From Escherichia phage vB_EcoM_LMP25: a DNA stretch of 64,000 nucleotides. The position numbers were made by a program, and so were the translations under genes. How positions within the stretch are numbered: the stretch's first letter is position 1; the number at the start of each line of letters is the position of its first letter. This document shows positions 1 to 64,000 of the stretch, in pieces. The notes beneath the pieces were generated by a model, which was not told the origin of the DNA, made no database searches, and saw only the letters and a program-made list of their open reading frames with translations. The DNA lies in sequence record MK482688.1. One strand, 5' to 3'.

Positions 1-1
1 C

Positions 2-133
2 TATGCAGAAGGTATAATAGATGTTGTGCATGATGTTGAAAAAGCTTTAAAGCTTGTTATGCCACATTTAGAATCTGGAAAGCTGACTTTAGAGATGCTT
101 AATAGGGTTATTCGGAGAGCTTATGAAAATTAA
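2..133 (+). CDS. hypothetical protein, C-terminal fragment (5' end outside window)
   Basis: Frame open from window edge to TAA at 131-133; overlaps next gene start by 11 nt; no recognisable motif. Confidence 0.3.
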   Translation, partial: YAEGIIDVVHDVEKALKLVMPHLESGKLTLEMLNRVIRRAYEN

Positions 134-587
134 AGAAACAGTTCGAAAAGCAATGCTTGACAACTCAACTAAAGATGAAATGTACAAAGAAATTTGTGAT
201 AAGCTGAATTGCTCAAGACATGCTGCTAAGGTTCTTGTACATTGTTTTATCTGGGAATGCTCAGAAGCTTATATGCAATATGTAGCGTTTGAGAGTTCTC
301 ACTTACTAGGTGATGTAGAAGTTGGTGAGAAGCTAAAAGAACCTGAAGTGAAAACAGTCCCCAAAGTTGGTAATGTATACCGTCTTAAAGACTTCAAGAC
401 TGGAAAGATTGTTGCAAAAGGTGTAGTAGAATCTGTTTATCACGATGGTAAATACTTACTTAAAATATTTGAGTATGATAGCCACTACACACACTTATGT
501 GGGATTACATTCTTAGTAACAGAAGAAGACCTCATTAAGAACAACGGCAACAAGTTTGCAGTTCCAGCTTACCAAGTTTTACGATAA
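123..587 (+). CDS. hypothetical protein
   Basis: 154-aa ORF, ATG preceded by GGAG at 114-117. Confidence 0.5.
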   Translation: MKIKETVRKAMLDNSTKDEMYKEICDKLNCSRHAAKVLVHCFIWECSEAYMQYVAFESSHLLGDVEVGEKLKEPEVKTVPKVGNVYRLKDFKTGKIVAKGVVESVYHDGKYLLKIFEYDSHYTHLCGITFLVTEEDLIKNNGNKFAVPAYQVLR

Positions 588-600
588 TGGTGTGATAACT

Positions 601-1149
601 ATGGGAAAAGATAACTTAAAAGAAGTTGAAGGTAACTATCTAGTCCTTGACTGGAGTGATATTCGGGAAGCACTCTCCGAAGAAAATCTTGACTGGTTCG
701 AACAAATTATCTTTGCAGTACGGCATAACAGAGAAGTTGAAAATGGTAAAGAGCCGCTTGAAGGAATCTTTGTAGAAAGGTCTTATCCGTTCTATGAAGA
801 TACTTTGCAGAAAGTTAAGATGTACTTTAGACAGAAGAACCGTAAAGTGGTCACTATGGTATCTCTTGGTGGACAGAGTATGTCTGTGATGGAAGATATC
901 AACCCTAAGAGACCGAGTAAAGGTGTTTGTATAAAAATCACAGGTCACGAAGAGTATATCTCAGTGGATGACTTTAGAGCATTCTGTAGTGGTTCTTGTG
1001 TCTTTAATGGTTTTCACTATGATATCCGAGTGTACCCAATCAAGGGAGATGATATCATGATGCAGGTATTCGATAACAACAATGGATTTACTCATTTTTA
1101 TCAGACAACCAAGTCATCACTGAAGACAGTTCTGGAAACACTGATTTAA
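601..1149 (+). CDS. hypothetical protein
   Basis: ORF track 556..1149; ATG at 601 chosen because it avoids overlap with upstream gene; no motif recognised. Confidence 0.45.
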   Translation: MGKDNLKEVEGNYLVLDWSDIREALSEENLDWFEQIIFAVRHNREVENGKEPLEGIFVERSYPFYEDTLQKVKMYFRQKNRKVVTMVSLGGQSMSVMEDINPKRPSKGVCIKITGHEEYISVDDFRAFCSGSCVFNGFHYDIRVYPIKGDDIMMQVFDNNNGFTHFYQTTKSSLKTVLETLI

Positions 1150-1161
1150 AATATCTTAAGA

Positions 1162-1190
1162 GCCTCCTTAATTGGGGGCTTTTTAATTTT
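1162..1190 (+). terminator. rho-independent terminator
   Basis: GCCTCC-ttaatt-GGGGGC stem-loop (one G-U pair) followed by TTTTTAATTTTT. Confidence 0.5.
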
Positions 1191-1199
1191 TATAAAATT

Positions 1200-2732
1200 T
1201 TATCGGTTGTCCCAACCTCTGGGTCACCATCATATGTGAACAAAATATCTACCCTTCTTAACAACCTTCTTAAGCTTACTCTCTATATATAGTTATATAG
1301 TACTATATAGTATCTTAGTATCTATCTAGTGGTCTTAATAGCCCTCTGTATAACCCTTCTAACAAGCCCTCTAACAAGCCTTCTTAACAACCTATACAAT
1401 CACCTTAACCACCTCTCTATACCCTCTTAGAAGCTCCTATACACCTCTTAATCTCTAGGTTAGCTATGACACTCTCTATAGGTGTTCACTAGGTATTACT
1501 AAGCCTCTATATAGACTGTTTTAACAAACTTAACAGGAATATCTTCACAGACCTTATCTCACAAGGTCTAACACGGTACTAACAAGGTATCTTATAAGCC
1601 TGTTATTACCTGTATTTTAGAAAGGCTGTATAGGTAATTATTCAGAATCTTAAAATTTTTATAAAATAGGACTATCAAGTCATTTTTTAGGGTCTTTGAA
1701 GGAACTGAAAAATATCTGTAGAAGATGTATATCTGCTTGGTAGCCCTTAACAACTCCCTTACAAGTACTTTGCAAAATTTTAAATATCATTAACAATTCC
1801 TTAACAACTCTCTCAAGTTCTTAACATCTCTTCAGAGGTCTTAACAGATTCTTAACAGAACTAACAAGGTTGTAACAAGTTCTTAACAGTTGATACATAG
1901 GCTTTACAGAATCTTAACAGATGACTAACAAGAGCTAACAAGTTAATTTTTAAGAGTTATTTTGTTAAGATAATTAACAAGTTTCTAACAAGTGTTTAAT
2001 CTTTTTAACAAGCTATTAACATGGTCACTACTCTTTTCTTATCGTTCCCTTTCCCTCTTAGTGATTCTCTAAACATACCTCTTAAAAGCTCTCTATAGCT
2101 CTTTATAAGCTCTTTTAAGCCTCTTCCTAGTAATTACACCCCAACTGTACAGATACCTCTTTATAAGGCTTTACAGGGGCTTTAAAGGCTATGTCAAAGG
2201 TTCTTACAAGGCTTTTACGTTGTCTTAACAGAGATTTAACAAGGGGCTAACAAGTTGCTAACAAGCATAACTATGTAGGGATTGTTAAGAAATTGTTAAG
2301 AAAATGTTAAGGGGGCTAGCATTTACGTAACTTTTAAGCAACTTCAAAGTAACTTTATAGCCCCTATAACATACTTTTAAGACACTAACAAGCCCTTTTT
2401 AGATATTCACAAGATAGCTAACGAGATAATAAAGCTTATAACCTTATAAGATTCTTTTAAGCCTCTATAAAGCCCTGTAAAGAGCTTTTTAAGGTTGGTT
2501 AATGCAATCCCTTAAGTTAGGTTGATAAGGCTGTTATAGAGCTTTATAGAGCATTTAAATGGGCCATCCCCTTTCTGGGGTTATTGGCTTTTATTTAAGT
2601 TGATTTGATAAAAGGTTATAGAGTAGACTATAGAGTTATTGCTTTTTAAGGTATGAGATAGATTCTATCGAATTAGTGGGATAGATTCTAGGAAGGAAAG
2701 GGAAAGGGTTGTATAGAGGCTATTACATAGAC
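1200..2732. repeat. ORF-free, G-depleted (on + strand) region dense in degenerate short words (CTTAACAAG, CTCTATA, CTTTTAAG) in both orientations
   Basis: No ORF of 60 aa or more on either strand over about 1.5 kb between convergent terminators; words counted by eye. Confidence 0.6.
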
Positions 2733-2787
2733 GTAAAAAAGCCCCTATGAGAAGGAGCTTTTCAGGTATCTGGGGCTATTTAGCCCC
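2733..2787 (-). terminator. tandem stem-loops ending the - strand early array
   Basis: On - strand GCTCCT-tctcat-AGGGGC followed by TTTTTT (plus 2735-2758), and GGGGCTAAATAGCCCC at 2772-2787. Confidence 0.45.
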
Positions 2788-2797
2788 GTTGCGTCGA

Positions 2798-3046
2798 TTA
2801 GTTGTAACCTTGTTTGCTGTAGTATAGGGAGACGATTTTTTCTCCCCAGTAGTGGTAGTGATATTCCTCGTTTATGGCTTCTTTTACAGCGTCCTTCCAA
2901 AAGTCATCGGTAGGGTTATAATCTGGTAGCACCTGCTGAATCAGCATTTTGATAAGGTCAAAGGTGTTATCTGTTCCACCGATATCGAATTTTGCATCAA
3001 GTTCGTGGCAGCCATAAGCATTAACAGTTACGCGGATAGTTGACAT
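2798..3046 (-). CDS. hypothetical small early protein
   Basis: 82 aa, ATG verified, preceded by F1 cassette with GGAG. Confidence 0.55.
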   Translation of the reverse strand: MSTIRVTVNAYGCHELDAKFDIGGTDNTFDLIKMLIQQVLPDYNPTDDFWKDAVKEAINEEYHYHYWGEKIVSLYYSKQGYN

Positions 3047-3112
3047 AATTTAGATTCTCCAGTTTAGGACTTTACTTAGTGGGGGGGAGGTCATCCCCCG
3101 TTGATTAGTAAT
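3047..3112 (-). promoter_or_regulatory. F1 intergenic cassette (TAAATT -10-like, GC stem-loop, conserved leader with GGAG)
   Basis: About 66 bp conserved block, one of 7 F1 copies; read on - strand. Confidence 0.5.
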
Positions 3113-3376
3113 TTACTGCATATTGGCGTATGTTGCAAGCCTTTTTTCGTTGTATTTTGTAAGAATCTCACAAGATACAACATCATACTTTGTAACAGCG
3201 TTGCCTTTATCGAGGTCAAAAAAGCCAAACGCTTTACCATCTTTGAATCCGACAACTTCGTAAGATTCTTTGATGATTTCACCATTGAACAAATCACTTT
3301 CGATACGGTGAAATAATGCTACATCTTCTTTGTCGGTTGCAATTTGTAAAAGTGTGGTTAATTCTACGTTTTCCAT
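3113..3376 (-). CDS. hypothetical small early protein
   Basis: 87 aa, ATG verified, F1 cassette upstream. Confidence 0.55.
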   Translation of the reverse strand: MENVELTTLLQIATDKEDVALFHRIESDLFNGEIIKESYEVVGFKDGKAFGFFDLDKGNAVTKYDVVSCEILTKYNEKRLATYANMQ

Positions 3377-3442
3377 CTTGATAACTCCAGTTTAGGATTT
3401 TATTTAGTGGGGAAGGTCATTCCCTCCCCGTTGATTGACAAT
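3377..3442 (-). promoter_or_regulatory. F1 intergenic cassette
   Basis: ctgTAAATTgtcaatcaacGGGGAGGGaatgaCCTTCCCCactaaataaagtcctaaactGGAGattcaaaATG on - strand. Confidence 0.5.
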
Positions 3443-3973
3443 TTACAGACTTTTGATTGTCTCGTCAATATCTTTTTCAATGTCTTTTAAAGTTTTTTCT
3501 AAGTTCTTGATATTAAAGGATAAACCTTCACCAAGAGTCTTAGAGTAACCACTAGGACGTAAATTATACAGCTTAATTTCTTCCACTTTAAAGAGACTAA
3601 CTAACTCACCGTTTACATCATAAGCCATTGAAACAGTATTTGCAGGTGCATTGTAAAACTTGTTTAAGGACTTGATAGAGCGTTCATAAGCCATTTTATA
3701 ACCGTTTAAAAGGCTTTTAACGTGGTTGTGAACGTTTTTACACTCATCTAAGTAAATCTCTAAGAATAACGGTAATAATTCCGCTACAGCTTGCATAAAG
3801 TGAGAGACTACAACGGTTGAAACATTACGACGATGAACGTAATAAGCCCCGTTTTCTGATTTGGTGATTGTTGCGAAATGTACCCCATTACAACGGAATT
3901 CGTATGTATCTTTTACAGGCTTAGACATTACAGCATTTGAACGAATGAAGTTGATAGCTTGAAATTTGTTCAT
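3443..3973 (-). CDS. hypothetical early protein
   Basis: 176 aa, ATG verified. Confidence 0.55.
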   Translation of the reverse strand: MNKFQAINFIRSNAVMSKPVKDTYEFRCNGVHFATITKSENGAYYVHRRNVSTVVVSHFMQAVAELLPLFLEIYLDECKNVHNHVKSLLNGYKMAYERSIKSLNKFYNAPANTVSMAYDVNGELVSLFKVEEIKLYNLRPSGYSKTLGEGLSFNIKNLEKTLKDIEKDIDETIKSL

Positions 3974-4045
3974 TTTAGAATCTCCAGTTTAGGACTTTAT
4001 TTAGTGGGGAGGTTATTGCCTTCCCGTTGATTAGTAATTTACTTG
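3974..4045 (-). promoter_or_regulatory. F1 intergenic cassette (variant stem)
   Basis: Conserved block with variant stem GGGAGG..CCTTCCC; followed by an extra 150 bp AT-rich spacer to 4193. Confidence 0.45.
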
Positions 4046-4193
4046 TTTTGATAGTTGATTGCAAGTAATTTTTTGAGCTTATCTATAAAGAATCTTTTAA
4101 GTGAATCCCTTTTAGATAACCCCCTCGAACAAAGTTACCAATGTCAATGGGTATTGTCAACACTTTTTTAAAAGTTTTTTTGTAAGTTATTGA

Positions 4194-4535
4194 TTAACTG
4201 ATGAATATTTTTTCAGGTTTTACATAGCTGATACGCTGACTTTTTAGCAGGTCATCCCAGATTAACGCGGCGATATGGGCATAACCGGATTCACGTAAAA
4301 GTTTCATTGTTTTACTTCTCGTTTCAAAACGGCTTGCATAGTACTCACTATTCAGCGTCGTTTTATTCCCTTCGTTGTCTACATGGATAATCTGCATCAC
4401 TTGAAAGGGGCTTGTGTCCTCGCCTTTGTTCCACTGTTCAAAGTATTTTAGGCACTGCATAGGTGACATCTTATCACTAACCTGAGTTGACCAAGATGCG
4501 CCAGCTTTATCGGTAATTACGGTTACATAAGCCAT
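4194..4535 (-). CDS. hypothetical early protein
   Basis: 113 aa, ATG verified. Confidence 0.55.
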   Translation of the reverse strand: MAYVTVITDKAGASWSTQVSDKMSPMQCLKYFEQWNKGEDTSPFQVMQIIHVDNEGNKTTLNSEYYASRFETRSKTMKLLRESGYAHIAALIWDDLLKSQRISYVKPEKIFIS

Positions 4536-4612
4536 TTTTTGAATCTCCTAGTTTAAGGACTTTATTTAGTGGGGAAGGTCATTCCCTCCCCGTTGATTGA
4601 CAATTTACAGAT
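4536..4612 (-). promoter_or_regulatory. F1 intergenic cassette
   Basis: Near-identical to copy at 3377-3442. Confidence 0.5.
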
Positions 4613-4627
4613 TTTTATCAGGCTTGT

Positions 4628-4861
4628 CTAGTCTTTTTCAATGATAATTTCATACTGACCGTCAACACTGTCGAAATAGATTCCGTCGTCATCTTCTGTC
4701 TTAAAGTAACATTGTATATCATCACTAGCGGGATAGTCTTTCCTTGCTATCTGGCAAACTTGAATAGCATTTTCTTTACTTCCTGTAAACTCTTCAAGCC
4801 CTTTAAAGTCACATGAATGGCCATTACAAATTGAGAGGATGAGATAAACGGTTGTAAGCAT
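4628..4861 (-). CDS. hypothetical small protein with N-terminal hydrophobic segment
   Basis: 77 aa, MLTTVYLILSICNG hydrophobic N-terminus, acidic C-terminus. Confidence 0.5.
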   Translation of the reverse strand: MLTTVYLILSICNGHSCDFKGLEEFTGSKENAIQVCQIARKDYPASDDIQCYFKTEDDDGIYFDSVDGQYEIIIEKD

Positions 4862-4927
4862 GATTTAAGCCCTCTAAAAGCCCCTACAAGGGGCTGATTA
4901 GTGTTTATAAGGTGATTGCATAGGTTT

Positions 4928-5470
4928 TTAGAAAAAGCTCTTTAAATCCTCTTCTGCAATGTTTCCTGTCAGTGTATCCATGATGTCACAAAAAACATGA
5001 ATACTGTCCGACTGTTGTACACTTTTAGCAAGAAGCTCCAGAGACTCGTCAAGATAGTTTAAATTTGGGTTATCCAATGAAGGAAGACAAAAAGGCGAAA
5101 ACATCGCATTAAACTCTGTTGTATAGACCTTTTTAATCCAATTTACATCAAAGTACTCTGTAAAACTTGCTACACTCGACATATTATCACAAGAATAATC
5201 ATCATTTAGCTCATCCTCTGGAATATCGAGTTCTAAGATAACAATATTTTGAGTCTTCATCTGAAAAGCTGCGGTGATAGTGGCATTGCCTAGAGCTTGC
5301 TGAATGCCCTCTGATGCTATTTCTTCCTCATCGTCGCCATAGATTTTATTTTCTGGATACACGTAAAAATTGCCGTCCATATCCGAACAATTCCATGCGC
5401 CTGATGGTTTATCACCGTTATTAATCAGGTTGAGGAAATTTTCTTGAGTAGTTCCGTGATAGCATTTCAT
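4928..5470 (-). CDS. hypothetical early protein (acidic)
   Basis: 180 aa, ATG verified. Confidence 0.55.
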   Translation of the reverse strand: MKCYHGTTQENFLNLINNGDKPSGAWNCSDMDGNFYVYPENKIYGDDEEEIASEGIQQALGNATITAAFQMKTQNIVILELDIPEDELNDDYSCDNMSSVASFTEYFDVNWIKKVYTTEFNAMFSPFCLPSLDNPNLNYLDESLELLAKSVQQSDSIHVFCDIMDTLTGNIAEEDLKSFF

Positions 5471-5557
5471 TTTTGAATCTCCTAGTTTAAGGATTTAGTG
5501 GTAAAGCTCTTTATCTGGGGCTTACTTTATCGAACTATAAGCCCCTTGTAAAGTACT
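5471..5557 (-). promoter_or_regulatory. F2 intergenic cassette (TAAAGT including upstream stop codon, GGGGCTTA..TAAGCCCC stem-loop, conserved leader with GGAG)
   Basis: One of 6 F2 copies; 8 bp perfect inverted repeat. Confidence 0.5.
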
Positions 5558-5806
5558 TTATTTAACTTTCTTTGAGAAAATTAGTTTAACTGCAACCGTA
5601 GGAACCTCGTCAGCGATTGTAACCAGCATCACTTTTTGAGTAACCAACCTATAGCCGTTCTTTGCAGCGTATGCGGTGAAACGGTTAACATTGTAACTAT
5701 AAGTTTTTGCCGTGTTATCTGGCATGTGGTAAATGAAAGGTTTACCCAAATTTTCTTCTTGTGTCAATAATCTACAGGTATCGGGAATGTTAAAGTAGTT
5801 CATCAT
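5558..5806 (-). CDS. hypothetical small early protein
   Basis: 82 aa, ATG verified. Confidence 0.55.
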   Translation of the reverse strand: MMNYFNIPDTCRLLTQEENLGKPFIYHMPDNTAKTYSYNVNRFTAYAAKNGYRLVTQKVMLVTIADEVPTVAVKLIFSKKVK

Positions 5807-5892
5807 TTTTAGAATCTCCAGTTTAGGATTTAGTGGTAAAGCTCTTTATCTGAGGCTTAAGTTATCAACTTTTAAGCCCCTTGTAAAGTACT
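5807..5892 (-). promoter_or_regulatory. F2 intergenic cassette
   Basis: Variant stem GAGGCTTAAG..AAGCCCC. Confidence 0.45.
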
Positions 5893-6096
5893 TTATTTGT
5901 TATTTTTGACAACTTTTAAAACTGCAAGATAGCCTAAGCAATAAGAATCACCGAAGAGAGTCCTACCCATGAAAGAATCCTCTTTGATATCCTTTGCAGT
6001 GACAGTTTTTTCTACGCCGTGGGAAAGGACTATATCACCAACTTTGATATCTTTGATGTGTGTAGTTTCAATGGTTAAACCATTAATAATAGCCAT
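5893..6096 (-). CDS. hypothetical small early protein
   Basis: 67 aa, ATG verified. Confidence 0.5.
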   Translation of the reverse strand: MAIINGLTIETTHIKDIKVGDIVLSHGVEKTVTAKDIKEDSFMGRTLFGDSYCLGYLAVLKVVKNNK

Positions 6097-6197
6097 TTTT
6101 GAATCTCCAGTTTAGGACTTTATTTAGTGGGGAAGGTCATTCCCTCCCCGTTGATGTGTAATTTAATCTATCTAAAAACCAGTGTCAACAAAATTTT
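6097..6197 (-). promoter_or_regulatory. F1 cassette with complete sigma70-like promoter
   Basis: On - strand TTGACA (6188-6183), 17 nt spacer, TAAATT (6165-6160), then F1 stem-loop and leader. Confidence 0.5.
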
Positions 6198-6602
6198 TTA
6201 GAGTTCTGCATAAATTGCATCACAGATATCGCGGAAGTCATGATTAGTCAAATTACGCTGCAACCAAGTGGCGAAAAAGTCAGCGATTGCAAAGTTAGCA
6301 TCATACTCGACAGATAGCCACACTTTAACAGCAAATCGGAACATTTTCAAATCTAACTCTTTATTCATTACCTTAGATTTGCCTAACATGTCGGACATTT
6401 CATATTGCGCACCGTCTAGTGTGATACCTGCTGCAACGTCAGCCAATGAATTTTTTACGCTTTCAACGTCTAAGATAACACTTTGAATCTTCCCAATAAT
6501 GTTTTGCAGTGTTTCATCTGGTGCTGATGACGTGATAACATTAATCCGGTTAACGGTCAAACGTGCTTTTAAAATTGATAATTCACGGTTATTAATAGCC
6601 AT
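6198..6602 (-). CDS. hypothetical early protein
   Basis: ORF track start 6617 is TTG; ATG at 6602 (MAINN) follows GGAG of cassette. Confidence 0.5.
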   Translation of the reverse strand: MAINNRELSILKARLTVNRINVITSSAPDETLQNIIGKIQSVILDVESVKNSLADVAAGITLDGAQYEMSDMLGKSKVMNKELDLKMFRFAVKVWLSVEYDANFAIADFFATWLQRNLTNHDFRDICDAIYAEL

Positions 6603-6688
6603 TTTTAAGTTCTCCAATTTAGGATTTAGTGGTAAAGCTCTTTATCTGGGGCTTACTTTATCGAACTATAAGCCCCTTGTAAAGTACT
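6603..6688 (-). promoter_or_regulatory. F2 intergenic cassette
   Basis: Near-identical to copy at 5471-5557. Confidence 0.5.
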
Positions 6689-6961
6689 TTACATTAAATG
6701 CAGTTTTTTGCCTTTTACTATAATGTAACTCGATGCGCTATTGCTTTGCACATCTTGATAAATTCTGCGCAAACGGCCTTCATAGTGTACTTTCCAGCTA
6801 GTTGGAATCTTTTTCCCGTATCCGGTAGCAGTTTTTTGGAGTCCTGCTACTTGCCAATCTAAGATGTGTTGCTCAGCTTGTAAATCATCAAAGCACATTA
6901 CACCATCAACATAGTGACGTAGAGTGACATTTAAAGTACGACCGTTGTTAGTAGTATACAT
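6689..6961 (-). CDS. hypothetical small early protein
   Basis: 90 aa, ATG verified. Confidence 0.55.
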   Translation of the reverse strand: MYTTNNGRTLNVTLRHYVDGVMCFDDLQAEQHILDWQVAGLQKTATGYGKKIPTSWKVHYEGRLRRIYQDVQSNSASSYIIVKGKKLHLM

Positions 6962-7050
6962 TTTTGAATCTCCTAGTTTAAGGACTTTATTTAGTAGGGA
7001 GGTTATTACCTCCCCGTTGATGTGTAATTTAATCTATCTAAAAATCAGTG
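6962..7050 (-). promoter_or_regulatory. F1 cassette (variant) with sigma70-like promoter
   Basis: TTGACA (7054-7049, overlapping upstream stop), 17 nt spacer, TAAATT (7031-7026). Confidence 0.5.
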
Positions 7051-7383
7051 TCAACAGTTTTGTTTTCGTTTGCTCAATTCTTGAACAATTACAGCGTGAT
7101 AATCTTTTAAGTCACTAATATTTAAAGCATTTATCAGAGAATTATAATCATCGACTAATTGAAAATTATCTTTGAAAATGTCACTGATTTGATAAGTTCT
7201 CGCCCTGAATCTAAAGCTCATTTCTAGCCGTTTTAATTGTTCATCACTTAAACGCTCTAGAAAGCTCATTACAAGGTTATTATTAACCTGTTGTGTGATT
7301 GCCTTACTTGCCAGATTATAGGCTTTATATGCCTTATATAGCGCGAAAATGGCAATGATTGCAGTGATACCAGTCATTAACAT
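7051..7383 (-). CDS. hypothetical membrane protein
   Basis: 110 aa; N-terminal hydrophobic helix ITAIIAIFALY; overlaps upstream gene. Confidence 0.5.
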   Translation of the reverse strand: MLMTGITAIIAIFALYKAYKAYNLASKAITQQVNNNLVMSFLERLSDEQLKRLEMSFRFRARTYQISDIFKDNFQLVDDYNSLINALNISDLKDYHAVIVQELSKRKQNC

Positions 7384-7673
7384 GGTGTTTCCTCTTTACG
7401 TGATACTTTGCCATTTACAGTTATCTCATAGGATTCTAATAAATCGCTTTTAGACTTTACAGGACTTTTAAAAGTATCATCATAAATATTGACTTGCAAT
7501 ACAGGTTTTTTATACTCCCTGCAACTGTTCCATAAGCAAATCACTACACGACGGCCTTTGATTTTTCCGTGTAACCATTCCATAACATCATGACTATTCC
7601 TTGATGTTTCAATGAAATCAATTTTATTAAGTAACTTGCTTAAATTTTCACGGACTTTATTTGATAATTTCAT
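7377..7673 (-). CDS. hypothetical small early protein
   Basis: 98 aa, ATG verified. Confidence 0.5.
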   Translation of the reverse strand: MKLSNKVRENLSKLLNKIDFIETSRNSHDVMEWLHGKIKGRRVVICLWNSCREYKKPVLQVNIYDDTFKSPVKSKSDLLESYEITVNGKVSRKEETPC

Positions 7674-7765
7674 TTTAGAATCTCCTAGTTTAAGGGTTGA
7701 TTTGAATAAAGCTCTTTATCTGGGGCTATCTTATCAGTCTGGTAACCCCGTGTAAAGAAATCTAT
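7674..7765 (-). promoter_or_regulatory. F2 intergenic cassette (divergent variant)
   Basis: Shares ctttatctggggc core; stem GGGGCTAtc..GGTAACCCC. Confidence 0.4.
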
Positions 7766-8278
7766 TTAGTTCTTAAAGATATTCATCACTGAGTCTTTCA
7801 ACGATTCCAAACGTTCTAATACTTCAGATTCTGCGTCTGCGTTGTTCACCTCTTCTTTTAGTCTATCCTCTAAATCATCGCCGTCACGATAGCACCAATC
7901 GAAAGCATAACCAATATAAAAACTCTCTAAAACCGTGCTACCGTTTGCATCTACAACTTTCGCGGCGATGTTATATTCTGAAGCCTCTAAATCTCTTTCT
8001 AGTTCTTTCTGTAAGCTGATGTAAGCCTCTTTTGATGGGTTTTCCCGGCCTTGTTTTGCATAGTCACTTGAAAGCTGTTTAAGGCTGTAATGTAAAGGGA
8101 TTGCATATTTAAATTCATTACGCTGACAGCTAGGATTTTTAATCGTCACACCGCCTTGATGGTCATCTGTAAATTCCCAATTATCAAGATTATGGCTTGC
8201 TTCAAAGCAATTAACTGCTTCGTAAATGATGGAAAATTTTTCTTTTACAACTTCAAAGGTAGCGTCTACAGTTTTCAT
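7766..8278 (-). CDS. hypothetical early protein (acidic)
   Basis: 170 aa, ATG verified. Confidence 0.55.
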   Translation of the reverse strand: MKTVDATFEVVKEKFSIIYEAVNCFEASHNLDNWEFTDDHQGGVTIKNPSCQRNEFKYAIPLHYSLKQLSSDYAKQGRENPSKEAYISLQKELERDLEASEYNIAAKVVDANGSTVLESFYIGYAFDWCYRDGDDLEDRLKEEVNNADAESEVLERLESLKDSVMNIFKN

Positions 8279-8363
8279 TTTTGAATCTCCAGTTTAGGAT
8301 TTAGTGGTAAAGCTCTTTATCTGGGGCTTAAGATATCAGCTTTTAAGCCCCCTGTAAAGTACT
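8279..8363 (-). promoter_or_regulatory. F2 intergenic cassette
   Basis: Conserved block. Confidence 0.5.
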
Positions 8364-8657
8364 TTATTTGTTAATTTTCAGCTTTGCATAACTTCTCATT
8401 GTACGAATGGGGGATGTTAATGCTACGCGTCTAATGTATGCCTTTTTCGTGTATACATTTGTCTTCCCGATAGTGTTTACACATGTAAAAAGGTTTATCG
8501 GTGAATTTTTTAACTTCAACTGTTTATCAACCTTCACGCCCCACCTTACAGCAGATTGTTTTCCGTTGTCAACCACTTTCCCGCATAACTTTTTAGCCAT
8601 AACGCGAGCGTCATCACGAGTCTTTGCAGTAATTACAACGTTTTTGATAATAGCCAT
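8364..8657 (-). CDS. hypothetical small basic early protein
   Basis: ORF track start 8672 is TTG inside the cassette; ATG at 8657 (MAIIKN). Confidence 0.5.
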   Translation of the reverse strand: MAIIKNVVITAKTRDDARVMAKKLCGKVVDNGKQSAVRWGVKVDKQLKLKNSPINLFTCVNTIGKTNVYTKKAYIRRVALTSPIRTMRSYAKLKINK

Positions 8658-8743
8658 TTTTAAGTTCTCCAATTTAGGATTGAGTGGTAAAGCTCTTTAT
8701 CTGGGGCTTACTTTATCGAACTATAAGCCCCTTGTAAAGTACT
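8658..8743 (-). promoter_or_regulatory. F2 intergenic cassette
   Basis: Conserved block. Confidence 0.5.
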
Positions 8744-9127
8744 TTATTTGTTAATTTTGAAGATAGTTACATAACCATCGCTGCCGATGATTTGTGATGC
8801 TCCAGCTTTTTCTACTTGATAGCCCATATTTTCAAGATGGTAAACAGCATCATCATAACCATATGCGCCGCCCTGATAACGTCTCTTATCACATCTTACT
8901 AATACCTTTCCACGTCCTGCCAGTGCATTTAGTACGGCTTTTTCACTTGAAAGTGTACCATCTAACATGGTTGCCGTGTAATGGTTGATTCTATTCCCGT
9001 TTACATCATACTTAAAATTGAATGCGTGAACAACGATAATGTTACCTTTAAAATTCTCATCAAGTGACTTCTCCAGTGCGTTGCGAAAGTTGTCTTTGTT
9101 GATGAATTTAGGTGCACGATATGCCAT
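8744..9127 (-). CDS. hypothetical early protein, first gene of array
   Basis: 127 aa, ATG verified. Confidence 0.55.
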   Translation of the reverse strand: MAYRAPKFINKDNFRNALEKSLDENFKGNIIVVHAFNFKYDVNGNRINHYTATMLDGTLSSEKAVLNALAGRGKVLVRCDKRRYQGGAYGYDDAVYHLENMGYQVEKAGASQIIGSDGYVTIFKINK

Positions 9128-9190
9128 TTTTGAATCTCCAGTTTAGGACTTTATTTAGTGGGGAAGGTCATTCCCTCCCCGTTGATGCAA
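9128..9190 (-). promoter_or_regulatory. F1 intergenic cassette
   Basis: Conserved block upstream of first array gene. Confidence 0.5.
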
Positions 9191-9219
9191 ATACTAGATA
9201 ACCACGTTCAAAGAGTCAA
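9191..9219 (-). promoter_or_regulatory. sigma70-like promoter for early array
   Basis: On - strand TTGACT (9219-9214), 17 nt spacer, TAGTAT (9196-9191). Confidence 0.4.
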
Positions 9220-9341
9220 GAAAAAATTTTAAAAATATTTTTGGCAAAACTGTAATGAAACGGGCGCACACAACTACCACAAAACAGAACACAAATCAAG
9301 AATTATTTTTCAATCCGCTACAAATTTTTCTCTTGACTTTT

Positions 9342-9372
9342 GGGGAGAGGGGGAGTAAGAGGGGGAGAGGGG
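9342..9372 (+). repeat. polypurine mirror repeat / G-quadruplex motif
   Basis: GGGGagaGGGGGagtaagaGGGGGagaGGGG; four G-runs of 4-5 with loops of 3, 7 and 3 nt. Confidence 0.6.
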
Positions 9373-9395
9373 TTGGTCTGGCTCTCTATAAAAAC

Positions 9396-9590
9396 CTACC
9401 TGCACAAATCTAAAATGATTTTTCTTGCCCGACCTGAGTGTGGTCTGCACGTTTTGAAAATGAAAAAGCTCTTTGGAGATTATCTGCACAGTTTGAAAAT
9501 GAATTTTCTCTTTGGAGTTCAAAATTCTCTCTACAGATTTCTCTACAGAACTCTACCTGCACAATTCTGAAATGAAAAAGCCCTCCTTAC
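9396..9590. repeat. four direct repeats CTGCAC-N3-TTGAAAATGA at about 40 bp spacing
   Basis: Copies near 9405, 9440, 9484 and 9560 on + strand; no ORF. Confidence 0.5.
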
Positions 9591-9648
9591 CTGAAAAATT
9601 TACCAGATAAGAAAGGCTTAGGCTATTGTGAATATCCTACAGAGTTTC

Positions 9649-10434
9649 TTAGTTCTTTGCGTCTAAGAAGGTAACTTCTGGTGAAGAGAAAACTGTCTCG
9701 ATATCCTCATCAGTTCTTGCATAGATATAAGTATCTGCATCACTGCCAAATGTTACTGCAATCCTGTGATTGCTCTTCGACAGGTGGGTAACTAGAGCGT
9801 TACTTAGAGACATCTTTTCAACCGGAGGGTTACTTTGATGTATCTTACCTTTTCTTCGTCTGAAGAGGGTAACTGCGTTATCTGTGAACACTGCTACACC
9901 TGCAAAGTATTCTGGTTCACAGTAGTTCTTCCAACCTGAGCGTAACTTGTGGTACATCTCTCCTTCGTAGACATAAAGATACACATCTACACTCTTCATC
10001 ACCTGATTAATGATAACTGTGACGGCTTGAGGGTCTAGTCCACCGATACCTGCACCAATCATAGGTAACCCAACTTTCTTCAACTGATTGACTTCACAGT
10101 ATCTGTTAAGTTGTTTCAAAGATGACTCTAAAGCACTGTATCGGGCATCTTTACCAGTCTTAAGCTGAGTGTAAAGGTTAGCTATACGGCCTTGTTCTAA
10201 ACGTGCTACAGAGAAATTACCCAGTAGATTTTCACAGGGTTTGTGACCTATACCACCTGCATAGAGGTAAACTTCTGTATCGGTCTCATATGCTTTTGGG
10301 TAAAGTTTAGAAATCTTGTCAGCGATACCTGCACCCATTAAATTCATACAGTTGCAACCGTGACCAATGATGTCAAACTTACCTTTATCAAATGCTGCAA
10401 AGATATCGCCATTGATGATTTTTACAATACCCAT
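9649..10434 (-). CDS. macro-domain-like protein (putative ADP-ribose binding/processing) with unknown C-terminal domain
   Basis: N-terminal GDIF..DIIGHGCNCMNLMGAGIADKI and GLPMIGAGIGGLD resemble macro-domain Gly-rich motifs (from memory). Confidence 0.45.
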   Translation of the reverse strand: MGIVKIINGDIFAAFDKGKFDIIGHGCNCMNLMGAGIADKISKLYPKAYETDTEVYLYAGGIGHKPCENLLGNFSVARLEQGRIANLYTQLKTGKDARYSALESSLKQLNRYCEVNQLKKVGLPMIGAGIGGLDPQAVTVIINQVMKSVDVYLYVYEGEMYHKLRSGWKNYCEPEYFAGVAVFTDNAVTLFRRRKGKIHQSNPPVEKMSLSNALVTHLSKSNHRIAVTFGSDADTYIYARTDEDIETVFSSPEVTFLDAKN

Positions 10435-10635
10435 TTAACATCTCTCCCAAGATTCTTTATCTTCTGAAGGTTTTACACGTTGCCCTTCGTGGTCTACCCA
10501 GATGCACCCACAACCTTCACAGATTACTGGCATTGCGTAGCCAGCTTTAAAGTCATCTTCAGTGATAAGACCTTTTAAGTCACCTGTATCACGTCCGAAC
10601 ATTTCGATAGAACAATCTTTACAGAAGTCAGCCAT
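10435..10635 (-). CDS. small zinc-ribbon protein
   Basis: CKDC...CEGCGC cysteine pairs; ATG at 10635 (track start 10713 is further upstream). Confidence 0.4.
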   Translation of the reverse strand: MADFCKDCSIEMFGRDTGDLKGLITEDDFKAGYAMPVICEGCGCIWVDHEGQRVKPSEDKESWERC

Positions 10636-10855
10636 GAATAATTGCCTCTTGAATGATGATACCTTTACCACAACGACTTTTAAAGTCTTCCAATGGTTCA
10701 GAGATGAAGCCACGTAAGCAGTCAGTGAATACTAAGTTCTTCCTGTAAGCTATCACATCATTTGCTGTAAATGGGATGACCTCATTTCGTCCAATGAACA
10801 CTGCTGACCTGATAAGCTTTCGTGTCTTTTTATCTCTGGCTAGTATTACTTTCAT
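10628..10855 (-). CDS. hypothetical protein
   Basis: 75 aa, ATG verified. Confidence 0.45.
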   Translation of the reverse strand: MKVILARDKKTRKLIRSAVFIGRNEVIPFTANDVIAYRKNLVFTDCLRGFISEPLEDFKSRCGKGIIIQEAIIHG

Positions 10856-11156
10856 AGTTTACCTTCTCAGTTAGCTCATATAAATCAACATGCTCAATAC
10901 TATCAATGTTGATATCAATCTTTTTGAAGCGTTCTATCACTTCGTTGTCAGTCATCCATATCAGACACCAATGATTCTGAATGGATTCTTCAAGAAGGTC
11001 AACACAATCTTTAAAAGTTTTTGTGTCACTTCTTGTTCCGACCACTGCAATTGTTCCATATAGCCACTTACCATTGCCGTAAGTTACTTGTGCTACGCCA
11101 ACTTCTTTATCTTTCTCGTAGTAAACGGCTACAAAGTCTCTTCCATTAATCTGCAT
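10830..11156 (-). CDS. hypothetical protein
   Basis: 108 aa, ATG verified. Confidence 0.5.
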   Translation of the reverse strand: MQINGRDFVAVYYEKDKEVGVAQVTYGNGKWLYGTIAVVGTRSDTKTFKDCVDLLEESIQNHWCLIWMTDNEVIERFKKIDINIDSIEHVDLYELTEKVNYESNTSQR

Positions 11157-11158
11157 AG

Positions 11159-11428
11159 TTACTTCCTCGTTTTAAGAACTGCTAAGATTTCTTTAGAATC
11201 TGGTAAGAACCATGTGTAGTGATTCTCTTTGATTTCTGGATGAGTGTCAACCTTTATTTTGCAATCTTTACCAACATGCTTAAGCTGTGCTGTGACACCT
11301 TGCATAAAGATATGACACATCACATTATCCATAATGGTTGGTAAGAAATCGATTCGCATATAAGTTTCTTTTGGTCGTGGCAACAGTAAGTAACCTTCTA
11401 CATAGAAAGTGTCTTGATTCTCTGTCAT
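11159..11428 (-). CDS. hypothetical protein
   Basis: 89 aa, ATGA overlap with upstream gene. Confidence 0.5.
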   Translation of the reverse strand: MTENQDTFYVEGYLLLPRPKETYMRIDFLPTIMDNVMCHIFMQGVTAQLKHVGKDCKIKVDTHPEIKENHYTWFLPDSKEILAVLKTRK

Positions 11429-11694
11429 TGCTGCTTATTCCCTAATAAAATCATGTCAATAAGGTTATTAGCTTTAATTGTACACTGGTAAAAGCCGTCA
11501 CGGTAGAACTCAAGTGCTGCTGCTACATCACTGCCTGTGTTGCCTTTGATGATATACCGTGATTCTTCTTGAGTGTACTTATCACTCTCACTTACTTGGG
11601 AGTTTTTGAATGTACTGTTCACTTTGTTCGTTGAACATCCTGACATAATTATCAGTAACACAAACATTATAAAACTCTGGCTTAGTTTTTTCAT
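11425..11694 (-). CDS. putative lipoprotein (possible o-spanin-like)
   Basis: Signal peptide with lipobox LIIMSG-C; start lies 107 nt inside the 3' end of the upstream membrane-protein gene in another frame. Confidence 0.45.
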   Translation of the reverse strand: MKKLSQSFIMFVLLIIMSGCSTNKVNSTFKNSQVSESDKYTQEESRYIIKGNTGSDVAAALEFYRDGFYQCTIKANNLIDMILLGNKQQ

Positions 11695-11935
11695 ATGTTA
11701 GTACCTCTTTTGTGTGCTTATTCTTAGCAAGCACATCTTTCAAATCATTTTTGTAATTGGCGCTCAGTGTAACTAATCCTTCCTGATAAGCATCTTTAGC
11801 AACACTTATGAGCTTTTGATTGTTTAGCTCAGTTTCAGCAACTTGGTAGTCTCTGTAAGAGTACCCTCCCCAGACACCCGCCCCAACTAAGAAAACAATT
11901 ATGAAAGTAGCTTGACAGAACTCTTTAAATGTCAT
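11588..11935 (-). CDS. type II membrane protein (possible i-spanin-like)
   Basis: N-terminal TM FIIVFLVGAGVWGG then helical domain; overlapped by lipoprotein gene. Confidence 0.45.
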   Translation of the reverse strand: MTFKEFCQATFIIVFLVGAGVWGGYSYRDYQVAETELNNQKLISVAKDAYQEGLVTLSANYKNDLKDVLAKNKHTKEVLTYEKTKPEFYNVCVTDNYVRMFNEQSEQYIQKLPSK

Positions 11936-11955
11936 TTAACAATCTCCTGAAATGA

Positions 11956-11980
11956 AAAAGGCTCCCGAAGGAGCCTGTAT
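11956..11980 (-). terminator. rho-independent terminator
   Basis: On - strand AGGCTCC-UUCG-GGAGCCT followed by TTTTTCATTT. Confidence 0.6.
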
Positions 11981-11987
11981 CTTAACC

Positions 11988-12452
11988 TTAACCGAGGACT
12001 TTAGCAAGGATATTCGCAGCCATCGAAGAAGCTTTTGCAGCAGCAACTACGCCAGCTTTGACAGTGCTATCCTTAATAGCAGATACCGTTGCAGCATCAG
12101 TAAAGAGATAAGTGATTGTTTTGGAACCACTTGTAAAGGAAAGCATAAGAGTAGTTTCCAGATTGAAAGAGCGATACGGAGCACCTTCTTTAACGATACC
12201 TTCAGCACCTAACTCTGAAGCCTTACCCATATCATAGATAGTCATCAGGTTTTCTTTGTGTGCAGTCGTTGAACCAACACCTTTTACGTGCTTCTTAACG
12301 TTCAACAATGCACGATATTCACGAATGCTGCCATCAGCTTTTACATTAACAGCACGAAAAATTTTACCTTCAAAGTTACCTTGAATCATTTTACGAACTA
12401 CTGCGGATTTGTTTACCGTATCGTCCAGTGCTACCGTAATGATATTGTTCAT
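11988..12452 (-). CDS. hypothetical protein
   Basis: 154 aa; strong terminator immediately downstream. Confidence 0.5.
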   Translation of the reverse strand: MNNIITVALDDTVNKSAVVRKMIQGNFEGKIFRAVNVKADGSIREYRALLNVKKHVKGVGSTTAHKENLMTIYDMGKASELGAEGIVKEGAPYRSFNLETTLMLSFTSGSKTITYLFTDAATVSAIKDSTVKAGVVAAAKASSMAANILAKVLG

Positions 12453-12462
12453 AAGTTTTCTC

Positions 12463-13158
12463 TCAATGTTTAACTAACATGGTTTTAATGTGTGGAAGGA
12501 TTCTGTTCACCTTTTGCACATTCTTCTCTGTGTCTTCTATAAAACATACTATATTAAAGTAAGGCAGAATGCAAGACTGAATCATCCTCACTTTCAAACT
12601 TTCTGCACTTATAGAGTTAGTCCCAAAACCACGCATAAAAAGCATGTAATCATGCTCTATGTAATGCCTTAAAAACATCTCAGTAGGTATTCTCTGAGAT
12701 TCACCTCTCGCTGTCAAGAGTCCAATGGCGGCATGATTAGCAATTGCATCAATAATATTGAAAACATACGTTGGTTTTGCTCTTACAGAGTCAAGCAAAT
12801 TAGTGTACTGTGAAAATGACCCATCAATCAATTCCGTTGAGTAATCTTCGTGATTAAAATTTGTAAGAACACCATCAATGTCTGCTAAGATAAGGTTACC
12901 TTTTTCTACAAGGTCTTTATTGACTATGACTAAGCTGTCACGCCTTACACCTATAGTTTGTCCAGTCTCTTTATCTACAACATTCACAATTGTCTCTAAT
13001 GTGTGGAACTCTTCGAGTGAACATACAACTTCTCTTGCGGTATCTTCAAAATCCCTACACTGTTCTGGAGTCCATACACAGGAATCAAGACCTAACTCAT
13101 GAGGATGTAAGTCATAAGCATGACACAGTACTTCATCAGACTTTCTTAATTTTTTCAT
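12463..13158 (-). CDS. HAD-superfamily phosphatase / nucleotidase-like
   Basis: LADIDGVLT matches HAD motif I (DxDG). Confidence 0.5.
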   Translation of the reverse strand: MKKLRKSDEVLCHAYDLHPHELGLDSCVWTPEQCRDFEDTAREVVCSLEEFHTLETIVNVVDKETGQTIGVRRDSLVIVNKDLVEKGNLILADIDGVLTNFNHEDYSTELIDGSFSQYTNLLDSVRAKPTYVFNIIDAIANHAAIGLLTARGESQRIPTEMFLRHYIEHDYMLFMRGFGTNSISAESLKVRMIQSCILPYFNIVCFIEDTEKNVQKVNRILPHIKTMLVKH

Positions 13159-13684
13159 GATTTACCTTAGAAATGTTTGTTGCAAATTCACATTGAGCAA
13201 TAACTTTCATGTTGTTATAGACATCTTGAGAATATTTCTTAGCTTTAGGGATTCTGTACGAATACCCAGCATTATATGATGCTAAAACTTTTTGTAAAGT
13301 TTTCTTTGACTTTGGCTGACCATGCACCTTTGTCCAAAATTCAAGTTCTTTGTGCGTTTCCTTTGCAGCATAGTCAAAGTCTCTTAAGAGTTTCTTTTTA
13401 GCCACATTAGGACTAATTTTGTTACGCTTTACAACAGTCTTCAAGTGATTCTGGAAAATACCATAATCATGTGTCTTTTTATTCTCTACCTTCAGACCTA
13501 ACTCTGACTCTTGTAAGGCTATAGCAGCTAGAGTGATACCCCAACCTTTACCCATGTTATTCTCACCATACTGGTAAGCTTTTAACATGTTTACTTTTTG
13601 GCTAATTGATAGCTCTGGGCAGTCAACTGCATAAGATAAGTGTGCTGTAAACATTAAGCACAAACCTAGAATCAATTTCTTCAT
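13136..13684 (-). CDS. secreted lytic transglycosylase (SLT domain)
   Basis: Cleavable signal peptide, catalytic-region ALQESELG, and ASYNAGYSY (AYNAG-like) motif. Confidence 0.55.
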   Translation of the reverse strand: MKKLILGLCLMFTAHLSYAVDCPELSISQKVNMLKAYQYGENNMGKGWGITLAAIALQESELGLKVENKKTHDYGIFQNHLKTVVKRNKISPNVAKKKLLRDFDYAAKETHKELEFWTKVHGQPKSKKTLQKVLASYNAGYSYRIPKAKKYSQDVYNNMKVIAQCEFATNISKVNHEKIKKV

Positions 13685-13747
13685 TGGTTCTCCTGTTTAG
13701 TTTATCGTGACAACAATTATACAGCACTCTGCACAAAATACAAATAA

Positions 13748-13778
13748 AAAAGGCCGCCGAAGCAGCCTTTTAAGAAAT
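13748..13778 (-). terminator. rho-independent terminator
   Basis: On - strand GGCTGC-UUCG-GCGGCC followed by TTTTTTATTT. Confidence 0.5.
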
Positions 13779-13784
13779 TACTTA

Positions 13785-14894
13785 TTAGATTTCACGTTTA
13801 CGTTGAGAGATGAGTTCACCAGCAGTGCCAACGATGACATGCAAAGCTTCAGTCTTACCGTCCCATGCTTCCAGCACTTTACGTTGATTATCAACGATTG
13901 CTGCAACTTCATAACGAGAGGAACGCATCTTCATATCGTTGTAATCAGTTGGAACAGATACAACATCTCGTGGATGTACGCGAACCTTCAGGATTGTATC
14001 ACCTGAGAAGCAACGAACATAATCCCAAGCACCAACATGAAGACCTTGAGAGCAAGTTACGTTACGGTTATTATCAACCATCCAACGTGGCATTTCTACA
14101 ATGTTACCCAAATCATTAGGCACTTTGTAGGTGTGAGAGTCAACCAGCTTGCCTTCACGAGTAGAGACTTTCTTCCAACCAATGATGTAGCCTTCTTCAT
14201 CAATCTCAACATCAAGGTGAGATACAAATCCCCAAAGTTGTTCTACAGAATCTTTAGATGGGTTTTCCATCAGTTTTTCGAAGAACATTACAAGTCGTTC
14301 AAAACCTTTATCGCCAGTTTTCATCATGTGAAGAATACGGTCAACCAGAGTAGAACGCATCTCAACAGCACCGTAGAATAGCTTGTCACCTTTGATTGTG
14401 ATAGCACCCTGAGTGAAGTTTTCGATAGACTTACGAATGTTCATCAGTTCAAAGGCTTTCTTAAACTCACCTTTCACAACATGAACTACAATCTCTTGAT
14501 AGTTCGGATGAGTAGATTCAACAATTTCAGACTCTGAACCGTAAGTCATAATTACAGAGTCACCAGTAATCATGTACTCAATCTTGTCATCTTTCTGCAT
14601 AGCTTCATGCAGTTTATTTACTGGAGCTTTCTGTACAGCCTCTTTAACAACCTTTTCAACTGGTTTGCCAGTTTTCTTTTTAACTGACTTAGCAACTTGC
14701 TTTAGGGTCTTCTTAGCTGGCTTAGAAGTTGCCTTTTTCTTACCTTTTAAGGTTGCTTCATGACGCTCTACAGCACGACCAACTGAACGGGTTGAAGTAT
14801 TGAACTTCTGTGCGATAGCTGTTTTAGTCAGCTTACCTTCTTTAACCAGTTCGTAAATTTCTGCGTCAATCTGTGCTTTAGTTTTAGTAGTCAT
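13785..14894 (-). CDS. rIIB: rIIB-like protein (putative)
   Basis: Immediately downstream of rIIA-like gene on same strand, 369 aa with N-terminal HTH-like and Lys-rich linker; assignment by synteny only. Confidence 0.4.
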   Translation of the reverse strand: MTTKTKAQIDAEIYELVKEGKLTKTAIAQKFNTSTRSVGRAVERHEATLKGKKKATSKPAKKTLKQVAKSVKKKTGKPVEKVVKEAVQKAPVNKLHEAMQKDDKIEYMITGDSVIMTYGSESEIVESTHPNYQEIVVHVVKGEFKKAFELMNIRKSIENFTQGAITIKGDKLFYGAVEMRSTLVDRILHMMKTGDKGFERLVMFFEKLMENPSKDSVEQLWGFVSHLDVEIDEEGYIIGWKKVSTREGKLVDSHTYKVPNDLGNIVEMPRWMVDNNRNVTCSQGLHVGAWDYVRCFSGDTILKVRVHPRDVVSVPTDYNDMKMRSSRYEVAAIVDNQRKVLEAWDGKTEALHVIVGTAGELISQRKREI

Positions 14895-14944
14895 CTTATT
14901 ACTCTCTCTTGTTAGTTAATAAATCATTTTGTAATGCTATTCTA

Positions 14945-14964
14945 AGGGGCTTTGAAGCCCCTTG
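14945..14964 (-). other. intergenic stem-loop GGGGCTTCAAAGCCCC
   Basis: Perfect 7 bp stem between rIIA-like and rIIB-like genes. Confidence 0.4.
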
Positions 14965-14973
14965 TCAAACACT

Positions 14974-17340
14974 TTAATCGTAAATTGTAGTCCCTTCTGG
15001 AACACACTTCACATCAAAGCCTAAGAACTTACTCACTTCGATGGGTGACACTTTATTCCAATCTAAATGAGAAAGCAAGAAGTTTTCTTGTTTTCTTTTT
15101 GAAAGGTAGTTTGTCACCTTAATGACCATACGGTCACCAGCTTTCTTAATTTTCTTGTACAGCTTTGTATCATTGTCAAGGCAGTCTTTCAAAGTTTGCA
15201 ACCTACTAATAGTGTAAGTATATGCAAACGGTGCAGCAACGTATTGGATTTTACCAAACATTGCCTCTACAGCATCTTCATTGCCTTCTAAGAAGATAGT
15301 TTTGTTTGTATCCCGTGAATAACAATAGCCACGAGAAATCTTCCTGTTATTGAACGTAAAGTTTCTGGCAATAATCCAACTGCTTGTAAGGTCGAGGACA
15401 CCATTCATATAGATACGTGTCATATACCTGTTATGATTAATCCAATGAACATCAGTTAAGCTGTCGTTCAAGAGCTTCTCATCTACTTCAATCCAGTCTT
15501 CTGGTATCTTTTTCCAATTTGCTTTTCGGAAAACATAGACTGTCTTACCTGTAACATTAGCAACTGACTTAGCTACATCTTCTGGAGATGAGCAAAAACA
15601 TTCGCCATCAACTGTGTCACCAACTGCCTTAATGTAAAGCTGAGGTTCTTCAATTGTATCAAAGTCCTCTGAAACCTCTTTATAGGAAGCTACACCTTCT
15701 GCTGGAACAGCTTTCCAGAGTTTTACAACACCTCTTACAGCTTCTTTACGCTGATAATGGTGTTCCTTATCAGACATCTTCACAATCTTTAACAAGCTTT
15801 TATCAAGTTTGTGCAGATTGATTAGGTCGTCTAACTCTTTTTCAGTCGAGAATACAAAGACAATACCATTGTATCTGTGAAACAGACTAGACTCACTGGC
15901 ATAGTCTCGACATGCACCACGCAAGATTTGATTGCGTCCTACAGTTTTCTCAGTACCATTTTTATTGCGACGGTCATTTATAACAAACAAAAACTGTTCA
16001 ATTTGGCTTTTACGCATTGCGCCAAAGATATTGAACATACTTGCCTCTTGAGTGTAGGAAAGCGATGTTGCACGAATCTTACTCTCTAAAGAGTTGAACT
16101 TGACATAAGCAACTGGGTCATAAAGATAATCTACTTTAGGTATATTGTTCCCGTTCCTATCAACCTTAATATTACCTTTACCGTCACGTTCATAAATGAC
16201 TGAGCCGTCTTCTGCGTAGATAATTCCACGACGAATGTTTAGTAATTCTTCTTCCAGAGAATCAAGCTTAACACCACCCCACTCTAGCTTTGGACACACA
16301 GCATTAAACATCTCTCGTGAGTTCAAACGTAACTCAGCATAAGCCTGTGCAGCATCCATGAGTGTAGGTTGGCTATTAACTTTCTTGATAACATCCTTTG
16401 TAATGGCTTCAGTTATCTTTTTAGTAGCCTCAATGATAACATTTTTTGTCGTGTCATTCATCTGCAATGCTTCACGAGAAGCTGCAATAGCAACTGAACC
16501 AATAGGCATGTAGATGTTTACAAGGTCTACGCTCCTGCGGAAAAATTCTGGTAATACTTTGAAGAAATCATCACCAAGTAATGCCTCCATATTAACTGGG
16601 TAGGCAATATTACCCATAACCACGTTAAACTCTGTTCTATTGCTGCTTGAACGCCAGCTATGCTTATGAGTCATGGCATCATAGACACCTTCTTCACGAG
16701 CAATCACATCCATATCTGCTAATATATCATTATACTCCACATTACTCTCTGGTTTTACAGCAAAGTATGAGTATACATTACCAGCCTCTTCAAAGAACTT
16801 TGAAATACGGTGGTCAGCAACTGCCACACGTACAGCTAAACCATTAGGTTCTTTTGTTGGGTTAGTGGTAAGCTTAGTTACTTGAGGGATACCATTCTCA
16901 AGATAAACAGAGTACTTATTAACAACACCGTCAACATAGCTAGACACTGTGAATGACTGAGCAATTGCAAATGGAGATTTTGAGCCGATACCCATTGCAC
17001 CAATGTAGTCATTAGAGTCATTCTTCGTAGAAGCCCCGTAGTTTAGGTACAAACTCATAACTTTATCATGAGTCAATCCAGTTCCAAAATCACGGACTTC
17101 AAAGTAAGGTTCAAAACGAGTAGGTAAATGCACATGGAACGGGATATTCTCTTTTCCAGCTTCTTTCTGAGCATCTACTGCGTTACATGACAGTTCACGA
17201 ATCACTGCCCTTTCTTTAAAGGTATATACACCAGAACTCAAAAGGCTGAACATTTCAGGTGTCATTGTAATCTGTGCTTGAGACGTCTCTAAAGAAGTTG
17301 AACTCTTAATCACTTCTGCGTGGTCATTTACCATGCGCAT
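14974..17340 (-). CDS. rIIA: rIIA-like protein with GHKL-type ATPase domain
   Basis: N-box ELSCNAVDA, G1 box RDFGTGL, G2 box GAMGIGSKS; 788 aa. Confidence 0.6.
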   Translation of the reverse strand: MRMVNDHAEVIKSSTSLETSQAQITMTPEMFSLLSSGVYTFKERAVIRELSCNAVDAQKEAGKENIPFHVHLPTRFEPYFEVRDFGTGLTHDKVMSLYLNYGASTKNDSNDYIGAMGIGSKSPFAIAQSFTVSSYVDGVVNKYSVYLENGIPQVTKLTTNPTKEPNGLAVRVAVADHRISKFFEEAGNVYSYFAVKPESNVEYNDILADMDVIAREEGVYDAMTHKHSWRSSSNRTEFNVVMGNIAYPVNMEALLGDDFFKVLPEFFRRSVDLVNIYMPIGSVAIAASREALQMNDTTKNVIIEATKKITEAITKDVIKKVNSQPTLMDAAQAYAELRLNSREMFNAVCPKLEWGGVKLDSLEEELLNIRRGIIYAEDGSVIYERDGKGNIKVDRNGNNIPKVDYLYDPVAYVKFNSLESKIRATSLSYTQEASMFNIFGAMRKSQIEQFLFVINDRRNKNGTEKTVGRNQILRGACRDYASESSLFHRYNGIVFVFSTEKELDDLINLHKLDKSLLKIVKMSDKEHHYQRKEAVRGVVKLWKAVPAEGVASYKEVSEDFDTIEEPQLYIKAVGDTVDGECFCSSPEDVAKSVANVTGKTVYVFRKANWKKIPEDWIEVDEKLLNDSLTDVHWINHNRYMTRIYMNGVLDLTSSWIIARNFTFNNRKISRGYCYSRDTNKTIFLEGNEDAVEAMFGKIQYVAAPFAYTYTISRLQTLKDCLDNDTKLYKKIKKAGDRMVIKVTNYLSKRKQENFLLSHLDWNKVSPIEVSKFLGFDVKCVPEGTTIYD

Positions 17341-17368
17341 AATACTTTCCTCTTAGTTTACTGTTAAA

Positions 17369-17545
17369 TTACTTATTAAACATTTTACCAGAACCACCAC
17401 ACATAGGGCAACAACCTGCTCTTGTATACCCTTCTCCGTTACAGTAGTCACACTTCTTGTGTTCTGCAAAGTACTTACAAAGAAGATAAACAAGAACTGC
17501 TACACTACCGAGTGACAGTAAAATTTCTATCCAATATGCTTGCAT
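17369..17545 (-). CDS. small membrane protein with DnaJ-type CxxCxGxG zinc-finger motifs
   Basis: 58 aa not in ORF track: TM helix then CDYCNGEG and CPMCGGSG; GAGGTG 5 nt before ATG. Confidence 0.4.
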   Translation of the reverse strand: MQAYWIEILLSLGSVAVLVYLLCKYFAEHKKCDYCNGEGYTRAGCCPMCGGSGKMFNK

Positions 17546-17862
17546 GACTCACCTCTCATATTCTTGTAAAGGATAAAGCTTCTGTCATGGACGATACTTG
17601 TAGATACTGCAAAGTTACTTTCAAGCATCTGTTTATTTGGATTGTAGAAGCTTTCTTTAAACTCGTCAAGTGCAAATTGGTGATTGTCTGGAAGACCTTT
17701 TACACAGACCTTTATTGTGATTGCTGCTGCAATCTTACCAGTCAGTTCTTCTTTAGCTGCTACTAAAATTTTGTTAAGGAACTTATGACCATTTTCAGGT
17801 TTCTTGATGTTCTCCCAACGTTCCTCTAAGACGATGTTGATGTTCATCTCTTTGATTTTCAT
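17527..17862 (-). CDS. hypothetical protein
   Basis: 111 aa ORF. Confidence 0.45.
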   Translation of the reverse strand: MKIKEMNINIVLEERWENIKKPENGHKFLNKILVAAKEELTGKIAAAITIKVCVKGLPDNHQFALDEFKESFYNPNKQMLESNFAVSTSIVHDRSFILYKNMRGESCKHIG

Positions 17863-17883
17863 AATCTTCTCCAGAAATTAAAA

Positions 17884-17901
17884 AGGCTCCCGTAGGAGCC
17901 T
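17884..17901 (-). terminator. rho-independent terminator
   Basis: On - strand AGGCTCC-UACG-GGAGCCT followed by TTTTTAATTT. Confidence 0.55.
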
Positions 17902-17915
17902 CTTATCATATACTT

Positions 17916-19697
17916 TTAAAGCTGCTTGTCAATATTATTTCGAATATCACCAAGAGTTGTGTAGCCGAACTGCTCAGAGTCACTAAAGACTAGACGTAAA
18001 GCACAAGCTGGATGTTCAAGTGCATCTGCAAAGCTCTGGAACCCATAGCCATCTACAGCTTTCAGATTTTCACCATCCCACATAGGTGCTACACCACCAA
18101 AAGCAGACTTCTTAACACCACTATCTGTTTTAGGGTCTTTTGCAAGCATAATCTCTTTACCACCAATGCTTGCAAGGGTTGCTTTGACAGCAAATGCAAA
18201 GGTGTCACGAGTCATGTACTGGTAAGTGTAAGAGCCTACGCCAAACACTACGTTAGAGCTTGCAAAACCCATTTCATACAGGCGCTTCAGGATTTCGTTT
18301 GCACGTTCCAACGTGATAGAGTCGCCATAGATAAGGCCAATGTGCTCATCCAGTACCTTAAAACCTTTAGAGTTGATAGTTCCTCCAAAGATGTTATACA
18401 AGGTCTTAATAGCTCCATCAATCTCTGCTACAGGGCGTGTTACAACGTTTGCAGAGCCAACCATATAAGCGTTCTTCAACATCACTGTGTCAGCAACTTC
18501 AAAGTCTTCTCTATCAACAACCATTTCGTAGCCTTCTGACAGTAGCCATCCAGCAATACCATAGTTGATGTTTTCAAGCTTCATGTTAAGAACAGCATTC
18601 AACATTGTGTCACTGGCTTCCAGCTTGCTTAGGTGCTCGTAATAAGCCTTCTTAGCACATTCTAAGTGGATTGCTTTATAACCTGTGACAATATGTACAG
18701 GGTCTCCAGAGTCAGGACGAATTACCAGTTTGCCATCACGTTCCATAATTTCTTTACGGAGTGCTGGTAAAATTTCTGACACAGTTCTCCAGAAGTTATA
18801 AGTGTCTGAAACAATGCTTGCAATACCTGTTGGGTAAGTTTCTGTTAAGAAACGACGGAAGGTTTGTAACTCACCTTTAAAGCGTCTTTCTTCTTCAATC
18901 AACTCATTACCACCTTCCCAAGCAATGTTTGCACACATTACAGAGTGCTCAGTGGCTGGTACAGAACTACCAATATCAGAGATTGGGTAGGACTGTCCAT
19001 AGATTCGTTTAGCCGTGTATACAGCAGGGAAGCTATCAGTCCCTTTAAAGCTGGTTAAGTGACCTACAGCGTTAAATGCGTCATCAGTAAAGCCGGACAT
19101 ACCACGCATAGCAAAATCATGGCACTGATAAGGTAAATGTAAGTCATTGTCACAAGTAAGGTCAGCCCACTTCTTACAGATGCGTTTGTAATGCAATGCA
19201 ATAGTTGCAATGGTGCAAGCCTTCCAAATTTCAGCAGAGAAAGCATCTTCCAGATAACCTGCTACCCAATGAAAACCTGAAACAGTGTTCTGAAAGACAA
19301 TCATCGGGACACGCATTGGAACAACTGTGCCTTCTTCTACAGCGTATACTTCAACTGGTAGATAACCTAAGTCGTGAAGTGCTTCCCAATGCTCTCGACC
19401 GATAGCATCTTTACCCAGAACACCATTCATGACTTCTAAGATTTCATCAATGGCTTCTTTTTTATCACGTTCAAAGAAAGTGGCATTCCAGTGGTCTATC
19501 AAGTAATCTTTAACAAAACGTTGAATACCAAAAGCCACTACACCGTCAATTGCTAAGGGGCTGTTAAACCATTTGTCGCTACGTGGTGTCAGATTGAACA
19601 TCAAGTACTCTGTTGCGCTAGGATACTGGTAAACATGACCAGATTTGTAAGCATCTGCATTTAAACCTGCTGGTACTGCATAAAGTGATTTAGTCAT
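17916..19697 (-). CDS. nicotinamide phosphoribosyltransferase family protein (NAMPT/NadV-like; possibly Namat-like)
   Basis: DAYKSGHVYQYP, HDFAMRGMSGF..SFKGTD, VPATEHSVM, IRPDSGDPV, IYGDSI motifs match NAMPT family (from memory); ATG and SD verified. Confidence 0.8.
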   Translation of the reverse strand: MTKSLYAVPAGLNADAYKSGHVYQYPSATEYLMFNLTPRSDKWFNSPLAIDGVVAFGIQRFVKDYLIDHWNATFFERDKKEAIDEILEVMNGVLGKDAIGREHWEALHDLGYLPVEVYAVEEGTVVPMRVPMIVFQNTVSGFHWVAGYLEDAFSAEIWKACTIATIALHYKRICKKWADLTCDNDLHLPYQCHDFAMRGMSGFTDDAFNAVGHLTSFKGTDSFPAVYTAKRIYGQSYPISDIGSSVPATEHSVMCANIAWEGGNELIEEERRFKGELQTFRRFLTETYPTGIASIVSDTYNFWRTVSEILPALRKEIMERDGKLVIRPDSGDPVHIVTGYKAIHLECAKKAYYEHLSKLEASDTMLNAVLNMKLENINYGIAGWLLSEGYEMVVDREDFEVADTVMLKNAYMVGSANVVTRPVAEIDGAIKTLYNIFGGTINSKGFKVLDEHIGLIYGDSITLERANEILKRLYEMGFASSNVVFGVGSYTYQYMTRDTFAFAVKATLASIGGKEIMLAKDPKTDSGVKKSAFGGVAPMWDGENLKAVDGYGFQSFADALEHPACALRLVFSDSEQFGYTTLGDIRNNIDKQL

Positions 19698-19716
19698 CTT
19701 TTAATCTCTCTCAAAA

Positions 19717-19734
19717 TGGGGCTTGGAAGCCCCT
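19717..19734 (-). other. intergenic stem-loop between Prs-like and NAMPT-like genes
   Basis: GGGGCTT..AAGCCCC hairpin, short U-run only. Confidence 0.35.
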
Positions 19735-19742
19735 ATAAAGTT

Positions 19743-20624
19743 TTAATCAAGGTTTGCTACAGTAACTTGGCTATAATGTGTTAAGCCACGGTCTTTAGCT
19801 TCCCCTAAAGAGTTTGTAGTGTAGATATGGTCAATACCATTGTCAAGCAAGTTTTCAACATCTTTAGAGAAAATACCATGAGTTACATAGAGTTCCACAC
19901 GTTTTGCACCTGCTTCACGAAGATGTTTGGCTGCTTCTATGAAGGTTCGACCTCCATCACAAATATCATCCAGAATCATGACAGTTTTATCTGTCAAATC
20001 AACATCGTCAAGGATTCGCATACCAGTAATTTCACCAGTCTTAAGGTTACGCACCTTAGACATTGTGATGTATGGTTTATCCACCTCTTTAGCAGTCTCT
20101 GCAATCTTCTTAGCAGCACCTGCATCTGGGGCTACTAAGTAATCAATCAGTGGGTCATTTGCGTAGTGAACTGCAATCTCCTTTTGAGGAATACTCTGGA
20201 AGCAGTTAAACAGGTTATCTGGAACGTAACTGTGAGGGTCAACTGCACAGACTGCACCAAATCCCATTGCATTTACCTGTTTAGCAAAAACCTTTAAAGC
20301 TGCTGCGTCGCCTTTAAACATGTGACGGTCATAACGTGCATTTGGTAAGTAGTAAAAGATGACAGTCTTTAAAGCATAATCATGAGGAATTAAATCATCA
20401 ATTGCTTCTTTAGCAAGTGCCACAGCAAACAATGTATCCTTATCATAACCTTTTACAATCATAATCACATTGTTGATGGATGATGCTGCATAAGCAGTGA
20501 AATCAACAAACTCTGGCGAAAAGTGCCCACCAATCTCACCAGAAGGAAATTGGATGATGTTAAACTCTTCTTCATGAGTTCCTTTAGTTGGTGAATGAAC
20601 TGTAACACGGATAGATGTTTTCAT
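19743..20624 (-). CDS. ribose-phosphate pyrophosphokinase (PRPP synthetase) family protein (possibly ADPR-PP synthetase-like)
   Basis: VMILDDICDGGRT PRPP-binding loop and Prs-like N-half; ATG at 20624 (track start 20639 is TTG). Confidence 0.7.
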   Translation of the reverse strand: MKTSIRVTVHSPTKGTHEEEFNIIQFPSGEIGGHFSPEFVDFTAYAASSINNVIMIVKGYDKDTLFAVALAKEAIDDLIPHDYALKTVIFYYLPNARYDRHMFKGDAAALKVFAKQVNAMGFGAVCAVDPHSYVPDNLFNCFQSIPQKEIAVHYANDPLIDYLVAPDAGAAKKIAETAKEVDKPYITMSKVRNLKTGEITGMRILDDVDLTDKTVMILDDICDGGRTFIEAAKHLREAGAKRVELYVTHGIFSKDVENLLDNGIDHIYTTNSLGEAKDRGLTHYSQVTVANLD

Positions 20625-20635
20625 AGTTTTCTCTC

Positions 20636-20914
20636 TCAATCAAAAGTTACGTTTGTTACTGCCATTGCAGATTTGCATTTTGCAGGGTCTACAACGTGAT
20701 AAAGTACACTACAGTTACCTGTGCTGTCTGGTACAGGTTTAACCCATTGTTGCTTGACAGTTGGTTCGCCTAAGTCTTTGTAAGAACCATCTGTAAAGTT
20801 GTTTACCATCTCAAGTGCAATTGGCTCTGGAACATGACCACGTATCATGTACATTTCACAACCATTACCTCCTTCACTGACTAATGGTAAAATCTCCCAC
20901 TTTTCTTTAGCCAT
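20636..20914 (-). CDS. hypothetical protein
   Basis: 92 aa ORF. Confidence 0.45.
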   Translation of the reverse strand: MAKEKWEILPLVSEGGNGCEMYMIRGHVPEPIALEMVNNFTDGSYKDLGEPTVKQQWVKPVPDSTGNCSVLYHVVDPAKCKSAMAVTNVTFD

Positions 20915-21422
20915 TATAAGTTGCCCTATAAACTGTCTCGAACTTCAACAGGAGAGATATTGCCAAATCTGTATAGTTGTTGTCAAGCACATCTGGCATA
21001 TTATTTTTGATATATTTCTCTTGCTCTTCATAGGTCATCTTGGGGATACTTAGGAGGCTATCTCCTTGCTTCTGGTTATCAGTTTTAGTTTGGATAAACC
21101 AGTTTGCACAGTGGTGTTCACCACCTTTTGTAACAGGTTTGTGATGACCTAATGTAAATGTTTGCTTACCCGTATACCTGCAAAGATTGTTCAGTGTTGC
21201 AATGGTGTTCTTCACAACACACCATTCATACAGGTTATCTATTGTGTAGTGTGGGTAATAACGGACAAGTGCTCTTTCACGGAAGTTATCACGATTCCAA
21301 AGAACCATGTGATTAGAATTTGAAGGGTCATATTTGTGGGAGTCTATAAACTCTTGACGCTCATCAAAGCTGAGTCTTAGAACTGACATTGCAGCAGAAC
21401 GTTTTAGGTTTGACAGATACAT
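20907..21422 (-). CDS. hypothetical protein
   Basis: 171 aa ORF. Confidence 0.5.
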   Translation of the reverse strand: MYLSNLKRSAAMSVLRLSFDERQEFIDSHKYDPSNSNHMVLWNRDNFRERALVRYYPHYTIDNLYEWCVVKNTIATLNNLCRYTGKQTFTLGHHKPVTKGGEHHCANWFIQTKTDNQKQGDSLLSIPKMTYEEQEKYIKNNMPDVLDNNYTDLAISLLLKFETVYRATYNG

Positions 21423-21472
21423 ATCATCTCCAAAATAAAAGGGAACCTTTACAGTTCCCTTATAGTATCTGT

Positions 21473-21793
21473 TTACTGAGCTACTTTCAAGATGCTTGTG
21501 AATGAAATCTCACTCTCATCCATAAACTCTTTTGCTTCCCCAGTAACTTTTACAAAGTTATCTAGGCAGATAATCTTCTTATCTTTCTTGCTGTAGGTTA
21601 GCTTAACCTTTTCAATATCTTTCTTAGAGCTTTTCTCTTCATTAAAGAGTTTTACAGCTTCTTTGAATGGTAGGTATGAGCCATCATCATCGCTAATAAA
21701 ACCTGTACCACAATAGTAGAAGTTATATTCTTTAGCCATAAACTGGCACAGTACGAAAATCTGTAATTTACGAGTGTTATAAACTTTGCTCAT
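21473..21793 (-). CDS. hypothetical protein
   Basis: 106 aa ORF. Confidence 0.45.
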   Translation of the reverse strand: MSKVYNTRKLQIFVLCQFMAKEYNFYYCGTGFISDDDGSYLPFKEAVKLFNEEKSSKKDIEKVKLTYSKKDKKIICLDNFVKVTGEAKEFMDESEISFTSILKVAQ

Positions 21794-21795
21794 GA

Positions 21796-22053
21796 TTATT
21801 TAGCCTTCTTATTACGTTTACGGTTACGAGCTTTCTTAGCTGCTCGTTTAATAGCTGCTGCACCAGACGGACGGTGGGCTTGTTTCTTACCACCTTTGCC
21901 ACGGCCTACATAGATACTTTTCATAATCTCATTAGCCAGCTTCTCATCCATCTTAAAGTTCTGCATAAGATGAGTCACATCAACACCAGTGAGCATACCT
22001 AATGAAGCTAGTGCTGCTTTTACTTTTGATTTAAAACTATTCCAGAGTCCCAT
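21796..22053 (-). CDS. hypothetical small basic protein
   Basis: 85 aa, Lys/Arg-rich C-terminus. Confidence 0.45.
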   Translation of the reverse strand: MGLWNSFKSKVKAALASLGMLTGVDVTHLMQNFKMDEKLANEIMKSIYVGRGKGGKKQAHRPSGAAAIKRAAKKARNRKRNKKAK

Positions 22054-22178
22054 TTCATATCTCTCTCAATCTTTTCACAAAAGATTTTAAGTTCTTCTTC
22101 AGTGACACCAAACGGTTAAGTTTGTTCTGTAGAACATTGTAAAGTGGCCTTTACCGATAACCTACTTTACGACGAGAC

Positions 22179-22664
22179 TTACTCGGCTCGCCACTGACAA
22201 TCACCTTGCCACCCATACTCTTTTCTCCAGAGGTTTTGGTTATCAGAACCACGATACGGTTTAACTGTTGGTTTAGATGAATCATACTTACCATCAATCA
22301 CCACGTCAACATATTTCATTACATCTAGGTGAATTTTTTCGTGTAACTGAAAACCTGTCCAGAGCCAGATAGACTTCTCTGGGTAAACAGTTTTAATACG
22401 TTTACATATATTGGTAACCTCTTGAATATTTCTATCATCCAGAGGTTCTCCACCAAGTATTGACAACCCACTGACAGCATCGTCACCCATTAACTGGATG
22501 ATTCCATATAGGTTTGCATAAGTGAACACTTTACCAGCATTAAACTTCCAAGACTCCCTGTTAAAGCAGCCTTCGCAGTGATGCTTACAACCAGCTACGA
22601 AGAGGCTTACACGAACCCCTTCACCATTAGCTGTGTCAAATGGTCGAATCTCCATGTAATTCAT
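22179..22664 (-). CDS. nrdG: anaerobic ribonucleotide reductase activating protein (radical SAM)
   Basis: CKHHCEGC = CxxxCxxC radical-SAM cluster motif near N-terminus; adjacent to nrdD. Confidence 0.75.
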   Translation of the reverse strand: MNYMEIRPFDTANGEGVRVSLFVAGCKHHCEGCFNRESWKFNAGKVFTYANLYGIIQLMGDDAVSGLSILGGEPLDDRNIQEVTNICKRIKTVYPEKSIWLWTGFQLHEKIHLDVMKYVDVVIDGKYDSSKPTVKPYRGSDNQNLWRKEYGWQGDCQWRAE

Positions 22665-22673
22665 CTAGTTACC

Positions 22674-22973
22674 TCACCAATACATATAAGTGTTCTTAGC
22701 GGCTTTCTTTGGAGACTTGCTATCAATGTCAAAGTCTTCATCTAAGAAGGATGTCTTAGAAAGCTGCCTGATTTGTGTTCTTGTAAGACGTTTAGTAGCC
22801 TTCTTAATCTCCCTACAAGGTTGACTTGTAAAGTCATAAGAGCCACCTTTTCTGGACATCATATCAGAATGGAAGTAGACATCTGAAGCATTTTCTCTGT
22901 TACGTACCTCATTTCTCCACTCATAGAGTCCATGAACGTTCTTTAAACCTTTTCTTCGAATTGTTTTACTCAT
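22674..22973 (-). CDS. hypothetical protein
   Basis: 99 aa ORF. Confidence 0.45.
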   Translation of the reverse strand: MSKTIRRKGLKNVHGLYEWRNEVRNRENASDVYFHSDMMSRKGGSYDFTSQPCREIKKATKRLTRTQIRQLSKTSFLDEDFDIDSKSPKKAAKNTYMYW

Positions 22974-23365
22974 TCAAACACCACCTGACAAGGAACCTGT
23001 TTAGTAATAAATTCTTCACAGTGCTCTTTAATGAAGTTTTGTAATGGTACACAATCTTGTGCGCAAGTCATTAGCATAATGTACTCTGGATTCATGATGT
23101 TTTCAAGACTGTAGAAGACAACATCATCAGATAGTTCGTGACCATCTTCTTCAGACCAAGTTCCAGTGACTACAGCTAATTTGTCAAGCAATTCATTAGG
23201 CAATGCTACACCATCTTCTACAGAATCACTTAGAACATTGTCGCCGATATACAATGTGAAGACCGTGTGGAATGTTGAGTATCTTACGTGATTCTTTTCA
23301 CAAGAGCCACACTCTGAGGCATAATCTTTAATCCACTCTAACTGTTTTTGGCTCAACTTAATCAT
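22970..23365 (-). CDS. hypothetical protein
   Basis: 131 aa ORF, ATGA overlap. Confidence 0.5.
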   Translation of the reverse strand: MIKLSQKQLEWIKDYASECGSCEKNHVRYSTFHTVFTLYIGDNVLSDSVEDGVALPNELLDKLAVVTGTWSEEDGHELSDDVVFYSLENIMNPEYIMLMTCAQDCVPLQNFIKEHCEEFITKQVPCQVVFE

Positions 23366-23562
23366 AATTTCACCTTAGTTGGTAATGCACTGAATGCTAT
23401 GACTAACCCTAAAAATGGTTTGAAGCATGACCATAAATCCATCTGACCATGATATGAGAAACTCCATTGTGGGTCTGAAAAACCCCATACCATAACACTA
23501 ACCCCAAAGAAGAAGACTAGAATATGGAGTATGTATATCAACGCTTTTGATATCTTAAACAT
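23362..23562 (-). CDS. small membrane protein
   Basis: 66 aa, two hydrophobic segments. Confidence 0.4.
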   Translation of the reverse strand: MFKISKALIYILHILVFFFGVSVMVWGFSDPQWSFSYHGQMDLWSCFKPFLGLVIAFSALPTKVKL

Positions 23563-23716
23563 TTTAACTTACCTTTCAATTCACAATAAGAGAGTCCTAA
23601 AAAGAACCCTAGTAAGACAGAACCTATGAACAACCCAATAATACTCTCTGCCATATCTAACATCCAATAAAAAAGGTGATGTAAGCCTATCAAGACTCAC
23701 ACCACCATGTCAAGTT

Positions 23717-25861
23717 TTACATAGAAACTCTGTCACGAATCTCAGCGATTTTTGCATCGTTCATTCGGGATTCACCTTTAATCTTAGTCCATCCAAGATA
23801 CCCACACACCCTGTTAATCACAGAGATATCATGTGAGTGACAAACTTCACATTCTTCAACATCAGCCTTTGGCCTGTTACCACAATGTTCACAGATTGCT
23901 AAGTCAAAGTTAAGTCCCTGATAGAAACCTTTCAACATTCCTCTTGTAATACAGCTCTTAAGTGCTGATAAGTTTTCTGGGTTAGCTACTCTTACATACT
24001 GGATTCTACCGCCTCTACAGATATGGAAGAAGGGTTCTTCTAAGTCCTGCTTCTCAAATGGTGAGATGTTTGCTGCAACATTCATATGGAAACTGTTTGT
24101 AAAGTATTCCTTGTCAGAAACGCCTTTGATAACACCAAACATATCTCTGAACTGTTTTAGCTGAGTTCCACACAATGACTCTGCTGGAGTACCATATACT
24201 GCATACAAGAAGCCATCTTCATTTTTAAACTCTTCAGTTTTCATGTTGATGTACGCCAGAACATCGTATGCAAAACTATAGCTTCCAACTTCATGAAGTC
24301 GTTTACCCTCAGCAAGAACAGATAGCTCATCAAGAGCAGTAACCCCAAAAGAAGCTGTGAAGGACTTCACGATATCCCAACCAACCTTGTCAGTAGGTTT
24401 CTTAGTCCCTTTGTACAGACCACCTTGTGTGAATGCAAGAGGGTTAGAACTTGCTGGCATATTAGCAATCATTTCGTAGCGTTTCTTGTGGAAGCTGCGA
24501 ATCATCTCTAGGTACTTATCAAGCTCTTTCCAGAAATCTAAACCACTCTCTTTAGAATACTGGTAAATCATTGGTAAGTTCAAAGATACAGCACCAATGT
24601 TAGCACGACCAACGTAGAACTCTTCCCCATTCTCGTTAAGATACGGAGATAAGAAGGCTCTGCAACCCATCGGTGAAATTACCTTACCAGAACGCTCAAA
24701 AGCCTCTGCTACAGCACCATGACCAGATACACTTAAGAAATCTGGATACATTGCTTTAGAGCAACACTCAATAGCTTTACTGTACAGGTGACCTTGACAG
24801 ATATTCTCATTGTGTCTCTTCTGGTCATAAATATAAACCAGTTTAGGGAATACAACAGGTTTCTTGCTCTTACCTTGACCATTCATACGAACATCTAGGA
24901 GAGTACTTGCAATCATATATTGCAGTCGGTTATCTTCATTGGACATATCTGAGTCAAGTAACCCGAATGTCAAAGTTGTGAATGCAAAATCACCACGGCT
25001 ACAAGGCACGGTATTTAGTTTCATCTCAAGTGACTGAAAACCTTGAGTCAGTTCAATTTGTAACTGCTCCATTACATAATTGTGGTAATGCTCTTTAGGA
25101 ATACCATAAGATGATGCTTTCTCAGCATGATAGCGTAGAGACTTCTTAGCATACGGTACAAGTACCTTATCAATCTCTGCTAAAGTAAAACCACCAAATT
25201 GCTGTGCAGTTGCTGAAAGTACTACGTCACCAATAACCTGCAACGCTGACAGTACAGATTTAGGTTCACAGTACTCAATGCCGGACATTTCAAAGCCACC
25301 TTTTAGTACTTTACCAATGTCAAACAGGCAACAGTTAATACCACCAAAAATCAGGTCTCTTAAATCATGGATATAGATAAAGCCTTTCTCAATGGCTTCA
25401 AGTTCCTCTGGTGTTAGATGATACTGTTTAAAGATTTCTTTAGTCAGGTAACCACGGATAATTGAACCTTTCGTAGAAATTAAACTGCTGTCAAAGTTAG
25501 CATTTTCACGGTCACCTAAGAAGAGTGTATCTTTAGTCTTCTGGTAGAGTTCATCCCAATTTTGAGCAACCTCTTTACGGTAATTTCTATATGTTGAGTA
25601 AGACTCATAAATCTCGTGATTGACTTCTGCCAAAGCACCCTCAACAATACTGTGAATATCATTTACCGAAATTAGCAAATTATTCTGCTTAGTGGACTTT
25701 ACCAGAATCCTCATAAATGCTGACTCAAGAGCTTGAGTAACATCTGGTGGAAGCTCTTTATAACCAACTCTGTTAGCTGACTTTGTGACTGCTGCTAAAA
25801 CTTTTTTGATATCAGGTTCTTCAAGTGAGCCATTCTTTTTAATAATCTGTACTTTGTTCAT
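23717..25861 (-). CDS. nrdD: anaerobic ribonucleoside-triphosphate reductase
   Basis: 714 aa; C-terminal Cys cluster CEHCG..CEVCH and glycyl-radical motif RVCGYLG. Confidence 0.85.
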   Translation of the reverse strand: MNKVQIIKKNGSLEEPDIKKVLAAVTKSANRVGYKELPPDVTQALESAFMRILVKSTKQNNLLISVNDIHSIVEGALAEVNHEIYESYSTYRNYRKEVAQNWDELYQKTKDTLFLGDRENANFDSSLISTKGSIIRGYLTKEIFKQYHLTPEELEAIEKGFIYIHDLRDLIFGGINCCLFDIGKVLKGGFEMSGIEYCEPKSVLSALQVIGDVVLSATAQQFGGFTLAEIDKVLVPYAKKSLRYHAEKASSYGIPKEHYHNYVMEQLQIELTQGFQSLEMKLNTVPCSRGDFAFTTLTFGLLDSDMSNEDNRLQYMIASTLLDVRMNGQGKSKKPVVFPKLVYIYDQKRHNENICQGHLYSKAIECCSKAMYPDFLSVSGHGAVAEAFERSGKVISPMGCRAFLSPYLNENGEEFYVGRANIGAVSLNLPMIYQYSKESGLDFWKELDKYLEMIRSFHKKRYEMIANMPASSNPLAFTQGGLYKGTKKPTDKVGWDIVKSFTASFGVTALDELSVLAEGKRLHEVGSYSFAYDVLAYINMKTEEFKNEDGFLYAVYGTPAESLCGTQLKQFRDMFGVIKGVSDKEYFTNSFHMNVAANISPFEKQDLEEPFFHICRGGRIQYVRVANPENLSALKSCITRGMLKGFYQGLNFDLAICEHCGNRPKADVEECEVCHSHDISVINRVCGYLGWTKIKGESRMNDAKIAEIRDRVSM

Positions 25862-25884
25862 TATTGCCCCTTTACATGCTAAAA

Positions 25885-25900
25885 AGGTCTCCGAAGAGAC
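25885..25900 (-). terminator. rho-independent terminator
   Basis: On - strand GGTCTC-UUCG-GAGACC followed by TTTTTAGCATG. Confidence 0.5.
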
Positions 25901-25909
25901 CCTTTCATT

Positions 25910-26116
25910 TTAAATCTTTTTAGAAAACTTAGAAACGAGTTTTCTCAGTTTTTCAGTGATGCCTAACTGTATCTCTAATATTTCAAAGATAACCCATAGT
26001 AACATGGCTCCAAACAATGAACCTTGTTCAAAATCAGTAAATAGGTTAACAACAAGCATACCAATCACAATGGCTGGTGCATCAACAACCAGACCTTCCC
26101 AAAGGCGTTTAAGCAT
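25910..26116 (-). CDS. small membrane protein
   Basis: 68 aa, hydrophobic. Confidence 0.4.
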   Translation of the reverse strand: MLKRLWEGLVVDAPAIVIGMLVVNLFTDFEQGSLFGAMLLWVIFEILEIQLGITEKLRKLVSKFSKKI

Positions 26117-26351
26117 TATTCACCTCTGCCATAAAATTCTGTAGCGTTCCAACAGGTTTTAGGTTTTGTCCATCAGTTTTCATGATGAATGGCATCTGAC
26201 GAACTGGCATCTGTGCAATATCCATCAGGTCTGATAGTTCATAGTCCTGCCCTAACATTCTCACAACATGGTCAATACCACGAGCTTTTGCAAAATTCTT
26301 TGCAGTCTCACACTGAGGGCATCCAGTTTTGGAGTAAATTACATAAGTCAT
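26109..26351 (-). CDS. glutaredoxin/NrdH-like redoxin
   Basis: CPQC active-site motif at residues 11-14; located beside nrdB. Confidence 0.7.
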   Translation of the reverse strand: MTYVIYSKTGCPQCETAKNFAKARGIDHVVRMLGQDYELSDLMDIAQMPVRQMPFIMKTDGQNLKPVGTLQNFMAEVNNA

Positions 26352-27424
26352 TAAGGAACCTCTAAAAATCCACTATTCAAATCATCTACAACAGTATTCA
26401 ACAGGTACGCACCGTTCTGTTGCTCCTGATTAGCATTCTGCTCTTTATCAATTTCCATCTTCTTAATCATGTACTTCAAAGGTGGTTCTTTAGGAGCTAC
26501 AAAATCTCTGGGAATGCCAAACATATCATACAGTGGGGCAGCATTATAGTAAACCCACTCATGAAGAAGCTTTGTATTCAAGCCAACTACAGCACGTCCT
26601 TCGGAGAAGATATAATACGACCATTTCTCTTCACTTTCAACTACTTCATCTAAGATTACTTTAATCTCTGGAAGAATTTGTTGAAAAGCTTTCTGCCATT
26701 CATCATCTCTTAAAGTTTCTTTTAAAACTTCAATATCAATTTTAGTGTGAAGGATTTCGTCAAGCATAATTTTCTGGACAGCTTGAGCAATACCCTGAAA
26801 TTTATCTTGAGCATCAAGTGCAAAAGTACATGCAAAGGATGCCATAAAAGATATGCCTTCAAGTGCAGTCACTGCAAACAGCCCTTTCAGAATCACTTTA
26901 TGGAAGTGCAAAGGGTCTTTGTCCAGAAGTGAATCACGTACATAACTCAGACGGTAGTTTATACCTTCATCCAGTAATTCTTCAAGAACACGATTCACAG
27001 TTTTTAATCGGTCTTGCACAGCAACATTCTGGTTAATCTCATCTAAGATTGTTTCAGGGTTTTTAATACATTGTCTTACAATCTCTGAGTAAGTAAGAGC
27101 ATGTAGGTTTTCAATCTCAGACTGCTTCATAATTGCAGTTGCATAGATGTCATCAGAGATAAAGGGTGCAAAGGCAAATGCCAAGCTCTTAGCAACTTGA
27201 GTATCTGCTTCCCATTGCCACTTAAGAATCTCAAGCATTACACCTGACATTGATGCTGGGACACTCTCAAAATCAAGACGTGATTGTTCAAAAGGGAACT
27301 CATCTTCTGACCAGTCTTGTGCTTTTTGTTGTTTATAAAGTTCAAAGATTTTTGGGTAGTGCTTATTGAGTGAGTCAAAAGTTTTTCTCTCACCACCTAA
27401 AAAGATTGGGTGCTGGTTAATCAT
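26351..27424 (-). CDS. nrdB: ribonucleotide reductase small subunit (class I, beta)
   Basis: Ferritin-like helical protein directly downstream of nrdA; ATGA overlap start at 27424 chosen over track start 27484. Confidence 0.75.
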   Translation of the reverse strand: MINQHPIFLGGERKTFDSLNKHYPKIFELYKQQKAQDWSEDEFPFEQSRLDFESVPASMSGVMLEILKWQWEADTQVAKSLAFAFAPFISDDIYATAIMKQSEIENLHALTYSEIVRQCIKNPETILDEINQNVAVQDRLKTVNRVLEELLDEGINYRLSYVRDSLLDKDPLHFHKVILKGLFAVTALEGISFMASFACTFALDAQDKFQGIAQAVQKIMLDEILHTKIDIEVLKETLRDDEWQKAFQQILPEIKVILDEVVESEEKWSYYIFSEGRAVVGLNTKLLHEWVYYNAAPLYDMFGIPRDFVAPKEPPLKYMIKKMEIDKEQNANQEQQNGAYLLNTVVDDLNSGFLEVP

Positions 27425-27678
27425 AGCGTGATTTCTCCTTTCTTTATCATTTCTAAGGCTTGTTTTCTGTCTAAAACTTCCCAATTTTCTTTGTTAAACA
27501 TCTCATAAGGTCTTGCGTAGATTTTACCATCTGCTGTAGAGATGTAAGAGATACCAGCAACCCATGAGTCATCATTTTGTTTTATCATCATGTCTGTGCT
27601 ACTCACATAGTACATCGTTTTCCGAGGCTTATGGAGCAAGTATATAGGTCGCTCATGTTTTTCTATTAAATCTTTCAT
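27421..27678 (-). CDS. hypothetical small protein between nrdA and nrdB
   Basis: ATG at 27678 with GGAGAG upstream; track start 27756 would overlap nrdA. Confidence 0.4.
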   Translation of the reverse strand: MKDLIEKHERPIYLLHKPRKTMYYVSSTDMMIKQNDDSWVAGISYISTADGKIYARPYEMFNKENWEVLDRKQALEMIKKGEITL

Positions 27679-27734
27679 GGTCTCTCCAAAGTTATTTTTA
27701 GAGGGTCTTTTACGACCCCCCATAGTTGTTAAAA

Positions 27735-29969
27735 CTAAACACCACAACCCTCGCAATAAGCATCTTGCAGTGCAGATTTACCTACACCAATGCGACTATT
27801 AAGGTAGTACATGGTTTTCATACCTACCGAGTTGGCATAAATCATGTACTTCAGAGCTTGAGCCAATGATACCTTCTTAGACTTTGCATAGTCAACATAG
27901 AAGTCTGAAGAAATAGCTTGACCAGTGAACTTTTGAACAATTGCATAACAATCAATCATGTCAAAGGTGTCAATATCCCAAGCAATTTCATAAACATACT
28001 TCAACTCTTCATAATCTGGAACAATAAACAGTACGTTACCAGTTGCAGACTTTTTAGTTAAAATAAAGTCACGAATTGGGTACAAGCCATTTGTCGTGTT
28101 AGTTGCTAGTGAAGAACTCTCATTAGGCATGTAAGCTTCTAATACAGAGTTTCGGATTCCACCATTTTCTTTGATACGTTGTGCTAAGTCATCCCAATCA
28201 TATCGTAGTTTTGCATCATGCTTTTCATCAATCTTCTTGTTAGCTGTCTTTGGAGGAACCCAGCCTTCAGGATACTTAGTGAACTTCATGTACTCTGGAA
28301 CGCCACGCTCTTTAGCAAGTCTCAGAGAGGCTTCATGCAGATAGTAAGAGTGCATCTCTGCCAGTTCATGAAGTTTCGTTTTACCTGCTCGTGAAGAGTA
28401 GTTCACATAGTTCTTCGCAAGGTAATGAGCCACATTTGTAAGGCCAATCCCAACAGAACGACGCTTCTGAACATGGTTACGCATCGACGGATACGGATAA
28501 TCCATAAGGTCAATAACGGAGTCAACCATTGCAAGAGCATAATAAGCAACGTCAGCGTATTCATCTTCTGAAATTCTCCCTGCAACCAAACTAGCTAGGA
28601 AGCAAAGAGCCACCTCACCATCCTCTTTCACAGCATCGTCTCTGTAAAGGTCTGTCTCTTTCTCAAAACCATACACTGGCAATACAATTTCCATACAAAG
28701 ATTTGACATCTTCAATGGTTCTTTAAATGGTGTATGTGTGTTTGCATTGTTAGTGAAGAATGGATACACACGACCTGTAGCATAACGCTGTTGAATAAAC
28801 AGCTTAGCAATTTCACGAGCCTTGACTCGTCTGTGCTTAACTCCTGAATGTACTGCGTGACCAACTGCCATAGCAAACTCATCAGCAGATGCTGTGTAGA
28901 ACATGTCATAGAGTTTTGGTGCATCTTTGTAAGAGAATAGCAACCAATCTGTATCATACTGAACACACTGCCAGAAGTAATCGTTTGTGCCGAATGAGTA
29001 GTCCATCTCATTAATACGTTTAGAAGGAACCGTTGTAGGGTGCTTCAAACGCAGTAAATCTTCAATCTGCGGGTCTAGAGCAGTGTAGAAGTTGTTAGCT
29101 GAACCACCACGACTCTTCTGTTTGTTTGCCTCTACAGATGAACGTACAAGCTTGTAATAAGGTAGCTTACCCATGTGTTCAATAGTATTTTGACGGATAC
29201 CATCACCAATAGTGCGAGTCTCCATCAGCATCCCGATACCAGCTTGCTTTGTAGTCATATCATAAGCAACCTTTGCAGCAATACCGAGAGATTCAGCGGT
29301 ATCATTCGCCTTAATCAAACAGCATGACGCATAACCTGATTTAGTGGCTCTTAAACCATTCAGGTAAGGAGTAGGAGCGTTAATCTTCAGGTCAGATAGG
29401 TAAGTGTACAGCTTGATAACATCTTGCAGTCTACGGTGCTTTGGTTGCTTCTCAAAGGCTTTCATAGCCATACCCATAAACATAAATTGTGGTGACTCAA
29501 AAAGTCTTCCCGTTTTAATATCACGGATACCATACTTGTCTCTGAACTGTTTCAGGACTGCATAACCATAAGAGATATCTTTTGAGTGCACAATGTACCC
29601 TTGCAGGTATTCAAGCTCTTCCTGAGAATAGTCCATCTTCTCCCAAAGTCCTGCTCTCTCCATATTTTTAACGAAGGTAACCAGCGTAGGAACCTTAGTA
29701 AAACCTCCAAAGGCTTCTTTGTAGATAATTCCCAGAAGTAGCCGTCCAGCCATATCTGAGTACTCTTGAGTTTGTTTATCAACACAAACATCAATCATGG
29801 CTTGGTGCATCTCTTTTGTAGTGCAACCTTCATAGACACGTTTCATGGCTTCCATAGTGACTTCTGACCAGATGATTCCGCGCTTATCTGCCCATGATGC
29901 CCACTTATTCAGTCTTTCTGGGTCAAAGCTTACTACTGTACCGTTTGATTTTTTAATTGTCTTAATCAT
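27735..29969 (-). CDS. nrdA: ribonucleotide reductase large subunit (class I, alpha)
   Basis: 744 aa, N-terminal ATP-cone-like region, C-terminal CEGCGV tail. Confidence 0.85.
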   Translation of the reverse strand: MIKTIKKSNGTVVSFDPERLNKWASWADKRGIIWSEVTMEAMKRVYEGCTTKEMHQAMIDVCVDKQTQEYSDMAGRLLLGIIYKEAFGGFTKVPTLVTFVKNMERAGLWEKMDYSQEELEYLQGYIVHSKDISYGYAVLKQFRDKYGIRDIKTGRLFESPQFMFMGMAMKAFEKQPKHRRLQDVIKLYTYLSDLKINAPTPYLNGLRATKSGYASCCLIKANDTAESLGIAAKVAYDMTTKQAGIGMLMETRTIGDGIRQNTIEHMGKLPYYKLVRSSVEANKQKSRGGSANNFYTALDPQIEDLLRLKHPTTVPSKRINEMDYSFGTNDYFWQCVQYDTDWLLFSYKDAPKLYDMFYTASADEFAMAVGHAVHSGVKHRRVKAREIAKLFIQQRYATGRVYPFFTNNANTHTPFKEPLKMSNLCMEIVLPVYGFEKETDLYRDDAVKEDGEVALCFLASLVAGRISEDEYADVAYYALAMVDSVIDLMDYPYPSMRNHVQKRRSVGIGLTNVAHYLAKNYVNYSSRAGKTKLHELAEMHSYYLHEASLRLAKERGVPEYMKFTKYPEGWVPPKTANKKIDEKHDAKLRYDWDDLAQRIKENGGIRNSVLEAYMPNESSSLATNTTNGLYPIRDFILTKKSATGNVLFIVPDYEELKYVYEIAWDIDTFDMIDCYAIVQKFTGQAISSDFYVDYAKSKKVSLAQALKYMIYANSVGMKTMYYLNSRIGVGKSALQDAYCEGCGV

Positions 29970-29991
29970 TTTTGAATCCTACAGATGAAAA

Positions 29992-30009
29992 GAGCCTCCG
30001 AAGAGGCTC
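29992..30009 (-). terminator. rho-independent terminator
   Basis: On - strand GAGCCTC-UUCG-GAGGCTC followed by TTTTCATCT. Confidence 0.55.
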
Positions 30010-30015
30010 CCTAGT

Positions 30016-30351
30016 TTAAATCTTGAAAATTTGCTCATTCTGCCACATATCGTAAAACTTATCACTTACTTTTGTGACTGAAGAGGCGTGCATACAATTT
30101 AGGAACCATGACGGTGTACTAGCATCCATAATTGTTTCAAGTTTTTGTGTGACATTCACATCCATGTCTGCAACAACGTAATTGCCTCGCATCTTGCAAA
30201 CAATTCTTCCAAACAAGATTGCACTTCTGCCTCTTCTGTCGTCACAGTACATAACTGTGTCTCCGTGCTTAACATCTTGTCCGATACTATCAACACCTAA
30301 TTTAGCACCTGAGATAATGTCATCATAAGATAGCTTTTTTGCTTTAGACAC
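30016..30351 (-). CDS. hypothetical protein
   Basis: 111 aa ORF. Confidence 0.45.
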   Translation of the reverse strand: MSKAKKLSYDDIISGAKLGVDSIGQDVKHGDTVMYCDDRRGRSAILFGRIVCKMRGNYVVADMDVNVTQKLETIMDASTPSWFLNCMHASSVTKVSDKFYDMWQNEQIFKI

Positions 30352-30676
30352 GGTATTTCTCCAAGTTTCTTTTTAGATATAACCAACCATAGTCAGTTCT
30401 TTCTACACCCATGAAGAGTGGAGCCATTACAACTTTACCAAAAGTATTCCTGTGTTGACAGATTTCAAAAGAATACTCTTTCTCAATATCAATCCCGTAT
30501 TTGTACAGGACTGCTTTTAAAACTTGTTCATTATCCAGAAGTGTATCTGGAGTCTCACCATACTTCTCAAGTAACGGGTCATTCATAAACACCGTCATAG
30601 AGATATTGTAGTTTGAGAAGTGGCTCTTCTGAGCCACACCTTCTTTATTAATGTTCTGTGAATCCATTATAACCAA
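30344..30676 (-). CDS. hypothetical protein
   Basis: 110 aa ORF. Confidence 0.45.
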   Translation of the reverse strand: MVIMDSQNINKEGVAQKSHFSNYNISMTVFMNDPLLEKYGETPDTLLDNEQVLKAVLYKYGIDIEKEYSFEICQHRNTFGKVVMAPLFMGVERTDYGWLYLKRNLEKYRV

Positions 30677-31403
30677 CCCCTTTTAACCAGCACTTCAGGT
30701 TATTAGCATCATAATTCAGTTTCGGGTATGAGGTTACATGGAACTGCTCACCATCATAGTAGACAATATCTGCAATCCATAGTCCATTCTCTTTACAGAA
30801 GTCTTTATCTGCTTTAGAGGTAATTGGATTAACTTCTACAAAACCATCTACACCCAAATCCTTTAAGCTACATACAATACCTTTGCAGATAACGCATGTG
30901 TCAGATACTACCACAAAAAGTTCTTGGCTTTCAAGTTCTACAATGTATTCACCAAGCTGAACTTTAGGGAGATTAGATTGCTTCATAACCTTCCCATCGG
31001 CTGCGCGAACAATTGCATACCACTCTTTACCATCAACTACTGACATTCTGATGATACACTCTTGACCAGTACGCTTCTCAATATCTGCAAGACGTTTTAA
31101 AGCTTCTTCATAGTCGTCTGTGTACTTCAGGTCATTATTATGGCAAACGGCTTCCATAGCGCCATTGTGGTCATGCTGTGACAGATAAATCAGACCGTCA
31201 AGAACATATTGCAAATCTGCCTGAGCATCCAGTGTCTCAATGGGGTCTTTCTCTTCAATTGCTTTTACAAGCTCTTTTGCTTCTTCAAGCATACATAGAG
31301 ATTGAGATTTCAAAGACTCCCAATACTCATCACTGTAAGGTTGCTTTTGAGTGTTTCCACAACGAAGATTCCAGTTTTTTACTGATTCTCTTGAGTTAAA
31401 CAT
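30648..31403 (-). CDS. hypothetical protein
   Basis: 251 aa ORF. Confidence 0.5.
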   Translation of the reverse strand: MFNSRESVKNWNLRCGNTQKQPYSDEYWESLKSQSLCMLEEAKELVKAIEEKDPIETLDAQADLQYVLDGLIYLSQHDHNGAMEAVCHNNDLKYTDDYEEALKRLADIEKRTGQECIIRMSVVDGKEWYAIVRAADGKVMKQSNLPKVQLGEYIVELESQELFVVVSDTCVICKGIVCSLKDLGVDGFVEVNPITSKADKDFCKENGLWIADIVYYDGEQFHVTSYPKLNYDANNLKCWLKGVGYNGFTEH

Positions 31404-31642
31404 TTGGACTCCTTAAAATATCTGTTAACCTTTAGCTCTCGTGTTTCAATATATTCCAGATGTTCACGTAGCTCTTGACGTTTAAGCATTAGGTGCTGCA
31501 TTTGAGATTCAACAGCTTCAACCTCTTTAATTATTGACTCTCTGGCATTTGCAAGAATGCGCTCAAGTTCTTCAATCTTGCTGTCAACTTTTGCTACATG
31601 ACTCACAGCTTTACTTTTGTTAAACATTTTATTCTCTCTCAA
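31379..31642 (-). CDS. hypothetical coiled-coil protein
   Basis: 87 aa, heptad-like charged sequence. Confidence 0.4.
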   Translation of the reverse strand: MRENKMFNKSKAVSHVAKVDSKIEELERILANARESIIKEVEAVESQMQHLMLKRQELREHLEYIETRELKVNRYFKESKCLTQENQ

Positions 31643-31648
31643 TAGTTA

Positions 31649-32146
31649 TCAAGCACAGTTTGCTTTCATTACCTTATGGATTCTTTTTTCAGCATCTTCA
31701 TAAGTTTCTTTAGTAATAAACTTAATTGCTGCAATATTGGCATTGTAGAAGAGCCTGAGCTTCGAGTCAATCCTTTTTGTCATTACATCGAATTTATGTT
31801 GAAGGTTTGCTTCACCATAGACTAGACCACCTTTTGTGTAGTAGGTTTGAATAATGTAAAAATCAAAAGATTCTTTTCCAAAGCTTTCAATATCTTTTTT
31901 AATATACTCAGAAGAGGTTTCGTAAGTCATCCAATCACTCTCCTTAGTGACTACCTTCTTCCGAGTCTTCCCAGCAACTTTTCTTTTTGTCACACTGTTA
32001 AGCTGTTTCTTTCCGATATAATATTGTCCAGTCTTCTTACAGTGCACTAAATAGACAAAGCCAAAATGTTTAGTGGGGTCAACTTCCCCACATAAAGATA
32101 CCCAATGACCGTAGGTAGGGCAATTGCCAAATCCTTTAATCTTCAT
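31649..32146 (-). CDS. GIY-YIG-like endonuclease (putative homing endonuclease)
   Basis: GFVYLVHCKKTGQYYIGKK resembles GIY..YIG motif. Confidence 0.45.
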   Translation of the reverse strand: MKIKGFGNCPTYGHWVSLCGEVDPTKHFGFVYLVHCKKTGQYYIGKKQLNSVTKRKVAGKTRKKVVTKESDWMTYETSSEYIKKDIESFGKESFDFYIIQTYYTKGGLVYGEANLQHKFDVMTKRIDSKLRLFYNANIAAIKFITKETYEDAEKRIHKVMKANCA

Positions 32147-33176
32147 TCATACACGGCTCCCAATTATATTTCTTGAAAGAGAAATTGTCTTTTGGATTTC
32201 TCTCTTGATATGCTATCCAGAAATGCTGTTCCATTAACTCTAATGGTGTTTTGGTAACAGTCTGTCCATCCCATGATACATAGGTGTAAGAGTCTTTTTT
32301 AGCATAGAGTTCATAGATAGCATCAAGACACTCTTTATAGGTCTCTTTACCCTCTAAAGCATTCATCACAGCTACTTTACCAGCACCTTTAAGGCCGAAG
32401 TAGTTGTCTGCATTATCTCCAGCAACAGCCTGATAACACAAAAATTTAAAACCTACACCAACTGTTTTTGCAGCTTTTGGTTTTGATTTGATAGGACAAT
32501 CCCAGATATCACCAACATTATTATCAGCAATAAAAATTAGTGGTGACTTTTCATAAGTCATATCAATACAATAAGTCCCTTCAGCTTGTCGAAGGTCTTT
32601 GTCAATACTCATGAGAGCAGCCTTCTTACCCATCTTTTCAGCTTTAGCAATTACAATTGAATCGGCTTCGAATCCTCCCTTTAAGAGTTTGAACTCTGGT
32701 CTTGACAGAAGATACTCACGACAAGCGACTAAATGTGTTGGTGTGACAGCATCTTTACGGTTACCTTGATATTGGTGCTCAAGACCTTTCACATCTTTAT
32801 GTTTATGCACACCCTTCTCTGTTAAATAACCTACCCAAGTTCTTTCTTTACCAACAACCTTAAGCCATTCCTGAAGAACCTGCTGAGTAGCCATGATAGC
32901 TTCTTTTTCACTCTTAGCTTCTTTCCAAGTCTGTCTTTCCCATTCATCTTCATCAAATGCTAGGCCAAGCTCTTCTACAAGGATTCTCTGGTCTGCTAAC
33001 CATCTTGCAGCATCTTTTGCATTATCAAATGATTCAGATTCTTCTGCTGTGAGCTTATTAACGTATTTATACTTTGCTTTCTCAACTACACAAGCACCTT
33101 TATAGGCAATGCTGTCAGAGTCAATAAAGACATGTGTAACTGAATCGGGAAGCTTTGTTAATGTGTACTTCTCCAT
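32136..33176 (-). CDS. 5'-3' exonuclease / flap endonuclease (RNase H-like)
   Basis: N-terminal VFIDSDSIAY resembles FEN/Pol I 5'-exo motif; acidic clusters. Confidence 0.5.
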   Translation of the reverse strand: MEKYTLTKLPDSVTHVFIDSDSIAYKGACVVEKAKYKYVNKLTAEESESFDNAKDAARWLADQRILVEELGLAFDEDEWERQTWKEAKSEKEAIMATQQVLQEWLKVVGKERTWVGYLTEKGVHKHKDVKGLEHQYQGNRKDAVTPTHLVACREYLLSRPEFKLLKGGFEADSIVIAKAEKMGKKAALMSIDKDLRQAEGTYCIDMTYEKSPLIFIADNNVGDIWDCPIKSKPKAAKTVGVGFKFLCYQAVAGDNADNYFGLKGAGKVAVMNALEGKETYKECLDAIYELYAKKDSYTYVSWDGQTVTKTPLELMEQHFWIAYQERNPKDNFSFKKYNWEPCMNED

Positions 33177-33238
33177 TATGGCTCTCCATATGAAAAAGCC
33201 CCATACTAAGTACAGGGCTTTAAAGTAACTTTTAGAGA

Positions 33239-34096
33239 TTAGTCTTCTGTATCGAAGTCTTCATCTTCTTCGTCATCTGGGTCTGGCAAGTCTTCATCGT
33301 CACCATCATCAGAATCATTCGAAGATTTATGGTCTGTTGCGTCTTCTTCAGTGATTTCACCGTTATCTTCGACACCATCAAGACCAAGCATAGCCAGTTC
33401 ATCTTCATCCAGTTCAGGTTCACCGTTAGCACCGTTACCACCAGTGTAAGGTACAAGAGTATCAATGATAAACTGTTCCTGAATAGGCTTTGTCAAGACA
33501 TTGTTCTCAAAAGTGTAGAAGTGAGTAGAAAGAATCACACTACCAAAAGAACCGTTACCAACTGCAATATCTGGATGAATTACATCATAGTTCTTATCAT
33601 CTTCATGTTTGTCAGATGCTTGAGCTTTGATTTTCTTCATCGGCTGCTTAACAGCTACACGCTTACCATTTACTTCTTCAATCAGCATTACAGGGAATGA
33701 CTGTTTAGCTGTCCATACAGCACCATCTTTATAAGCTGCTGCACGACTTACTTTCAAGATGTAGTAAGTGTCTGCTTCAAATGGTGGTTTGCAACCAAAC
33801 TTCTCTTCGAAGTCATCTGCATCAACTGCTTCAGTGGTAACTTTATCCCAACCTTCTGGGTTTTTCTTAGACTTAGTAAACTCTTTAAACAGCTTGTTAC
33901 CATCTTCTGCCAGAATTGAAACGCTGTAGTTACAGTCTTTGCCTGGGAATTTCTTATCAATGGACTTGCCTTTTCCCGGACGTGGTGAAGTGTTCAGGTA
34001 ATAAAACCAGACATCTTTCAGAAGGTAACGCAGAGTTTGACGTTCAGTACCGTTGTACTTCTCTACCGGAGCTTTCATTTTAACAACTTTAGACAT
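33239..34096 (-). CDS. single-stranded DNA-binding protein (putative)
   Basis: 285 aa with extremely acidic C-terminal tail (DSDDGDDEDLPDPDDEEDEDFDTED), typical of phage SSBs. Confidence 0.45.
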   Translation of the reverse strand: MSKVVKMKAPVEKYNGTERQTLRYLLKDVWFYYLNTSPRPGKGKSIDKKFPGKDCNYSVSILAEDGNKLFKEFTKSKKNPEGWDKVTTEAVDADDFEEKFGCKPPFEADTYYILKVSRAAAYKDGAVWTAKQSFPVMLIEEVNGKRVAVKQPMKKIKAQASDKHEDDKNYDVIHPDIAVGNGSFGSVILSTHFYTFENNVLTKPIQEQFIIDTLVPYTGGNGANGEPELDEDELAMLGLDGVEDNGEITEEDATDHKSSNDSDDGDDEDLPDPDDEEDEDFDTED

Positions 34097-34168
34097 TATT
34101 TAAACCTCTATCTCAATTTATGAAGAGTACCAATTCTAATTTGTTGATACTCTATTGTCAAATATTAA

Positions 34169-34318
34169 TTACTGGAAGTTGTGCTTATCTTTAGAAGCTG
34201 CTTTACGTGCAGTTTTTCCAGTTCTTACACGCTTCTCTTCATAGTATTTTGCTGGTTTTCCAGCAGTGGCTTTTAAGGAATCCCCAAAAACTTTTTCAAA
34301 TGCTTTAGAGTGTTTCAT
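34169..34318 (-). CDS. small basic protein (49 aa)
   Basis: Not in ORF track; GGAGAA 5 nt before ATG; ATGA overlap with upstream ORF. Confidence 0.35.
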   Translation of the reverse strand: MKHSKAFEKVFGDSLKATAGKPAKYYEEKRVRTGKTARKAASKDKHNFQ

Positions 34319-34596
34319 GATATTCTCCGATATACTTGATATTCAAACACATTTTCTTTTATTACAAACAGCCAACCAATATTATGTTCAGGTATAGTAA
34401 TAGTGACTGTGATAATACTGTGATGGAACTTTTCTTCTACCTCAACACCTCCATCACATTTCATGTAGAGCATTCTATAGAACCTATCAACCTTTGTCAA
34501 ACACTCTTCCTGAAATTTATTTAAACTTTTTTCTTCAAAGAAGGGTGTGAACCCCTCTCTTTTATAGCTATCACTCAGTTTCGAACGGGCAGTCAT
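34315..34596 (-). CDS. hypothetical protein
   Basis: ATG at 34596 with GAGGA upstream (track start 34608 is GTG). Confidence 0.4.
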   Translation of the reverse strand: MTARSKLSDSYKREGFTPFFEEKSLNKFQEECLTKVDRFYRMLYMKCDGGVEVEEKFHHSIITVTITIPEHNIGWLFVIKENVFEYQVYRRIS

Positions 34597-36556
34597 CTGC
34601 ATCCTCACTTAATACAGGTGGAATCGTTGAGCTTTGACGCTGCTCTTCAGTATAGACTTCACCAGTCTCACGGTCAAACACTTCATCCTCATAATGTGGC
34701 AAAGAGTCATCATAATGGTCTTCAGCTTCACCAATACCAAACTGCTGGCGAATGTTTTCTGCTGCACCATCAATGTCAACTCCACAACCAGATGCTTTGA
34801 TGAGACGTCCTGTATCTGGATTGTACCAAGTATGACCAGCAATACCAGTTGACTTACCATGACGACGACACTTAGTTAACTTGATTTTTGTCAAGTTTTT
34901 CTTAACTGGGTCTGGGTCAACCTTGTTACGCATTAACAGAATGTTATTCATAGAAATCTGAAAATACGCACCAGAACCTTTGATATCCTCTTCAGAGATA
35001 TCTCCACCTTCAGAGTTAGCTTTCTGACCACCTGCACTCTTACGAACGTGACATACGTTTACCTGCGCATACTGGTAGCGTTTGCAACGACGCAATAGCT
35101 CAGACAAAACTTCTTCTTCATCCGTATCAGAACGTGACAGGGCTAACGTGATAGGGTCAAGAATGATAATCTTACAGTCTAAACTGTTAACAAGATAGTC
35201 AACAAACTCTAGCAGGTTATCTTGGTCAATTGCCCCTTGATGGTCAACGATATGGATACGACGGCCTTTAGATAGTTCTGCGTGTGCTCCTTTTAATTCA
35301 TCCCAATCCCGTTCATCATAAGGAATCTCAGAAATCTGCTTGCTCAGGTGGATTGCACAGAGCATCTCCATCAACTCTTCATAGGTATCTTCTACAGGAA
35401 TTACACCGATATTATAATCAGTTTCTTTCCAAGCTGAGTAAATCATCTCACGAGTGTAAGCTGACTTACCTACTGAAGATGGTGCTGCAATAGTTGTAAT
35501 CTCACCTAAACCGTAACCACCATAAGTCAGCCTGTTCAAATCTCCGAAAGATTCTGGGAAAGGAATCAATGGAATCTGACCACGATTCTTCATTGCCTCA
35601 AAACCATCTGCAAAGTTCTTGATACCAGCAGGACAGTAACGAGGTGCATTGTAGATACGCTGCTTAAATCCTTCCAGAACTGTATCTTTCTCTTTATAGA
35701 ACTTTGTCCACCACTCGTTAAGGTCTTTTACGCCTTCTGGATACTGGAATAAACGAACCTTCTCAATAGGTAGGATACCAGCAGCCTCTTTAGTGGCTTT
35801 AGCACCTGCTTCATCGTTATCAAAGCACAAGTAAATCTCATCAAATGATGTAATGTACTGATAGTTATCTTTGATAGACTTGATGTTTGCACCTGATGGA
35901 ACAGATACGTGACAGTAATTCTTACGACGAGATTTGTCCTTAATCGCAAGAGAAGTCATATAGATTGCTGTCGCACATTCCATCTCACCTTCCCAGATGA
36001 ATAGACGGTTACCACCTTCTGGAGCAATCCATGAACCGAACATTGCCAGTTCACCTTTAATGTCTCCAACACCACCAGAAAAGTCTTTTAACTTACCTCG
36101 TAGGTGCTCTTTTGGATGGTCTTCTGGGTAACGGTGACGAACACGGTAGCCAACATGCTCTAGCTTGCCATCTTCATTGCGTTTGTAAGTTGGGTAGAAA
36201 TGCGCGTCAATTTCACCATCACTGTCAATGTCAACCTTGATACCCAAACGCTCAAGAACTTTTGCAGGAATCTTCCTGTCCTTTAAGTCCATTGCTTCAA
36301 GGTTTTCTTTCACATCGTCTAAATCCATTCCACGGAAAGTACGGTTTTTATTGTCTGAACCAGTAGAATAAGTGCTCACGATTTGTCCTTTATCAAAATC
36401 CCACTCTGGGAAACCTTTGTTACAACTAAAGCAAGTCATTGAATAAGAACCATCGTCATGATGATAGATTGAACCAGCATCTGATGAACCACAACGTGGA
36501 CATGCGCAATGACCAACAAACTGACCAGCCTCTTTCAATTTACGACCTTTAGACAT
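34571..36556 (-). CDS. DNA primase-helicase (zinc-ribbon/TOPRIM primase fused to DnaB-like helicase)
   Basis: CPRCGSSD...CFSCNKG zinc ribbon; Walker A APSSVGKSAYT; ATG at 36556 (track 36562 is GTG). Confidence 0.8.
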   Translation of the reverse strand: MSKGRKLKEAGQFVGHCACPRCGSSDAGSIYHHDDGSYSMTCFSCNKGFPEWDFDKGQIVSTYSTGSDNKNRTFRGMDLDDVKENLEAMDLKDRKIPAKVLERLGIKVDIDSDGEIDAHFYPTYKRNEDGKLEHVGYRVRHRYPEDHPKEHLRGKLKDFSGGVGDIKGELAMFGSWIAPEGGNRLFIWEGEMECATAIYMTSLAIKDKSRRKNYCHVSVPSGANIKSIKDNYQYITSFDEIYLCFDNDEAGAKATKEAAGILPIEKVRLFQYPEGVKDLNEWWTKFYKEKDTVLEGFKQRIYNAPRYCPAGIKNFADGFEAMKNRGQIPLIPFPESFGDLNRLTYGGYGLGEITTIAAPSSVGKSAYTREMIYSAWKETDYNIGVIPVEDTYEELMEMLCAIHLSKQISEIPYDERDWDELKGAHAELSKGRRIHIVDHQGAIDQDNLLEFVDYLVNSLDCKIIILDPITLALSRSDTDEEEVLSELLRRCKRYQYAQVNVCHVRKSAGGQKANSEGGDISEEDIKGSGAYFQISMNNILLMRNKVDPDPVKKNLTKIKLTKCRRHGKSTGIAGHTWYNPDTGRLIKASGCGVDIDGAAENIRQQFGIGEAEDHYDDSLPHYEDEVFDRETGEVYTEEQRQSSTIPPVLSEDADDCPFETE

Positions 36557-36749
36557 TAGCACCTCTTCGTTGTAGTTCTGCCTTCAATCCATTTTCAATC
36601 TTGTCCAGTTCATGAATTTCATCTGCAATCTCTTTCCTTCTTGATTCAACTCTCTTAAGACGTTCAATCATTACCTCATTGGAAAGAGATGAGAGTTCCA
36701 CTAAACGGTGGTCAATAACTTTAAAATTGTCTTTTACTCTCATCTTCAT
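36549..36749 (-). CDS. hypothetical small coiled-coil protein
   Basis: 66 aa ORF. Confidence 0.4.
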   Translation of the reverse strand: MKMRVKDNFKVIDHRLVELSSLSNEVMIERLKRVESRRKEIADEIHELDKIENGLKAELQRRGANV

Positions 36750-36757
36750 TCTCTCTT

Positions 36758-37501
36758 TTAAACTTTAATGATGGCTCTTAGCTTGTTCTCAAGGTCTGCA
36801 AGAGTACCATTATTATGAATAATGTCACGCGCATATTTGGTAGAAATCCCATTTTCTGAAACATGTGACGAAACCTTATCCACATTGTCTCTTTTTACTT
36901 CGATAGTTTGGTGTGCAAATCTGCTCAGCCACTCAGCTTCAGAGTCAAACCTTAAGTCACTGATTAAAACAACACCGTATTGATTCTTAAGTGAGCAAAC
37001 GTCAAAGAAATTTGCCATTCGTTTTTCGAGGTCTTTAGCCCAGAATTTGTCACCCATAACTTTACGGATAACTTCAGTACCCCAAATCTGTTGAACCTGT
37101 CTTGATGAGAATTTATACTTTTTACTAAACCCCAGACGTGTTAATAAAGTTGGTTTAGCAACCTTCTTTAGTTCCATAATCAGTCGTCCGGTTAACTCTG
37201 ACATAAGTTTAAAGTCCGTATGATAACGTTCACCTCTGAAAGTAAACTCCATAGCTTCTGTGACTTTGAACATCAGTTCAGGGTATGATAAATCAAAAAC
37301 CTGTGGAGTCTCTTTAGTTTCACCGTACAGGTCATTCCAAGTCAAGTCAAATATCTTTGATGCAGAGAGTTTAAGGTTGTCTGCATAGGCCATTACTGCA
37401 ACATTGTAGCCATACTCATCTTCTAGAATATTCTTAACAATAGAACATGAGGTGTCTTTTCCAGAACGCGCCTTTCCAGTAAATGCGATAATATTACTCA
37501 T
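36758..37501 (-). CDS. deoxynucleoside monophosphate kinase-like P-loop kinase
   Basis: N-terminal IAFTGKARSGKDT P-loop, similar to phage dNMP kinase N-termini (from memory). Confidence 0.55.
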   Translation of the reverse strand: MSNIIAFTGKARSGKDTSCSIVKNILEDEYGYNVAVMAYADNLKLSASKIFDLTWNDLYGETKETPQVFDLSYPELMFKVTEAMEFTFRGERYHTDFKLMSELTGRLIMELKKVAKPTLLTRLGFSKKYKFSSRQVQQIWGTEVIRKVMGDKFWAKDLEKRMANFFDVCSLKNQYGVVLISDLRFDSEAEWLSRFAHQTIEVKRDNVDKVSSHVSENGISTKYARDIIHNNGTLADLENKLRAIIKV

Positions 37502-37563
37502 TCTATCTCCCTTAATTACTAAAAAGCCCCCAACTAAGGAGGCTTGTAAGTTTTTATAAAGAC

Positions 37564-38376
37564 TTAGTGCAGTTGGTCAGTATTAGTCTGTGAATACTCT
37601 TTTTCAGCCATAGCTGAGATTTGCTTCACAAAATCATCACCAAAGTTAATGCGCAGCTTCTCTTCAATGATTGAAGCACCAATGCTCACCAGAACATCAT
37701 TGATTGCTTGCATACTCACACCACCAGTCATACTCTCAATGAACTCAATGCTTGTGCCCATCATCTGTGAAAGCTGGATTAGTGCAACGATATTCATCAT
37801 CGTAGAGATGGCTGGAATCATCAATGCAACTTTCACCTGAAGTGGTTCTACATCAGCTACAGAATCATCTTTCACAGCTTCTTCTAGAGAATCTTTGGTT
37901 TGCTGGATAATCTCTTTGATTCGTGGGTTTAATTCCTCTACACCCCAATCAAGCTTTTCATATCGTGACAGCTTCTCTTCCATTCGCTTCTCAAGAGCAG
38001 CCATAACAGCACTCGTTGACGAAATTAACAGGTCAACTAGCTCATTATTATCTAAGAGCAGTAGCGAGTCTTTTTCTTCAGAGGTCATGGCAATATAGTC
38101 ATTTTTCTGCATCTCATAAAAAATGAACTCTGCAAGAGCATCAACACCTACAACAATAGATGCTAAAGCAAGTGTTTTGTCACACAGCATCATATTAACC
38201 TGTTCTGCAAAAGCACCGTTATCAGACTTGTCTTTAGGCAGGTTATAGCTTGCAGGCATAAACTGTTCTGTGTAGTTGTTTCCACGAAGAATCATAGCCA
38301 TGCTTTCTACGGCATTGATTAAGAATGCTTCGTCAATACCTTTTTCTTCAAGCATCTGGTCTACAGTAGTATTCAT
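37564..38376 (-). CDS. hypothetical protein
   Basis: 270 aa ORF. Confidence 0.5.
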   Translation of the reverse strand: MNTTVDQMLEEKGIDEAFLINAVESMAMILRGNNYTEQFMPASYNLPKDKSDNGAFAEQVNMMLCDKTLALASIVVGVDALAEFIFYEMQKNDYIAMTSEEKDSLLLLDNNELVDLLISSTSAVMAALEKRMEEKLSRYEKLDWGVEELNPRIKEIIQQTKDSLEEAVKDDSVADVEPLQVKVALMIPAISTMMNIVALIQLSQMMGTSIEFIESMTGGVSMQAINDVLVSIGASIIEEKLRINFGDDFVKQISAMAEKEYSQTNTDQLH

Positions 38377-38377
38377 A

Positions 38378-38800
38378 TTATTTCTCTCTCAGTTGGTTAA
38401 GTTTCTTTCTAGAACATTTTAAGTTTTCGGATGAAGAAAAGTCAAGTGTCTTTTCAGAACGTGGATAGTAATGTCTATCCCAAGAAGTTTCAACATCATT
38501 AATCAGTGACGCTAGATTACACAGGTCTGTACCACTTTGCAACCTCTTTTTAAGAGAATCTAGTAAAGCAACTGTGTCTTTAGCTTTACGTCTCGCTGTA
38601 GCAACATCTTTCATATGCTCAAATACAGAGCATTTTAAGTCATCTTCATAGTTTTCAGACAACTCTATTTCATGTTGTATATCAACCATTCTCCTGTGAT
38701 GGTGAGCATATTCCCGTTGAGCAGCAATGTCAAGTTCTTCCAACTTCTGCAAAGCTCTAACAAAGTCAGCTATGTCTGGGTGAACAAACATTTTCTGCAT
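38378..38800 (-). CDS. hypothetical protein
   Basis: 140 aa ORF, first gene of - strand block. Confidence 0.5.
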   Translation of the reverse strand: MQKMFVHPDIADFVRALQKLEELDIAAQREYAHHHRRMVDIQHEIELSENYEDDLKCSVFEHMKDVATARRKAKDTVALLDSLKKRLQSGTDLCNLASLINDVETSWDRHYYPRSEKTLDFSSSENLKCSRKKLNQLREK

Positions 38801-39057
38801 GTAAGCCTCTTTTAAGTAACTATTAAGTTTTAATCTTTTATCTTAACGTATTCTATACGTTATACTTTAAAGCTTTTTAAAAGCTATTAAATAATCTTTT
38901 AAGAGTTTTAAAGTATCTGTATAGTTAAACTGTTAAGTAACCTTTTAAGTAAAAACCCACTTCGCAAAGATTAACACCTTGTCAAGTACATTGTCAACTT
39001 GCTTTTTATAATTTTTTGCAGTAATGTATGAGGTTAATGATTTTAGAGGGAGTAAAA
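38801..39057. promoter_or_regulatory. divergent promoter region
   Basis: AT-rich 257 bp between divergent blocks; TTGTCA..TATAAT-like elements; repeated CTTTTAAG words. Confidence 0.5.
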
Positions 39058-41757
39058 ATGGAAAACGTAGATTTTAAAAACTTACATTTAGTTGGTGATA
39101 CAGAAACTGATGGTTTACTCCTTGAGTTCACTAAAGTGCACGTAATGGCTTTCGCAGACTATAAATCTGACGATGAAGAGCCACCTGTATGGGTCTTTAC
39201 AGATGAGCCTATCCTCGGTCACAAGTACACTAAGTACATCAAGGGTGGTTTACGTGAAGGTGTTGAGTTTGCGTTAAAGGCAAAACGACTTTGCATCCAT
39301 AACGGCCTCGGTTATGACTGGTGGGTTTTCAATCACATTGCACCTGATTTATGGAACTTTGATAATCCAAAGTGTAAACCGTGGAGTAATTTCTTTCAGG
39401 ATTCTCTTATCCAGTCTCGTGTTCAGTGGATGGATAGACCAACTCCAAAGGGTTATAAAGGTGCTCATGGTTTGGCTGCATGGGGTGCTCGTGTTGGTGT
39501 TCGTAAACCAGAGATTGAACATTGGGGTGTGTGGAATGCAGAAATCTTCACTCGTGTTGTAGAAGATATCCGTATTAACGCCAAAACTAAACGGGCACTT
39601 GATAATGAATATCTCAAGCTTAAGAAGTGTGGCATAGACACTTATGAAACCTACATGCGAGCTAAAGAAACATCTTTCTGGATGAGTCAACAAGCTATCA
39701 ATGGCTGGAAAGCTGATAAAGAGCTTATGGAGTTCCATGTAAAGGAACTTGACAAGTTGACTAATGAGCTTGCTTCAGAGGTTGAACCACATCTACCTCC
39801 AACTATTAAGACTAAAGGTAAAGTCACTGGAGAAGAGTTTGCAAAAGCTTGGAATGAGTATGTTGAATCGTTCGGTCATGCAGATGGACTGAAGAGAATT
39901 ACCAAGTACCCTAAGACAAAGTACCGTCAGCAGGTACGTAACGGTGAGATGCAGACATATGAAATCAAGCCATTTGGTAAGCCAACTACAAAGATTTTTA
40001 ACATTGAAAAGAGAAATTGCTATACACCAACCAACTCTGTAACTGGTGAAGAGTACAAGGAAGGCTTTGTAGCAATGAAGGATGCTCGTGCAATTTGCAA
40101 TGAGTTGAATGCAAAGATTGGTAAGAAATGCAAAGACTGGAAGCCAGTAAAAACAGTCAAAACTGTGAAGTACTACAACAGTCATGTTGTTAACCACTTT
40201 GAACTTGAGTCAAGTCGCTATACAGGTTTGATTGATGCACCATATACACCAATTGAGTTCGAAGTTTCTCGTATGACTCAGGTAGCAGTTGTTAAAGACT
40301 ACTTGAAATCAGTTGGTTGGATTCCAGATGACTGGAACTACAAGAAAGACTCAGATGGTCGCCCTGTCAAAGTTTGTCGTTTCAAAGACAACAAAAAGAT
40401 GATTACAAAGCATCCTAAGTGGCAGGAGATGGTTGAACGGTGTGGCTTGAGTTATGTTGAACATGAAGGTGTCCAGTACATTGAGCATAACTGGTCTGTG
40501 AAGAAGTACACAGATTTGCTTGAGCCTTGCTTAATCCGTACTTCACCAAAACTTACTGAATCATCTTATGATACGATTGAAGGCGAGCTTGGACAGAAGA
40601 TTGCTAAATACTATACTTTGATGCACCGACGTAGAACTATTGAGAACTCAAAGGATGATGAAAAAGGTTGGTTGAACCAGATTCGTCCTGATGGTCGCCT
40701 TAGTGCTGGTGCAATGGTGTTTGGTACTTCAACTGGACGTATGACACAATATGGTATTGTAAACGTACCGTCTGGTGCTGCTGTCTATGGGGAACCAATG
40801 AGGGCAGTGTGGATTTGTGAAGAAGGTACTAACGTCGTCTCTGTAGACATGAACTCAGCCCAGCTAGTTCTTCTTTGTAACTTTATGGGTGACAAAGACT
40901 TCACCAAAGCGGTGACGCAAGGTAAAGAAGAGATTGAGTTTATTCGTCAAGAAGATGGACGCTATTACTGCAAACATTTTGATGAGTACCTCAATCCAGA
41001 GATTGATAAGTACCTTCGCTATGACTCTGAGAATGACCTTTACGTTGTCTATTCAGGGACTGATGCACACACACTGAACAGTATTTACTTTAGCTTGAAT
41101 GATGAGCAGGATATCTTGACTTGTCGAGCTACTCAGGATGAGAATCTTCTTCATGAGATTAGTAAAGGTCGTAAGAAAGCTAAGAATGGTATCTATGCAC
41201 TGCTGTTCGGTGCAGGGGATGAGAAGTTTGCTAAGACGATTAAAGCTGCAACTACTCAGGAAGGTGCACTGACTAAACAAACTTACTTTATTCGTTTGCC
41301 TAAAATTAAGAAGCTACTAGATGACTTGGAAGCTGACTACAAAGCAACTAAAAAGGCACTTGAAGAGGTGTTTGGTAAGACTGCTGCAATCTCTAAAGGG
41401 GGTTTTGTAAAGGTTGCTGGAGCTTGGTTGTGGTGTAAATCTCCACATAAGTTATTGAATTATTTGCTCATGGGTTCAGAGGCTCAGATTCAAAATGAGG
41501 CAATTAACCTTGCTTGTAGAAGAGCATGTGAAGAAGGATTGACAAAATTAAATGGACGAAAACCAGCAATTGGTGCTAGGCTTTTGCTGGCATACCACGA
41601 TGAAAACAGTTGGGAATGCCCAGAAAGTATGACTCAAGAAGTTAAAGCCATAACTGACTGGATGTATGGTCAGGCATCTAAGAATTTAGGTTTGAAGAGT
41701 GAGACGCTTGTAACTGGCACAGGTAAGGTTGGTAAGAGCTGGTTGGAAGTACATTGA
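39058..41757 (+). CDS. DNA polymerase (family A, with 3'-5' exonuclease domain)
   Basis: Exo motif VGDTETDGL; motif A VVSVDMNSAQL; motif B KAKNGIYALLFG; motif C YHDE; ATG at 39058 after AGAGGGAG. Confidence 0.85.
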   Translation: MENVDFKNLHLVGDTETDGLLLEFTKVHVMAFADYKSDDEEPPVWVFTDEPILGHKYTKYIKGGLREGVEFALKAKRLCIHNGLGYDWWVFNHIAPDLWNFDNPKCKPWSNFFQDSLIQSRVQWMDRPTPKGYKGAHGLAAWGARVGVRKPEIEHWGVWNAEIFTRVVEDIRINAKTKRALDNEYLKLKKCGIDTYETYMRAKETSFWMSQQAINGWKADKELMEFHVKELDKLTNELASEVEPHLPPTIKTKGKVTGEEFAKAWNEYVESFGHADGLKRITKYPKTKYRQQVRNGEMQTYEIKPFGKPTTKIFNIEKRNCYTPTNSVTGEEYKEGFVAMKDARAICNELNAKIGKKCKDWKPVKTVKTVKYYNSHVVNHFELESSRYTGLIDAPYTPIEFEVSRMTQVAVVKDYLKSVGWIPDDWNYKKDSDGRPVKVCRFKDNKKMITKHPKWQEMVERCGLSYVEHEGVQYIEHNWSVKKYTDLLEPCLIRTSPKLTESSYDTIEGELGQKIAKYYTLMHRRRTIENSKDDEKGWLNQIRPDGRLSAGAMVFGTSTGRMTQYGIVNVPSGAAVYGEPMRAVWICEEGTNVVSVDMNSAQLVLLCNFMGDKDFTKAVTQGKEEIEFIRQEDGRYYCKHFDEYLNPEIDKYLRYDSENDLYVVYSGTDAHTLNSIYFSLNDEQDILTCRATQDENLLHEISKGRKKAKNGIYALLFGAGDEKFAKTIKAATTQEGALTKQTYFIRLPKIKKLLDDLEADYKATKKALEEVFGKTAAISKGGFVKVAGAWLWCKSPHKLLNYLLMGSEAQIQNEAINLACRRACEEGLTKLNGRKPAIGARLLLAYHDENSWECPESMTQEVKAITDWMYGQASKNLGLKSETLVTGTGKVGKSWLEVH

Positions 41758-41767
41758 TGGTGTTGAA

Positions 41768-42280
41768 ATGATTACAGAAATTCGTCTTAAGGAGCTATTG
41801 GACTACGACCCCGAAACAGGGGTCTTTACTTGGAAGTTTAGAGAAGGTAATGCAAACTTTAACTCTAGATTTGGAGGTAAGAGGGCTGGAAACTACAGAA
41901 CAAATACTGATGGACACAAGTCAGTTCAGTTGCTGATTGATGGAAGGGGTTACCAAGCAAATCGTTTAGTTATCTTGTATATGGATGGATATCTACCTGA
42001 TAAAACCTTACAGGTTGACCATAAGAATGGGGACGGTTGGGACAATAGGTACTTGAATTTAAGGGTTTGTACAGCTTCACAAAACTCTTGCAATCGGTCA
42101 AGAGAGTCCCCATCTGGGTTGCCAAAAGGTGTACAGAAGATAAGTAAAAGGTTTCGAGCAATGATACGTTTACAAGGTAAAAACTATCATCTTGGTATGT
42201 TTGACACACCAGAAGAAGCCCATAAAGCTTACTGTGAAGCTGCTATTAAACTCCACGGAGAGTTTGCAAAACTAAGTTGA
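41768..42280 (+). mobile_element. HNH homing endonuclease with AP2 DNA-binding domain
   Basis: HNH motif DHKNGDGWDNRYLNLRVCTASQN plus AP2-like GVQKISKRFRAMIRLQGKNYHLGMFDTPEEAHKAY. Confidence 0.75.
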
Positions 42281-42331
42281 CAAGGTGCTCAGGGAAGAGT
42301 ACCTTATACTACATCTTGTATAGGAGGGCTT

Positions 42332-42541
42332 ATGAGTCACCGTGGAAGAACCCATGCAGCGATGATGAAAGGTGCTTCAAAGGAAACTATCAAGAACCGT
42401 AAGCAGAAGTTGTTTGAGAGAATGAACAGGCTAATTGATAATACTTCCCTGTCTGGTGGTGAGAAAGTTTTCCTTAAAAGTAACCTTAAAAGCATTGCAC
42501 AAGAACTTGTAGATATTGAATATTGGAGACATCAAAAATGA
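42332..42541 (+). CDS. hypothetical small basic protein
   Basis: 69 aa; AGGAGGG 5 nt upstream of ATG. Confidence 0.5.
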   Translation: MSHRGRTHAAMMKGASKETIKNRKQKLFERMNRLIDNTSLSGGEKVFLKSNLKSIAQELVDIEYWRHQK

Positions 42542-42756
42542 CACTTGCAGACGTTATTCAGCAACTTCATGATAACTGCTATACTCCAGAGCTGATTCAG
42601 GAGATGTGCATTGTAGTCATGCCTAGTAGGTTCGTAAAAACCTTTAACAGCGACACTTTAAGGTCTGCACACATTCTTATTGTTGAAGGTAAGATTGCAA
42701 AAGACCGTACTGGAGTACTCAAAGGTGAACGTATTGATATTCTGGAGTTGCTATGA
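42538..42756 (+). CDS. hypothetical protein
   Basis: ATGA overlap; GGAG upstream; track start 42523 is TTG. Confidence 0.45.
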   Translation: MTLADVIQQLHDNCYTPELIQEMCIVVMPSRFVKTFNSDTLRSAHILIVEGKIAKDRTGVLKGERIDILELL

Positions 42757-43022
42757 AGAAAATGTACAGTCTCTGGGGAAGTATTATGTGGAAAGCAGTA
42801 ATTGCGCTTGGTGTTGTTTTTCTATCTGGCTGCAACCCTTCTTATGAAGATAAAAATGCTTCTTACAGTCTCCCACCAGAGATGCAAGATTGCAGAGTAT
42901 ACAAGTTACATGGTGATGCTATAAGCAGGGATATTGTTGTTGTCAGATGCCCAAACTCTCAAACAACAACATCTTATAGCTATGGCAAAAATGGTCAATC
43001 ACATACTACGGTTATTGAGTGA
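42753..43022 (+). CDS. putative lipoprotein
   Basis: Signal peptide ending in lipobox FLSG-C; GGAG upstream. Confidence 0.5.
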   Translation: MKKMYSLWGSIMWKAVIALGVVFLSGCNPSYEDKNASYSLPPEMQDCRVYKLHGDAISRDIVVVRCPNSQTTTSYSYGKNGQSHTTVIE

Positions 43023-43032
43023 GGTTTTCACG

Positions 43033-43239
43033 ATGGAAGTATTAGTAAACTATATCTACCGTTATGATACTGTTCACACCACTACAACCGTAGCTCAACG
43101 TAACCCAATCGTCCCACGAGAAGGTGAGTTGGTTCGCATCGAGGGTTGGACTTACACTGTGGAAAGTATCATTCATAAGTTTGATGTTGCTGGTGATGTT
43201 CAAGTTATCGACGTGGAAATTGGCGGTAAGAGAAAATGA
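43033..43239 (+). CDS. hypothetical protein
   Basis: ATG at 43033 after GAGG; track start 42934 overlaps the lipoprotein gene. Confidence 0.4.
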   Translation: MEVLVNYIYRYDTVHTTTTVAQRNPIVPREGELVRIEGWTYTVESIIHKFDVAGDVQVIDVEIGGKRK

Positions 43240-43403
43240 AATCTAAGCAAACAATGACAGATGCAATCTTCACAGTACACAGTTTCGAAAGGTTGCACAT
43301 TAAAGATGCAAAAAATACACCAAAATGCGTTGTACATTTCATTAAAAGACGTAGTGATAGGTCTTATATAAAATCTGACACAGGCGAGAGTACAAATGGG
43401 TAA
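43236..43403 (+). CDS. hypothetical small protein (55 aa)
   Basis: Not in ORF track; ATGA overlap with upstream stop; fills otherwise empty gap. Confidence 0.3.
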   Translation: MKSKQTMTDAIFTVHSFERLHIKDAKNTPKCVVHFIKRRSDRSYIKSDTGESTNG

Positions 43404-43614
43404 AGATAATAAATTTCAGAACGCAGTTCTTACAGAAGATGGTGAGCTTGAAGCATTCATTCTTCGTGTTGATGGTAAGTTATTCCGGTGTCGTTGTGGG
43501 TCAAACTGTTTCCATAAACCAGATAAAAACGACTTAGAGCTTTACGCATGTAATGCTTGCAACACTTGGTATCACTCAGAGGTTAAAAATGACAATTCTG
43601 TACAAACAAAATAA
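43396..43614 (+). CDS. small zinc-ribbon protein
   Basis: CRCGSNC ... CNACNTWYH cysteine pairs. Confidence 0.45.
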   Translation: MGKDNKFQNAVLTEDGELEAFILRVDGKLFRCRCGSNCFHKPDKNDLELYACNACNTWYHSEVKNDNSVQTK

Positions 43615-44692
43615 AGATGGTTCCTTCAACGTCTGGTCATGTGTTGCTGTAGGTGACAAAGTTATCACAACCTATGGTAAAGAAAATGGCAAGATGATGT
43701 TTGAAGAGTACACAGCAGAGCCTAAGAACATCGGTAAAAAGAATGAGCGTAATGCTGAACAGCAAGCTCTCTTTGAAGTTGCTGCTAAGTATAAAAAGCA
43801 AGTTGACCGTAAAGGGTATGCTTACACAAAAGAGTCTGCACAGAATACTGAGAAGGTAGGTGTACAGCTTGCTCATGATGCTGCAAAGGTTAGTCATGCA
43901 AAGTATCTGAAGTTCCCTGCTGATGCTCAACCAAAACTGGATGGTGTACGTTGTAGAATTTCAAGACACTTAAGTATTGGTAGTGTATTTACAGCATATT
44001 CTCGTGAGAACACTATTTATAAAATTCCTACTGAGCTAATACCTGACATTATGGCAATGTTGAGGCTCCATAAAGACGTTGATGAATTTGATGGTGAAAT
44101 CTATGCTCATGGGTTGGACTTAGAAGATATTGTCTCCATGATTAAAAATGAAGACAATCCTGACCGACATCTACTCAAGTTTTACTGGTATGATATCTGT
44201 GACAGTACTAAGACGTGGCCTGAGCGTAGAGATATTATTGAGACTTCACCATTGAATGACTTCAGAGACGGCTGTAAAGTTGTTCCTGTTAAGTCTCGTC
44301 GTGTAAATTCTTGGGAAGAGTTTGATGAAGCCCATGATAAGTGGGTTGAAGCTCAGTTTGAAGGTGCAATGTACCGTTCAATCTCTGAAGACTCATTCTA
44401 TGAGTGTTGTCACCGTTCATACTTCTTGATTAAGCACAAGAAGATGCACACTGAAGAGTTTAAAGTGACTGGTGTAAAGACTGATAAACGTGGTCATGGT
44501 AAGTTCGTTGTAGAGACTCTTCCTAACGTCTTTGTAGATGTTTCATGGAAAACTACACACGAGAAGAAACAGTATCTTGCTGAACATCCTGAAGAGTTTA
44601 TCGGGAAACCTTTAACTGTTCAGTTCCAGAAGATGACTCGTAAGGGTTCTTTACAGTTTCCTGTAGGGCTAGTTATTAGGGATTATGAGTAA
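43589..44692 (+). CDS. ATP-dependent DNA ligase
   Basis: Adenylation motif KLDGVRC; ATG at 43589 after GAGGT (track start 43553 also possible). Confidence 0.65.
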   Translation: MTILYKQNKDGSFNVWSCVAVGDKVITTYGKENGKMMFEEYTAEPKNIGKKNERNAEQQALFEVAAKYKKQVDRKGYAYTKESAQNTEKVGVQLAHDAAKVSHAKYLKFPADAQPKLDGVRCRISRHLSIGSVFTAYSRENTIYKIPTELIPDIMAMLRLHKDVDEFDGEIYAHGLDLEDIVSMIKNEDNPDRHLLKFYWYDICDSTKTWPERRDIIETSPLNDFRDGCKVVPVKSRRVNSWEEFDEAHDKWVEAQFEGAMYRSISEDSFYECCHRSYFLIKHKKMHTEEFKVTGVKTDKRGHGKFVVETLPNVFVDVSWKTTHEKKQYLAEHPEEFIGKPLTVQFQKMTRKGSLQFPVGLVIRDYE

Positions 44693-44695
44693 ACT

Positions 44696-44842
44696 ATGTT
44701 CAGTACAGTCATTCTGTTTATACTGGTTGTCTTTGTATTATCATACATTGCAAGTAAGCTTTTGGACACATCTTTTGCAATGGGTGTTTTGTTCACAATC
44801 TTTTGTTTTGTAACACATATAGCTATCAGGACTTTTATATAA
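44696..44842 (+). CDS. small membrane protein (48 aa)
   Basis: Not in ORF track; two hydrophobic helices; starts 4 nt after ligase stop. Confidence 0.35.
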   Translation: MFSTVILFILVVFVLSYIASKLLDTSFAMGVLFTIFCFVTHIAIRTFI

Positions 44843-44879
44843 AAAGTTGTTGACATAGAAAATTTGGTGAGTATACTGA

Positions 44880-45850
<971 letters not shown>

Positions 45851-45852
45851 TT

Positions 45853-46293
45853 ATGAATACAAAAGCATTAGCAGCAAAGTTTAGTTACGGTGACACTGTA
45901 TCACATTCTGAGATGGATACCTTCTTAGGTATTGTGAAGCCAACTTATCAAGGTGACATTGTTAAGTACGAAGATGAAATGAAGGCTTATGCACTTACAC
46001 GACTAAACCGACTTGAGAAGTTTATTGAAAAGCTTCTTAAAGAAGAGAAGATTTATCTGGTTGCTTCAATGGGTGTTGGTTATCGTGTTGTTGAACCTAA
46101 GCATCAAGCAACTATTGCAAAACGTAAAATGTCTGGTAAGATTGGTCGAGCTTTAAAGCAAGCTACTCAAGCGATTGAGAATGTGAACACTATGGCACTT
46201 AGTCACCAAGAACGTTCACGACTGATTGAACAGCAAAATCACTTAGCTGCTATGAAAGCTAATATTAACAAGCAACGCAGAAAACCTTTCTAA
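45853..46293 (+). CDS. hypothetical protein
   Basis: 146 aa, tightly coupled to upstream gene. Confidence 0.5.
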   Translation: MNTKALAAKFSYGDTVSHSEMDTFLGIVKPTYQGDIVKYEDEMKAYALTRLNRLEKFIEKLLKEEKIYLVASMGVGYRVVEPKHQATIAKRKMSGKIGRALKQATQAIENVNTMALSHQERSRLIEQQNHLAAMKANINKQRRKPF

Positions 46294-46303
46294 GTTGACT
46301 AGG

Positions 46304-46326
46304 TAGCCTCTTCGGAGGCTCCTTTT
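46304..46326 (+). terminator. rho-independent terminator
   Basis: GTAGCCTC-TTCG-GAGGCTCC followed by TTTTT. Confidence 0.6.
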
Positions 46327-46660
46327 TAAAAGGTCTTTAAACAGGGTCTTTTAACAAGGCTTAGCTTGGTTAGGTATGGTAAGGTGGTGTTTGGTGTTGT
46401 AAGGTATGGGTAGTTAATCGGAGCTACATAAAAATTCGATTACATCACTTAAGAGTCTTTTAAGAGGGTTTTTAAGTGAGGTGTGGCACAGTAATGTTAG
46501 GTAGGGTCAGGTCAGGTCAGGTGAGGTAATGTATGGAAGGATGGCAGTAGCCTTATAAAAAATCTGCCAAATAAGCTATAAAATCTGTTGACAAGTCAGG
46601 TGTTATAGCTTATTTTTATACTCAATGTAATACAAAATTTAATATAACTTTGAGGTCATT
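46327..46660. repeat. C-depleted GT-rich modular repeat region B
   Basis: Same leader motifs and stem-loop tails as region A but in swapped order; TTGACA-like promoter near 46580. Confidence 0.55.
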
Positions 46661-47044
46661 ATGAAAAAGATTTTATTAGCTGCTGCAATGGTTATGGCAA
46701 TGAATTTACCAGTCAATGCAACAGAACTTCCAAATGTGGACTTATCAGGTGTTCCAGAAGACACTTGCCAGATTGTAAAAGGTGTTGCTCTAGCTAATGG
46801 TGAGTTACTTAAACCAATCTCTGAAGAGTCTTTGACAGAGATGACTGATAAGGTGACTGACTATCAATATCGCGTTCTTGCAGAGTATTTCCTGCAATCT
46901 GCAAATATTAAAGAGAAACACCATGATGATATTGATGTACAGGCGATGCTCAATCATCGTATCCAGTTTAAAGAAGATTTGATGCAAAAAGCTATGTACG
47001 GTGTTGAGTATTTCTTAGAAAACAGAAGCTGCACAGGTATTTGA
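46661..47044 (+). CDS. secreted/periplasmic protein
   Basis: Signal peptide MKKILLAAAMVMAMNLPVNA; GAGG upstream. Confidence 0.5.
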   Translation: MKKILLAAAMVMAMNLPVNATELPNVDLSGVPEDTCQIVKGVALANGELLKPISEESLTEMTDKVTDYQYRVLAEYFLQSANIKEKHHDDIDVQAMLNHRIQFKEDLMQKAMYGVEYFLENRSCTGI

Positions 47045-47045
47045 T

Positions 47046-47258
47046 ATGGCTCTTAAAAAGTTACATCCCAGAAGCGGTTATGGTAAGATAATTGACGATA
47101 CAGACGGCTTTACAGTCTTTACAGTTATCTGTCAAGATGATTCACAGATTGAAAAGGCTCTTGATGATTATCTTAACGATGAACGTGAAAAGGTTAGGGC
47201 TACAAACATAGATTCATTGATTGACACTTCACGCAAACGGAAGAAGAAAGATGAATGA
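47046..47258 (+). CDS. hypothetical protein
   Basis: 70 aa ORF. Confidence 0.45.
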   Translation: MALKKLHPRSGYGKIIDDTDGFTVFTVICQDDSQIEKALDDYLNDEREKVRATNIDSLIDTSRKRKKKDE

Positions 47259-47550
47259 AGCTTTTGACCCTTATGCTCCACAAGATGATTGGGAGGCTGA
47301 TAGAGAGGCTGAAATGGAGAGTTATATTTGTCCAATGGATGTAGACGAAATGAGAGACTTCGTTGCACATCGTTTTAAGAGAGAGATTAAATCCAGAGGT
47401 CTTTCTCAAGAGCAAGTTGCTAAAATTTGTGGCATCTCTCAAGCTCGTGTATCCAACATAATCCACCTCACTGGTAATGTTTCCCTTGAGTATATGTTGG
47501 AAGTATGTGAAAAATTTGGTGTTAATTTTAATTTAAGGTTGGCAGATTAA
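47251..47550 (+). CDS. helix-turn-helix DNA-binding protein (XRE-like)
   Basis: LSQEQVAKICGISQARVSNI HTH; ATGA overlap start at 47251. Confidence 0.5.
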   Translation: MNEAFDPYAPQDDWEADREAEMESYICPMDVDEMRDFVAHRFKREIKSRGLSQEQVAKICGISQARVSNIIHLTGNVSLEYMLEVCEKFGVNFNLRLAD

Positions 47551-47551
47551 T

Positions 47552-47911
47552 ATGAAACGTGAAAACATTATCCACTCTGAAAACTTCGCATTAGGCTTTT
47601 ATGGTGTCCCTACTCACCTTGAAAAGTATTATGGTGTGAAGATTCTCTCCAATCTCATTATGGCTTACAAAGATGGTAAGATTAAGCATACTGAGAAGAA
47701 ACGTGTCATGGGCTATATGGCTGTTGGTTCAGCAATCTCGAACATTAAGTTGGAAACAACTAGCAGTCAGATTGTAAAAGACCACTTCATCAAAGAGCTT
47801 TACCAAAATCTTGATGGTGTAGATGTTCAGGCTGTTTGGCTAGATGTTGATGGTCACAACTACACAAGTTTCGTTTTCAAAAACGATGACATTAAGTGTC
47901 TGTTCCCATAA
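47552..47911 (+). CDS. hypothetical protein
   Basis: 119 aa ORF. Confidence 0.5.
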   Translation: MKRENIIHSENFALGFYGVPTHLEKYYGVKILSNLIMAYKDGKIKHTEKKRVMGYMAVGSAISNIKLETTSSQIVKDHFIKELYQNLDGVDVQAVWLDVDGHNYTSFVFKNDDIKCLFP

Positions 47912-47924
47912 TAGGTGATTAACG

Positions 47925-48440
47925 ATGATTGATATCTACTTACAAGATGCTCATGCAGATTTCCTTAAAGAGATGCTTAAAAAGTTTATGGCTTCACAGT
48001 ATGAGAATGAAGCATCTTTTAAAATAGTTACATGTGGTGACGAAGCTGGTTTTGTTGAGATTGAACATGAAGGTACTGGAAAGACTGTTTGTAAGCTACC
48101 TGATAGCATGTTCTCTAAAACGTTCTTAACAAAGACTAGTATAAATGTTAAGCTTGTTCCTCAGATTGAAACATACTCTGGTACAGATTACCCTAAAGGC
48201 TTCAAGTCACTGATGAAACACTTCTTAGATGACTTTGTGAGTAATCTTCTAAGTGAGGTAACAGAAAGCCGTACAATATTAACTGTAGAGAATATAGGGA
48301 ACACTATCAGGGTTACTTCTGACCGATATTCTATGAGCCTCTTCGACTTTGTACCTAAGAACTTTGATGGTATTCTGGATGAAGAAGATGACTGTGTAGA
48401 CTTTATATTGGTTCTTGAACCAGTTTTTGAGGTTAAATAG
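47925..48440 (+). CDS. hypothetical protein
   Basis: 171 aa ORF, GGTG upstream. Confidence 0.5.
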   Translation: MIDIYLQDAHADFLKEMLKKFMASQYENEASFKIVTCGDEAGFVEIEHEGTGKTVCKLPDSMFSKTFLTKTSINVKLVPQIETYSGTDYPKGFKSLMKHFLDDFVSNLLSEVTESRTILTVENIGNTIRVTSDRYSMSLFDFVPKNFDGILDEEDDCVDFILVLEPVFEVK

Positions 48441-48701
48441 ATGAAAATTGAACACTGCTATGAGTCTGATGGAACACCTATCCGTTGTCCACATTGCGGG
48501 TGTACAGACTTACAAGGTGAGGTAAGTGAAATAGTCAACGGTCATATTGCTGAAGAAAGTACCCGATGCACAGGGTGTAATGAAATTATCGCTTTCTGGG
48601 CTTATGGTTCATACCAACCATCTCCACATTTTATCTACCATCGTAGTAAAGTTGTGAAGAGTGTTATCAACTGGTTCATTAAGAAAGGATTTACAAAATG
48701 A
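48441..48701 (+). CDS. small zinc-ribbon protein
   Basis: CPHCGC ... CTGCNE cysteine pairs. Confidence 0.45.
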   Translation: MKIEHCYESDGTPIRCPHCGCTDLQGEVSEIVNGHIAEESTRCTGCNEIIAFWAYGSYQPSPHFIYHRSKVVKSVINWFIKKGFTK

Positions 48702-49243
48702 TTAAATTAATCTTTGCAAGTGGTGAAAATGGTGAGTTTGGTACTCCAACTGGTATGCCGTGGCCTCGACATAAACAGGACATGCAAGAGTTTAAGAGAC
48801 TCACTAAAAACAACTTAGTAGTGATGGGTAATGAGACTTTCAAGACTCTGGGGAGTAAGCCTTTACCAGAACGCGCAAACCTCATCTTAACAAACTCTGT
48901 ACCATACTTAGGCATAGACTTTGGCAAAGATGATGTAATGTATGCTAAGGCCAGCAAAGAATCCTTTGGAGCATTTTTGAAGTATCTTGATAGCTCTATT
49001 GATGAAGATGTCTTTGTAATTGGTGGTGCAGGTGTTCTTGTCGATGCTTTGCCGTATGCTGGTGTGGTGTTCCATACAGTCTTCCATAAAGTTACTGAAG
49101 AGGCCACTGTGCATTTACCTTTTGAAAACTTCTTTGCGAAGCTGTATGATAACCGTGTATTTACAAAGGTACAGTCAAAACCATCAGAGGATGGTAAAGC
49201 AACTTTTGAAATTTATGTTCCACAAGTAAAAGGACACTTTTGA
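48698..49243 (+). CDS. frd: dihydrofolate reductase
   Basis: GENGEFGTPTGMPW and VVMGNETFKTL match DHFR motifs; upstream of thymidylate synthase. Confidence 0.8.
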   Translation: MIKLIFASGENGEFGTPTGMPWPRHKQDMQEFKRLTKNNLVVMGNETFKTLGSKPLPERANLILTNSVPYLGIDFGKDDVMYAKASKESFGAFLKYLDSSIDEDVFVIGGAGVLVDALPYAGVVFHTVFHKVTEEATVHLPFENFFAKLYDNRVFTKVQSKPSEDGKATFEIYVPQVKGHF

Positions 49244-49244
49244 T

Positions 49245-50144
49245 ATGTCACAAGCAGATTCAAGTTACAAAAATATCCTGAACCATGTTTTATCCGTTGG
49301 TGAACTGCGTACTACACGAACTGGAGATGTTATCTCTGCATTTGCTCCACCTCAGTTTCGTTTTGATATGCGAACTGGTTTCCCGCTCTTAACATCTAAA
49401 CAGGTGTTTACACGGCAAGTCATTGGGGAAGCTTTATGGTTCCTGAATGGTGAGAATAAACTTGGTGAACTCCGTTATCGCACTTGGGGTGAAAATGATG
49501 GAGAACGCTGGACTATCTGGTCAGATGATTTTAAACGCTGGTTAAGCTCTAATTATTCCTCTGAACAAGACTGGTTAGAAGATGCAGGTGGTAGAATCTA
49601 CGGGGTTCAGTGGAGAAACTTTGAAGGTCATAATGGTTGTGTTGTAGACCAGTTAGAAACCTTAGTAACGAAGATGAAAGGTGATATCACAGACCGTTAC
49701 ATGCTTGTTAATGCTTGGAATGCAGCAGATATTGCAGCAAACTCAATGGCTTTAGCACCTTGTCATGTTCTGTTTCAGATTTATATCACCAACGAAGGTG
49801 AAGTTGACTTGCAATGGTATCAACGTTCTGTAGACACCTTTTTAGGACTTCCGTTTAATATTGCATCTTATGGTTTTATTCTGGAAGTTCTTTGTAAGAT
49901 GACTGGATACACTCCACGGTACTTGATAGGTGTCTTTGGAGATACTCAGATTTATCAGAATCATATGAAGCAGGTTTATGAACTGATGAACAATGAAGAG
50001 TTCCATGCACCAACTTTTGAGATTGGTATCCCACTTAACACTTTAAGTGACCTAAAACATCTCACTGCAAGTGACTTTATCGGTGGAATTAACAACTACC
50101 AACATGCAGGAAAGATTGAAGCGCCTTTGTCAGTAGGTAAGTAA
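49245..50144 (+). CDS. thyA: thymidylate synthase
   Basis: Active-site PCH and QRSVDTFLGLPFNIASYG motifs. Confidence 0.85.
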   Translation: MSQADSSYKNILNHVLSVGELRTTRTGDVISAFAPPQFRFDMRTGFPLLTSKQVFTRQVIGEALWFLNGENKLGELRYRTWGENDGERWTIWSDDFKRWLSSNYSSEQDWLEDAGGRIYGVQWRNFEGHNGCVVDQLETLVTKMKGDITDRYMLVNAWNAADIAANSMALAPCHVLFQIYITNEGEVDLQWYQRSVDTFLGLPFNIASYGFILEVLCKMTGYTPRYLIGVFGDTQIYQNHMKQVYELMNNEEFHAPTFEIGIPLNTLSDLKHLTASDFIGGINNYQHAGKIEAPLSVGK

Positions 50145-50149
50145 AAAAC

Positions 50150-50190
50150 AAAAAAGGCTCCCGTCAAAAGGAGCCTTAAAATTTTATTTT
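50150..50190. terminator. bidirectional rho-independent terminator
   Basis: GGCTCC-cgtcaaaa-GGAGCC with A-run before and T-run after, between convergent genes. Confidence 0.6.
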
Positions 50191-50555
50191 TCAGTATTCT
50201 TTGTGTTCTTCTCAGTAATAGCTTGGAGGGCTGATACTGATTGAGCCAGATTATTTACACTGTCAGAGAATTTATCAAGAGTTTTGGTAAGTTTTGCGTT
50301 TTCGCCCTTAACATTCTCTAACTGAACTTTCTGGTTCTCCATCCCTAGCTGAATCAATCTCATGTCAGACTGTAAATCACGAATAGCTGAATAGTTACTT
50401 TTGGAATAATTATCTAGCTGCTGTAACTTTGTTGTGACAGACACTTCTTGTTTACCACTTGAAACTTGCATGGTGGTATACATCCCAATAACACTAAAAA
50501 TACCAACTACAATTGCACCAATATTATTTTTAAAAGCTTCCTCTAGCCACTTCAT
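50184..50555 (-). CDS. membrane protein with coiled-coil domain (possible lysis-associated)
   Basis: N-terminal TM GAIVVGIFSVIGMY then coiled coil. Confidence 0.45.
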   Translation of the reverse strand: MKWLEEAFKNNIGAIVVGIFSVIGMYTTMQVSSGKQEVSVTTKLQQLDNYSKSNYSAIRDLQSDMRLIQLGMENQKVQLENVKGENAKLTKTLDKFSDSVNNLAQSVSALQAITEKNTKNTEK

Positions 50556-50749
50556 TTATTCTCCCCCTTAAAAGCTTTTTCTAAGTTATCTACGAACTCA
50601 TCATCAATAGGTGTGTCTGTTTTACTCGCAAGGTATCTTGCAAGCCTAAAGAACACTTTCTCAATCATGTATTCACTTAGAAGGGATAAAATGAGTTTCC
50701 AGAAGAAGCTACCTAGATTTTTTAGAAGAATTGCTAGGATTGTAGGCAT
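50552..50749 (-). CDS. small membrane protein (possible holin-like)
   Basis: 65 aa, one hydrophobic helix, charged C-terminus. Confidence 0.35.
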   Translation of the reverse strand: MPTILAILLKNLGSFFWKLILSLLSEYMIEKVFFRLARYLASKTDTPIDDEFVDNLEKAFKGENK

Positions 50750-50828
50750 TTAATCACCTCATCAGCCAAGATGGTGAGAATACCCATAAAGAATATTAAC
50801 ACCATCTTAACAATCAGTCAACAAGGGA

Positions 50829-53213
50829 TTAAGCAGTTCTCACCCAAGCCATTAACTTGTAGAACTGGTTAGTAACACTAAATGCTGAACCAGAACCTGT
50901 ACTACCAGTGTTACCACTGACTGTGTGGCTGTGAGCACCAATACCTACAGAGTGGGAATGGTCACCAGCACCGCTTGTAGTACCAGACCATGTGTGTGTA
51001 TGGTTACCAGTTGTGTTAGTGTTAGGGAACTTGTTATCAGTTCTGTCAAGCCAGTCAAGAGTTCTTGTCTTGTTGTTACCAATAGTGGTATAACCGTACT
51101 GAGCATCACCACCATTAACCAATAGTAGACCTAAGTGGTGAGCGTGGTTACCAGCAGCACTTGTTGTACCACTTACAGAGTGAGTATGACCACCAGTACT
51201 ATTAGTGCCCTTCGTACCATAATCAAAAGATGAAGTGGTGGCAGAGAAACTGTGAGTGTGCGATGGTAAGTTACCAACAGCTAAAGTTACAGAGTCTGAA
51301 CCACCAGTTGTAGCAACATCTGAACCGTTTGCTGCTGCGATTCTGATAGTTCTACCAACACCATTGTTCAGGTACGTCCAAGTTAACCCAGGCAACGCTG
51401 TGTTAGGGTTAACATTACTGTTAAACCATGTTACAATACCAACTGGGTAGATTTTATTAAGGTCTGTAGAGTCACTAATTGCTTCTGCAATTTTCTGGTC
51501 AGTTTCAGCTTTAGTGTATGCACCAATCTCTGAAGGGTTTGGTCTCTGAGCTTCAGTGTAAACCTTAGACCATTCAGCCTCAAAACCCTGCCTATCTCTA
51601 GCTGTTCTATACCATAAACCACTATTCCTGTAATCAAACCTTAATTGTGCAGTTGGTGTTGATGCTAACGTATTAGCGAATAGGTGTAAGACTAAACGGC
51701 TTGAACCACCACCCTTGATAGTCTCTACATAAATTCCTGAAGGTTGGTTCCAAGCCACACCACCATCAGACTCCTCCACTAAAGCTCTGGATGCTGGCCA
51801 TAAGTACTTTGCATCGGTTGCAGATTTAACGTAGTATCTATCATCTAAGTTAGACCAATCAGATGGTTGTACCTGACCAGTGATTCTAACAGTTTTATTC
51901 AGTAAGAAATCACTCCCCATGTAAATGGTGGTAGCAGTCCTGTCATTGTGAATAATGAGTCTGGTCGGGTCTGCTGTTTCTCCATTCCCAATATACCACC
52001 TTCTCACATCGTCAGCATTATGGGCAGAGAGATACACCTCTTTATCCTGAATAGTATTCCTTAGTTGCAATAATGGGCCATTCTGTTTAATAACCTGTGC
52101 AGACCTGAAAGTGTTTACATCACTTAGCTTAGCAAGATTACTCAAAGTTCCTGCTGGAATATATCTAGAGTCGATGTTAGTCCAATCAGAAGGTTGAACT
52201 TGACCAGTGATTTGGACTGTTCTGCTCATGGCAATGGTGTTACCTAGTGAGATTTGTGTATTTGCTAAGTAGTTATAGATGTTTACAGTGTTTTCATCGG
52301 TATCATTACCAATATACCACTTACAAGTTCCATCTGATTTTTTTGCTTGGATATACAAAGCAGCAGTTGTATCTACATTTTGCAGAGTGATAGCATTAGC
52401 ATTCTTCTTAACAACAAAGTTAGTGAAAATATTAGAGCCACTAAAAGTATTATCACCAGCCAACTGTGCAAATTTCTGATTAGCCACTGTCTGAGTAAAA
52501 TATCTAGCATCTAAGTTAGAGAAGTCAGAAGGTTGAACTTGACCCATAACTCTTAGTGTCTTGTTAAACGATGCTGTTGCATCAAGTGTCAACATTGAAC
52601 CGGTGGCATGATTGTACAAATAAACATTAGTATTATTTGCATTTCCTTGCCCAACATACCAAGTTTGCTGGTTATTAGCATCCCTACCTTGAATATATGA
52701 AGCACCTGCATTGGTTGCTTTCTTAAGGGTTAACTGCTCACCATCAGTTACAATTGCTTGCCTAATGCTGAAGTTATTTGTAACAGCAAGCCTTGCATAT
52801 CTTGCATCATTCTCTTCATTAGTTCTCATCCCAAGTTCATTAGGACTTGGTTTATTCAGAGTATGGTAAACAGTTGCTGACCTTGAAGCATCTGCAATAG
52901 TTAGTTTAAGACCATTTGCGTTAATTTTAAAAGTCTTTAAAACATCCCCAATAGTAATCTCAGAAGAGCCTGTCGGGTTAAATACTACCTTACCACCATA
53001 AAGTAACTTAATAATCCCTAAGTCACCAGTCATAGTGCTACCAGCAATCTGAACAAATCTTTCAAGTTTAAAAGATGCTAAGAAGTCTTGATAGGTCATT
53101 CGACGGTCTTCATCACCCAGCATTTCAGGTCTCTTTTTAACTCTGACATGAAGAAGGTCATCTGAACGGATTGTGTCGATTGAGTTTAATTCACTCAATT
53201 TGTAATCTGCCAT
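50829..53213 (-). CDS. tail fibre protein (long)
   Basis: 794 aa; three internal repeats with GQVQPSD(W/F)(S/T)N(L/I)D.RY; C-terminal His-rich HxH repeats (GHTHS, NHAHH, NHTHT, DHSHS, AHSHT). Confidence 0.7.
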
Positions 53214-53230
53214 TATATATTATCCTCTCA

Positions 53231-53248
53231 AAAGGGGCTATAAAGCCC
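53231..53248 (-). terminator. intergenic stem-loop between tail fibre genes
   Basis: AGGGGCTTTATAGCCCCT on - strand, short T-run. Confidence 0.4.
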
Positions 53249-53259
53249 CTGTAAAGAAA

Positions 53260-54447
53260 TTAAGCTGTTCTCTGCCATACATACAGTACGAAGGATGGCT
53301 GCTCAATGTTGAAAGCTTGTCCACCACCAACACTATTAGTGTTCCCGCTATGCGTATGTTCAGAAGAAGAAACTGTTACAGTACCATTGTGTGTATGTGA
53401 ACCAATACCAACTGTGTGGCTGTGAGCACCAATACCAACCGTATGGTTGTGGTTACCAGTTGTGTTAGTGGTAACACTGAAAGAGTGGCTGTGAGCACCA
53501 GCGACTTCACAGACAGCATCTGCTGAGTACCATGATTGGTCATTCCTTGAAGACCAAACCATTGCAGGTCTTTCCGATAAACCACCACCTGCTTCATAGG
53601 TCAATCTGTGGTTGTGAGCACCATCCGCATTTGTTGACCCACTACCCACATGGTTGTGGTTACCAGTCGTGTTAGTGGTCTTTGTCCCATAGTCAAAAGA
53701 GTTGGTAGTCTTAGTTCCATAATCAAAAGCTGAAATTGACACCGTTGCATTATGGGTGTGACCACCACCACTAAGAGACACAGAGTGTGAGTGTTGTGGC
53801 ATGTTATTAACTGACAAAGTGACAGTTGAAGCACCAAATACAGAGCCTGCTGGTCTTGTATCAGAGTCATAACCAACCAACGCTCTACCTTTTGAAACTA
53901 ACTCCCAAGTTCCTCCACAAATTAAATACGTAGAAGGGTTTGCAGAGTTCATGGAAAGATGGATAGTACCTACTGGATAAGAAGCCTGAACAGCCTTGTA
54001 CAAGTTATTTACTGCTCTTGCTGTAGCATACTTATCTGCATCTTCATTATAAAGGTTAGATGTTGTCCAGTTCTGAACATTACTCAATCCTACCTGTGCC
54101 TTAGTTGTATTATGTGGGTTGCTCTTGTCCTGAATATGCTGTTGAACAAGATTATTAACCTCTTCTGAAGACATAATCTGTAGATTTGCTCTTGCCTGAG
54201 CTACATTAGTAACGTCTGATAAGTTATTTGCAGCAACTAACTGAAGAGCATTGATAACGTTATCTAAACCAATTTGTGTTTTAGTAACACCATGAGGGTT
54301 ATTTCTTAGGCTTGAGTGTGGAGCAAGTAATTGCTCAAGAGTACATCTCTTATCCTCAATACCCTGCTTAAGATGGAAGATATCACTAAGGTCAATTGGT
54401 AAGGCTGCTTGAGGCAAGGCACTAATTTGAATTTCACCTACCGCCAT
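53260..54447 (-). CDS. tail fibre protein (short) with His-rich tip
   Basis: 395 aa; HSHSVS, GHTHNAT, NHNHVG, AHNHRL, AHSHSF, NHNHTV, AHSHTV, SHTHNG repeats; C-terminus similar to 50829..53213. Confidence 0.65.
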   Translation of the reverse strand: MAVGEIQISALPQAALPIDLSDIFHLKQGIEDKRCTLEQLLAPHSSLRNNPHGVTKTQIGLDNVINALQLVAANNLSDVTNVAQARANLQIMSSEEVNNLVQQHIQDKSNPHNTTKAQVGLSNVQNWTTSNLYNEDADKYATARAVNNLYKAVQASYPVGTIHLSMNSANPSTYLICGGTWELVSKGRALVGYDSDTRPAGSVFGASTVTLSVNNMPQHSHSVSLSGGGHTHNATVSISAFDYGTKTTNSFDYGTKTTNTTGNHNHVGSGSTNADGAHNHRLTYEAGGGLSERPAMVWSSRNDQSWYSADAVCEVAGAHSHSFSVTTNTTGNHNHTVGIGAHSHTVGIGSHTHNGTVTVSSSEHTHSGNTNSVGGGQAFNIEQPSFVLYVWQRTA

Positions 54448-54449
54448 TA

Positions 54450-62474
<8,025 letters not shown>

Positions 62475-62475
<1 letters not shown>

Positions 62476-62714
62476 TACATTTTTCCTGCTCTTCTAAGTT
62501 CGTTGTAAGCAATTTCCTCTTTATACGACCTCTGAATCTCAAGAAATTGTCTCAATGATAATAAATCAGAGAATGTCATAGCAAAGAGTTGGTCAAGTGT
62601 TTCTTTACACCCTTCCATACCATAAATAGCAAGCACAAATTTCATCTCGTCTGCTTCTTCATAGGTTGCCTCTACAGCAGCATCAGTCAGTGGTGTCTGT
62701 AGAGTGTTACCCAT
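62475..62714 (-). CDS. tail assembly chaperone, -1 frame extension ORF
   Basis: 79 aa ORF in -1 frame relative to upstream chaperone; frame open upstream across the slippery site. Confidence 0.55.
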
Positions 62715-62716
62715 GT

Positions 62717-63115
62717 TTACTGAGAAGTTAGGCTTTTGAAAATGCTTGCTTCGAAAAAACTTCCGAAGTTTGCCTCCAGCGCAAATGCTAAGTAATCAAT
62801 AAATTCACCATAGTTTGCTTGGAAGTATGTATCAATATTAAGTGGGAAGTCATCAACAGTTGCCCCTTGAAATAACAGGGTAGCCATTTCTTCAAGGTTA
62901 ATTTCTTCAATTCTGTCAAAACAAGCTTCAACAAGTTCTTTAAATGGAACCATTGGAGCTTCTTTCTTACCCTTGTCAGTCAGACTTGACAGCATCTGTG
63001 CAAAAGTTGGAACAACAATTTTACCCAACTTCATAGACATCTTAATACCATCTCTTGCCCCAAGCAGAACGATATTTACTTTCTTACCATTAATTACTCT
63101 AGATTCTGTTTTCAT
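62717..63115 (-). CDS. tail assembly chaperone
   Basis: 132 aa ORF between tube and tape measure; slippery heptamer near 3' end. Confidence 0.55.
   Translation of the reverse strand: MKTESRVINGKKVNIVLLGARDGIKMSMKLGKIVVPTFAQMLSSLTDKGKKEAPMVPFKELVEACFDRIEEINLEEMATLLFQGATVDDFPLNIDTYFQANYGEFIDYLAFALEANFGSFFEASIFKSLTSQ
62753..62759 (-). other. candidate -1 programmed ribosomal frameshift site (T TTT TTC)
   Basis: Heptamer in zero-frame register X XXY YYZ, 34 nt before chaperone stop; -1 frame open into 62475..62714. Confidence 0.5.
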
Positions 63116-63147
63116 TGTGATTCCTTAATACTTTTAAAAGAAACAAA

Positions 63148-63180
63148 AAAGGGGAAGACCTTTTAAAGTCTCCCCCTTAT
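63148..63180 (-). terminator. rho-independent terminator after tail tube gene
   Basis: On - strand GGGGGAGAC-tttaaaa-GGTCTTCCCC followed by TTTTTTGTTTCTTTT. Confidence 0.5.
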
Positions 63181-63188
63181 AGGATTTA

Positions 63189-63635
63189 TTAAACACTTGA
63201 CGCTGGAATTGTAGAAGTGTAGTCTAGCTTCTCACAACCAAAAATCCAAGTTTTAGAGTTCTGGTCACGACCAAGTTCAATCTGTGGTAATTCCTGCAAC
63301 CAAGCATTAATACCAGTTGCCAGAACAGAGCCTGATGGGTCGTAGATTACGAAGTTAGAAGAGATATCTTCTTCAAGTTCCATATTGTCTTGTTTAGCTT
63401 GAATTGCAGAAAGCATCTGGTTAGAGAGAGAAGTCTGCATTAACTCAATCTCAATAGTACCTGTCTTGTCTGCATTTCTTGTCAGAGCAACCTGACCACC
63501 TGCACCAACAACTGGTGTCACAAGTGGTGATGTTCTCTGTAGACGCAAGAATGAGTCTGGAGCAAAGCCTTCAATAGCAATGCCGTTCCAGCTACATACA
63601 ACGTCTTTAGGGGAATATTGCTGATACATAGCCAT
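63189..63635 (-). CDS. tail tube protein (putative)
   Basis: 148 aa, between sheath-like partial ORF and chaperones. Confidence 0.45.
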   Translation of the reverse strand: MAMYQQYSPKDVVCSWNGIAIEGFAPDSFLRLQRTSPLVTPVVGAGGQVALTRNADKTGTIEIELMQTSLSNQMLSAIQAKQDNMELEEDISSNFVIYDPSGSVLATGINAWLQELPQIELGRDQNSKTWIFGCEKLDYTSTIPASSV

Positions 63636-63650
63636 TCCAATTTACCTCTA

Positions 63651-64000
63651 TTATTCGTAAGCCACTGTACCTTTCAAGTCAACATCCAAGATAGCCCCTG
63701 CTAAGATACCTGCGAAGGTAACGTCTTTCAGGATACGTGCTTTCTTGTCTGCCAAAGCAACTTGAGAGGCTTTAGGAACATTAACTGTGTAAGATGACAG
63801 GAAGTTTCTGTTGACTGCTCTTTGCAGAGAGGTTTCAATGACTTGACGAATACGGGTAATACCAGTATCATCATAAGTAATCTTACCACCCTTCTGGTTA
63901 ATTAGCAAGTCTCTCAGAGAAGTTTTCAGGTCTGATTCTAACCAGTCAACACCACGGACGATATCAATCCATTCCCCACCAGAAGTAATCCCTCTACGAA
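63651..64000 (-). CDS. tail sheath protein, C-terminal part (5' end outside window)
   Basis: Frame stays open from 63908 to the window edge; track start at 63908 is TTG. Confidence 0.4.
   Translation of the reverse strand, partial: RRGITSGGEWIDIVRGVDWLESDLKTSLRDLLINQKGGKITYDDTGITRIRQVIETSLQRAVNRNFLSSYTVNVPKASQVALADKKARILKDVTFAGILAGAILDVDLKGTVAYE

What the first reader, a model, noticed from the sequence alone, without database searches (positions are those of the whole stretch)
9649..10434. Macro-domain-like protein with unknown C-terminal domain
The N-terminal half carries Gly-rich motifs reminiscent of macro domains, which bind or hydrolyse ADP-ribose derivatives. In a phage this could reverse host ADP-ribosylation-based immunity (for example DarT-type DNA ADP-ribosylation) or degrade ADPR-derived signals. 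It sits at the edge of the early-gene array and is coupled to a small zinc-ribbon ORF.
Basis: inference. Interest (0 to 1): 0.6.

Follow-up and report, generated by a model that had tools for sequence, protein, structure and literature searches.

The report
Phage macrodomain enzyme with orphan tail
This gene of a Felix-O1-type E. coli phage encodes a real macrodomain (an enzyme fold that processes ADP-ribose) joined to a fast-evolving domain of unknown fold, and it most likely helps the phage undo or recycle ADP-ribose products made by bacterial immune systems.

Summary
ORF 9649-10434 (minus strand, 261 aa) of Escherichia phage vB_EcoM_LMP33 (Felixounavirus) has an N-terminal macrodomain, residues 1-157. 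Pfam scores it above threshold, and the AlphaFold2 model (pLDDT 89.5) matches TARG1, DarG and Poa1p (TM 0.75-0.86). Both Gly-rich loops are conserved.

It belongs to a large phage clade with invariant HGCNC, MGxGxA, NxY(T)Q and PxIGxG motifs. An invariant Gln sits where TARG1 and DarG have the catalytic Lys, as in SCO6735, a Gln-type enzyme that cleaves thymidine-linked ADP-ribose.

Two clade members have been characterised:
- T4 Tk.4/AdfM (34-35% identity) is needed to escape DarTG2.
- Vibrio phage Gary Adpp (about 28%) is an ADPR-1''-phosphate phosphatase that feeds the NARP1 NAD+ pathway.

This phage carries NARP1 7.5-9.3 kb upstream. Sequence and phylogeny cannot choose between the two roles.

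The C-terminal domain, residues about 158-261:
- is beta-rich and confidently modelled;
- has no relative in Pfam, the PDB, BFVD or 1.84 billion protein representatives;
- occurs only in Ounavirinae;
- evolves about twice as fast as the macrodomain;
- is swapped as an allele within otherwise 95-100% identical genomes.

Verdict: a known kind of counter-defence enzyme in a new two-domain form. Interest is moderate.

The parts
9649..10434 (-). Complete gene, 261 aa plus TAA: macrodomain followed by an orphan C-terminal domain
   Evidence: ORF list. PHROG 335 at E=2e-113. 100% identical to the phage LMP33 gene. AlphaFold2 model with pLDDT 89.5 and pTM 0.88.
9964..10434 (-). Macrodomain, residues 1-157
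   Evidence: Pfam PF01661 at 32.1 bits, above the cut-off of 22. Foldseek to TARG1, DarG and Poa1p with target TM 0.75-0.86. 34-35% identical to T4 Tk.4.
10348..10362 (-). H25-G-C-N28-C motif. N28 aligns with DarG N22 and, by transitivity, SCO6735 N27. H25 aligns with TARG1 H32 and, by spacing only, SCO6735 H24.
   Evidence: In the 47 phage clade members, N28 and C29 are in all 47 and H25 is in 45. Alignment with DarG, phiKZ gp104 and TARG1. Roles of N27 and H24 in SCO6735 from PMC9411070.
10321..10338 (-). Gly-rich loop 1, M33-G-A-G-I-A38 (ADP-ribose binding loop)
   Evidence: M33, G34, G36 and A38 are invariant in the phage clade and shared with DarG, phiKZ gp104 and TARG1.
10165..10179 (-). 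N86-L-Y-T-Q90 motif. Q90 occupies the position of the catalytic Lys of TARG1 (K84), DarG (K80) and phiKZ AdfM (K78).
   Evidence: HMM alignment to TARG1. MAFFT alignment with DarG. Q is in 47 of 47 clade members, against K in all four Lys-type proteins. SCO6735 Gln85 is described as the equivalent of that Lys and as essential (PMC9411070).
10039..10065 (-). Gly-rich loop 2, P124-M-I-G-A-G-I-G-G132 (phosphate-binding loop). TARG1 D125 aligns with G131.
   Evidence: P124 and G129 are invariant and G127 is in 45 of 47.
9652..9963 (-). C-terminal orphan domain, residues 158-261: a linker helix, six beta-strands and a short helix
   Evidence: AlphaFold2 models. No Pfam, PDB or BFVD relative. Only family members in sequence searches. 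Found only in Ounavirinae-type loci. Evolves about twice as fast as the macrodomain.
10435..10635 (-). Upstream 66-aa Cys-rich ORF (CxxC...CxxCxC), apparently translationally coupled: its TAA abuts the macro ATG
   Evidence: Sequence read. PHROG 2210 at E=8e-41, function unknown. 98-100% conserved even next to the divergent macro allele. No significant zinc-ribbon family.
9578..9619 (-). Terminator-like hairpin (17-pair stem followed by a T run) starting about 30 nt after the macro stop codon
   Evidence: Consensus scan and sequence read. This is a pattern match only.
17916..20639 (-). Context only: the NARP1 operon. Namat-like gene at 17916-19697 and Adps (Prs-like) gene at 19743-20639, same strand, 7.5-9.3 kb upstream. 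It is a candidate metabolic partner under the rival explanation.
   Evidence: Pfam NAPRTase plus NAMPT_N, and Pribosyltran plus Pribosyl_synth. The homologous genes 79-80 of the Felixounavirus Bas63 are the founding NARP1 example (bioRxiv 10.1101/2024.02.11.579819). The spacing is conserved in Ounavirinae-type loci wherever the flank is long enough.

Best explanation
The gene encodes a two-domain counter-defence enzyme.

Shown here: residues 1-157 form a macrodomain of the TARG1/DarG/SCO6735/Poa1p (ALC1-like) class. It belongs to a large phage clade that also holds T4 Tk.4 and the NARP1-associated Adpp. It keeps every ADP-ribose-binding and catalytic-site motif of that clade.

Inferred mechanism: it binds the ADP-ribose moiety with the two Gly-rich loops. 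It then hydrolyses whatever is attached to C1'' of the distal ribose by a water-mediated, Gln-type mechanism and releases free ADP-ribose. Q90, held in place by N28, positions the ribose, as in SCO6735. There is no Lys nucleophile.

Most likely physiological role (inferred from the closest characterised relative, T4 Tk.4/AdfM): it removes ADP-ribose that DarT2-type toxins put on thymidines of single-stranded phage DNA, so that replication continues. In effect it is an orphan antitoxin.

The C-terminal domain of about 100 aa has no conserved catalytic-type residue. I take it to be a non-catalytic binding or specificity module, for a substrate or for a host protein, that is under rapid diversification.

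The gene is the last cistron of its transcription unit and is translationally coupled to a small Cys-rich ORF of unknown role.
For: Fold and family: Pfam Macro above its cut-off. Profile hits to TARG1, DarG, SCO6735 and Poa1p at 1e-13 to 4e-17. A high-confidence model with Foldseek target TM 0.75-0.86. DarG is the only NCBIfam hit and the only PADLOC hit.

Active-site integrity: N28, M33, G34, G36, A38, N86, Y88, Q90, P124 and G129 are invariant in 47 clade members.

A Gln at the Lys position is compatible with DarT2 reversal. SCO6735 Gln85 is essential, and that enzyme cleaves thymidine-linked ADPr and rescues cells from DarT (PMC9411070).

Closest characterised relative: T4 Tk.4, 34-35% identity, 82 bits, same motifs. 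A transposon screen and a clean knockout show that it is needed on DarTG2 hosts (bioRxiv 10.1101/2025.11.20.689424).

Precedent for macrodomain orphan antitoxins in phages: the chimallivirus AdfM (PMC13309987).

Arms-race signature: a macro allele only 53% (macrodomain) and 26% (C-terminal domain) identical sits in genomes whose flanks, Adps, Namat and Cys-rich ORF are 90-100% identical. The C-terminal domain diverges about twice as fast as the macrodomain.

Architecture parallel: DarG is also a macrodomain followed by a C-terminal toxin-binding domain (PMC11481870).
Against: - No biochemical or genetic data exist for any Ounavirinae member, and I found no paper that tests a Felixounavirus against DarTG.
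- T4 Tk.4 has genetics only, and from a preprint.
- The equally related Adpp (28% identity to this protein, but 34% to Tk.4) is a proven ADPR-1''P phosphatase. This phage has the NARP1 pathway that such an enzyme would serve.
- Phylogeny does not resolve the matter. The Ounavirinae group has 56% bootstrap support and lies outside the group that holds both Tk.4 and Adpp.
- The protein fails the DarG equivalog cut-off (48 against 250 bits) and lacks the DarG Lys.
- Its charge is not consistent across the family, with pI from 4.6 to 8.9, so it is neither a conserved DNA mimic nor a conserved DNA binder.
Confidence: 0.4

Rival explanations
1. An Adpp-type ADPR-1''-phosphate phosphatase. RES-domain defence proteins (aRES) split NAD+ into nicotinamide and ADPR-1''-phosphate, which NARP1 cannot use. 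The macrodomain would remove the 1''-phosphate so that the phage's own Adps and Namat can rebuild NAD+. That would make it an unlinked version of the NARP1-AP pathway.
For: - Adpp of Vibrio phage Gary is a Poa1p-like macrodomain of the same clade and has proven phosphatase activity (bioRxiv 10.64898/2026.01.28.702374). Its 94%-identical orthologue BBMuffin gp178 sits between Adps and Namat. It shares HxCNC, the Gln and both Gly loops with the window protein.
- The window encodes NARP1, which has been shown to work in the Felixounavirus Bas63.
- The macro-to-NARP1 spacing is conserved across Ounavirinae.
- Adps homologues occur in several other phage groups that also carry this macrodomain, including Pakpunavirus-like Pseudomonas phages, Vibrio phages and rV5-like phages.
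- GenBank annotators already call the gene a 'phosphatase'.
Against: - The gene is 7.5-9.3 kb and more than ten genes away from NARP1, in a separate transcription unit. The family as described is defined by lying within two genes of NARP1.
- Identity to Adpp (28%, 57 bits) is lower than to T4 Tk.4 (34%, 82 bits).
- A housekeeping-type metabolic step does not obviously need a rapidly diverging extra domain, or allele replacement in genomes whose NARP1 genes stay 97-98% identical.
- Most clade members, such as those of T4-like phages, lie in genomes with no NARP1 genes within 10 kb.
Confidence: 0.3
2. A hydrolase for other ADP-ribose conjugates or signals. Candidates are Thoeris-type cyclic ADPR isomers, and ADP-ribose on RNA or proteins put there by other host (or phage) ADP-ribosyltransferases.
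For: - Macrodomains are versatile on substrates linked at the 1'' position. Iyer and Aravind argued that phage macrodomains mainly target soluble ADPR derivatives (PMC9503650).
- Accessory enzymes that turn ADPR derivatives into ADPR for NARP1 are an emerging theme, for example RyDEP (bioRxiv 10.64898/2026.05.28.727677).
- SCO6735 also removes ADP-ribose from protein.
Against: I found no characterised member of this phage clade with such an activity. The known enzyme that degrades Thoeris signals is an unrelated fold. No ADP-ribosyltransferase gene was noticed next to the gene.
Confidence: 0.12
3. A housekeeping Poa1p-like role in RNA repair: clearing ADP-ribose-1''-phosphate produced when a 2'-phosphotransferase completes tRNA repair, together with the nearby polynucleotide-kinase-like gene.
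For: - The 'A1pp phosphatase' annotation and the similarity to Poa1p.
- A PNK/HAD-like gene lies about 2 kb upstream in all Ounavirinae-type loci and in more distant relatives.
Against: - No Tpt1/KptA-type 2'-phosphotransferase and no RNA ligase was seen in the annotated neighbourhood.
- The 231-aa PNK-like ORF has no Pfam hit here.
- The synteny is simply the conserved genome backbone.
- T4-type RNA repair leaves no 2'-phosphate (established knowledge).
Confidence: 0.05
4. A non-catalytic ADP-ribose binder or direct inhibitor. The macrodomain would only dock on an ADPR ligand or on the toxin, while the C-terminal domain does the work by binding a host defence protein.
For: - Catalytically dead SCO6735, DarG and TARG1 still inhibit DarT by interaction (PMC9411070).
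- ICP1 AdfB neutralises DarT by binding it (PMC11481870).
- The C-terminal domain evolves fast.
Against: All residues needed for catalysis in the Gln-type enzymes are invariant across 47 diverse clade members. That argues for retained enzymatic activity.
Confidence: 0.05

Closest known systems
T4 Tk.4 (named AdfM in the HIDEN-SEQ preprint, bioRxiv 10.1101/2025.11.20.689424)
   Same: Same phage macrodomain clade. 34-35% identity over residues 3-157, 82 bits. Identical HGCNC, MGxG, NLYTQ and PxIGAGIG motifs, including Gln at the Lys position. Both are orphan phage genes with no adjacent toxin.
   Different: Tk.4 is a bare 155-aa macrodomain with no C-terminal domain. T4 has no NARP1. The genomic context differs: Tk.4 overlaps the vs gene and has no Cys-rich ORF upstream. 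The T4-like group forms its own clade with 99% support, separate from the Ounavirinae proteins.
Adpp, the NARP1-associated ADPR-1''-phosphate phosphatase of Vibrio phage Gary (bioRxiv 10.64898/2026.01.28.702374)
   Same: Same clade and motifs (HQCNC, NVYGQ, PLIGCG). Both phages encode Adps and Namat.
   Different: Only about 28% identical (57 bits). Adpp is a single domain of 158 aa. It sits between Adps and Namat, whereas this gene lies 7.5-9.3 kb away in another transcription unit.
SCO6735 of Streptomyces coelicolor (PDB 5e3b; PMC9411070)
   Same: ALC1-like class macrodomain with Gln, not Lys, at the catalytic position, and the supporting Asn. The family profile hits it at E=2.4e-15. It provides the mechanistic precedent that a Gln-type site can cleave thymidine-linked ADP-ribose.
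   Different: A bacterial, DNA-damage-regulated, single-domain protein. Residue equivalence (H24, N27, Q85 with H25, N28, Q90) was reached by transitivity through TARG1 and DarG, and for H24 by spacing, not by a direct alignment here. Its Val25 is Gly26 in the phage clade.
DarG antitoxin (DarTG2) and the DarG-like chimallivirus AdfM (phiKZ gp104; PMC13309987)
   Same: Same macrodomain class and the same conserved Asn (DarG N22 = N28). Both have a two-domain layout with the macrodomain first. DarG is the only defence-related model that matches.
   Different: 48 bits against the NCBIfam cut-off of 250. Only the macro part of the model aligns (positions 4-154 of 338). DarG has a catalytic Lys where this protein has Gln. 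The C-terminal domain is unrelated. There is no adjacent darT. DarG and phiKZ gp104 form a separate clade with 98% support.
Human TARG1/OARD1 and yeast Poa1p
   Same: Best solved-structure matches by sequence profile and by fold: TARG1 at E=3.9e-17 and TM 0.81-0.86, Poa1p at 3.9e-15 and TM about 0.75.
   Different: The TARG1 catalytic dyad K84/D125 corresponds to Q90/G131 here. Both are eukaryotic single-domain proteins with other cellular roles.

Membership tests
Macro domain superfamily (Pfam PF01661) | Sequence profile match above the curated threshold | tested here: met
   32.1 bits against a gathering score of 22, E=1.2e-7, residues 25-141 covering profile positions 2-117 of 118.
Macro domain superfamily (Pfam PF01661) | Macro fold (three-layer alpha/beta/alpha with a central mixed sheet) | tested here: met
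   AlphaFold2 model with pLDDT 89.5. Foldseek to TARG1, DarG, Poa1p and viral macrodomains at probability 1.00 and target TM 0.70-0.86.
Macro domain superfamily (Pfam PF01661) | Two Gly-rich ADP-ribose/phosphate-binding loops | tested here: met
   MGAGIA (33-38) and PMIGAGIGG (124-132) are conserved in the family and shared with DarG and TARG1.
DarG antitoxin (NCBIfam NF048014 equivalog) | Whole-protein score above the curated cut-off | tested here: not met
   48 bits against a cut-off of 250. Only model positions 4-154 of 338 align.
DarG antitoxin (NCBIfam NF048014 equivalog) | Catalytic Lys (Taq DarG K80) | tested here: not met
   Q90 aligns with K80 of DarG, K84 of TARG1 and K78 of phiKZ gp104. 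Gln is in 47 of 47 clade members.
DarG antitoxin (NCBIfam NF048014 equivalog) | C-terminal DarT-binding domain | tested here: not met
DarG antitoxin (NCBIfam NF048014 equivalog) | Adjacent darT toxin gene | tested here: not met
   The neighbours are small phage ORFs, spanins and a PNK-like gene. No ADP-ribosyltransferase is annotated.
Phage Gln-type macrodomain clade (T4 Tk.4/AdfM type) | Homology to T4 Tk.4 with the shared HGCNC, NLYTQ and PxIGAGIG motifs | tested here: met
   34-35% identity, E=2e-24 to 2e-25. Motif census.
Phage Gln-type macrodomain clade (T4 Tk.4/AdfM type) | Confers resistance to DarTG2; removes thymidine-linked ADP-ribose | not testable with these tools
   Needs plaque assays or biochemistry. 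Only T4 genetics exist.
Adpp / NARP1-AP pathway | Poa1p-like macrodomain homologous to Vibrio phage Gary Adpp | tested here: met
   28% identity, 57 bits, E=1e-15 to BBMuffin gp178, which is 94.3% identical to the Gary protein.
Adpp / NARP1-AP pathway | Encoded inside, or within two genes of, the Adps-Namat operon | tested here: not met
   Namat lies 7.5 kb and Adps 9.3 kb upstream, with more than ten genes between, and this spacing is conserved in Ounavirinae. The criterion is taken from the preprint's methods.
Adpp / NARP1-AP pathway | NARP1 (Adps plus Namat) present in the same genome | tested here: met
   Window 17916-19697 and 19743-20639. Bas63 provides the precedent.
Adpp / NARP1-AP pathway | ADPR-1''-phosphate phosphatase activity | not testable with these tools
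   Needs an enzyme assay with ADPR-1''P.
SCO6735-type (Gln) ALC1-like macrodomains | Gln at the TARG1 K84 / DarG K80 position, supported by the conserved Asn | tested here: met
   Q90 and N28 are invariant. Equivalence to SCO6735 Q85 and N27 is by transitivity through the TARG1 and DarG alignment and the paper's own statement. The profile hits 5e3b at E=2.4e-15.
Zinc ribbon (upstream 66-aa ORF) | Significant match to a zinc-ribbon family, or four Cys in a CxxC...CxxC arrangement | tested here: inconclusive
   The CxxC (5, 8) and CxxC (39, 42) pattern is present. The only Pfam hit is ZPR1 at E=0.44, well below its cut-off. PHROG 2210 has no assigned function.

The most novel reading that the evidence does not exclude
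The Ounavirinae protein is a two-pronged counter-defence factor built like DarG but from a different part.
- The fast-evolving orphan C-terminal domain, a new fold, directly binds and blocks a variable host defence protein such as DarT2 or a RES NADase.
- The allele swapping seen among near-identical phages would then reflect host-specific matching of that binding module.
Probability: 0.15. Interest if true: 0.65.

Novelty: new variant of a known kind. Interest (0 to 1): 0.42.

Why it matters
Macrodomain counter-defence enzymes in phages have only just been described: T4 Tk.4/AdfM, the chimallivirus AdfM and Adpp. Their substrate ranges are still open.

This protein sits between the two characterised activities. 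Felixounaviruses, including Bas63, the phage in which NARP1 was discovered, carry a macrodomain of the same clade that was not counted as NARP1-associated because it is not adjacent to the operon.

If it is an ADPR-1''P phosphatase, then NARP1-AP is more widespread than the reported 15% of NARP1 phages. If it reverses DarT2, it extends the T4 finding to a therapeutically relevant phage genus.

In either case the orphan, rapidly diversifying C-terminal domain and the allele replacement mark a host-interaction hot spot. Both would be straightforward to test genetically in Bas63.

Tried and rejected
1. DarG membership was rejected: 48 against 250 bits, Gln in place of Lys, no DarT-binding domain and no adjacent darT.

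2. A C-terminal domain related to a known fold was not found:
- No Pfam family. A PH-domain hint at E=0.04-0.15 is not significant.
- PHROGs return only its own family.
- PDB sequence search gives a best hit of BamB at E=0.035.
- BFVD returns only the SUSP2 orthologue.
- A word-indexed search of 5.8 billion clusters returns one fragment.
- An exhaustive profile search of 1.84 billion representatives returns family members plus marginal multi-stretch hits to beta-propeller or otherwise odd repeat proteins. I regard those as compositional.

3. Consistent charge of the C-terminal domain, as a DNA mimic or a DNA binder, was rejected: pI ranges from 4.6 to 8.9. The pI of the macrodomain also does not separate the candidate functions.

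4. Phylogeny cannot assign the function. The deep nodes are unresolved, with the Ounavirinae group at 56% and the Adpp grouping at 35% bootstrap support.

5. A search of plasmids for annotated DarG relatives to align found only generic macro proteins.

6. The Kolesnikvirus C-terminal tail compared with the C-terminal profile shows no detectable similarity.

7. The afdb50 fold library was unavailable.

8. Literature searches found no paper that tests a Felixounavirus macrodomain or its sensitivity to DarTG.
Full report
**What the window is.** The 2.2 kb around the finding is 100% identical to Escherichia phage vB_EcoM_LMP33, a Felixounavirus. It is 92-99% identical to about 200 other Felix-O1-like phages of Escherichia, Salmonella and Shigella. 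The finding coincides exactly with an ATG-to-TAA ORF of 261 aa on the minus strand, 9649-10434. GenBank annotators call the orthologue 'putative phosphatase', 'phosphatase' or 'hypothetical protein'. PHROGs files it in family 335, 'phosphatase', at E=2e-113.

**The macrodomain is real.**
- Pfam Macro (PF01661) matches residues 25-141 over nearly the whole model, at 32.1 bits against a gathering score of 22.
- A profile of 31 homologues hits solved structures of TARG1 (3.9e-17), M. tuberculosis DarG (4.6e-16), SCO6735 (2.4e-15), Poa1p (3.9e-15), BT1257 and T. aquaticus DarG (1.4e-13).
- An AlphaFold2 model built on that alignment is confident throughout, with pLDDT 89.5 and pTM 0.88.
- Foldseek ranks TARG1, DarG and Poa1p first, at E of about 1e-9 to 1e-10 and target TM of 0.75-0.86.
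Both are invariant or nearly so.

**Which macrodomain.** The protein belongs to a very large phage clade. tblastn finds relatives in 2,848 phage records. The clade is defined by H-G-C-N-C, M-G-x-G-x-A, N-x-Y-T-Q and P-x-I-G-A-G. In a census of 47 diverse members, N28, C29, M33, G34, G36, A38, N86, Y88, Q90, P124 and G129 are invariant.

The key point is Q90. In the HMM alignment to TARG1 and in a MAFFT alignment with DarG and phiKZ gp104, it occupies the position of the catalytic lysine: TARG1 K84, DarG K80, phiKZ AdfM K78. TARG1 D125 corresponds to G131. So this is not a Lys-type (TARG1/DarG) enzyme.

The literature provides the precedent. SCO6735 of Streptomyces coelicolor has Gln85 at the position equivalent to that Lys. 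Q85A is inactive. Asn27 locks Gln85 in the productive rotamer. The enzyme cleaves thymidine-linked ADP-ribose on DNA efficiently and protects against DarT, through a proposed water-mediated mechanism (PMC9411070). By transitivity, N28 and Q90 correspond to SCO6735 N27 and Q85. I did not obtain a direct alignment to 5e3b, and I mark that step as inferred.

**Characterised relatives.** There are two, and they point in different directions.

(i) T4 Tk.4 is a 155-aa bare macrodomain with the same motifs. It is 34-35% identical to residues 3-157 (82 bits, E=2e-24 to 2e-25). A transposon-sequencing preprint found tk.4 to be the single T4 gene depleted on DarTG2 hosts, confirmed this with a clean knockout, and named it AdfM (bioRxiv 10.1101/2025.11.20.689424). 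No biochemistry is reported.

[quoted passage not shown] It is named Adpp and described as Poa1p-like. It was purified and shown to convert ADPR-1''-phosphate to ADPR, which lets NARP1 overcome the RES-domain defence aRES (bioRxiv 10.64898/2026.01.28.702374). Its 94.3%-identical orthologue, BBMuffin gp178, lies between the Prs-like and Nampt-like genes. It is 28% identical to the window protein (57 bits) and 34% identical to Tk.4 (74 bits), and it also has the Gln.

The chimallivirus 'AdfM' (phiKZ gp104) is a different, DarG-like, Lys-type macrodomain (PMC13309987). The name AdfM therefore currently covers two clades.

In a neighbour-joining tree with 100 bootstraps:
- DarG plus phiKZ gp104 separate at 98%;
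- T4-like Tk.4 proteins group at 99%;
- the Ounavirinae two-domain proteins form a weakly supported group (56%), outside the assemblage that holds both Tk.4 and Adpp;
- the Adpp grouping has only 35% support.

NCBIfam and PADLOC return only DarG, at similar sub-threshold scores for the window protein, Tk.4 and Adpp alike. Sequence therefore cannot decide the substrate.

**Genomic context.** The gene is the last of a run of minus-strand genes. In order these are rIIA, rIIB, lysin, a PNK-like gene, spanins, small ORFs, a 66-aa Cys-rich ORF and the macro gene.

The Cys-rich ORF (CxxC...CxxCxC; PHROG 2210, function unknown) ends in a TAA that directly abuts the macro ATG, with GGGAGA 8 nt upstream, so translational coupling is plausible. 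A small ORF also abuts the macro start in more distant relatives. One carries a different CxxC...CxxC pattern and one has no Cys.

About 30 nt after the stop codon there is a 17-pair hairpin followed by a T run. A 520-bp ORF-poor spacer with 35-nt repeats comes next, and then more minus-strand small genes.

Upstream on the same strand, 7.5 and 9.3 kb away, are a Nampt-like and a Prs-like gene. In the Felixounavirus Bas63 these are Namat and Adps, the founding example of NARP1 (bioRxiv 10.1101/2024.02.11.579819).

In 79 IMG/VR loci carrying a relative:
- all 31 Ounavirinae-type loci keep this layout wherever the flank is long enough;
- only 5 of the 48 other loci have a NARP1 gene within 10 kb.

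**The C-terminal domain.** Residues about 158-261 are predicted with good confidence, both in the full-length model and alone (pLDDT 80.5). They form a linker helix, six beta-strands and a short helix. Every search came back empty or marginal:
- Pfam and PHROGs (own family only);
- PDB by sequence;
- BFVD, only the SUSP2 orthologue;
- 5.8 billion clusters, one fragment;
- an exhaustive profile search of 1.84 billion representatives, which gave six family members or fragments plus four marginal multi-stretch hits to beta-propeller or odd repeat proteins that I regard as compositional.

The domain is lineage-restricted. All 31 Ounavirinae-type loci encode proteins of 259-264 aa with a 102-107-aa extension. 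By contrast, 47 of 48 other loci encode single-domain proteins of 146-195 aa.

The Erwinia Kolesnikvirus orthologue has a tail of the same length with no detectable similarity.

Only Pro174, Gly179 and Tyr236 are conserved. No catalytic-type residue is conserved, so I infer a non-enzymatic role. Its charge is inconsistent, with pI 4.6-8.9.

It diverges about twice as fast as the macrodomain. For example, identity is 81% for the macrodomain against 52% for the tail in one relative, and 54% against 22% in another.

Most striking are contigs L003, L037 and L038. They are Felixounavirus backbones whose flanks, Adps, Namat, rIIB and Cys-rich ORF are 90-100% identical to the window. Yet their macro gene is only 53% (macrodomain) and 26% (tail) identical, with no nucleotide similarity across most of the gene body. 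Closer alleles are mosaic by domain. This is the pattern of a host-interaction hot spot.

**Interpretation.**

Shown: a true, probably active, Gln-type macrodomain of the Tk.4/Adpp phage clade, fused to an orphan domain, in a phage that also carries NARP1.

Inferred: it hydrolyses a substituent at C1'' of ADP-ribose as a counter-defence step.

I rank DarT2 reversal first, at 0.4, for three reasons:
- the closest characterised relative is Tk.4;
- the Gln-type site has a direct precedent on thymidine-ADPr;
- the fast-evolving extra domain and the allele replacement fit a macromolecular arms race better than a metabolic step, and they echo the macrodomain-plus-binding-domain layout of DarG (PMC11481870).

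The Adpp role is a close second, at 0.3, because of NARP1 in the same genome and the proven chemistry in the clade. Against it stand the distance from the operon and the lower identity.

The two roles are not exclusive. Macrodomains are promiscuous (PMC9503650). In both cases the product is ADPR, the substrate of NARP1.

Minor rivals are other ADPR conjugates or signals, RNA-repair housekeeping, and a purely binding role.

**Novelty and score.** The macrodomain itself is already annotated and belongs to a recently characterised kind. What is new is the conserved two-domain architecture with an orphan, rapidly diversifying domain, its allele replacement, and its position in NARP1-bearing phages outside the operon.

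I file it as a new variant of a known kind, with interest 0.42. Bas63 genetics on DarTG2 and aRES hosts, together with two enzyme assays, would settle it.

Noticed in passing
window 17916-19697 (-) and 19743-20639 (-): Nampt-like and Prs-like genes that correspond to Namat and Adps of the NARP1 NAD+ reconstitution pathway described in the Felixounavirus Bas63. They are directly adjacent here, whereas phage ekra has an HNH homing endonuclease inserted between them.
   Followed up: partly
window 9128-9648: A 520-bp ORF-poor spacer downstream of the macro gene with three copies of a 35-nt direct repeat and a 36-nt pair (9383-9590). Other Felixounaviruses carry roughly 480 bp more DNA here, including an extra small CDS (ekra_13). 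It is an indel hot spot.
   Followed up: partly
L003:5143-5838; L037 and L038, 10001-10780: Felixounavirus contigs whose flanks, NARP1 genes, rIIB and upstream Cys-rich ORF are 90-100% identical to the window. Their macro gene is a replaced allele: the macrodomain is 53% identical, the C-terminal domain 26%, and there is no nucleotide similarity over most of the gene. Closer alleles are mosaic by domain, for example L026 with the macrodomain at 92% and the tail at 99%, against L012-L025 with 99% and 92-96%.
   Followed up: partly
L009:3498-4280 (Erwinia phage vEam_W_28, Kolesnikvirus): The orthologue keeps the 260-aa two-domain length but has Gln in place of His25 (GQGCNC). Its C-terminal 105 aa show no detectable similarity to the Felixounavirus tail.
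   Followed up: partly
L004:4810-5001 and L005:4688-4999: In distant two-domain relatives a small ORF also ends exactly at the macro start codon, but it is not homologous to the window's ORF. One carries a different CxxC...CxxC pattern and the other has no Cys. The coupling to a small upstream ORF is conserved, while its sequence is not.
   Followed up: partly
literature (bioRxiv 10.1101/2025.11.20.689424 and PMC13309987): The name AdfM has been given independently to two different macrodomain clades. T4 Tk.4 is Gln-type and Poa1p-like. Chimallivirus phiKZ gp104 is Lys-type and DarG-like. The two share only about 21 bits in BLASTP.
   Followed up: yes
window 12463-13158 (-): A 231-aa ORF annotated as 'polynucleotide kinase' in related phages has no Pfam hit at E of 0.01 or better. 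Its counterparts in distant relatives carry only weak or faint HAD_PNKP hits.
   Followed up: no
window 1-64000: ARAGORN finds no tRNA gene in the 64-kb window. GC skew is negative (about -0.05 to -0.2) from roughly 6 kb to 38 kb, positive (about +0.04 to +0.2) between 38 and 50 kb, and negative again beyond 50 kb. The positive stretch coincides with the plus-strand DNA polymerase/ligase/thymidylate synthase block seen in the ekra annotation.
   Followed up: no
C-terminal domain profile (alignment A2) against P0037, P0038 and PDB 8orr: The C-terminal profile gives marginal hits to PQQ/BamB-type and sortilin-type beta-propeller repeat proteins (E from 4e-4 to 0.035, in several stretches). This probably reflects a beta-meander pattern rather than homology.
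   Followed up: partly

What the first reader, a model, noticed from the sequence alone, without database searches (positions are those of the whole stretch)
11425..13684. Possible lysis module: overlapping membrane-protein/lipoprotein pair near a secreted lytic transglycosylase
Gene 11588..11935 encodes a type II membrane protein with a helical periplasmic domain. The lipoprotein gene 11425..11694 starts 107 nt inside its 3' end in another frame, an architecture typical of overlapped i-spanin/o-spanin pairs. About 1.5 kb upstream is an SLT-domain protein with a cleavable signal peptide. The mature lipoprotein is not Pro-rich, so the spanin call is tentative.
Basis: inference. Interest (0 to 1): 0.45.

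Follow-up and report, generated by a model that had tools for sequence, protein, structure and literature searches.

The report
Known Felix O1-type spanin gene pair
The overlapping membrane-protein and lipoprotein genes are the already catalogued spanin pair of Felix O1-like phages, which breaks the host outer membrane at the end of infection. The nearby secreted cell-wall enzyme is a separate, widely conserved phage gene of unknown role, not part of a lysis module.

Summary
The window is a Felixounavirus, 100% identical to Escherichia phages LMP34 and LMP33. The ORFs are exactly as described:
- a 115-aa N-terminally anchored membrane protein at 11588..11935(-);
- an 89-aa lipoprotein at 11425..11694(-), overlapping it by 107 nt in the +1 frame.

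The pair is a two-component spanin and is already known. SpaninDB (Kongari 2018) lists Felix O1 p014/p015 with the same lengths, overlap and lipobox, and many GenBank records annotate i-/o-spanin.

My checks agree:
- PHROG Rz-like spanin, E=1e-41;
- purifying selection in both frames;
- the same architecture in 11 loci from at least five phage lineages;
- distant homologs placed directly after holin and endolysin in P2/HP1-like phages and prophages.

The lack of proline is a quirk of the Felixounavirus and Mooglevirus lineage.

The "lysis module" is not supported. The SLT-like protein is a real secreted GH23 enzyme and a homolog of T4 vs.1, found in more than 2100 phage records. It is separated from the spanins by two genes and a conserved terminator. 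The phage's endolysin (a GH24 lysozyme) and putative holin lie elsewhere, and published work says Felix O1-like lysis genes are scattered.

Verdict: ordinary and already annotated, so low interest.

The parts
11588..11935 (-). i-spanin gene: 115 aa, an inner-membrane protein with an N-terminal TMD at residues 6-24, a helical periplasmic domain, and conserved Cys92 in the motif KPxFxNVCxTDxYVRxFNE
   Evidence: ORF and features. PHROG 1152 'Rz-like spanin', E=1e-41. Differs at 2 of 115 residues from Felix O1 p014 in SpaninDB. Family alignments A5 and A7. Secondary structure.
11425..11694 (-). o-spanin gene: 89 aa, an outer-membrane lipoprotein precursor with lipobox IIMSG|C20, Ser at +2, conserved Cys71 and no Pro; the mature protein is 70 aa
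   Evidence: ORF and features. phrog_4180, E=3e-51, with a weak hit to phrog_456 'Rz-like spanin'. Differs at 1 of 89 residues from Felix O1 p015 in SpaninDB. Purifying selection in its own frame.
11588..11694 (-). 107-nt dual-coding overlap: the i-spanin C-terminus and the o-spanin signal peptide plus lipobox, in the +1 register
   Evidence: Divergence from Moogle is 2.4-3 times lower than in the flanks. SpaninDB gives the same 107-nt overlap for Felix O1, FO1a, UAB_Phi87 and FSL SP-010.
11959..11976 (-). Intrinsic-terminator-like hairpin (AGGCTCCTTCGGGAGCCT plus a T run), ending about 24 nt before the i-spanin ATG. It separates the spanins from the SLT-PNK-ORF154 unit.
   Evidence: Scan and sequence. 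Also predicted or annotated in ASO1A, phiEa21-4 and Moogle.
13136..13684 (-). Secreted GH23 (SLT/goose-lysozyme fold) protein, 182 aa, a homolog of T4 vs.1. It is a neighbour of the spanins, not part of their unit.
   Evidence: Pfam SLT E=1.2e-3, below the gathering score. Invariant E59-S60, FQ and SYNxGY across the family (positions there are offset by one). Best solved relative is EtgA, E=3.3e-5. Model pLDDT 85, with GH23 lysozymes and lytic transglycosylases as structural neighbours. T4-group vs.1 homolog.
13748..13771 (-). Intrinsic-terminator-like hairpin between rIIB and the SLT-like gene
50184..50555 (-). Homolog of the 'putative holin' of Felix O1-like phages: 123 aa with one N-terminal TMD, about 38 kb from the spanins
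   Evidence: 99% identical to Andreotti gp64, annotated 'holin'. phrog_4038 has no known function, so the holin call rests on topology only.

Best explanation
Genes 11588..11935(-) and 11425..11694(-) encode the two subunits of a two-component spanin of the overlapped class.

Proposed mechanism:
- The 115-aa subunit is anchored in the inner membrane by its N-terminal helix and projects a mostly helical domain into the periplasm.
- The 89-aa subunit is processed at its lipobox, lipidated at Cys20 and sorted to the inner leaflet of the outer membrane (Ser at +2).
- The two C-terminal regions bind each other, so the complex spans the periplasm through the cell-wall meshwork.
- The single periplasmic cysteines (C92 and C71) probably form homodimer disulfides.
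- Once the holin and the separate GH24 endolysin have destroyed the peptidoglycan, the freed complexes fuse or disrupt the outer membrane and complete lysis.

What is shown here: gene structure, targeting signals, selection in both frames, family membership, and cassette context in relatives. What is inferred: the membrane-fusion step, the disulfides and the subunit contact. These come from the lambda Rz/Rz1 and T4 PseT.3/PseT.2 models (established knowledge; partly in PMC6139136).

The SLT-like gene at 13136..13684 is an independent vs.1-type secreted GH23 enzyme of unknown role. It is not the endolysin of a local module.
For: - The window is a Felixounavirus, 100% identical to LMP34 and LMP33.
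- Relatives annotate the same two genes as i-/o-spanin or Rz-like spanin.
- SpaninDB lists Felix O1 p014/p015 with the same lengths (115 and 89 aa), 107-nt overlap, Shine-Dalgarno sequences, lipobox and one periplasmic Cys each.
- The i-spanin matches PHROG 1152 'Rz-like spanin', E=1e-41.
- All 11 loci from Felixounavirus, Mooglevirus, Kolesnikvirus, Arno18, two Peduoviridae, a Gordonclarkvirinae podophage and a Proteus Gorganvirus share one architecture. Each has an N-terminal TMD protein with one Cys in an N-x-C motif, plus a lipoprotein with Ser at +2 and a conserved C-terminal Cys, overlapping by 89-191 nt, always in the +1 frame.
- Distant homologs sit in canonical lysis cassettes: holin-endolysin-pair in Yersinia phage YenM_324 and Salmonella phage SI7; endolysin-pair in Proteus phage 2207-N35; Phage_holin_3_2 then Peptidase_M15_4 then the homolog in Proteus and Yersinia prophages.
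- In the Proteus prophage the overlapping lipoprotein passes Pfam LysC (PF23793) at 32.5 bits against a cut-off of 27.
- Both frames are under selection.
- Felix O1 RT-PCR puts ORF 6 in the same 25-min class as the lysin gp35. ORF 6 is the i-spanin only if numbering is collinear from gene 1 = rIIA, which is my inference.
Against: - I found no experiment on any member of this sequence family; every spanin label is a prediction.
- The pair lies in a rII / nucleotide-metabolism region, far from the holin candidate and the endolysin.
- It lies behind a terminator with no obvious promoter of its own.
- SpaninDB predicts no coiled coil in the i-spanin (file 4), and the 3-D model is of low confidence.
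- The o-spanin has no proline, unlike lambda Rz1.
- The window lipoprotein itself does not hit Pfam LysC.
- There is no detectable homology to the experimentally tested T4 pair and only weak, collinear profile similarity to P2 LysB/LysC (E about 0.002, probability about 16%).
Confidence: 0.85

Rival explanations
1. The region is a local lysis module. The secreted SLT-like enzyme would be the muralytic partner (a Sec-exported endolysin) acting together with the adjacent spanins.
For: The protein has a signal peptide, intact GH23 catalytic motifs and a confident GH23 fold. Some records call it 'putative lysin'. It lies 1.2 kb upstream on the same strand, and this synteny is kept in Moogle. In Felix O1, ORF 3 and ORF 6 peak at the same time point, if numbering is collinear.
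Against: - Two unrelated genes and a conserved terminator separate it from the spanins.
- It belongs to the vs.1 family, found in more than 2100 phage records including T4-like and ViI-like phages. In T4 it is not next to the spanins, and T4 uses a different gene as its endolysin (established knowledge).
- This phage group has a canonical GH24 endolysin elsewhere.
- In every non-Ounavirinae relative the spanin pair is accompanied by a different endolysin and no vs.1-like gene.
- The literature says lysis genes here are scattered.
Confidence: 0.05
2. The pair has a non-lysis envelope function, for example a superinfection-exclusion or receptor-masking lipoprotein with a membrane partner, expressed with the early or middle genes.
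For: It is located among rIIA/rIIB, a polynucleotide kinase and macro-domain phosphatase genes rather than late genes. Small phage lipoproteins with exclusion roles are known (established knowledge: T5 Llp, Cor). No experiment exists on this family.
Against: Both partners co-occur and overlap in five unrelated phage backbones. In P2/HP1-like phages and prophages they occupy the exact slot after holin and endolysin. One family member passes Pfam LysC. T4's proven spanins are likewise encoded in an early region beside pseT.
Confidence: 0.07
3. The 89-codon lipoprotein ORF is a chance alternate-frame ORF and not a gene.
For: Lipobox-type ORFs occur at about 1 per 64 kb in random sequence. Several records do not annotate it, or start it at Met17.
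Against: 53 of its 89 codons lie outside the overlap, in otherwise non-coding DNA. Substitutions there are 70% synonymous and at third positions in its frame. It has its own AAGAGG ribosome-binding site. It is conserved down to 28-36% identity with invariant C20, S21 and C71.
Confidence: 0.01

Closest known systems
Felix O1 p014/p015 (SpaninDB, overlapped class; also FO1a, UAB_Phi87, FSL SP-010/012, Moogle gp122/gp121)
   Same: These are the same genes. Identity is 98-100% for the Felixounavirus entries (Moogle 77% and 82%), with the same lengths, 107-nt overlap, ribosome-binding sites, lipobox and Cys count.
   Different: The window's proteins differ from Felix O1 at two residues in the i-spanin and one in the o-spanin signal peptide (IIMSG versus ITMSG).
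P2 LysB/LysC (overlapped spanin pair; Pfam PF23793 LysC)
   Same: The architecture is the same: a TMD protein plus a +1-frame overlapping lipoprotein, with collinear conserved G-x-D...C-A and E-K...N...F/Y motifs. The link is transitive: the window o-spanin resembles those of YenM_324 and the Proteus prophage, and the latter passes Pfam LysC.
   Different: BLASTP finds no similarity, and profile comparison is only weak. The window protein does not hit PF23793. P2's pair lies in a lysis cassette; this one does not.
Lambda Rz/Rz1
   Same: Same predicted topology and the same presumed job of outer-membrane disruption after peptidoglycan degradation, with periplasmic Cys in both subunits.
   Different: Rz1 is fully embedded in Rz and has a penta-proline stretch. 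Here the genes only overlap, and the o-spanin has no Pro and a predicted C-terminal helix-like region. There is no sequence similarity.
T4 PseT.3/PseT.2
   Same: Subunit sizes are similar (117 and 99 aa). The o-spanin has no Pro-rich region. The genes lie outside any lysis cassette, beside a polynucleotide kinase gene in an early region.
   Different: The T4 genes are of the separated class, with only a 4-nt overlap. Homology is limited to the lipobox. The T4 o-spanin carries both periplasmic Cys and its i-spanin none.
T4 vs.1 and specialised lytic transglycosylases such as EtgA (for the SLT-like protein)
   Same: A small single-domain secreted GH23 protein with the catalytic Glu-Ser and the FQ and YNxG motifs. 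The SLT resemblance of vs.1 was already noted in 2006.
   Different: Identity to the T4-group vs.1 of phage RB6 is about 32%. The Ounavirinae type has an extra co-conserved Cys pair. No secretion-system partner is evident, and the function is unknown.

Membership tests
Two-component spanin (functional class, Summer 2007 / Kongari 2018 criteria) | The i-spanin is a small inner-membrane protein with a single N-terminal TMD and the bulk of the protein in the periplasm | tested here: met
   The only hydrophobic segment is at residues 6-24, and 88-90 residues follow it. Family members have K/R before the TMD.
Two-component spanin (functional class, Summer 2007 / Kongari 2018 criteria) | The i-spanin periplasmic domain is largely alpha-helical, usually with coiled coils | tested here: inconclusive
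   The AF2 model gives helix 3-72, a linker, then helix 95-111, but pLDDT is 63. SpaninDB reports 66% helix and no predicted coiled coil for Felix O1.
Two-component spanin (functional class, Summer 2007 / Kongari 2018 criteria) | The o-spanin is a small lipoprotein with a signal peptidase II lipobox and no Asp at +2 (outer-membrane sorting) | tested here: met
   MKKLSQSFIMFVLLIIMSG|CS matches a PROSITE-type lipobox rule. C20 and S21 are invariant in the family.
Two-component spanin (functional class, Summer 2007 / Kongari 2018 criteria) | The o-spanin gene is embedded in, overlapping, or immediately after the i-spanin gene | tested here: met
   107-nt overlap in the +1 frame; 89-191 nt in all 11 loci.
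Two-component spanin (functional class, Summer 2007 / Kongari 2018 criteria) | At least one periplasmic Cys for intermolecular disulfides (507 of 528 systems) | tested here: met
   C92 in the i-spanin and C71 in the o-spanin are both invariant. Disulfide formation itself was not tested.
Two-component spanin (functional class, Summer 2007 / Kongari 2018 criteria) | Linkage to holin and endolysin genes (usual but not defining; absent in T4) | tested here: not met
   In this genome the holin candidate is 38 kb away and the endolysin is outside the window. The feature is met in distant homologs.
Two-component spanin (functional class, Summer 2007 / Kongari 2018 criteria) | Loss gives a divalent-cation-dependent lysis block with spherical cells, and the pair complements lambda Rz/Rz1 | not testable with these tools
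   I found no experiment on this family in the literature searches.
PHROG 1152 'Rz-like spanin' | Significant full-length match to the profile | tested here: met
   E=1e-41, covering residues 1-115 of 115.
Pfam PF23793 LysC (Rz1-like lysis protein of P2) | Score at or above the gathering threshold of 27 bits | tested here: not met
   No hit for the window protein. Relatives score 32.5 bits (Proteus prophage), 20.2 (YenM_324) and 15 (SI7). hhalign against P2 LysC gives E=0.0017, probability 16%.
Lambda Rz1-type o-spanin | Proline-rich region or penta-proline stretch | tested here: not met
   There are no Pro in the mature protein. Other members of this family have 1-4.
GH23 / Pfam SLT (PF01464), for ORF 13136..13684 | Pfam score at or above the gathering threshold of 21.3 bits | tested here: not met
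   18.9 bits, E=1.2e-3. More distant homologs carry precomputed PF01464 hits.
GH23 / Pfam SLT (PF01464), for ORF 13136..13684 | Catalytic Glu-Ser with the G-x-x-Q and Y-N-x-G motifs, and a lysozyme-like GH23 fold | tested here: met
   E59, S60, Q78, Y137, N138 and G140 (full-length numbering) are invariant or nearly so. Model pLDDT is 85, and the top structural matches are g-type lysozymes, MltE, MltD, MltF, Slt and phiKZ gp144. The best PDB match of the family profile is EtgA.
Phage endolysin of a holin-endolysin-spanin cassette, for ORF 13136..13684 | It is the phage's dedicated lysis muralytic enzyme, genetically linked to holin and spanins | tested here: not met
   It forms a separate unit bounded by terminators. 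A canonical GH24 endolysin exists elsewhere. The vs.1 family coexists with other endolysins in many phages.

The most novel reading that the evidence does not exclude
The vs.1-type secreted GH23 enzyme, conserved in more than 2100 large virulent phage genomes and never assigned a role, may be a Sec-exported, holin-independent conditioner of the cell wall. It could enlarge peptidoglycan pores in mid-infection so that spanin complexes can assemble across the sacculus, or so that lysis is faster. In that case its conserved placement upstream of the spanins in Ounavirinae would be functional rather than inherited synteny.
Probability: 0.08. Interest if true: 0.5.

Novelty: already known. Interest (0 to 1): 0.1.

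Why it matters
It matters little beyond correct annotation. The pair is in the spanin census and in many GenBank records, and the scattered layout of lysis genes in Felix O1-like phages is published.

Three practical points follow:
- The identical LMP34/LMP33 records label both genes 'hypothetical'.
- Many records and metagenomic gene calls start the o-spanin at Met17, which removes its signal peptide.
- No member of this widespread family (Ounavirinae, phiEco32-like podophages, P2/HP1-like prophages of Proteus and Yersinia) has been tested experimentally. It is a reasonable candidate for studying a proline-free o-spanin.

The vs.1-like secreted GH23 enzyme remains a widespread phage gene without a known function.

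Tried and rejected
- Pfam and NCBIfam on the two spanin proteins gave nothing specific, only lipoprotein-signal matches.
- BLASTP against P2 LysB/LysC found no similarity. Profile comparison with T4 PseT.2/PseT.3 matched only the lipobox or TMD. I therefore do not file the pair under either family.
- phmmer of the SLT-like protein alone against PDB sequences found no hit; only the family profile reached EtgA.
- I checked a second lipobox ORF at 42753..43022(+) as a rival o-spanin or unimolecular spanin. I rejected it because it has no membrane partner and no C-terminal TMD.
- I looked for a promoter between the terminator and the i-spanin start. Only about 24 nt are available and no consensus match lies there, so expression by read-through remains an inference.
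- The word-indexed protein search with the o-spanin returned only close relatives. The distant ones came from tblastn against phage genomes.
- Technical slip: my minus-strand references ending at 11932, 11691 and 13681 removed the initiator Met instead of the stop codon. Residue numbers printed for A1-A3, A6 and A7 and for both structure models are therefore one lower than full-length numbering. The numbers in this report are corrected.
Full report
**Identity of the window.** A 5.4-kb stretch around the finding is 100% identical to Escherichia phages vB_EcoM_LMP34 and LMP33. It is 95-98% identical to many Felixounavirus genomes. The region lies in the long minus-strand block that begins with rIIA and rIIB.

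ORF 11588..11935(-) encodes a 115-aa protein. Its only hydrophobic segment is at residues 6-24, it has an AGGAG ribosome-binding site, and it has one Cys beyond the membrane segment (C92). ORF 11425..11694(-) encodes an 89-aa protein that begins MKKLSQSFIMFVLLIIMSG|CS. That is a lipoprotein signal with Ser at +2. It has its own AAGAGG site, one further Cys (C71) and no proline. The two genes share 107 nt, with the second in the +1 frame. ORF 13136..13684(-) encodes a 182-aa protein with a signal-peptide-like N-terminus and SLT-type motifs.

**Is the pair more than chance?** A lipobox ORF alone is not remarkable: the window has two, and random sequence of the same composition gives about one. 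Conservation decides it.
- The lipoprotein ORF is intact in 319 phage records and the membrane protein in 403.
- Against Citrobacter phage Moogle, the doubly coding 107 nt differ at 10.3% of sites, against 24.9% and 30.7% in the two singly coding parts.
- In the lipoprotein-only part, 35 of 50 differences are synonymous and 35 of 50 are at third positions of its frame.
- Inside the overlap, 8 of 11 changes fall on third positions of the lipoprotein frame.

Both frames are therefore real genes.

**What the pair is.**
- The membrane protein matches PHROG 1152 'Rz-like spanin' over its full length (E=1e-41). The lipoprotein matches an unnamed PHROG strongly and a spanin PHROG weakly.
- Relatives annotate them as i-spanin and o-spanin, or as Rz-like spanin.
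- The spanin census of Kongari et al. 2018 lists Felix O1, FO1a, UAB_Phi87, FSL SP-010/012 and phiEa21-4/phiEa104 in the overlapped class.
- Its supplementary tables give Felix O1 p014 (115 aa) and p015 (89 aa) with the same sequences apart from three residues. They also give the same Shine-Dalgarno sequences, a 107-nt overlap and one periplasmic Cys in each.
- The Moogle genome announcement names an inner- and an outer-membrane spanin. It states that in Felix O1-like phages the lysis proteins are scattered around the genome.

**Independent support from context.** tblastn found relatives of both proteins at 28-36% identity in unrelated phages. I extracted the pairs from 11 loci. Every one has an N-terminal TMD protein of 97-127 aa with a single periplasmic Cys in the motif KPxFxNVCxTDxYVRxFNE. 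Every one also has a lipoprotein with Ser at +2 and a conserved C-terminal Cys in G..L..Y...Y..C...(H)N.LI. The overlap is 89-191 nt, always in the +1 frame.
- In the P2-like phages YenM_324 and SI7 the pair follows holin and endolysin directly.
- In Proteus phage 2207-N35 it follows the endolysin.
- In Proteus and Yersinia prophages the order is Phage_holin_3_2, Peptidase_M15_4, then the i-spanin homolog. In one Proteus locus the overlapping lipoprotein is called and hits Pfam LysC, passing its threshold at 32.5 against 27 bits.

This is the slot spanins occupy in canonical cassettes. It argues against a non-lysis role.

**Relation to tested systems.**
- There is no detectable homology to T4 PseT.3/PseT.2 beyond the signal sequences.
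- BLASTP finds no similarity to P2 LysB/LysC. Profile comparison gives only weak, collinear matches (E about 0.002, probability about 16%).
- The window lipoprotein does not itself hit Pfam LysC.

I therefore treat the link to the LysB/LysC family as transitive and suggestive. Membership in the spanin class rests on architecture, as the class is defined. I found no experiment on any member of this family.

**The proline point.** The T4 o-spanin family also lacks a proline-rich region. Within this family only the Felixounavirus and Mooglevirus proteins have no Pro; the others have one to four.

**Structure.** The i-spanin model has low confidence, as expected for a monomer model of an elongated protein (pLDDT 63). 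It shows one long helix through the membrane and into the periplasm, a linker, and a second helix. SpaninDB reports 66% helix and no predicted coiled coil. 'Helical periplasmic domain' is supported; 'coiled coil' is not shown.

**The SLT-like protein.**
- Its Pfam SLT score is just under threshold, but the family keeps the catalytic Glu-Ser and the FQ and SYNxGY motifs, and every member has a signal peptide.
- The family profile finds EtgA, the specialised lytic transglycosylase of a type III secretion system (E=3.3e-5).
- The AlphaFold model is confident (pLDDT 85, core above 95). Its structural neighbours are goose-type lysozymes and the lytic transglycosylases MltE, MltD, MltF, Slt and phiKZ gp144. 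It is a genuine secreted GH23 enzyme.
- It is the homolog of T4 vs.1. Its family occurs in more than 2100 phage records, including T4-like and ViI-like myophages. The SLT resemblance of vs.1 was noted in 2006.

**Why there is no local lysis module.**
- Between the SLT-like gene and the spanins lie a polynucleotide kinase gene (PHROG E=1.6e-133), an unknown 154-aa gene, and a strong terminator-like hairpin at 11976..11959 that ends about 24 nt before the i-spanin ATG. Another hairpin separates rIIB from the SLT-like gene.
- The same terminators are predicted or annotated in ASO1A, Moogle and phiEa21-4.
- The phage group has a canonical soluble GH24 lysozyme elsewhere: Felix O1 gp35 and Andreotti gp101 (PHROG endolysin E=6e-57). 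It lies outside this window.
- The gene annotated as holin is at 50184..50555.
- The Felix O1 genome paper says holin-lysin cassettes are absent, as in T4.
- Its RT-PCR table puts ORFs 1, 3, 4, 6 and the lysin gp35 in the 25-min class. Mapping ORF 3 to the SLT-like gene and ORF 6 to the i-spanin assumes collinear numbering from gene 1 = rIIA.

**Mechanism.** The most likely mechanism is the standard spanin model. The lipidated o-spanin in the outer membrane and the TMD-anchored i-spanin bind through their C-terminal regions, span the periplasm, and are held by the peptidoglycan mesh until the endolysin removes it. They then disrupt the outer membrane by fusing it with the inner membrane. Gene structure, targeting signals, selection, family and context are shown here. 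The contact, the disulfides and the fusion step are inferred from lambda and T4 work.

**Verdict.** The spanin interpretation is correct but already known. The 'lysis module with a lytic transglycosylase' is not supported. Interest is low.

Noticed in passing
window 11959..11976 (-); also L012 2458..2479 and L013 2457..2476: A strong intrinsic-terminator hairpin sits only about 24 nt before the i-spanin start codon. It is conserved in Felixounavirus, Mooglevirus and Kolesnikvirus, and there is no room for a promoter after it. The spanins may be made only by read-through, which would keep their level low. The Felix O1 paper also says it is unknown how transcription passes its many terminators.
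   Followed up: partly
window 42753..43022 (+): A second lipoprotein ORF: 89 aa, MKKMYSLWGSIMWKAVIALGVVFLSG|CN..., phrog_902 of unknown function. It has no membrane partner and no C-terminal TMD, so it is not a spanin. It could be a superinfection-exclusion or receptor-masking lipoprotein.
   Followed up: partly
window 50184..50555 (-) and 50552..50749 (-): The gene annotated 'holin' in relatives encodes 123 aa with one N-terminal TMD and a long helical tail. It belongs to a PHROG of unknown function, so the holin call is topology-based only. The 65-aa ORF just upstream (phrog_402, unknown function) has a hydrophobic N-terminal region and might be the real holin or an antiholin.
   Followed up: partly
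window 9649..14894 (-) compared with T4 (L010 and L009): Several T4-type accessory genes cluster here: rIIA/rIIB, a vs.1-like GH23 enzyme, a PseT-like polynucleotide kinase and a Tk.4-like macro-domain phosphatase. T4's spanins (pseT.3 and pseT.2), which are not homologous to this pair, also sit beside its polynucleotide kinase gene pseT.
   Followed up: partly
window 13136..13684 (-), residues C22 and C165: The Ounavirinae-type vs.1 homologs share a co-conserved Cys pair near the mature N-terminus and the C-terminus. The T4-type members lack it. It is probably a periplasmic disulfide.
   Followed up: no
window 11425..11694 (-); L002 2026..2247: Many GenBank records and metagenomic gene calls start the o-spanin at Met17 (73 aa), which deletes the signal peptide and leaves only 'MSGC'. 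The identical LMP34 and LMP33 records call both spanin genes 'hypothetical protein'.
   Followed up: yes
hits H32, H41 and H112 (GU169904 Staphylococcus phage SA1; MG065664 and MG065668 Campylobacter phages A132 and A126): Records labelled as Staphylococcus and Campylobacter phages carry copies of these Felix O1-type genes at 95-98% protein identity. They are probably chimeric or mislabelled records.
   Followed up: no
window 11159..11428 (-): The next gene (89 aa, phrog_4391, unknown function) starts at an ATGA that overlaps the o-spanin stop codon, which suggests translational coupling. It is absent from the spanin loci of other phage lineages.
   Followed up: no

What the first reader, a model, noticed from the sequence alone, without database searches (positions are those of the whole stretch)
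17916..20624. Phage two-gene NAMPT-like + PRPP-synthetase-like cassette: candidate NAD+ reconstitution counter-defence
A phage has no need for generic NAD salvage, yet it carries adjacent, co-oriented genes for a NAMPT-family enzyme and a Prs-family enzyme with an intact PRPP-binding loop. Host defences such as Thoeris, DSR, some CBASS effectors and SIR2/TIR systems abort infection by destroying NAD+. A Prs-like enzyme making an activated ribose donor coupled to a NAMPT-like transferase could rebuild NAD+ from the breakdown products. Whether the NAMPT-like enzyme uses PRPP or an ADPR-derived pyrophosphate cannot be told from sequence.
Basis: partly seen in the sequence, partly recalled or inferred. 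Interest (0 to 1): 0.85.

Follow-up and report, generated by a model that had tools for sequence, protein, structure and literature searches.

The report
Known phage NAD+-rebuilding operon (NARP1)
These two neighbouring phage genes are the already published NARP1 pathway (Adps plus Namat), which rebuilds NAD+ from ADP-ribose and nicotinamide so that the phage escapes bacterial defences that destroy NAD+; this phage's own two proteins are listed in the 2024 discovery paper, so the finding is correct but not new.

Summary
Two co-oriented minus-strand genes sit at exactly the stated coordinates: a 293-aa Prs-like gene (19743-20624) and a 593-aa NAMPT-like gene (17916-19697). The window is Escherichia phage vB_EcoM_LMP33, a Felixounavirus, with 2 mismatches in 64,000 bases.

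The pair is orthologous and syntenic to genes 79-80 of phage Bas63. Protein identity is 78% for the first gene and 99% for the second. Bas63 genes 79-80 are the operon in which NARP1 was discovered (Osterman et al., bioRxiv 10.1101/2024.02.11.579819). In NARP1, Adps pyrophosphorylates ADP-ribose to ADPR-PP, and Namat joins ADPR-PP to nicotinamide to give NAD+. That paper's supplementary tables list the LMP33 and LMP34 proteins with these sequences.

The window Namat carries the published ADPR-PP "selectivity clamp" signature, GSYTYQYMTRD plus K42-W43, and all catalytic residues. Its model matches the SPbetaL1 Namat crystal structure better than any true NAMPT. The window Adps keeps the catalytic lysine (K190).

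No Macro-domain phosphatase and no RyR-domain gene flanks the pair, so it is the core two-gene form.

Two side observations were not found described in the papers read: a folded insertion of about 85 aa in Namat that is specific to Ounavirinae, and a mosaic, divergent N-terminal half of Adps.

The parts
19743..20624 (-). adps: ADP-ribose pyrophosphokinase (ADPR-PP synthetase), Prs family, 293 aa. It is annotated in GenBank as 'ribose-phosphate pyrophosphokinase'.
   Evidence: ORF. PF00156, PF14572 and phrog_619. It is 78% identical over its full length to Bas63_0079 and 36% identical over 191 aa to the biochemically characterised SPbetaL1 Adps. It is 22-26% identical to E. coli Prs. K190 aligns with the SPbetaL1 catalytic K162. 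The sequence is listed as MK482689_00063 / MK482690_00126 in the Adps table of the discovery paper, with Namat association 'Yes'.
17916..19697 (-). namat: nicotinamide ADP-ribose transferase, NAMPT family, 593 aa. It is annotated in GenBank as 'nicotinamide phosphoribosyltransferase'.
   Evidence: ORF. PF04095, PF18127 and phrog_448. It is 99% identical to Bas63_0080. The best PDB sequence match is SPbetaL1 Namat 9W5W/9W5X at 4.6e-128, against 7.6e-52 for Xcc Nampt and about 1e-40 for human NAMPT. The AF2 model has pLDDT 93.5 and best matches 9w5x with TMt 0.95. Catalytic and clamp residues are mapped. It is listed as 'Adps-associated' in the Namat table.
18205..18237 (-). Codons for the SCH 'selectivity clamp helix' motif G488-S-Y-T-Y-Q-Y-M-T-R-D498 of Namat.
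   Evidence: [quoted passage not shown] True Nampts differ: Xcc has GGALLQKVDRD and H. ducreyi NadV has GAQTYQRNTRD.
18417..18680 (-). Lineage-specific insertion in Namat (about aa 340-427), a small alpha/beta subdomain absent from SPbetaL1 Namat and from NAMPTs.
19718..19733 (-). Conserved GC-rich hairpin (GGGGCU-UCCA-AGCCCC, followed by AUUUUG) in the adps-namat spacer.
   Evidence: Sequence. Fold is -12.6 kcal/mol, z -2.1. In Bas63 the stem is identical and the loop differs. Its function was not tested. It does not meet the terminator scan's T-run criterion.
20631..20637 (-). GAGAGAG Shine-Dalgarno-like sequence 6 nt upstream of the adps ATG. The same GAGAGAG motif precedes namat at 19706-19712, 8 nt before its ATG.
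   Evidence: Read directly from the sequence. It supports the ATG at 20624 rather than the TTG at 20639 as the start. GenBank and Bas63 use the same start.
17881..17904 (-). Intrinsic-terminator-like hairpin immediately after the namat stop codon, likely the 3' end of the transcription unit.
   Evidence: Terminator scan. Fold is -16.6 kcal/mol, z -3.7, and 0 of 200 shuffles fold as well. An annotated terminator sits at the same place after nadV in Erwinia phage phiEa21-4.
20636..21422 (-). Context only: two overlapping upstream ORFs of unknown function (171 aa at 20907..21422 and 92 aa at 20636..20914). They lie between an upstream terminator-like hairpin (21439..21461) and adps, so they may be co-transcribed with it.
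   Evidence: ORFs. They match phrog_3500 and phrog_4726, with no Pfam family even at E<=10 apart from noise. Nothing shows that they belong to the pathway. The 171-aa homolog in phage muut is not next to NARP1 genes.

Best explanation
The cassette is a core two-gene NARP1 (NAD+ reconstitution pathway 1) operon of a Felixounavirus. When a host defence (SIR2-HerA/Nezha, type I Thoeris, DSR1/2, SEFIR, SIR2-pAgo and others) cleaves NAD+ into ADP-ribose and nicotinamide, two steps follow. [quoted passage not shown] Second, Namat (17916-19697), a NAMPT-family transferase whose entrance 'selectivity clamp' stacks on the adenine of the substrate, displaces the pyrophosphate with nicotinamide and regenerates NAD+ directly, without an NMN intermediate. 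This keeps NAD+ available for phage replication.

Shown here by computation: identity and orthology of the genes, conservation of the catalytic and clamp residues, the structural match, and the absence of known accessory genes.

Shown by others in close relatives: the Bas63 deletion phenotype and ADPR-PP accumulation in infected cells, and the enzymology and crystal structures of the SPbetaL1 enzymes.

Inferred: that the LMP33 enzymes do the same.
For: 1. The window is LMP33 (2 mismatches in 64 kb), and the 4-kb region is 100% identical to LMP33 and LMP34.

2. The supplementary tables of the discovery paper list MK482689_00063 / MK482690_00126 as Adps homologs with Namat association 'Yes'. They list MK482689_00064 / MK482690_00127 as 'Adps-associated' Namat homologs. 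The printed parts of those table sequences (the whole Adps, the start of the truncated Namat entries) match the window proteins.

3. The pair is orthologous to Bas63 genes 79-80. Lengths are the same (293 and 593 aa). Synteny is the same: nrdG, genes 77-78-79-80, then rIIA and rIIB. Identity is 78% and 99%. Deleting 79-80 made Bas63 about 20-fold more sensitive to SIR2-HerA and worsened NAD+ depletion. The rescue did not need host pncC or nadR, and ADPR-PP appeared only with the operon present.

4. Every SPbetaL1 NAD+-contact residue is conserved or conservatively replaced in the window Namat: D15, Y17, F195, R198, D221, A248, H251, R327, D329, G458, D459, G488, S489, Y490, Y494, T496, R497, D498. 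The SCH motif GSYTYQYMTRD fits the Namat-specific consensus. The SCL has K42-W43, the 'Lys then stacking residue' arrangement described for Bas63.

5. The closest solved structure by sequence and by fold is Namat (9W5W/9W5X), ahead of H. ducreyi NadV, Xcc Nampt and human NAMPT.

6. In Adps, the catalytic K190 corresponds to SPbetaL1 K162 and B. subtilis Prs K197. Also invariant across 21 family members are R192, H131, R97/D99/R100, D219/D220 and G225/T227. There is no significant PF13793 N-domain match, whereas E. coli Prs scores 179 bits.

7. The SPbetaL1 homologs were shown in vitro to use ADPR rather than ribose-5-phosphate, and to prefer ADPR-PP over PRPP.
Against: No experiment was done on the LMP33 proteins themselves. 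The Bas63 Adps could not be purified, so the enzymology comes from SPbetaL1 homologs that are only 36% (Adps) and about 43% (Namat) identical.

The N-terminal 170 residues of the window Adps are only 68% identical to Bas63 Adps, so that half is a different allele from the one tested in vivo.

The sequence determinants that make Adps prefer ADPR over ribose-5-phosphate are not known. No Adps structure was found in the PDB copy or in the literature searches. The substrate assignment for the first enzyme therefore rests on orthology.

Namat retains PRPP-to-NMN activity in vitro at about half the level of human Nampt, so a secondary salvage role is not excluded.
Confidence: 0.93

Rival explanations
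1. Canonical salvage: the first enzyme is a true PRPP synthetase and the second a true NAMPT/NadV. Together they make NMN from ribose-5-phosphate and nicotinamide, and host NadR or PncC converts NMN to NAD+. This is how databases annotate the genes.
For: Pfam, PHROG, NCBIfam and GenBank names all say Prs and NAMPT/NAPRT. The Prs catalytic core is conserved. Namat keeps some PRPP-to-NMN activity in vitro.
Against: [quoted passage not shown] SPbetaL1 Adps gave no product in the canonical-Prs control but used ADPR; the figure legend gives the control substrate as ribose-5-phosphate, the body text says PRPP. The window Namat has the adenine clamp that true Nampts lack. The window Adps fails all equivalog-level Prs models, for example 91 bits against a cutoff of 297, and is only 22-26% identical to host Prs.
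Confidence: 0.03
2. NARP2-type pathway or general NAD+ overproduction: the phage raises NAD+ from PRPP regardless of defence, as KVP40 NadV + NatV do.
For: NAMPT-family genes are also part of NARP2.
Against: NARP2 needs an Nmnat (NatV) partner. The discovery paper classifies this phage's Namat as 'Adps-associated', not Nmnat-associated. No NMNAT or Nudix gene is annotated in the 64 kb of LMP33 that forms the window, and none of the genes tested beside the pair is one. The partner gene here is Prs-like and adjacent, which defines NARP1.
Confidence: 0.01
3. The enzymes have the same chemistry (ADPR + nicotinamide -> NAD+), but the main selective benefit is not counter-defence. Instead they recycle ADPR produced by other processes in the infected cell, as a housekeeping function. 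This resembles the chromosomal bacterial copies that sit next to the ADPR-sensing regulator NrtR.
For: Chromosomal Adps-like/Namat-like pairs exist in Enterobacteriaceae outside prophages. In Kluyvera intermedia the pair is divergently adjacent to a NUDIX + WHD_NrtR regulator. The discovery paper also raises a housekeeping role for bacterial copies.
Against: In phages the pathway was shown to overcome five defence systems, and its deletion gave a phenotype only on defence-carrying hosts. According to the paper there is little free ADPR without NADase activity.
Confidence: 0.03

Closest known systems
NARP1 of Escherichia phage JohannRWettstein (Bas63), genes bas63_0079-0080 (Osterman et al., bioRxiv 10.1101/2024.02.11.579819; to my knowledge published in Nature 2024)
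   Same: Same genus, gene order, gene lengths and flanking genes. Namat is 99% identical, with an identical clamp and the same insertion. Adps is 78% identical, and its C-terminal catalytic half is 93% identical. The intergenic hairpin stem is the same.
   Different: The N-terminal 170 aa of Adps is a different allele: 68% amino-acid and 57-79% nucleotide identity, against 90-99% in the flanks. Bas63 has one extra small ORF (0081) downstream of namat, and its nrdD is interrupted by a homing endonuclease.
NARP1 of Bacillus phage SPbetaL1 (genes 190-191), the biochemically and structurally characterised pair (PDB 9W5W, 9W5X; PMC12774641)
   Same: Two-gene adps-namat order. The catalytic Lys of Adps, the Namat catalytic core and the SCH clamp motif are shared. 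The fold matches with TMt 0.95.
   Different: Identity is only 36% and about 43%. In SPbetaL1 the genes abut or overlap, whereas here a 45-nt spacer with a hairpin separates them. SPbetaL1 Namat is 491 aa and lacks the insertion of about 85 aa and a second extra segment of about 15 aa (aa 259-273). The SCL uses R40 directly, rather than K42-W43.
Housekeeping Prs (E. coli b1207) and NAMPT/NadV (human NAMPT, Xcc Nampt, H. ducreyi NadV)
   Same: Same protein families, folds and catalytic residues. The chemistry is the same: pyrophosphoryl transfer to C1 of a ribose, then displacement by nicotinamide.
   Different: The substrates carry an extra AMP moiety (ADPR and ADPR-PP). Adps has a diverged N-terminal domain with no PF13793 hit, and the motifs DPHS and DDxCDGGRT in place of DLHA and DDMIDTGGT. 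Namat has the aromatic adenine clamp that Nampts lack.
Extended NARP1 variants: NARP1-AP (with the Macro-domain ADPR-1''-phosphatase Adpp; bioRxiv 10.64898/2026.01.28.702374) and NARP1 loci with RyDEP (RyR-domain cADPR glycosidase; bioRxiv 10.64898/2026.05.28.727677)
   Same: The Adps + Namat core is shared.
   Different: No Macro, RyR (PF02026) or Nudix domain was found in the three ORFs upstream (the fourth was scanned only at E<=10) or the two downstream, even at permissive thresholds. On published logic, this phage's pathway should therefore be blind to aRES-type cleavage (ADPR-1P) and should not consume cADPR signals.
NARP2 (Vibrio phage KVP40 NadV + NatV)
   Same: It is a phage-encoded route to NAD+ that uses a NAMPT-family enzyme and counters NAD+ depletion.
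   Different: NARP2 starts from PRPP, passes through NMN, needs an Nmnat, and raises NAD+ even without a defence system. None of these partners or features is present here.

Membership tests
NARP1 (Adps + Namat) | A Prs-family gene and a NAMPT-family gene lie adjacent and co-oriented in a phage genome. The paper's criterion is a Namat homolog within 10 genes of adps. | tested here: met
   The two ORFs are 45 nt apart on the same strand.
NARP1 (Adps + Namat) | Adps belongs to the phage Adps clade, separate from cellular Prs. | tested here: met
   It is 78% identical over its full length to the reference clade member Bas63 Adps. It is 29-36% identical to SPbetaL1 Adps and 22-26% to E. coli Prs. 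It fails all Prs equivalog cutoffs and has no PF13793 hit. It is listed in the paper's Adps table with Namat association 'Yes'.
NARP1 (Adps + Namat) | The Adps catalytic lysine is present (SPbetaL1 K162 = B. subtilis Prs K197; the K162A mutant is inactive). | tested here: met
   Window K190, in the sequence SKVRN, aligns with SPbetaL1 K162 in HKQRN. It is invariant in the 21-sequence alignment A4.
NARP1 (Adps + Namat) | The Namat catalytic core is present (SPbetaL1 F189, D215, R306, catalytic His). | tested here: met
   The window equivalents are F195, D221, R327 and H251. The other NMN-moiety contacts are also conserved.
NARP1 (Adps + Namat) | [quoted passage not shown] | tested here: met
   The window has G488-SYTYQYM-TRD498, with Y490 and Y494. 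Its SCL is S40-D41-K42-W43, the Lys-then-stacking-residue type described for Bas63. The motif is absent from Xcc Nampt and HdNadV.
NARP1 (Adps + Namat) | Enzymatic activities: ADPR + ATP -> ADPR-PP, and ADPR-PP + nicotinamide -> NAD+. | not testable with these tools
   These were shown for the SPbetaL1 enzymes in vitro, and ADPR-PP was detected in Bas63-infected cells. Here they are inferred from orthology.
NARP1 (Adps + Namat) | A counter-defence phenotype against NAD+-depleting systems. | not testable with these tools
   This was shown for Bas63 delta-79-80 on SIR2-HerA. It has not been done for LMP33.
NARP1-AP (NARP1 with the Adpp phosphatase) | A Macro-domain (Poa1p-like) gene lies within or beside the operon. 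| tested here: not met
   No Macro domain was found in the ORFs at 20636-20914, 20907-21422, 21473-21793, 21796-22053 or 17527-17862 at E<=10, nor in 17369-17545 at E<=0.01. There is no room for a gene between adps and namat.
NARP1 with RyDEP | An RyR R12-domain (PF02026) gene lies in the locus. | tested here: not met
   There was no PF02026 hit in the same flanking ORFs.
NARP2 (Nampt + Nmnat) | An NMN adenylyltransferase partner in the same phage, and a Nampt without the adenine clamp. | tested here: not met
   The clamp is present. The paper classes the protein as Adps-associated. No NMNAT is annotated in the window's 64 kb. About 24 kb of the phage genome lies outside the window and was not inspected by me.
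Canonical Prs (ribose-phosphate diphosphokinase) | Scores above the NCBIfam equivalog cutoffs and has the Pribosyltran_N domain (PF13793). | tested here: not met
   The best equivalog score is 103.7 bits against a cutoff of 296. Only the broad subfamily model TIGR01251 is passed, at 123.5 bits against 113. There is no PF13793 hit, whereas E. coli Prs scores 179.5 bits.

The most novel reading that the evidence does not exclude
The Ounavirinae form of NARP1 may differ functionally from the characterised SPbetaL1 form in two ways that I did not find described in the papers I read.

First, Namat carries an independently folding alpha/beta subdomain of about 85 aa with no detectable structural relative. 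It is inserted about ten residues after the catalytic RPDSGDP strand, and could act in regulation, in hand-over of the labile ADPR-PP from Adps, or in evading a host inhibitor.

Second, the N-terminal domain of Adps circulates as two old alleles (68% amino-acid identity) embedded in flanks that are 90-99% identical. This pattern would fit exchange driven by a host factor that targets or senses Adps.

Neither idea is supported beyond the sequence and structure-prediction pattern.
Probability: 0.12. Interest if true: 0.4.

Novelty: already known. Interest (0 to 1): 0.12.

Why it matters
The biology is important, because a virus rebuilds a metabolite that host immunity destroys. However, it was published in 2024 and has been extended since, with the Namat structure, NARP1-AP and RyDEP.

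The practical value of this case is in annotation. GenBank, PHROGs and an NCBIfam equivalog model still name these genes 'ribose-phosphate pyrophosphokinase' and 'nicotinamide/nicotinate phosphoribosyltransferase'. The clamp motif and orthology show that they should be called Adps and Namat.

For phage-therapy use of Felixounaviruses, the cassette predicts resistance to SIR2-, TIR- and SEFIR-type NAD+ depletion. Because no Adpp phosphatase is present, it also predicts continued sensitivity to aRES-type defence.

Tried and rejected
1. I tested whether the flanking small ORFs are known NARP1 accessories (Macro/Adpp, RyR/RyDEP, Nudix). Pfam gave nothing, even at E<=10.

2. I tested whether the upstream 171-aa and 92-aa ORFs travel with NARP1 outside the subfamily. 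The 92-aa protein is confined to Ounavirinae. The 171-aa homolog in Justusliebigvirus phage muut is not next to any Prs or NAMPT gene. The shared order in Erwinia phage phiEa21-4 is only subfamily synteny. I rejected these ORFs as evidence for a four-gene system.

4. I suspected that the 843-aa homolog P0064 was an Adps-Namat fusion. It is not: it shows no similarity to Adps and is a Namat with a large insertion at the same site.

5. I looked for a solved Adps structure or a paper on Adps substrate determinants. None turned up in the PDB copy or in the literature searches.

6. The tRNA scan of the window found none.

7. The promoter scan is uninformative: 38 sites were found against 31 expected.

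Full report
**What is in the sequence.** Two co-oriented ORFs lie on the minus strand at the stated coordinates.
- The first is 19743..20624. It encodes 293 aa from an ATG preceded by GAGAGAG. A TTG at 20639 is only a mechanical alternative start.
- The second is 17916..19697 and encodes 593 aa.
- A 45-nt spacer separates them.
- The first protein matches the phosphoribosyltransferase and Prs-associated domains (PF00156, PF14572) and phrog_619.
- The second matches PF04095, PF18127 and phrog_448.
- A strong terminator-like hairpin follows the second gene (17881-17904; -16.6 kcal/mol, z -3.7).

**Where the window comes from.**
- The 4-kb region is 100% identical to Escherichia phages vB_EcoM_LMP33 and LMP34.
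- The whole window is the reverse complement of LMP33 (MK482689) 1253..65252, with 2 mismatches in 64,000.
- LMP33 is a Felixounavirus.
- GenBank annotates the two genes as 'ribose-phosphate pyrophosphokinase' and 'nicotinamide phosphoribosyltransferase'.
- They lie between the nrdD/nrdG block and rIIA/rIIB.

**What it is.** A literature search found that this gene pair is the published NAD+ reconstitution pathway 1, NARP1. Osterman et al. (bioRxiv 10.1101/2024.02.11.579819) started from the same two-gene operon in BASEL phage Bas63 (JohannRWettstein, MZ501086, genes 79-80). Their results were as follows.
- Deleting genes 79-80 reduced plating on SIR2-HerA cells about 20-fold and deepened NAD+ depletion.
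- The protection did not need host pncC or nadR.
- A new metabolite, ADPR-pyrophosphate, appeared only when the operon was present.
- With purified homologs from Bacillus phage SPbetaL1, the Prs-like enzyme (Adps) used ADPR rather than ribose-5-phosphate.
- The NAMPT-like enzyme (Namat) joined ADPR-PP to nicotinamide to give NAD+.

The supplementary tables of that paper list the LMP33 and LMP34 proteins by accession. The printed parts of their sequences match the window proteins. They appear as an Adps homolog with Namat association 'Yes' and as an 'Adps-associated' Namat homolog.

**Orthology, tested directly.** I fetched the Bas63 locus.
- It has the same gene lengths, 293 and 593 aa.
- It has the same neighbours: nrdG, small ORFs, genes 77-78-79-80, then rIIA and rIIB.
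- Window Namat is 99% identical to Bas63_0080.
- Window Adps is 78% identical to Bas63_0079.
- Against the SPbetaL1 pair, identities are 36% over 191 aa for Adps and about 43% for Namat.
- Against the host E. coli Prs, the window Adps is only 22-26% identical.

**Active-site and specificity features of Namat.** The 2026 structure paper on SPbetaL1 Namat (PMC12774641; PDB 9W5W, 9W5X) defines the catalytic core and an adenine-binding 'selectivity clamp'. The clamp has two parts. [quoted passage not shown] The other is an SCL loop residue that stacks on adenine.

Mapping these onto the window protein gives:
- D15, Y17, F195, R198, D221, A248, H251, R327, D329, G458, D459;
- the clamp motif G488-S-Y-T-Y-Q-Y-M-T-R-D498;
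- an SCL of K42-W43, the 'Lys followed by the stacking residue' arrangement the paper describes for Bas63.

True Nampts have GGALLQKVDRD (Xcc) or GAQTYQRNTRD (H. ducreyi NadV) at this place.

The structural evidence agrees.
- By sequence, the best solved structure is Namat (E 4.6e-128). Xcc Nampt scores 7.6e-52 and human NAMPT about 1e-40.
- An AlphaFold2 model built on 38 homologs has pLDDT 93.5.
- That model best matches 9W5X/9W5W (TMt 0.95), ahead of HdNadV and human NAMPT.

So PRPP versus ADPR-PP preference can now be read from the sequence.

**Active-site features of Adps.**
- K190 aligns with SPbetaL1 K162, equivalent to B. subtilis Prs K197; the K162A mutant is inactive.
- In a 21-sequence alignment with E. 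coli Prs, the invariant residues are F26, R97/D99/R100, H131, D167, K190, R192, D219/D220 and G225/T227.
- The protein differs from housekeeping Prs in having no detectable PF13793 N-terminal domain. E. coli Prs scores 179.5 bits on that model.
- It fails every equivalog-level Prs model.
- It has DPHS and DDxCDGGRT where Prs has DLHA and DDMIDTGGT.
- No Adps structure was found. The ADPR specificity of this enzyme therefore rests on orthology, not on a residue signature.

**Which variant of NARP1.** Two extensions are published. One is NARP1-AP, which adds a Macro-domain ADPR-1''-phosphatase to counter aRES. The other is NARP1 loci carrying the RyR-domain glycosidase RyDEP. None of the four upstream or two downstream ORFs has a Macro, RyR or Nudix domain, even at permissive thresholds. 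This is the core two-gene form.

**Rival readings.**
- Canonical Prs + NadV salvage is contradicted by the Bas63 delta-pncC delta-nadR result, by ADPR-PP accumulation, by the clamp and by the failed Prs equivalog tests.
- NARP2 is excluded because there is no Nmnat partner and because of the paper's own classification.
- A housekeeping ADPR-recycling role cannot be fully excluded. It fits the chromosomal bacterial copies better than the phage copies.

**Things seen on the way.**
1. DNA identity between the window and Bas63 is 90-99% across 21915-17860. It drops to 57-79% in the 5' 500 nt of adps. The N-terminal 170 aa are 68% identical and the C-terminal 123 aa are 93% identical, and many synonymous differences point to an old, imported allele. 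Both alleles are common.
2. Ounavirinae Namat has an insertion of about 85 aa (aa 340-427) just after the catalytic RPDSGDP strand. It is predicted to fold on its own and has no PDB relative. It occurs in 253 phage records. Other Namat lineages carry different insertions at the same site.
3. A hairpin in the adps-namat spacer has a conserved stem and a variable loop.
4. Enterobacterial chromosomes carry an Adps-like/Namat-like pair next to an NrtR regulator.

**Verdict.** The system is already known, down to this phage's proteins being tabulated in the discovery paper. Interest is low (0.12). The residual novelty lies only in the lineage-specific Namat insertion and the Adps allele mosaic.

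Noticed in passing
window 20116-20615 (5' part of adps), compared with L003 (Bas63): There is a mosaic segment. Nucleotide identity to Bas63 is 57-79% here, against 90-99% in the flanks. Adps aa 1-170 are 68% identical and aa 171-293 are 93% identical, while the adjacent Namat is 99% identical. Two Adps allele groups circulate in related phages: 154 records at >=90% identity and 91 records at 60-80%.
   Followed up: partly
[not shown]
   Followed up: partly
window 19718-19733 (minus strand), in the adps-namat spacer: There is a GC-rich hairpin (GGGGCU/AGCCCC) followed by AUUUUG. The stem is identical in Bas63 and the loop differs (UCCA versus UGAA). It could attenuate or stabilise the transcript and so set the Adps:Namat ratio. 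It does not meet the terminator scan criteria.
   Followed up: partly
window 20636-21461 (minus strand): Two overlapping ORFs of unknown function (171 aa, phrog_3500 with a weak HNH-like match; and 92 aa, phrog_4726) lie between a terminator-like hairpin (21439-21461) and adps. The four genes may therefore form one transcription unit. The same order occurs in Erwinia phage phiEa21-4. The 171-aa homolog in phage muut is not linked to NARP1.
   Followed up: partly
L006 7089-10365 (Kluyvera intermedia chromosome contig DACYQB010000004.1); also L007: A chromosomal Adps-like (286 aa) and Namat-like (496 aa) pair is divergently adjacent to a NUDIX + WHD_NrtR regulator (an ADPR-responsive repressor family). 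It lies among ordinary metabolic genes, not in a prophage. The related Klebsiella, Cronobacter, Phytobacter and Kosakonia Namat-like proteins that were aligned carry the Namat SCH motif (GS[YF]TYQYNTRD).
   Followed up: partly
(database models), concerning window 17916-20624: The profile phrog_12872 (547 positions, named NAMPT) is matched in its first half by Adps and in its second half by Namat. This suggests that fused Adps-Namat proteins or merged gene calls exist in that family. The NCBIfam equivalog NF006629 would name Namat 'nicotinate phosphoribosyltransferase', which is a misnomer given the published biochemistry.
   Followed up: no
window 23717-25861 (nrdD), compared with L001 46630-49516: The anaerobic ribonucleotide reductase gene nrdD is uninterrupted here (714 aa). 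In Bas63 it is split in two by a homing-endonuclease gene.
   Followed up: no
window 17905-17932 (minus strand): A near-consensus sigma-70-like promoter (TTGACA, 16 nt, TATGAT; 11 of 12 matches) overlaps the last codons of namat and sits just before the terminator hairpin. Promoter-like sites overall are not enriched over shuffled sequence (38 found against 31 expected).
   Followed up: no
window 1-64000: No tRNA genes were found in the window.
   Followed up: no

What the first reader, a model, noticed from the sequence alone, without database searches (positions are those of the whole stretch)
50829..54447. Two adjacent tail fibre genes sharing His-rich HxH-repeat C-terminal tips
Both proteins end with dense HxH triplets (for example [16 protein letters not shown]) and a similar terminal motif (AWVRTA versus VWQRTA), while the long fibre also has three roughly 100-aa internal repeats. 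HxH repeats are characteristic of metal-coordinating receptor-binding tips of phage fibres. The shared tip module suggests duplication or recombination that could alter host range.
Basis: partly seen in the sequence, partly recalled or inferred. Interest (0 to 1): 0.4.

Follow-up and report, generated by a model that had tools for sequence, protein, structure and literature searches.

The report
Felixounavirus short and long tail fibres
These are the short and long tail fibre genes of a Felix O1-like coliphage, each ending in a T4 gp37-type histidine-rich receptor-binding tip; the arrangement is real but was already published for close relatives.

Summary
Window 50829-53213(-) encodes a 794-aa long tail fibre (LTF) and 53260-54447(-) a 395-aa short tail fibre (STF). 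The phage is a Felixounavirus, 99.9% identical to Escherichia phage vB_EcoM_LMP34. The LTF has 6 HxH motifs and the STF 9, against about 1 in shuffles. The two tips align at 34% identity (E 8e-22). Both match the crystal structure of the T4 gp37 tip (PDB 2XGF, E 1e-23 and 1e-26), and their HxH motifs align with gp37's iron-binding histidines. The three ~110-aa LTF repeats are real.

The interpretation needs three corrections:
- The chain doubles back, so the shared C-terminal xWxRTA motif should sit in the collar. The receptor-contacting head is the His-free insert (LTF 693-737, STF 281-318), and the two heads are unrelated.
- There is no recent duplication or gene conversion between the two genes. 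The longest exact DNA match is 21 nt.
- LTF residues 660-761 are instead 86.5% (nt) identical to gp37 of a T4-like phage, so the cassette moves between phage families.

This architecture was published for Felix O1 (2010), Sf14 and Bas63 (2025). It is ordinary and already known.

The parts
50829..53213 (-). Long tail fibre (LTF) gene, 794 aa; homologue of Bas63 gp27 and Felix O1 Gp77
   Evidence: ORF. PHROG 4277 matches full length, 1292 bits. Annotated 'tail fiber' in the 99.9% identical LMP34 record. Synteny with bas63_0027.
52827..53213 (-). LTF N-terminal region (aa 1-129), conserved across Ounavirinae; contains the baseplate-binding domain described for Bas63
   Evidence: 70-100% identity in all 12 relatives in the sliding-window map. 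The function is taken from the Bas63 cryo-EM paper PMC12609058 and was not tested here.
51828..52826 (-). Three tandem ~110-aa shaft repeats (aa 130-240, 241-353, 354-462), each ending in GQVQPSDxxNxDxRY
   Evidence: Pairwise identity 30-37% (MAFFT), pairwise BLASTP E 1e-19 to 1e-23. Pfam PF20744 gp37_trimer matches three times, E 3.9e-51. The corresponding DNA repeat family D3 has spacings of 327 and 339 nt. The blocks are exchanged individually between relatives.
51465..51764 (-). LTF internal domain (aa 484-583) of the Mu gpS / Pfam gp37_C type
   Evidence: Pfam PF12604, E 2.1e-15. PDB 8ju3, the Mu tail fibre S, E 7.6e-22 over LTF 482-576.
51264..51458 (-). LTF collar, ascending part (aa 586-650), gp10/gp37-collar type
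   Evidence: Pfam PF21939 Gp10_C scores 25.2 bits, just under the 27-bit cut-off. Aligns with the STF and T4 gp37 collars. 98-100% conserved in most Felixounavirus relatives.
50919..51263 (-). LTF needle plus head (aa 651-765) with 6 HxH motifs (652, 676, 690, 738, 752, 761)
   Evidence: HxH count. Aligns to 2XGF residues 105-219, E 7.6e-23. The HxH motifs align with T4 gp37 883, 915, 929, 966, 980 and 989. Four of the six motifs are invariant in 56 homologues.
51003..51137 (-). LTF head domain, the putative receptor-contacting insert (aa 693-737), with no HxH motif
   Evidence: Longest HxH-free gap in the tip. Corresponds to the T4 gp37 tip residues between H929/H931 and H966. Hypervariable among relatives.
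50932..51235 (-). Cassette shared with T4-like phages (LTF aa ~660-761)
   Evidence: 86.5% nt identity over 304 nt and about 90% aa identity to gp37 of Tequatrovirus Shigella phage SHBML-50-1. The same head occurs in 34 phage records, about 5 of them 166-169 kb T4-like genomes.
50832..50918 (-). LTF C-terminal segment (aa 766-794, ...[11 protein letters not shown]), inferred to return to the collar
   Evidence: Identical or nearly identical in all 13 LTFs compared. Aligns with the C-terminal T4 gp37 segment that Islam et al. assign to collar domain D10, residues 1010-1026.
53233..53250 (-). GC-rich hairpin (AGGGGCU-UUAU-AGCCCCU) followed by UUUU in the 46-nt STF-LTF spacer, upstream of the LTF Shine-Dalgarno sequence
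   Evidence: Sequence. Fold of the 61-nt stretch: -17.7 kcal/mol, z = -2.84. Annotated as a Rho-independent terminator at the same place in wV8 and KhF2. The consensus scan did not call it.
53260..54447 (-). Short tail fibre (STF) gene, 395 aa; homologue of Bas63 gp26 and Felix O1 Gp76
   Evidence: ORF. PHROG 2097, E 9.5e-137. Annotated 'tail fiber' in LMP34. Synteny with bas63_0026.
54013..54447 (-). STF N-terminal region (aa 1-145), including two NPHxxTKxQ(I/V)GLxNV motifs (aa 50 and 110)
   Evidence: Motifs found. Conserved in all relatives. [quoted passage not shown]
53797..54012 (-). STF collar, ascending part (aa 146-217)
   Evidence: Pfam PF21939 Gp10_C, 68.8 bits against a 27-bit cut-off. 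PDB T4 gp10 2fkk, E 2.3e-5. The monomer model gives a weak Foldseek match to 2fkk (E 0.047, prob 0.99, 89 columns, rmsd 4.7).
53347..53796 (-). STF needle plus head (aa 218-367) with 9 HxH motifs and a tandem FDYGTKTTN duplication (aa 241-249 and 251-259)
   Evidence: Aligns to 2XGF residues 18-228, E 1.6e-26. All seven T4 HxH motifs have STF counterparts, and STF has two extra at 230 and 364.
53494..53607 (-). STF head domain, the putative receptor-contacting insert (aa 281-318)
   Evidence: Longest HxH-free gap. Hypervariable among relatives, 0-30% identity in sliding windows. Unrelated to the LTF head (score 28).
53263..53346 (-). STF C-terminal segment (aa 368-395, ...FVLYVWQRTA), inferred to return to the collar
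   Evidence: Conserved in all 13 STFs compared. Aligned with the LTF and T4 C-termini.
54450..54752 (-). 100-aa protein immediately upstream, at the position of bas63_0025 (the gene position the Bas63 paper calls the LTF platform, gp25)
   Evidence: PHROG 4141, E 2.8e-62. Synteny with bas63_0025. The role is taken from PMC12609058 and was not tested here.

Best explanation
The locus encodes the two lateral fibres of a Felixounavirus (Ounavirinae myophage): a 395-aa short fibre and a 794-aa long fibre. It lies directly downstream of the baseplate wedge and fibre-platform genes.

Each fibre has a lineage-conserved N-terminus that docks to the baseplate, a shaft, and a C-terminal T4 gp37-type receptor-binding tip. 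In the LTF the shaft is three gp37_trimer repeats plus a Mu-S-like domain.

By homology to the gp37 crystal structure, three chains run outward from a gp10-like collar, form a small head, and run back. This gives a six-stranded needle. Each HxH motif from the three chains supplies six histidines that coordinate one metal ion (Fe2+ in T4) on the fibre axis. The prediction is 6 metal sites in the LTF and 9 in the STF.

The HxH ladder is therefore a structural rivet, not the receptor site. Specificity lies in the His-free head insert (LTF 693-737, STF 281-318). The two heads differ, so the fibres most likely recognise different surface structures. For this genus the expected targets are LPS-core structures.

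The conserved motifs on either side of the head are FDYGTK on one side and HxH(S/T)VGIGAHxHTV on the other. They mark the boundaries at which head cassettes are exchanged, both among Felixounaviruses and with T4-like phages.

Shown here: homology, motif alignment, the mosaic map and cross-family cassette sharing. Inferred: trimer geometry, metal occupancy, receptor identity, and recombination at the flanking motifs.
For: - Identity and synteny: 99.9% identical to LMP34 and LMP33, with both genes annotated as tail fibres. Same gene order as Bas63 gp23-gp30.
- Tip homology: 2XGF hits at E 7.6e-23 (LTF) and 1.6e-26 (STF). In the joint alignment six HxH columns are shared by all three proteins, and T4's seventh aligns with STF 351.
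- Constraint on the histidines: 8 of the 32 invariant columns in 56 LTF-tip homologues are HxH histidines, and 8 of the 28 invariant or nearly invariant columns in 55 STF-tip homologues are histidines.
- Collar: Pfam Gp10_C matches and T4 gp10 PDB hits.
- Mosaic map: in 12 relatives the N-terminus, collar and last ~30 aa are conserved, while the head and adjacent needle are hypervariable. Some relatives differ only in the head, with flanks 100% identical (H84-H86).
- Cross-family cassette: LTF 660-761 is 86.5% nt identical to gp37 of Tequatrovirus SHBML-50-1.
- Exchange between the two fibres of one phage: Salmonella phage CECAV_041 has nearly the same head on both fibres.
- Literature:
  - T4 gp37 has seven axial irons, the iron-binding histidines are essential, and collar D10 is residues 811-881 plus 1010-1026 (PMC6957217).
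  - In Bas63 both STF and LTF have a collar-needle-head tip with HxH motifs and the chain doubles back (PMC12609058).
Against: - No trimer model or metal analysis was possible. The AlphaFold2 monomer models have pLDDT 68 and pTM 0.32-0.33, and Foldseek did not recover 2XGF.
- The LTF Gp10_C Pfam score (25.2 bits) is just below the curated cut-off of 27.
- No receptor or adsorption data exist for this phage.
- In Bas63 virions both fibres lie folded against the sheath and the STF head touches the sheath, so a purely receptor-binding role for the STF is unproven.
- T4 gp37 needs gp38 and gp57A to fold. No homologue of either was found in the near-identical LMP34 genome, so the assembly route differs from T4.
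Confidence: 0.9

Rival explanations
1. The two tips are the product of a recent duplication or gene conversion within this genome, so the two fibres carry essentially the same receptor-binding module.
For: The tips are homologous from collar to C-terminus. They share short identical DNA patches, for example 21 nt at 51001-51021 and 53450-53470. In one relative, Salmonella phage CECAV_041, the two heads really are nearly identical.
Against: Amino-acid identity is only 34%, and the best DNA patch is 49 nt at 84%. The head inserts are unrelated (score 28, against 173 in CECAV_041). The LTF tip is closer to T4 gp37 (41%) than to the STF (34%), and its needle-head cassette is ~90% identical to a Tequatrovirus gp37. 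The STF/LTF pair with diverged tips is present in all 12 Ounavirinae compared, so the duplication, if there was one, is ancient.
Confidence: 0.04
2. Only one of the two fibres is a true receptor-binding protein. The other, most likely the STF, uses its gp37-like tip mainly as a structural or latch element that holds fibres against the sheath or triggers the baseplate.
For: In the Bas63 cryo-EM the STF head sits between sheath domains D2 and D3 in the retracted state (PMC12609058). The BASEL paper says no role has been explored for short fibres in Felix O1 relatives. Felix O1 proteomics found Gp76 (the STF) at only 9% coverage.
Against: The STF head is as hypervariable among relatives as the LTF head. 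That pattern is expected for a host-interacting surface and not for one that contacts the highly conserved sheath. The STF tip is homologous throughout to a proven receptor-binding tip.
Confidence: 0.12
3. The HxH density is compositional (a low-complexity Gly/Ser/Thr/His-rich repeat) with no metal-binding role.
For: The region is rich in T, G, S and N. BLAST's low-complexity filter masks part of it.
Against: No shuffle with the same composition reached the observed HxH count. The motifs align position for position with the iron-coordinating histidines of 2XGF. They are among the few invariant columns over 55-56 homologues with 27-34% mean column identity. Mutating the equivalent T4 histidines abolishes plaque formation (PMC6957217).
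Confidence: 0.02

Closest known systems
Escherichia phage JohannRWettstein (Bas63) STF gp26 and LTF gp27 (cryo-EM, Sci Adv 2025, PMC12609058)
   Same: Same genus and same gene order. Both fibres have a conserved N-terminal baseplate-binding domain and a C-terminal collar-needle-head tip with HxH motifs. The LTF has 6 HxH motifs with an extra His next to the head-proximal motif, and beta-helix repeats in the shaft.
   Different: The window's STF has 9 HxH motifs against 7 in Bas63. Bas63 replaces the two head-proximal ascending motifs with a third FDYG-like repeat. The head inserts of both fibres are unrelated to those of Bas63, with 0-30% identity in sliding windows. The 9-HxH STF type is the commoner one in the sample, 10 of 13 including the window.
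Bacteriophage T4 gp37 receptor-binding tip (PDB 2XGF; Bartual et al. 2010)
   Same: Collar, needle with axial HxH metal sites, head insert and returning C-terminal strand. 36-41% BLASTP identity, with six (LTF) or seven (STF) of the seven HxH motifs aligned.
   Different: In T4 the tip ends a 1026-aa distal half-fibre that is joined through gp36, gp35 and gp34. Here it ends single-protein fibres of 395 and 794 aa. T4 has 7 metal sites, against 6 and 9 predicted here. T4 needs gp38 and gp57A, and no homologue of either is detectable in this phage. T4's C-terminus ends in ...NYIVRLA, against ...AWVRTA and ...VWQRTA here.
gp37 of Tequatrovirus Shigella phage SHBML-50-1 (and the T4-like phages sutha, BYEP01 and AV122)
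   Same: Carries nearly the same needle-head cassette as the window's LTF: 86.5% nt identity over 304 nt and about 90% aa identity. The head of the Felixounavirus P54 LTF is identical to it.
   Different: The collar and the last ~40 residues are T4-type, not Felixounavirus-type. A gp38 chaperone gene follows it. The genome is 166 kb and belongs to the Straboviridae.
Shigella phage Sf14 tail fibres (Mooglevirus, Ounavirinae; Commun Biol 2025, PMC11821841)
   Same: Two single-protein fibres retracted on the tail. The longer one is described as a Mu-like fibre that acquired a T4 gp37-like distal tip. No Mu-type chaperone homologues are present.
   Different: A different genus. The close relative Sf13 has an LTF with 4 HxH motifs and a larger, unrelated head.
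Phage Mu tail fibre gpS (PDB 8ju3) / Pfam gp37_C (PF12604)
   Same: LTF 482-576 matches at E 7.6e-22 and E 2.1e-15.
   Different: Here this domain is internal, followed by a further 210-aa gp37-type tip.

Membership tests
T4 gp37-type receptor-binding tip (collar-needle-head, PDB 2XGF) | Significant sequence homology to the solved gp37 tip | tested here: met
   phmmer against PDB: LTF E 7.6e-23 (650-774 vs 105-219); STF E 1.6e-26 (146-367 vs 18-228).
T4 gp37-type receptor-binding tip (collar-needle-head, PDB 2XGF) | HxH motifs at the positions of the metal-coordinating histidines of gp37 | tested here: met
   Three-way alignment: T4 883/915/929/966/980/989 = LTF 652/676/690/738/752/761 = STF 219/264/278/319/333/342. 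T4 998 = STF 351. STF has extras at 230 and 364. The histidines are invariant or nearly invariant in 55-56 homologues.
T4 gp37-type receptor-binding tip (collar-needle-head, PDB 2XGF) | gp10/gp12-like collar domain preceding the needle (Pfam PF21939) | tested here: met
   STF scores 68.8 bits against the 27-bit cut-off. LTF scores 25.2 bits, just below it, but the LTF collar aligns with the STF and T4 collars, and its database homologues carry PF21939.
T4 gp37-type receptor-binding tip (collar-needle-head, PDB 2XGF) | Intertwined homotrimer with chain reversal at the head and metal ions on the three-fold axis | not testable with these tools
   Only monomer AlphaFold2 was available. The models have pLDDT 68 and pTM 0.32-0.33, and Foldseek hits were uninformative. 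The feature is inferred from homology and from the AF3/cryo-EM analysis of Bas63 homologues.
T4 gp37-type receptor-binding tip (collar-needle-head, PDB 2XGF) | T4-type assembly pathway (gp38 and gp57A chaperones). This belongs to the T4 system, not to the fold itself. | tested here: not met
   tblastn of T4 gp38, gp57A and gp57B against the window and against the 99.99% identical LMP34 record (84.9 kb, deposited as partial) gave nothing better than E 0.2. No 'Felixounavirus'-named records appear among the ten commonest name groups of the 348 phage records with gp38 homologues. This was BLAST-level sensitivity only.
Felixounavirus STF/LTF pair (Bas63 gp26/gp27, Felix O1 Gp76/Gp77) | Synteny: baseplate wedge 2, wedge 1, 100-aa platform, STF, LTF, two small ORFs, then convergent thymidylate synthase and DHFR genes | tested here: met
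   and the same order in all loci fetched that extend that far.
Felixounavirus STF/LTF pair (Bas63 gp26/gp27, Felix O1 Gp76/Gp77) | Full-length homology with conserved N-terminal baseplate-binding regions | tested here: met
   Sliding-window identity of 70-100% over the N-termini of both proteins in 12 relatives. PHROG 4277 and 2097 match full length.
Pfam gp37_trimer (PF20744) shaft repeats | Repeated ~95-aa units matching the profile | tested here: met
   Three stretches, E 3.9e-51 and 171.5 bits against a 21.7-bit cut-off. The three units are 30-37% identical to one another.

The most novel reading that the evidence does not exclude
The LTF carries a needle-head cassette about 90% identical to that of a gp38-dependent T4-like gp37. 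Yet this phage has no BLAST-detectable gp38, gp57A or Mu-type fibre chaperone. The most novel reading is that Felixounavirus fibres fold the iron-riveted gp37-type tip either without a dedicated chaperone or with an unrecognised one. Candidates for an unrecognised chaperone are the two conserved small ORFs directly downstream, 50552-50749 and 50184-50555. If so, the collar and C-terminus, rather than the needle and head, decide chaperone dependence. The His-box-flanked head cassette would then be a portable host-range module between two phage families that have different assembly machinery.
Probability: 0.3. Interest if true: 0.4.

Novelty: already known. Interest (0 to 1): 0.15.

Why it matters
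For phage biology the locus is the host-range determinant of a Felix O1-like coliphage. Knowing where the head cassette begins and ends is practical for engineering host range: LTF about 670-751 and STF about 257-334, between FDYGTK and the GIGAHxHTV His boxes.

The finding adds nothing conceptually new. C-terminal similarity of both fibres to T4 gp37 was noted for Felix O1 in 2010. The collar-needle-head tips with HxH motifs on both fibres were described structurally for Bas63 in 2025.

Two small increments come from this analysis:
- the same LTF needle-head cassette circulates between Felixounavirus and Tequatrovirus;
- one Salmonella Felixounavirus carries nearly the same head on both of its fibres.

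Tried and rejected
- AlphaFold2 monomer models of both tips, built from alignments of 55 and 56 homologues, gave pLDDT 68.5 and 68.1 and pTM 0.33 and 0.32. Foldseek against the PDB did not recover 2XGF. The LTF tip gave only meaningless hits to elongated beta proteins (E > 1). The STF tip gave only a weak collar match to T4 gp10 (2fkk, E 0.047). No trimer prediction tool was available.
- BLASTP of each protein against itself returned only the trivial hit. The repeats had to be cut out and compared pairwise.
- A search for gp38, gp57A and gp57B homologues in the window and in LMP34 found none.
- A search for an invertible-segment arrangement as in Mu or P1 found only short, chance-level inverted repeats.
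- The two small downstream ORFs were tested as possible fibre chaperones. PHROG 402 and 4038 have unknown function, and there is no significant Pfam match. One ORF has a hydrophobic N-terminus and a coiled coil, and some records annotate it as 'holin'. Nothing supports a chaperone role.
- The idea that the 'Tequatrovirus' megablast hits were all genuine T4-like phages was rejected in part. P54 is an 88-kb Felixounavirus whose record carries a Tequatrovirus taxonomy line. Genuine T4-like carriers of the LTF head do exist.
- The Bartual 2010 paper (PMC2996694) is not held in the library. T4 structural facts are cited from PMC6957217 and PMC12609058 instead.


Full report
**What is at the coordinates.** On the minus strand the window carries two adjacent ORFs: 53260-54447 (395 aa) and 50829-53213 (794 aa). 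A 46-nt spacer separates them. The 3.6-kb stretch is 99.9% identical to Escherichia phages vB_EcoM_LMP34 and LMP33, and 85-95% identical in mosaic pieces to about 260 other records, almost all of them Felixounavirus. Nearly the whole window matches LMP34 at 99.99-100%. In LMP34 both genes are annotated 'tail fiber'. They lie downstream of the baseplate genes and upstream of two small ORFs and the convergent thymidylate synthase and DHFR genes. Bas63 (JohannRWettstein) has the same order, with the two genes as bas63_0026 and bas63_0027. PHROGs places the long protein in phrog_4277 (full length, 1292 bits) and the short one in phrog_2097 (E 9.5e-137). Both families are tail fibre families.

**Check of the observation.**
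- The LTF has 6 HxH motifs, at residues 652, 676, 690 (HAHH), 738, 752 and 761.
- The STF has 9, at residues 219, 230, 264, 278, 319, 333, 342, 351 and 364.
- All lie in the C-terminal 209 and 242 residues. In 10,000 composition-preserving shuffles of those segments the means were 0.74 and 1.41 and the maxima 5 and 7.
- The quoted [16 protein letters not shown] is STF 331-346. The proteins end in AWVRTA and VWQRTA.
- The tips align over LTF 589-794 and STF 157-395 at 34% identity, E 8e-22.
- The three LTF repeats are residues 130-240, 241-353 and 354-462. Each ends in GQVQPSDxxNxDxRY. They are 30-37% identical pairwise, with E 1e-19 to 1e-23. They correspond to three matches to Pfam gp37_trimer, E 3.9e-51.

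**What the tips are.** Both proteins hit the crystal structure of the T4 long-tail-fibre tip, gp37 residues 785-1026 (PDB 2XGF). The E-values are 7.6e-23 for the LTF and 1.6e-26 for the STF. In a three-way alignment, six HxH columns are shared by T4 gp37 (883, 915, 929, 966, 980, 989), the LTF and the STF. T4's seventh motif (998) aligns with STF 351. The STF has two more, at 230 on the outgoing strand and 364 on the returning strand.

In T4 there are seven iron atoms along the needle, coordinated by these histidines. H929 and H931 are essential. The collar (D10) is built from residues 811-881 plus the C-terminal 1010-1026 (PMC6957217). The region before the needle matches Pfam Gp10_C: 68.8 bits for the STF, and 25.2 bits for the LTF, which is just under the 27-bit cut-off. 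It also matches T4 gp10 structures.

In alignments of 55 and 56 diverse homologues, with mean column identity of 34% and 27%, the HxH histidines are among the few invariant or nearly invariant columns. In the LTF set these are H652/654, H690/692, H752/754 and H761/763. This is the signature of a structural constraint, not of composition.

First, the gp37 chain reverses at the head and returns to the collar (and the D10 definition). The extreme C-terminus and the shared xWxRTA motif should therefore sit at the base of the tip, not at its distal end. The distal, receptor-contacting part is the His-free insert between the third and fourth shared HxH motifs. In the LTF this is residues 693-737 ([45 protein letters not shown]). 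In the STF it is residues 281-318 (RLTYEAGGGLSERPAMVWSSRNDQSWYSADAVCEVAGA). These two heads show no similarity, with a local score of 28. The two fibres therefore probably recognise different structures.

Second, the two tips are not recent copies of each other. Amino-acid identity is 34%. At the DNA level the best patches are 49 nt at 84% and a 21-nt exact match in the TNTTGNH-coding stretch. The LTF tip is at least as close to T4 gp37 (41% by BLASTP, 48% in the MAFFT alignment) as to the neighbouring STF (34% and 44%). All 12 Ounavirinae compared have the same diverged STF/LTF pair, so any duplication is old.

**Where exchange really happens.** I extracted both proteins from 12 relatives: Bas63, P54, KhF2, DE17, RPN213, ULIM3, pinkbiff, SUSP2, wV8, EcoM2, CECAV_041 and Sf13. 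I then computed sliding-window identity to the window's proteins.
- In both fibres the N-terminus, the collar and the last ~30 residues are conserved.
- The head and the adjacent needle drop to 0-30% identity.
- The variable cassette runs from just after FDYGTK to just before the HxH(S/T)VGIGAHxHTV box. That is about LTF 670-751 and STF 257-334.
- Some phages, such as RPN213 and BPS17S6, are 100% identical to the window on both flanks and differ only in between.
- The LTF shaft repeats are also exchanged block by block. KhF2, for example, is nearly identical in repeat 2 only.

Two further results are worth recording. First, LTF residues ~660-761 (window 50932-51235) are 86.5% identical over 304 nt, and about 90% identical in protein, to gp37 of the T4-like Shigella phage SHBML-50-1. 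The collar and C-terminus remain lineage-specific on each side. The same head is present in 34 phage records, about 5 of them 166-169 kb T4-like genomes. Second, in Salmonella phage vB_CECAV_041 the STF and LTF carry nearly the same head (33 of 37 residues, score 173 against 21-51 in all the others). The DNA is only about 80% identical there, so this is not a fresh event either. It is not right for the pair of genes in this window.

**Mechanism.** Shown here: homology to a solved metal-riveted tip, conservation of the coordinating histidines, and the modular variation of the head. Inferred:
- Each fibre is a homotrimer anchored by its conserved N-terminus. According to the Bas63 cryo-EM, the STF binds wedge protein 2 and the LTF binds the 100-aa platform protein.
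- The needle is stiffened by 6 (LTF) or 9 (STF) axial metal ions.
- The head binds the receptor.

For this genus the receptor is expected to be LPS. Felix O1 targets LPS, and Bas63 depends entirely on an intact LPS core. T4 gp37 tips bind LPS and OmpC. The LTF head is shared with T4-like phages, so a porin receptor cannot be excluded for it.

**Assembly.** T4 gp37 needs gp38 and gp57A. I found no homologue of gp38, gp57A or gp57B in the window or in the near-identical LMP34 genome. The best E-value was 0.2, at BLAST sensitivity only, and the LMP34 record is 84.9 kb and deposited as partial. The Sf14 authors likewise report that Sf14 has no Mu-type chaperone homologues. The two small ORFs just downstream (65 and 123 aa) have hydrophobic N-termini, one also has a coiled coil, and neither has an informative family match. 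How these tips fold remains open. This is the only mildly novel angle.

**Structure prediction.** Only monomer AlphaFold2 was available. Both tip models were of low to moderate confidence (pLDDT 68, pTM 0.32-0.33). Foldseek against the PDB recovered only a weak collar match to T4 gp10 for the STF (2fkk, E 0.047, prob 0.99) and nothing meaningful for the LTF. This neither supports nor refutes the His ladder. A trimer prediction is required.

**Comparison with what is known.**
- The Felix O1 genome paper (2010) already noted that both Gp76 and Gp77 resemble T4 gp37 at their C-termini.
- The Sf14 paper (2025) describes two single-protein fibres, the longer with a T4 gp37-like distal tip.
[quoted passage not shown] It counts 7 (STF) and 6 (LTF) di-histidine motifs, and finds that the tips and the LTF beta-helix repeats are the most variable structural regions of the genus.

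The window's STF differs from Bas63's only in having 9 motifs. That is the commoner STF type in my sample, 10 of 13 including the window.

**Verdict.** It is wrong on where the 'tip' lies and on a duplication or recombination link between these two genes. The feature is an already known, well-annotated component of Felixounavirus virions, so interest is low.

Noticed in passing
L012 (Salmonella phage vB_CECAV_041): STF 347-1513, LTF 1564-3906: The head inserts of the STF and LTF of this phage are nearly identical (HTHTVGGRYGGDSIGGKQRVQVSGT[A/N]QVSS[V/S]AG[D/A]H). The local score is 173, against 21-51 in the 12 other phages. The DNA is 79.6% identical over 269 nt. One virion would then carry nearly the same receptor-binding head on both fibre types.
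   Followed up: partly
window 50932-51235 (-); L015 (Shigella phage SHBML-50-1) gp37 gene 741-3818: The LTF needle-head cassette is 86.5% nt identical to gp37 of a 166-kb Tequatrovirus. The same head occurs in the T4-like phages sutha, BYEP01 and AV122. The head of the Felixounavirus P54 LTF is identical in protein to the SHBML-50-1 head.
   Followed up: partly
L003 (PV390658.1, Escherichia phage vB_EcoM_P54): The record's taxonomy line says Straboviridae; Tequatrovirus. The genome is 88 kb with Felixounavirus gene order and 91% identity to the window's fibre locus, so it appears to be misclassified.
   Followed up: no
window 53233-53250 (-): There is a GC-rich hairpin followed by UUUU in the 46-nt spacer between STF and LTF (-17.7 kcal/mol for the 61-nt stretch, z -2.84). 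It is annotated as a Rho-independent terminator at the same place in wV8 and KhF2. It could set the STF:LTF expression ratio or stabilise the STF message.
   Followed up: partly
window 50552-50749 (-) and 50184-50555 (-): Two small conserved ORFs (65 and 123 aa) lie directly downstream of the LTF. Both have hydrophobic N-termini and the longer one also has a coiled coil. PHROG 402 and 4038 have unknown function. The 123-aa one is annotated 'holin' in some records, and it has a weak Rz-like spanin hit (E 0.009). A strong terminator-like bidirectional hairpin follows at 50154-50177.
   Followed up: partly
whole window and L017/L018 (LMP34): No BLAST-detectable homologue of the T4 fibre chaperones gp38, gp57A or gp57B is present, although the LTF carries a needle-head cassette ~90% identical to that of a phage that encodes gp38.
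   Followed up: partly
window 5979-9362: This ~3.4-kb stretch of the window has no counterpart in the LMP34 record. It falls exactly between the record's two ends. LMP34 is deposited as a partial genome, so the window fills the gap.
   Followed up: no
window 53671-53727 (-) (STF aa 241-259); L015 gp37: There is a tandem duplication of the FDYGTKTTN motif in the STF outgoing strand (aa 241-249 and 251-259). SHBML-50-1 gp37 has a similar duplication ([21 protein letters not shown]) where T4 has one copy. Needle length therefore seems to change by duplication of this unit.
   Followed up: no
(protein database hits P0059-P0231): The collar-needle-head module is widespread in prophage tail-fibre or 'baseplate' proteins of Enterobacterales such as Erwinia, Providencia, Mixta, Xenorhabdus, Photorhabdus, Arsenophonus and Serratia symbiotica. 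These are 40-58% identical to the LTF tip across nearly its whole length, and many also carry Pfam PF03406.
   Followed up: no
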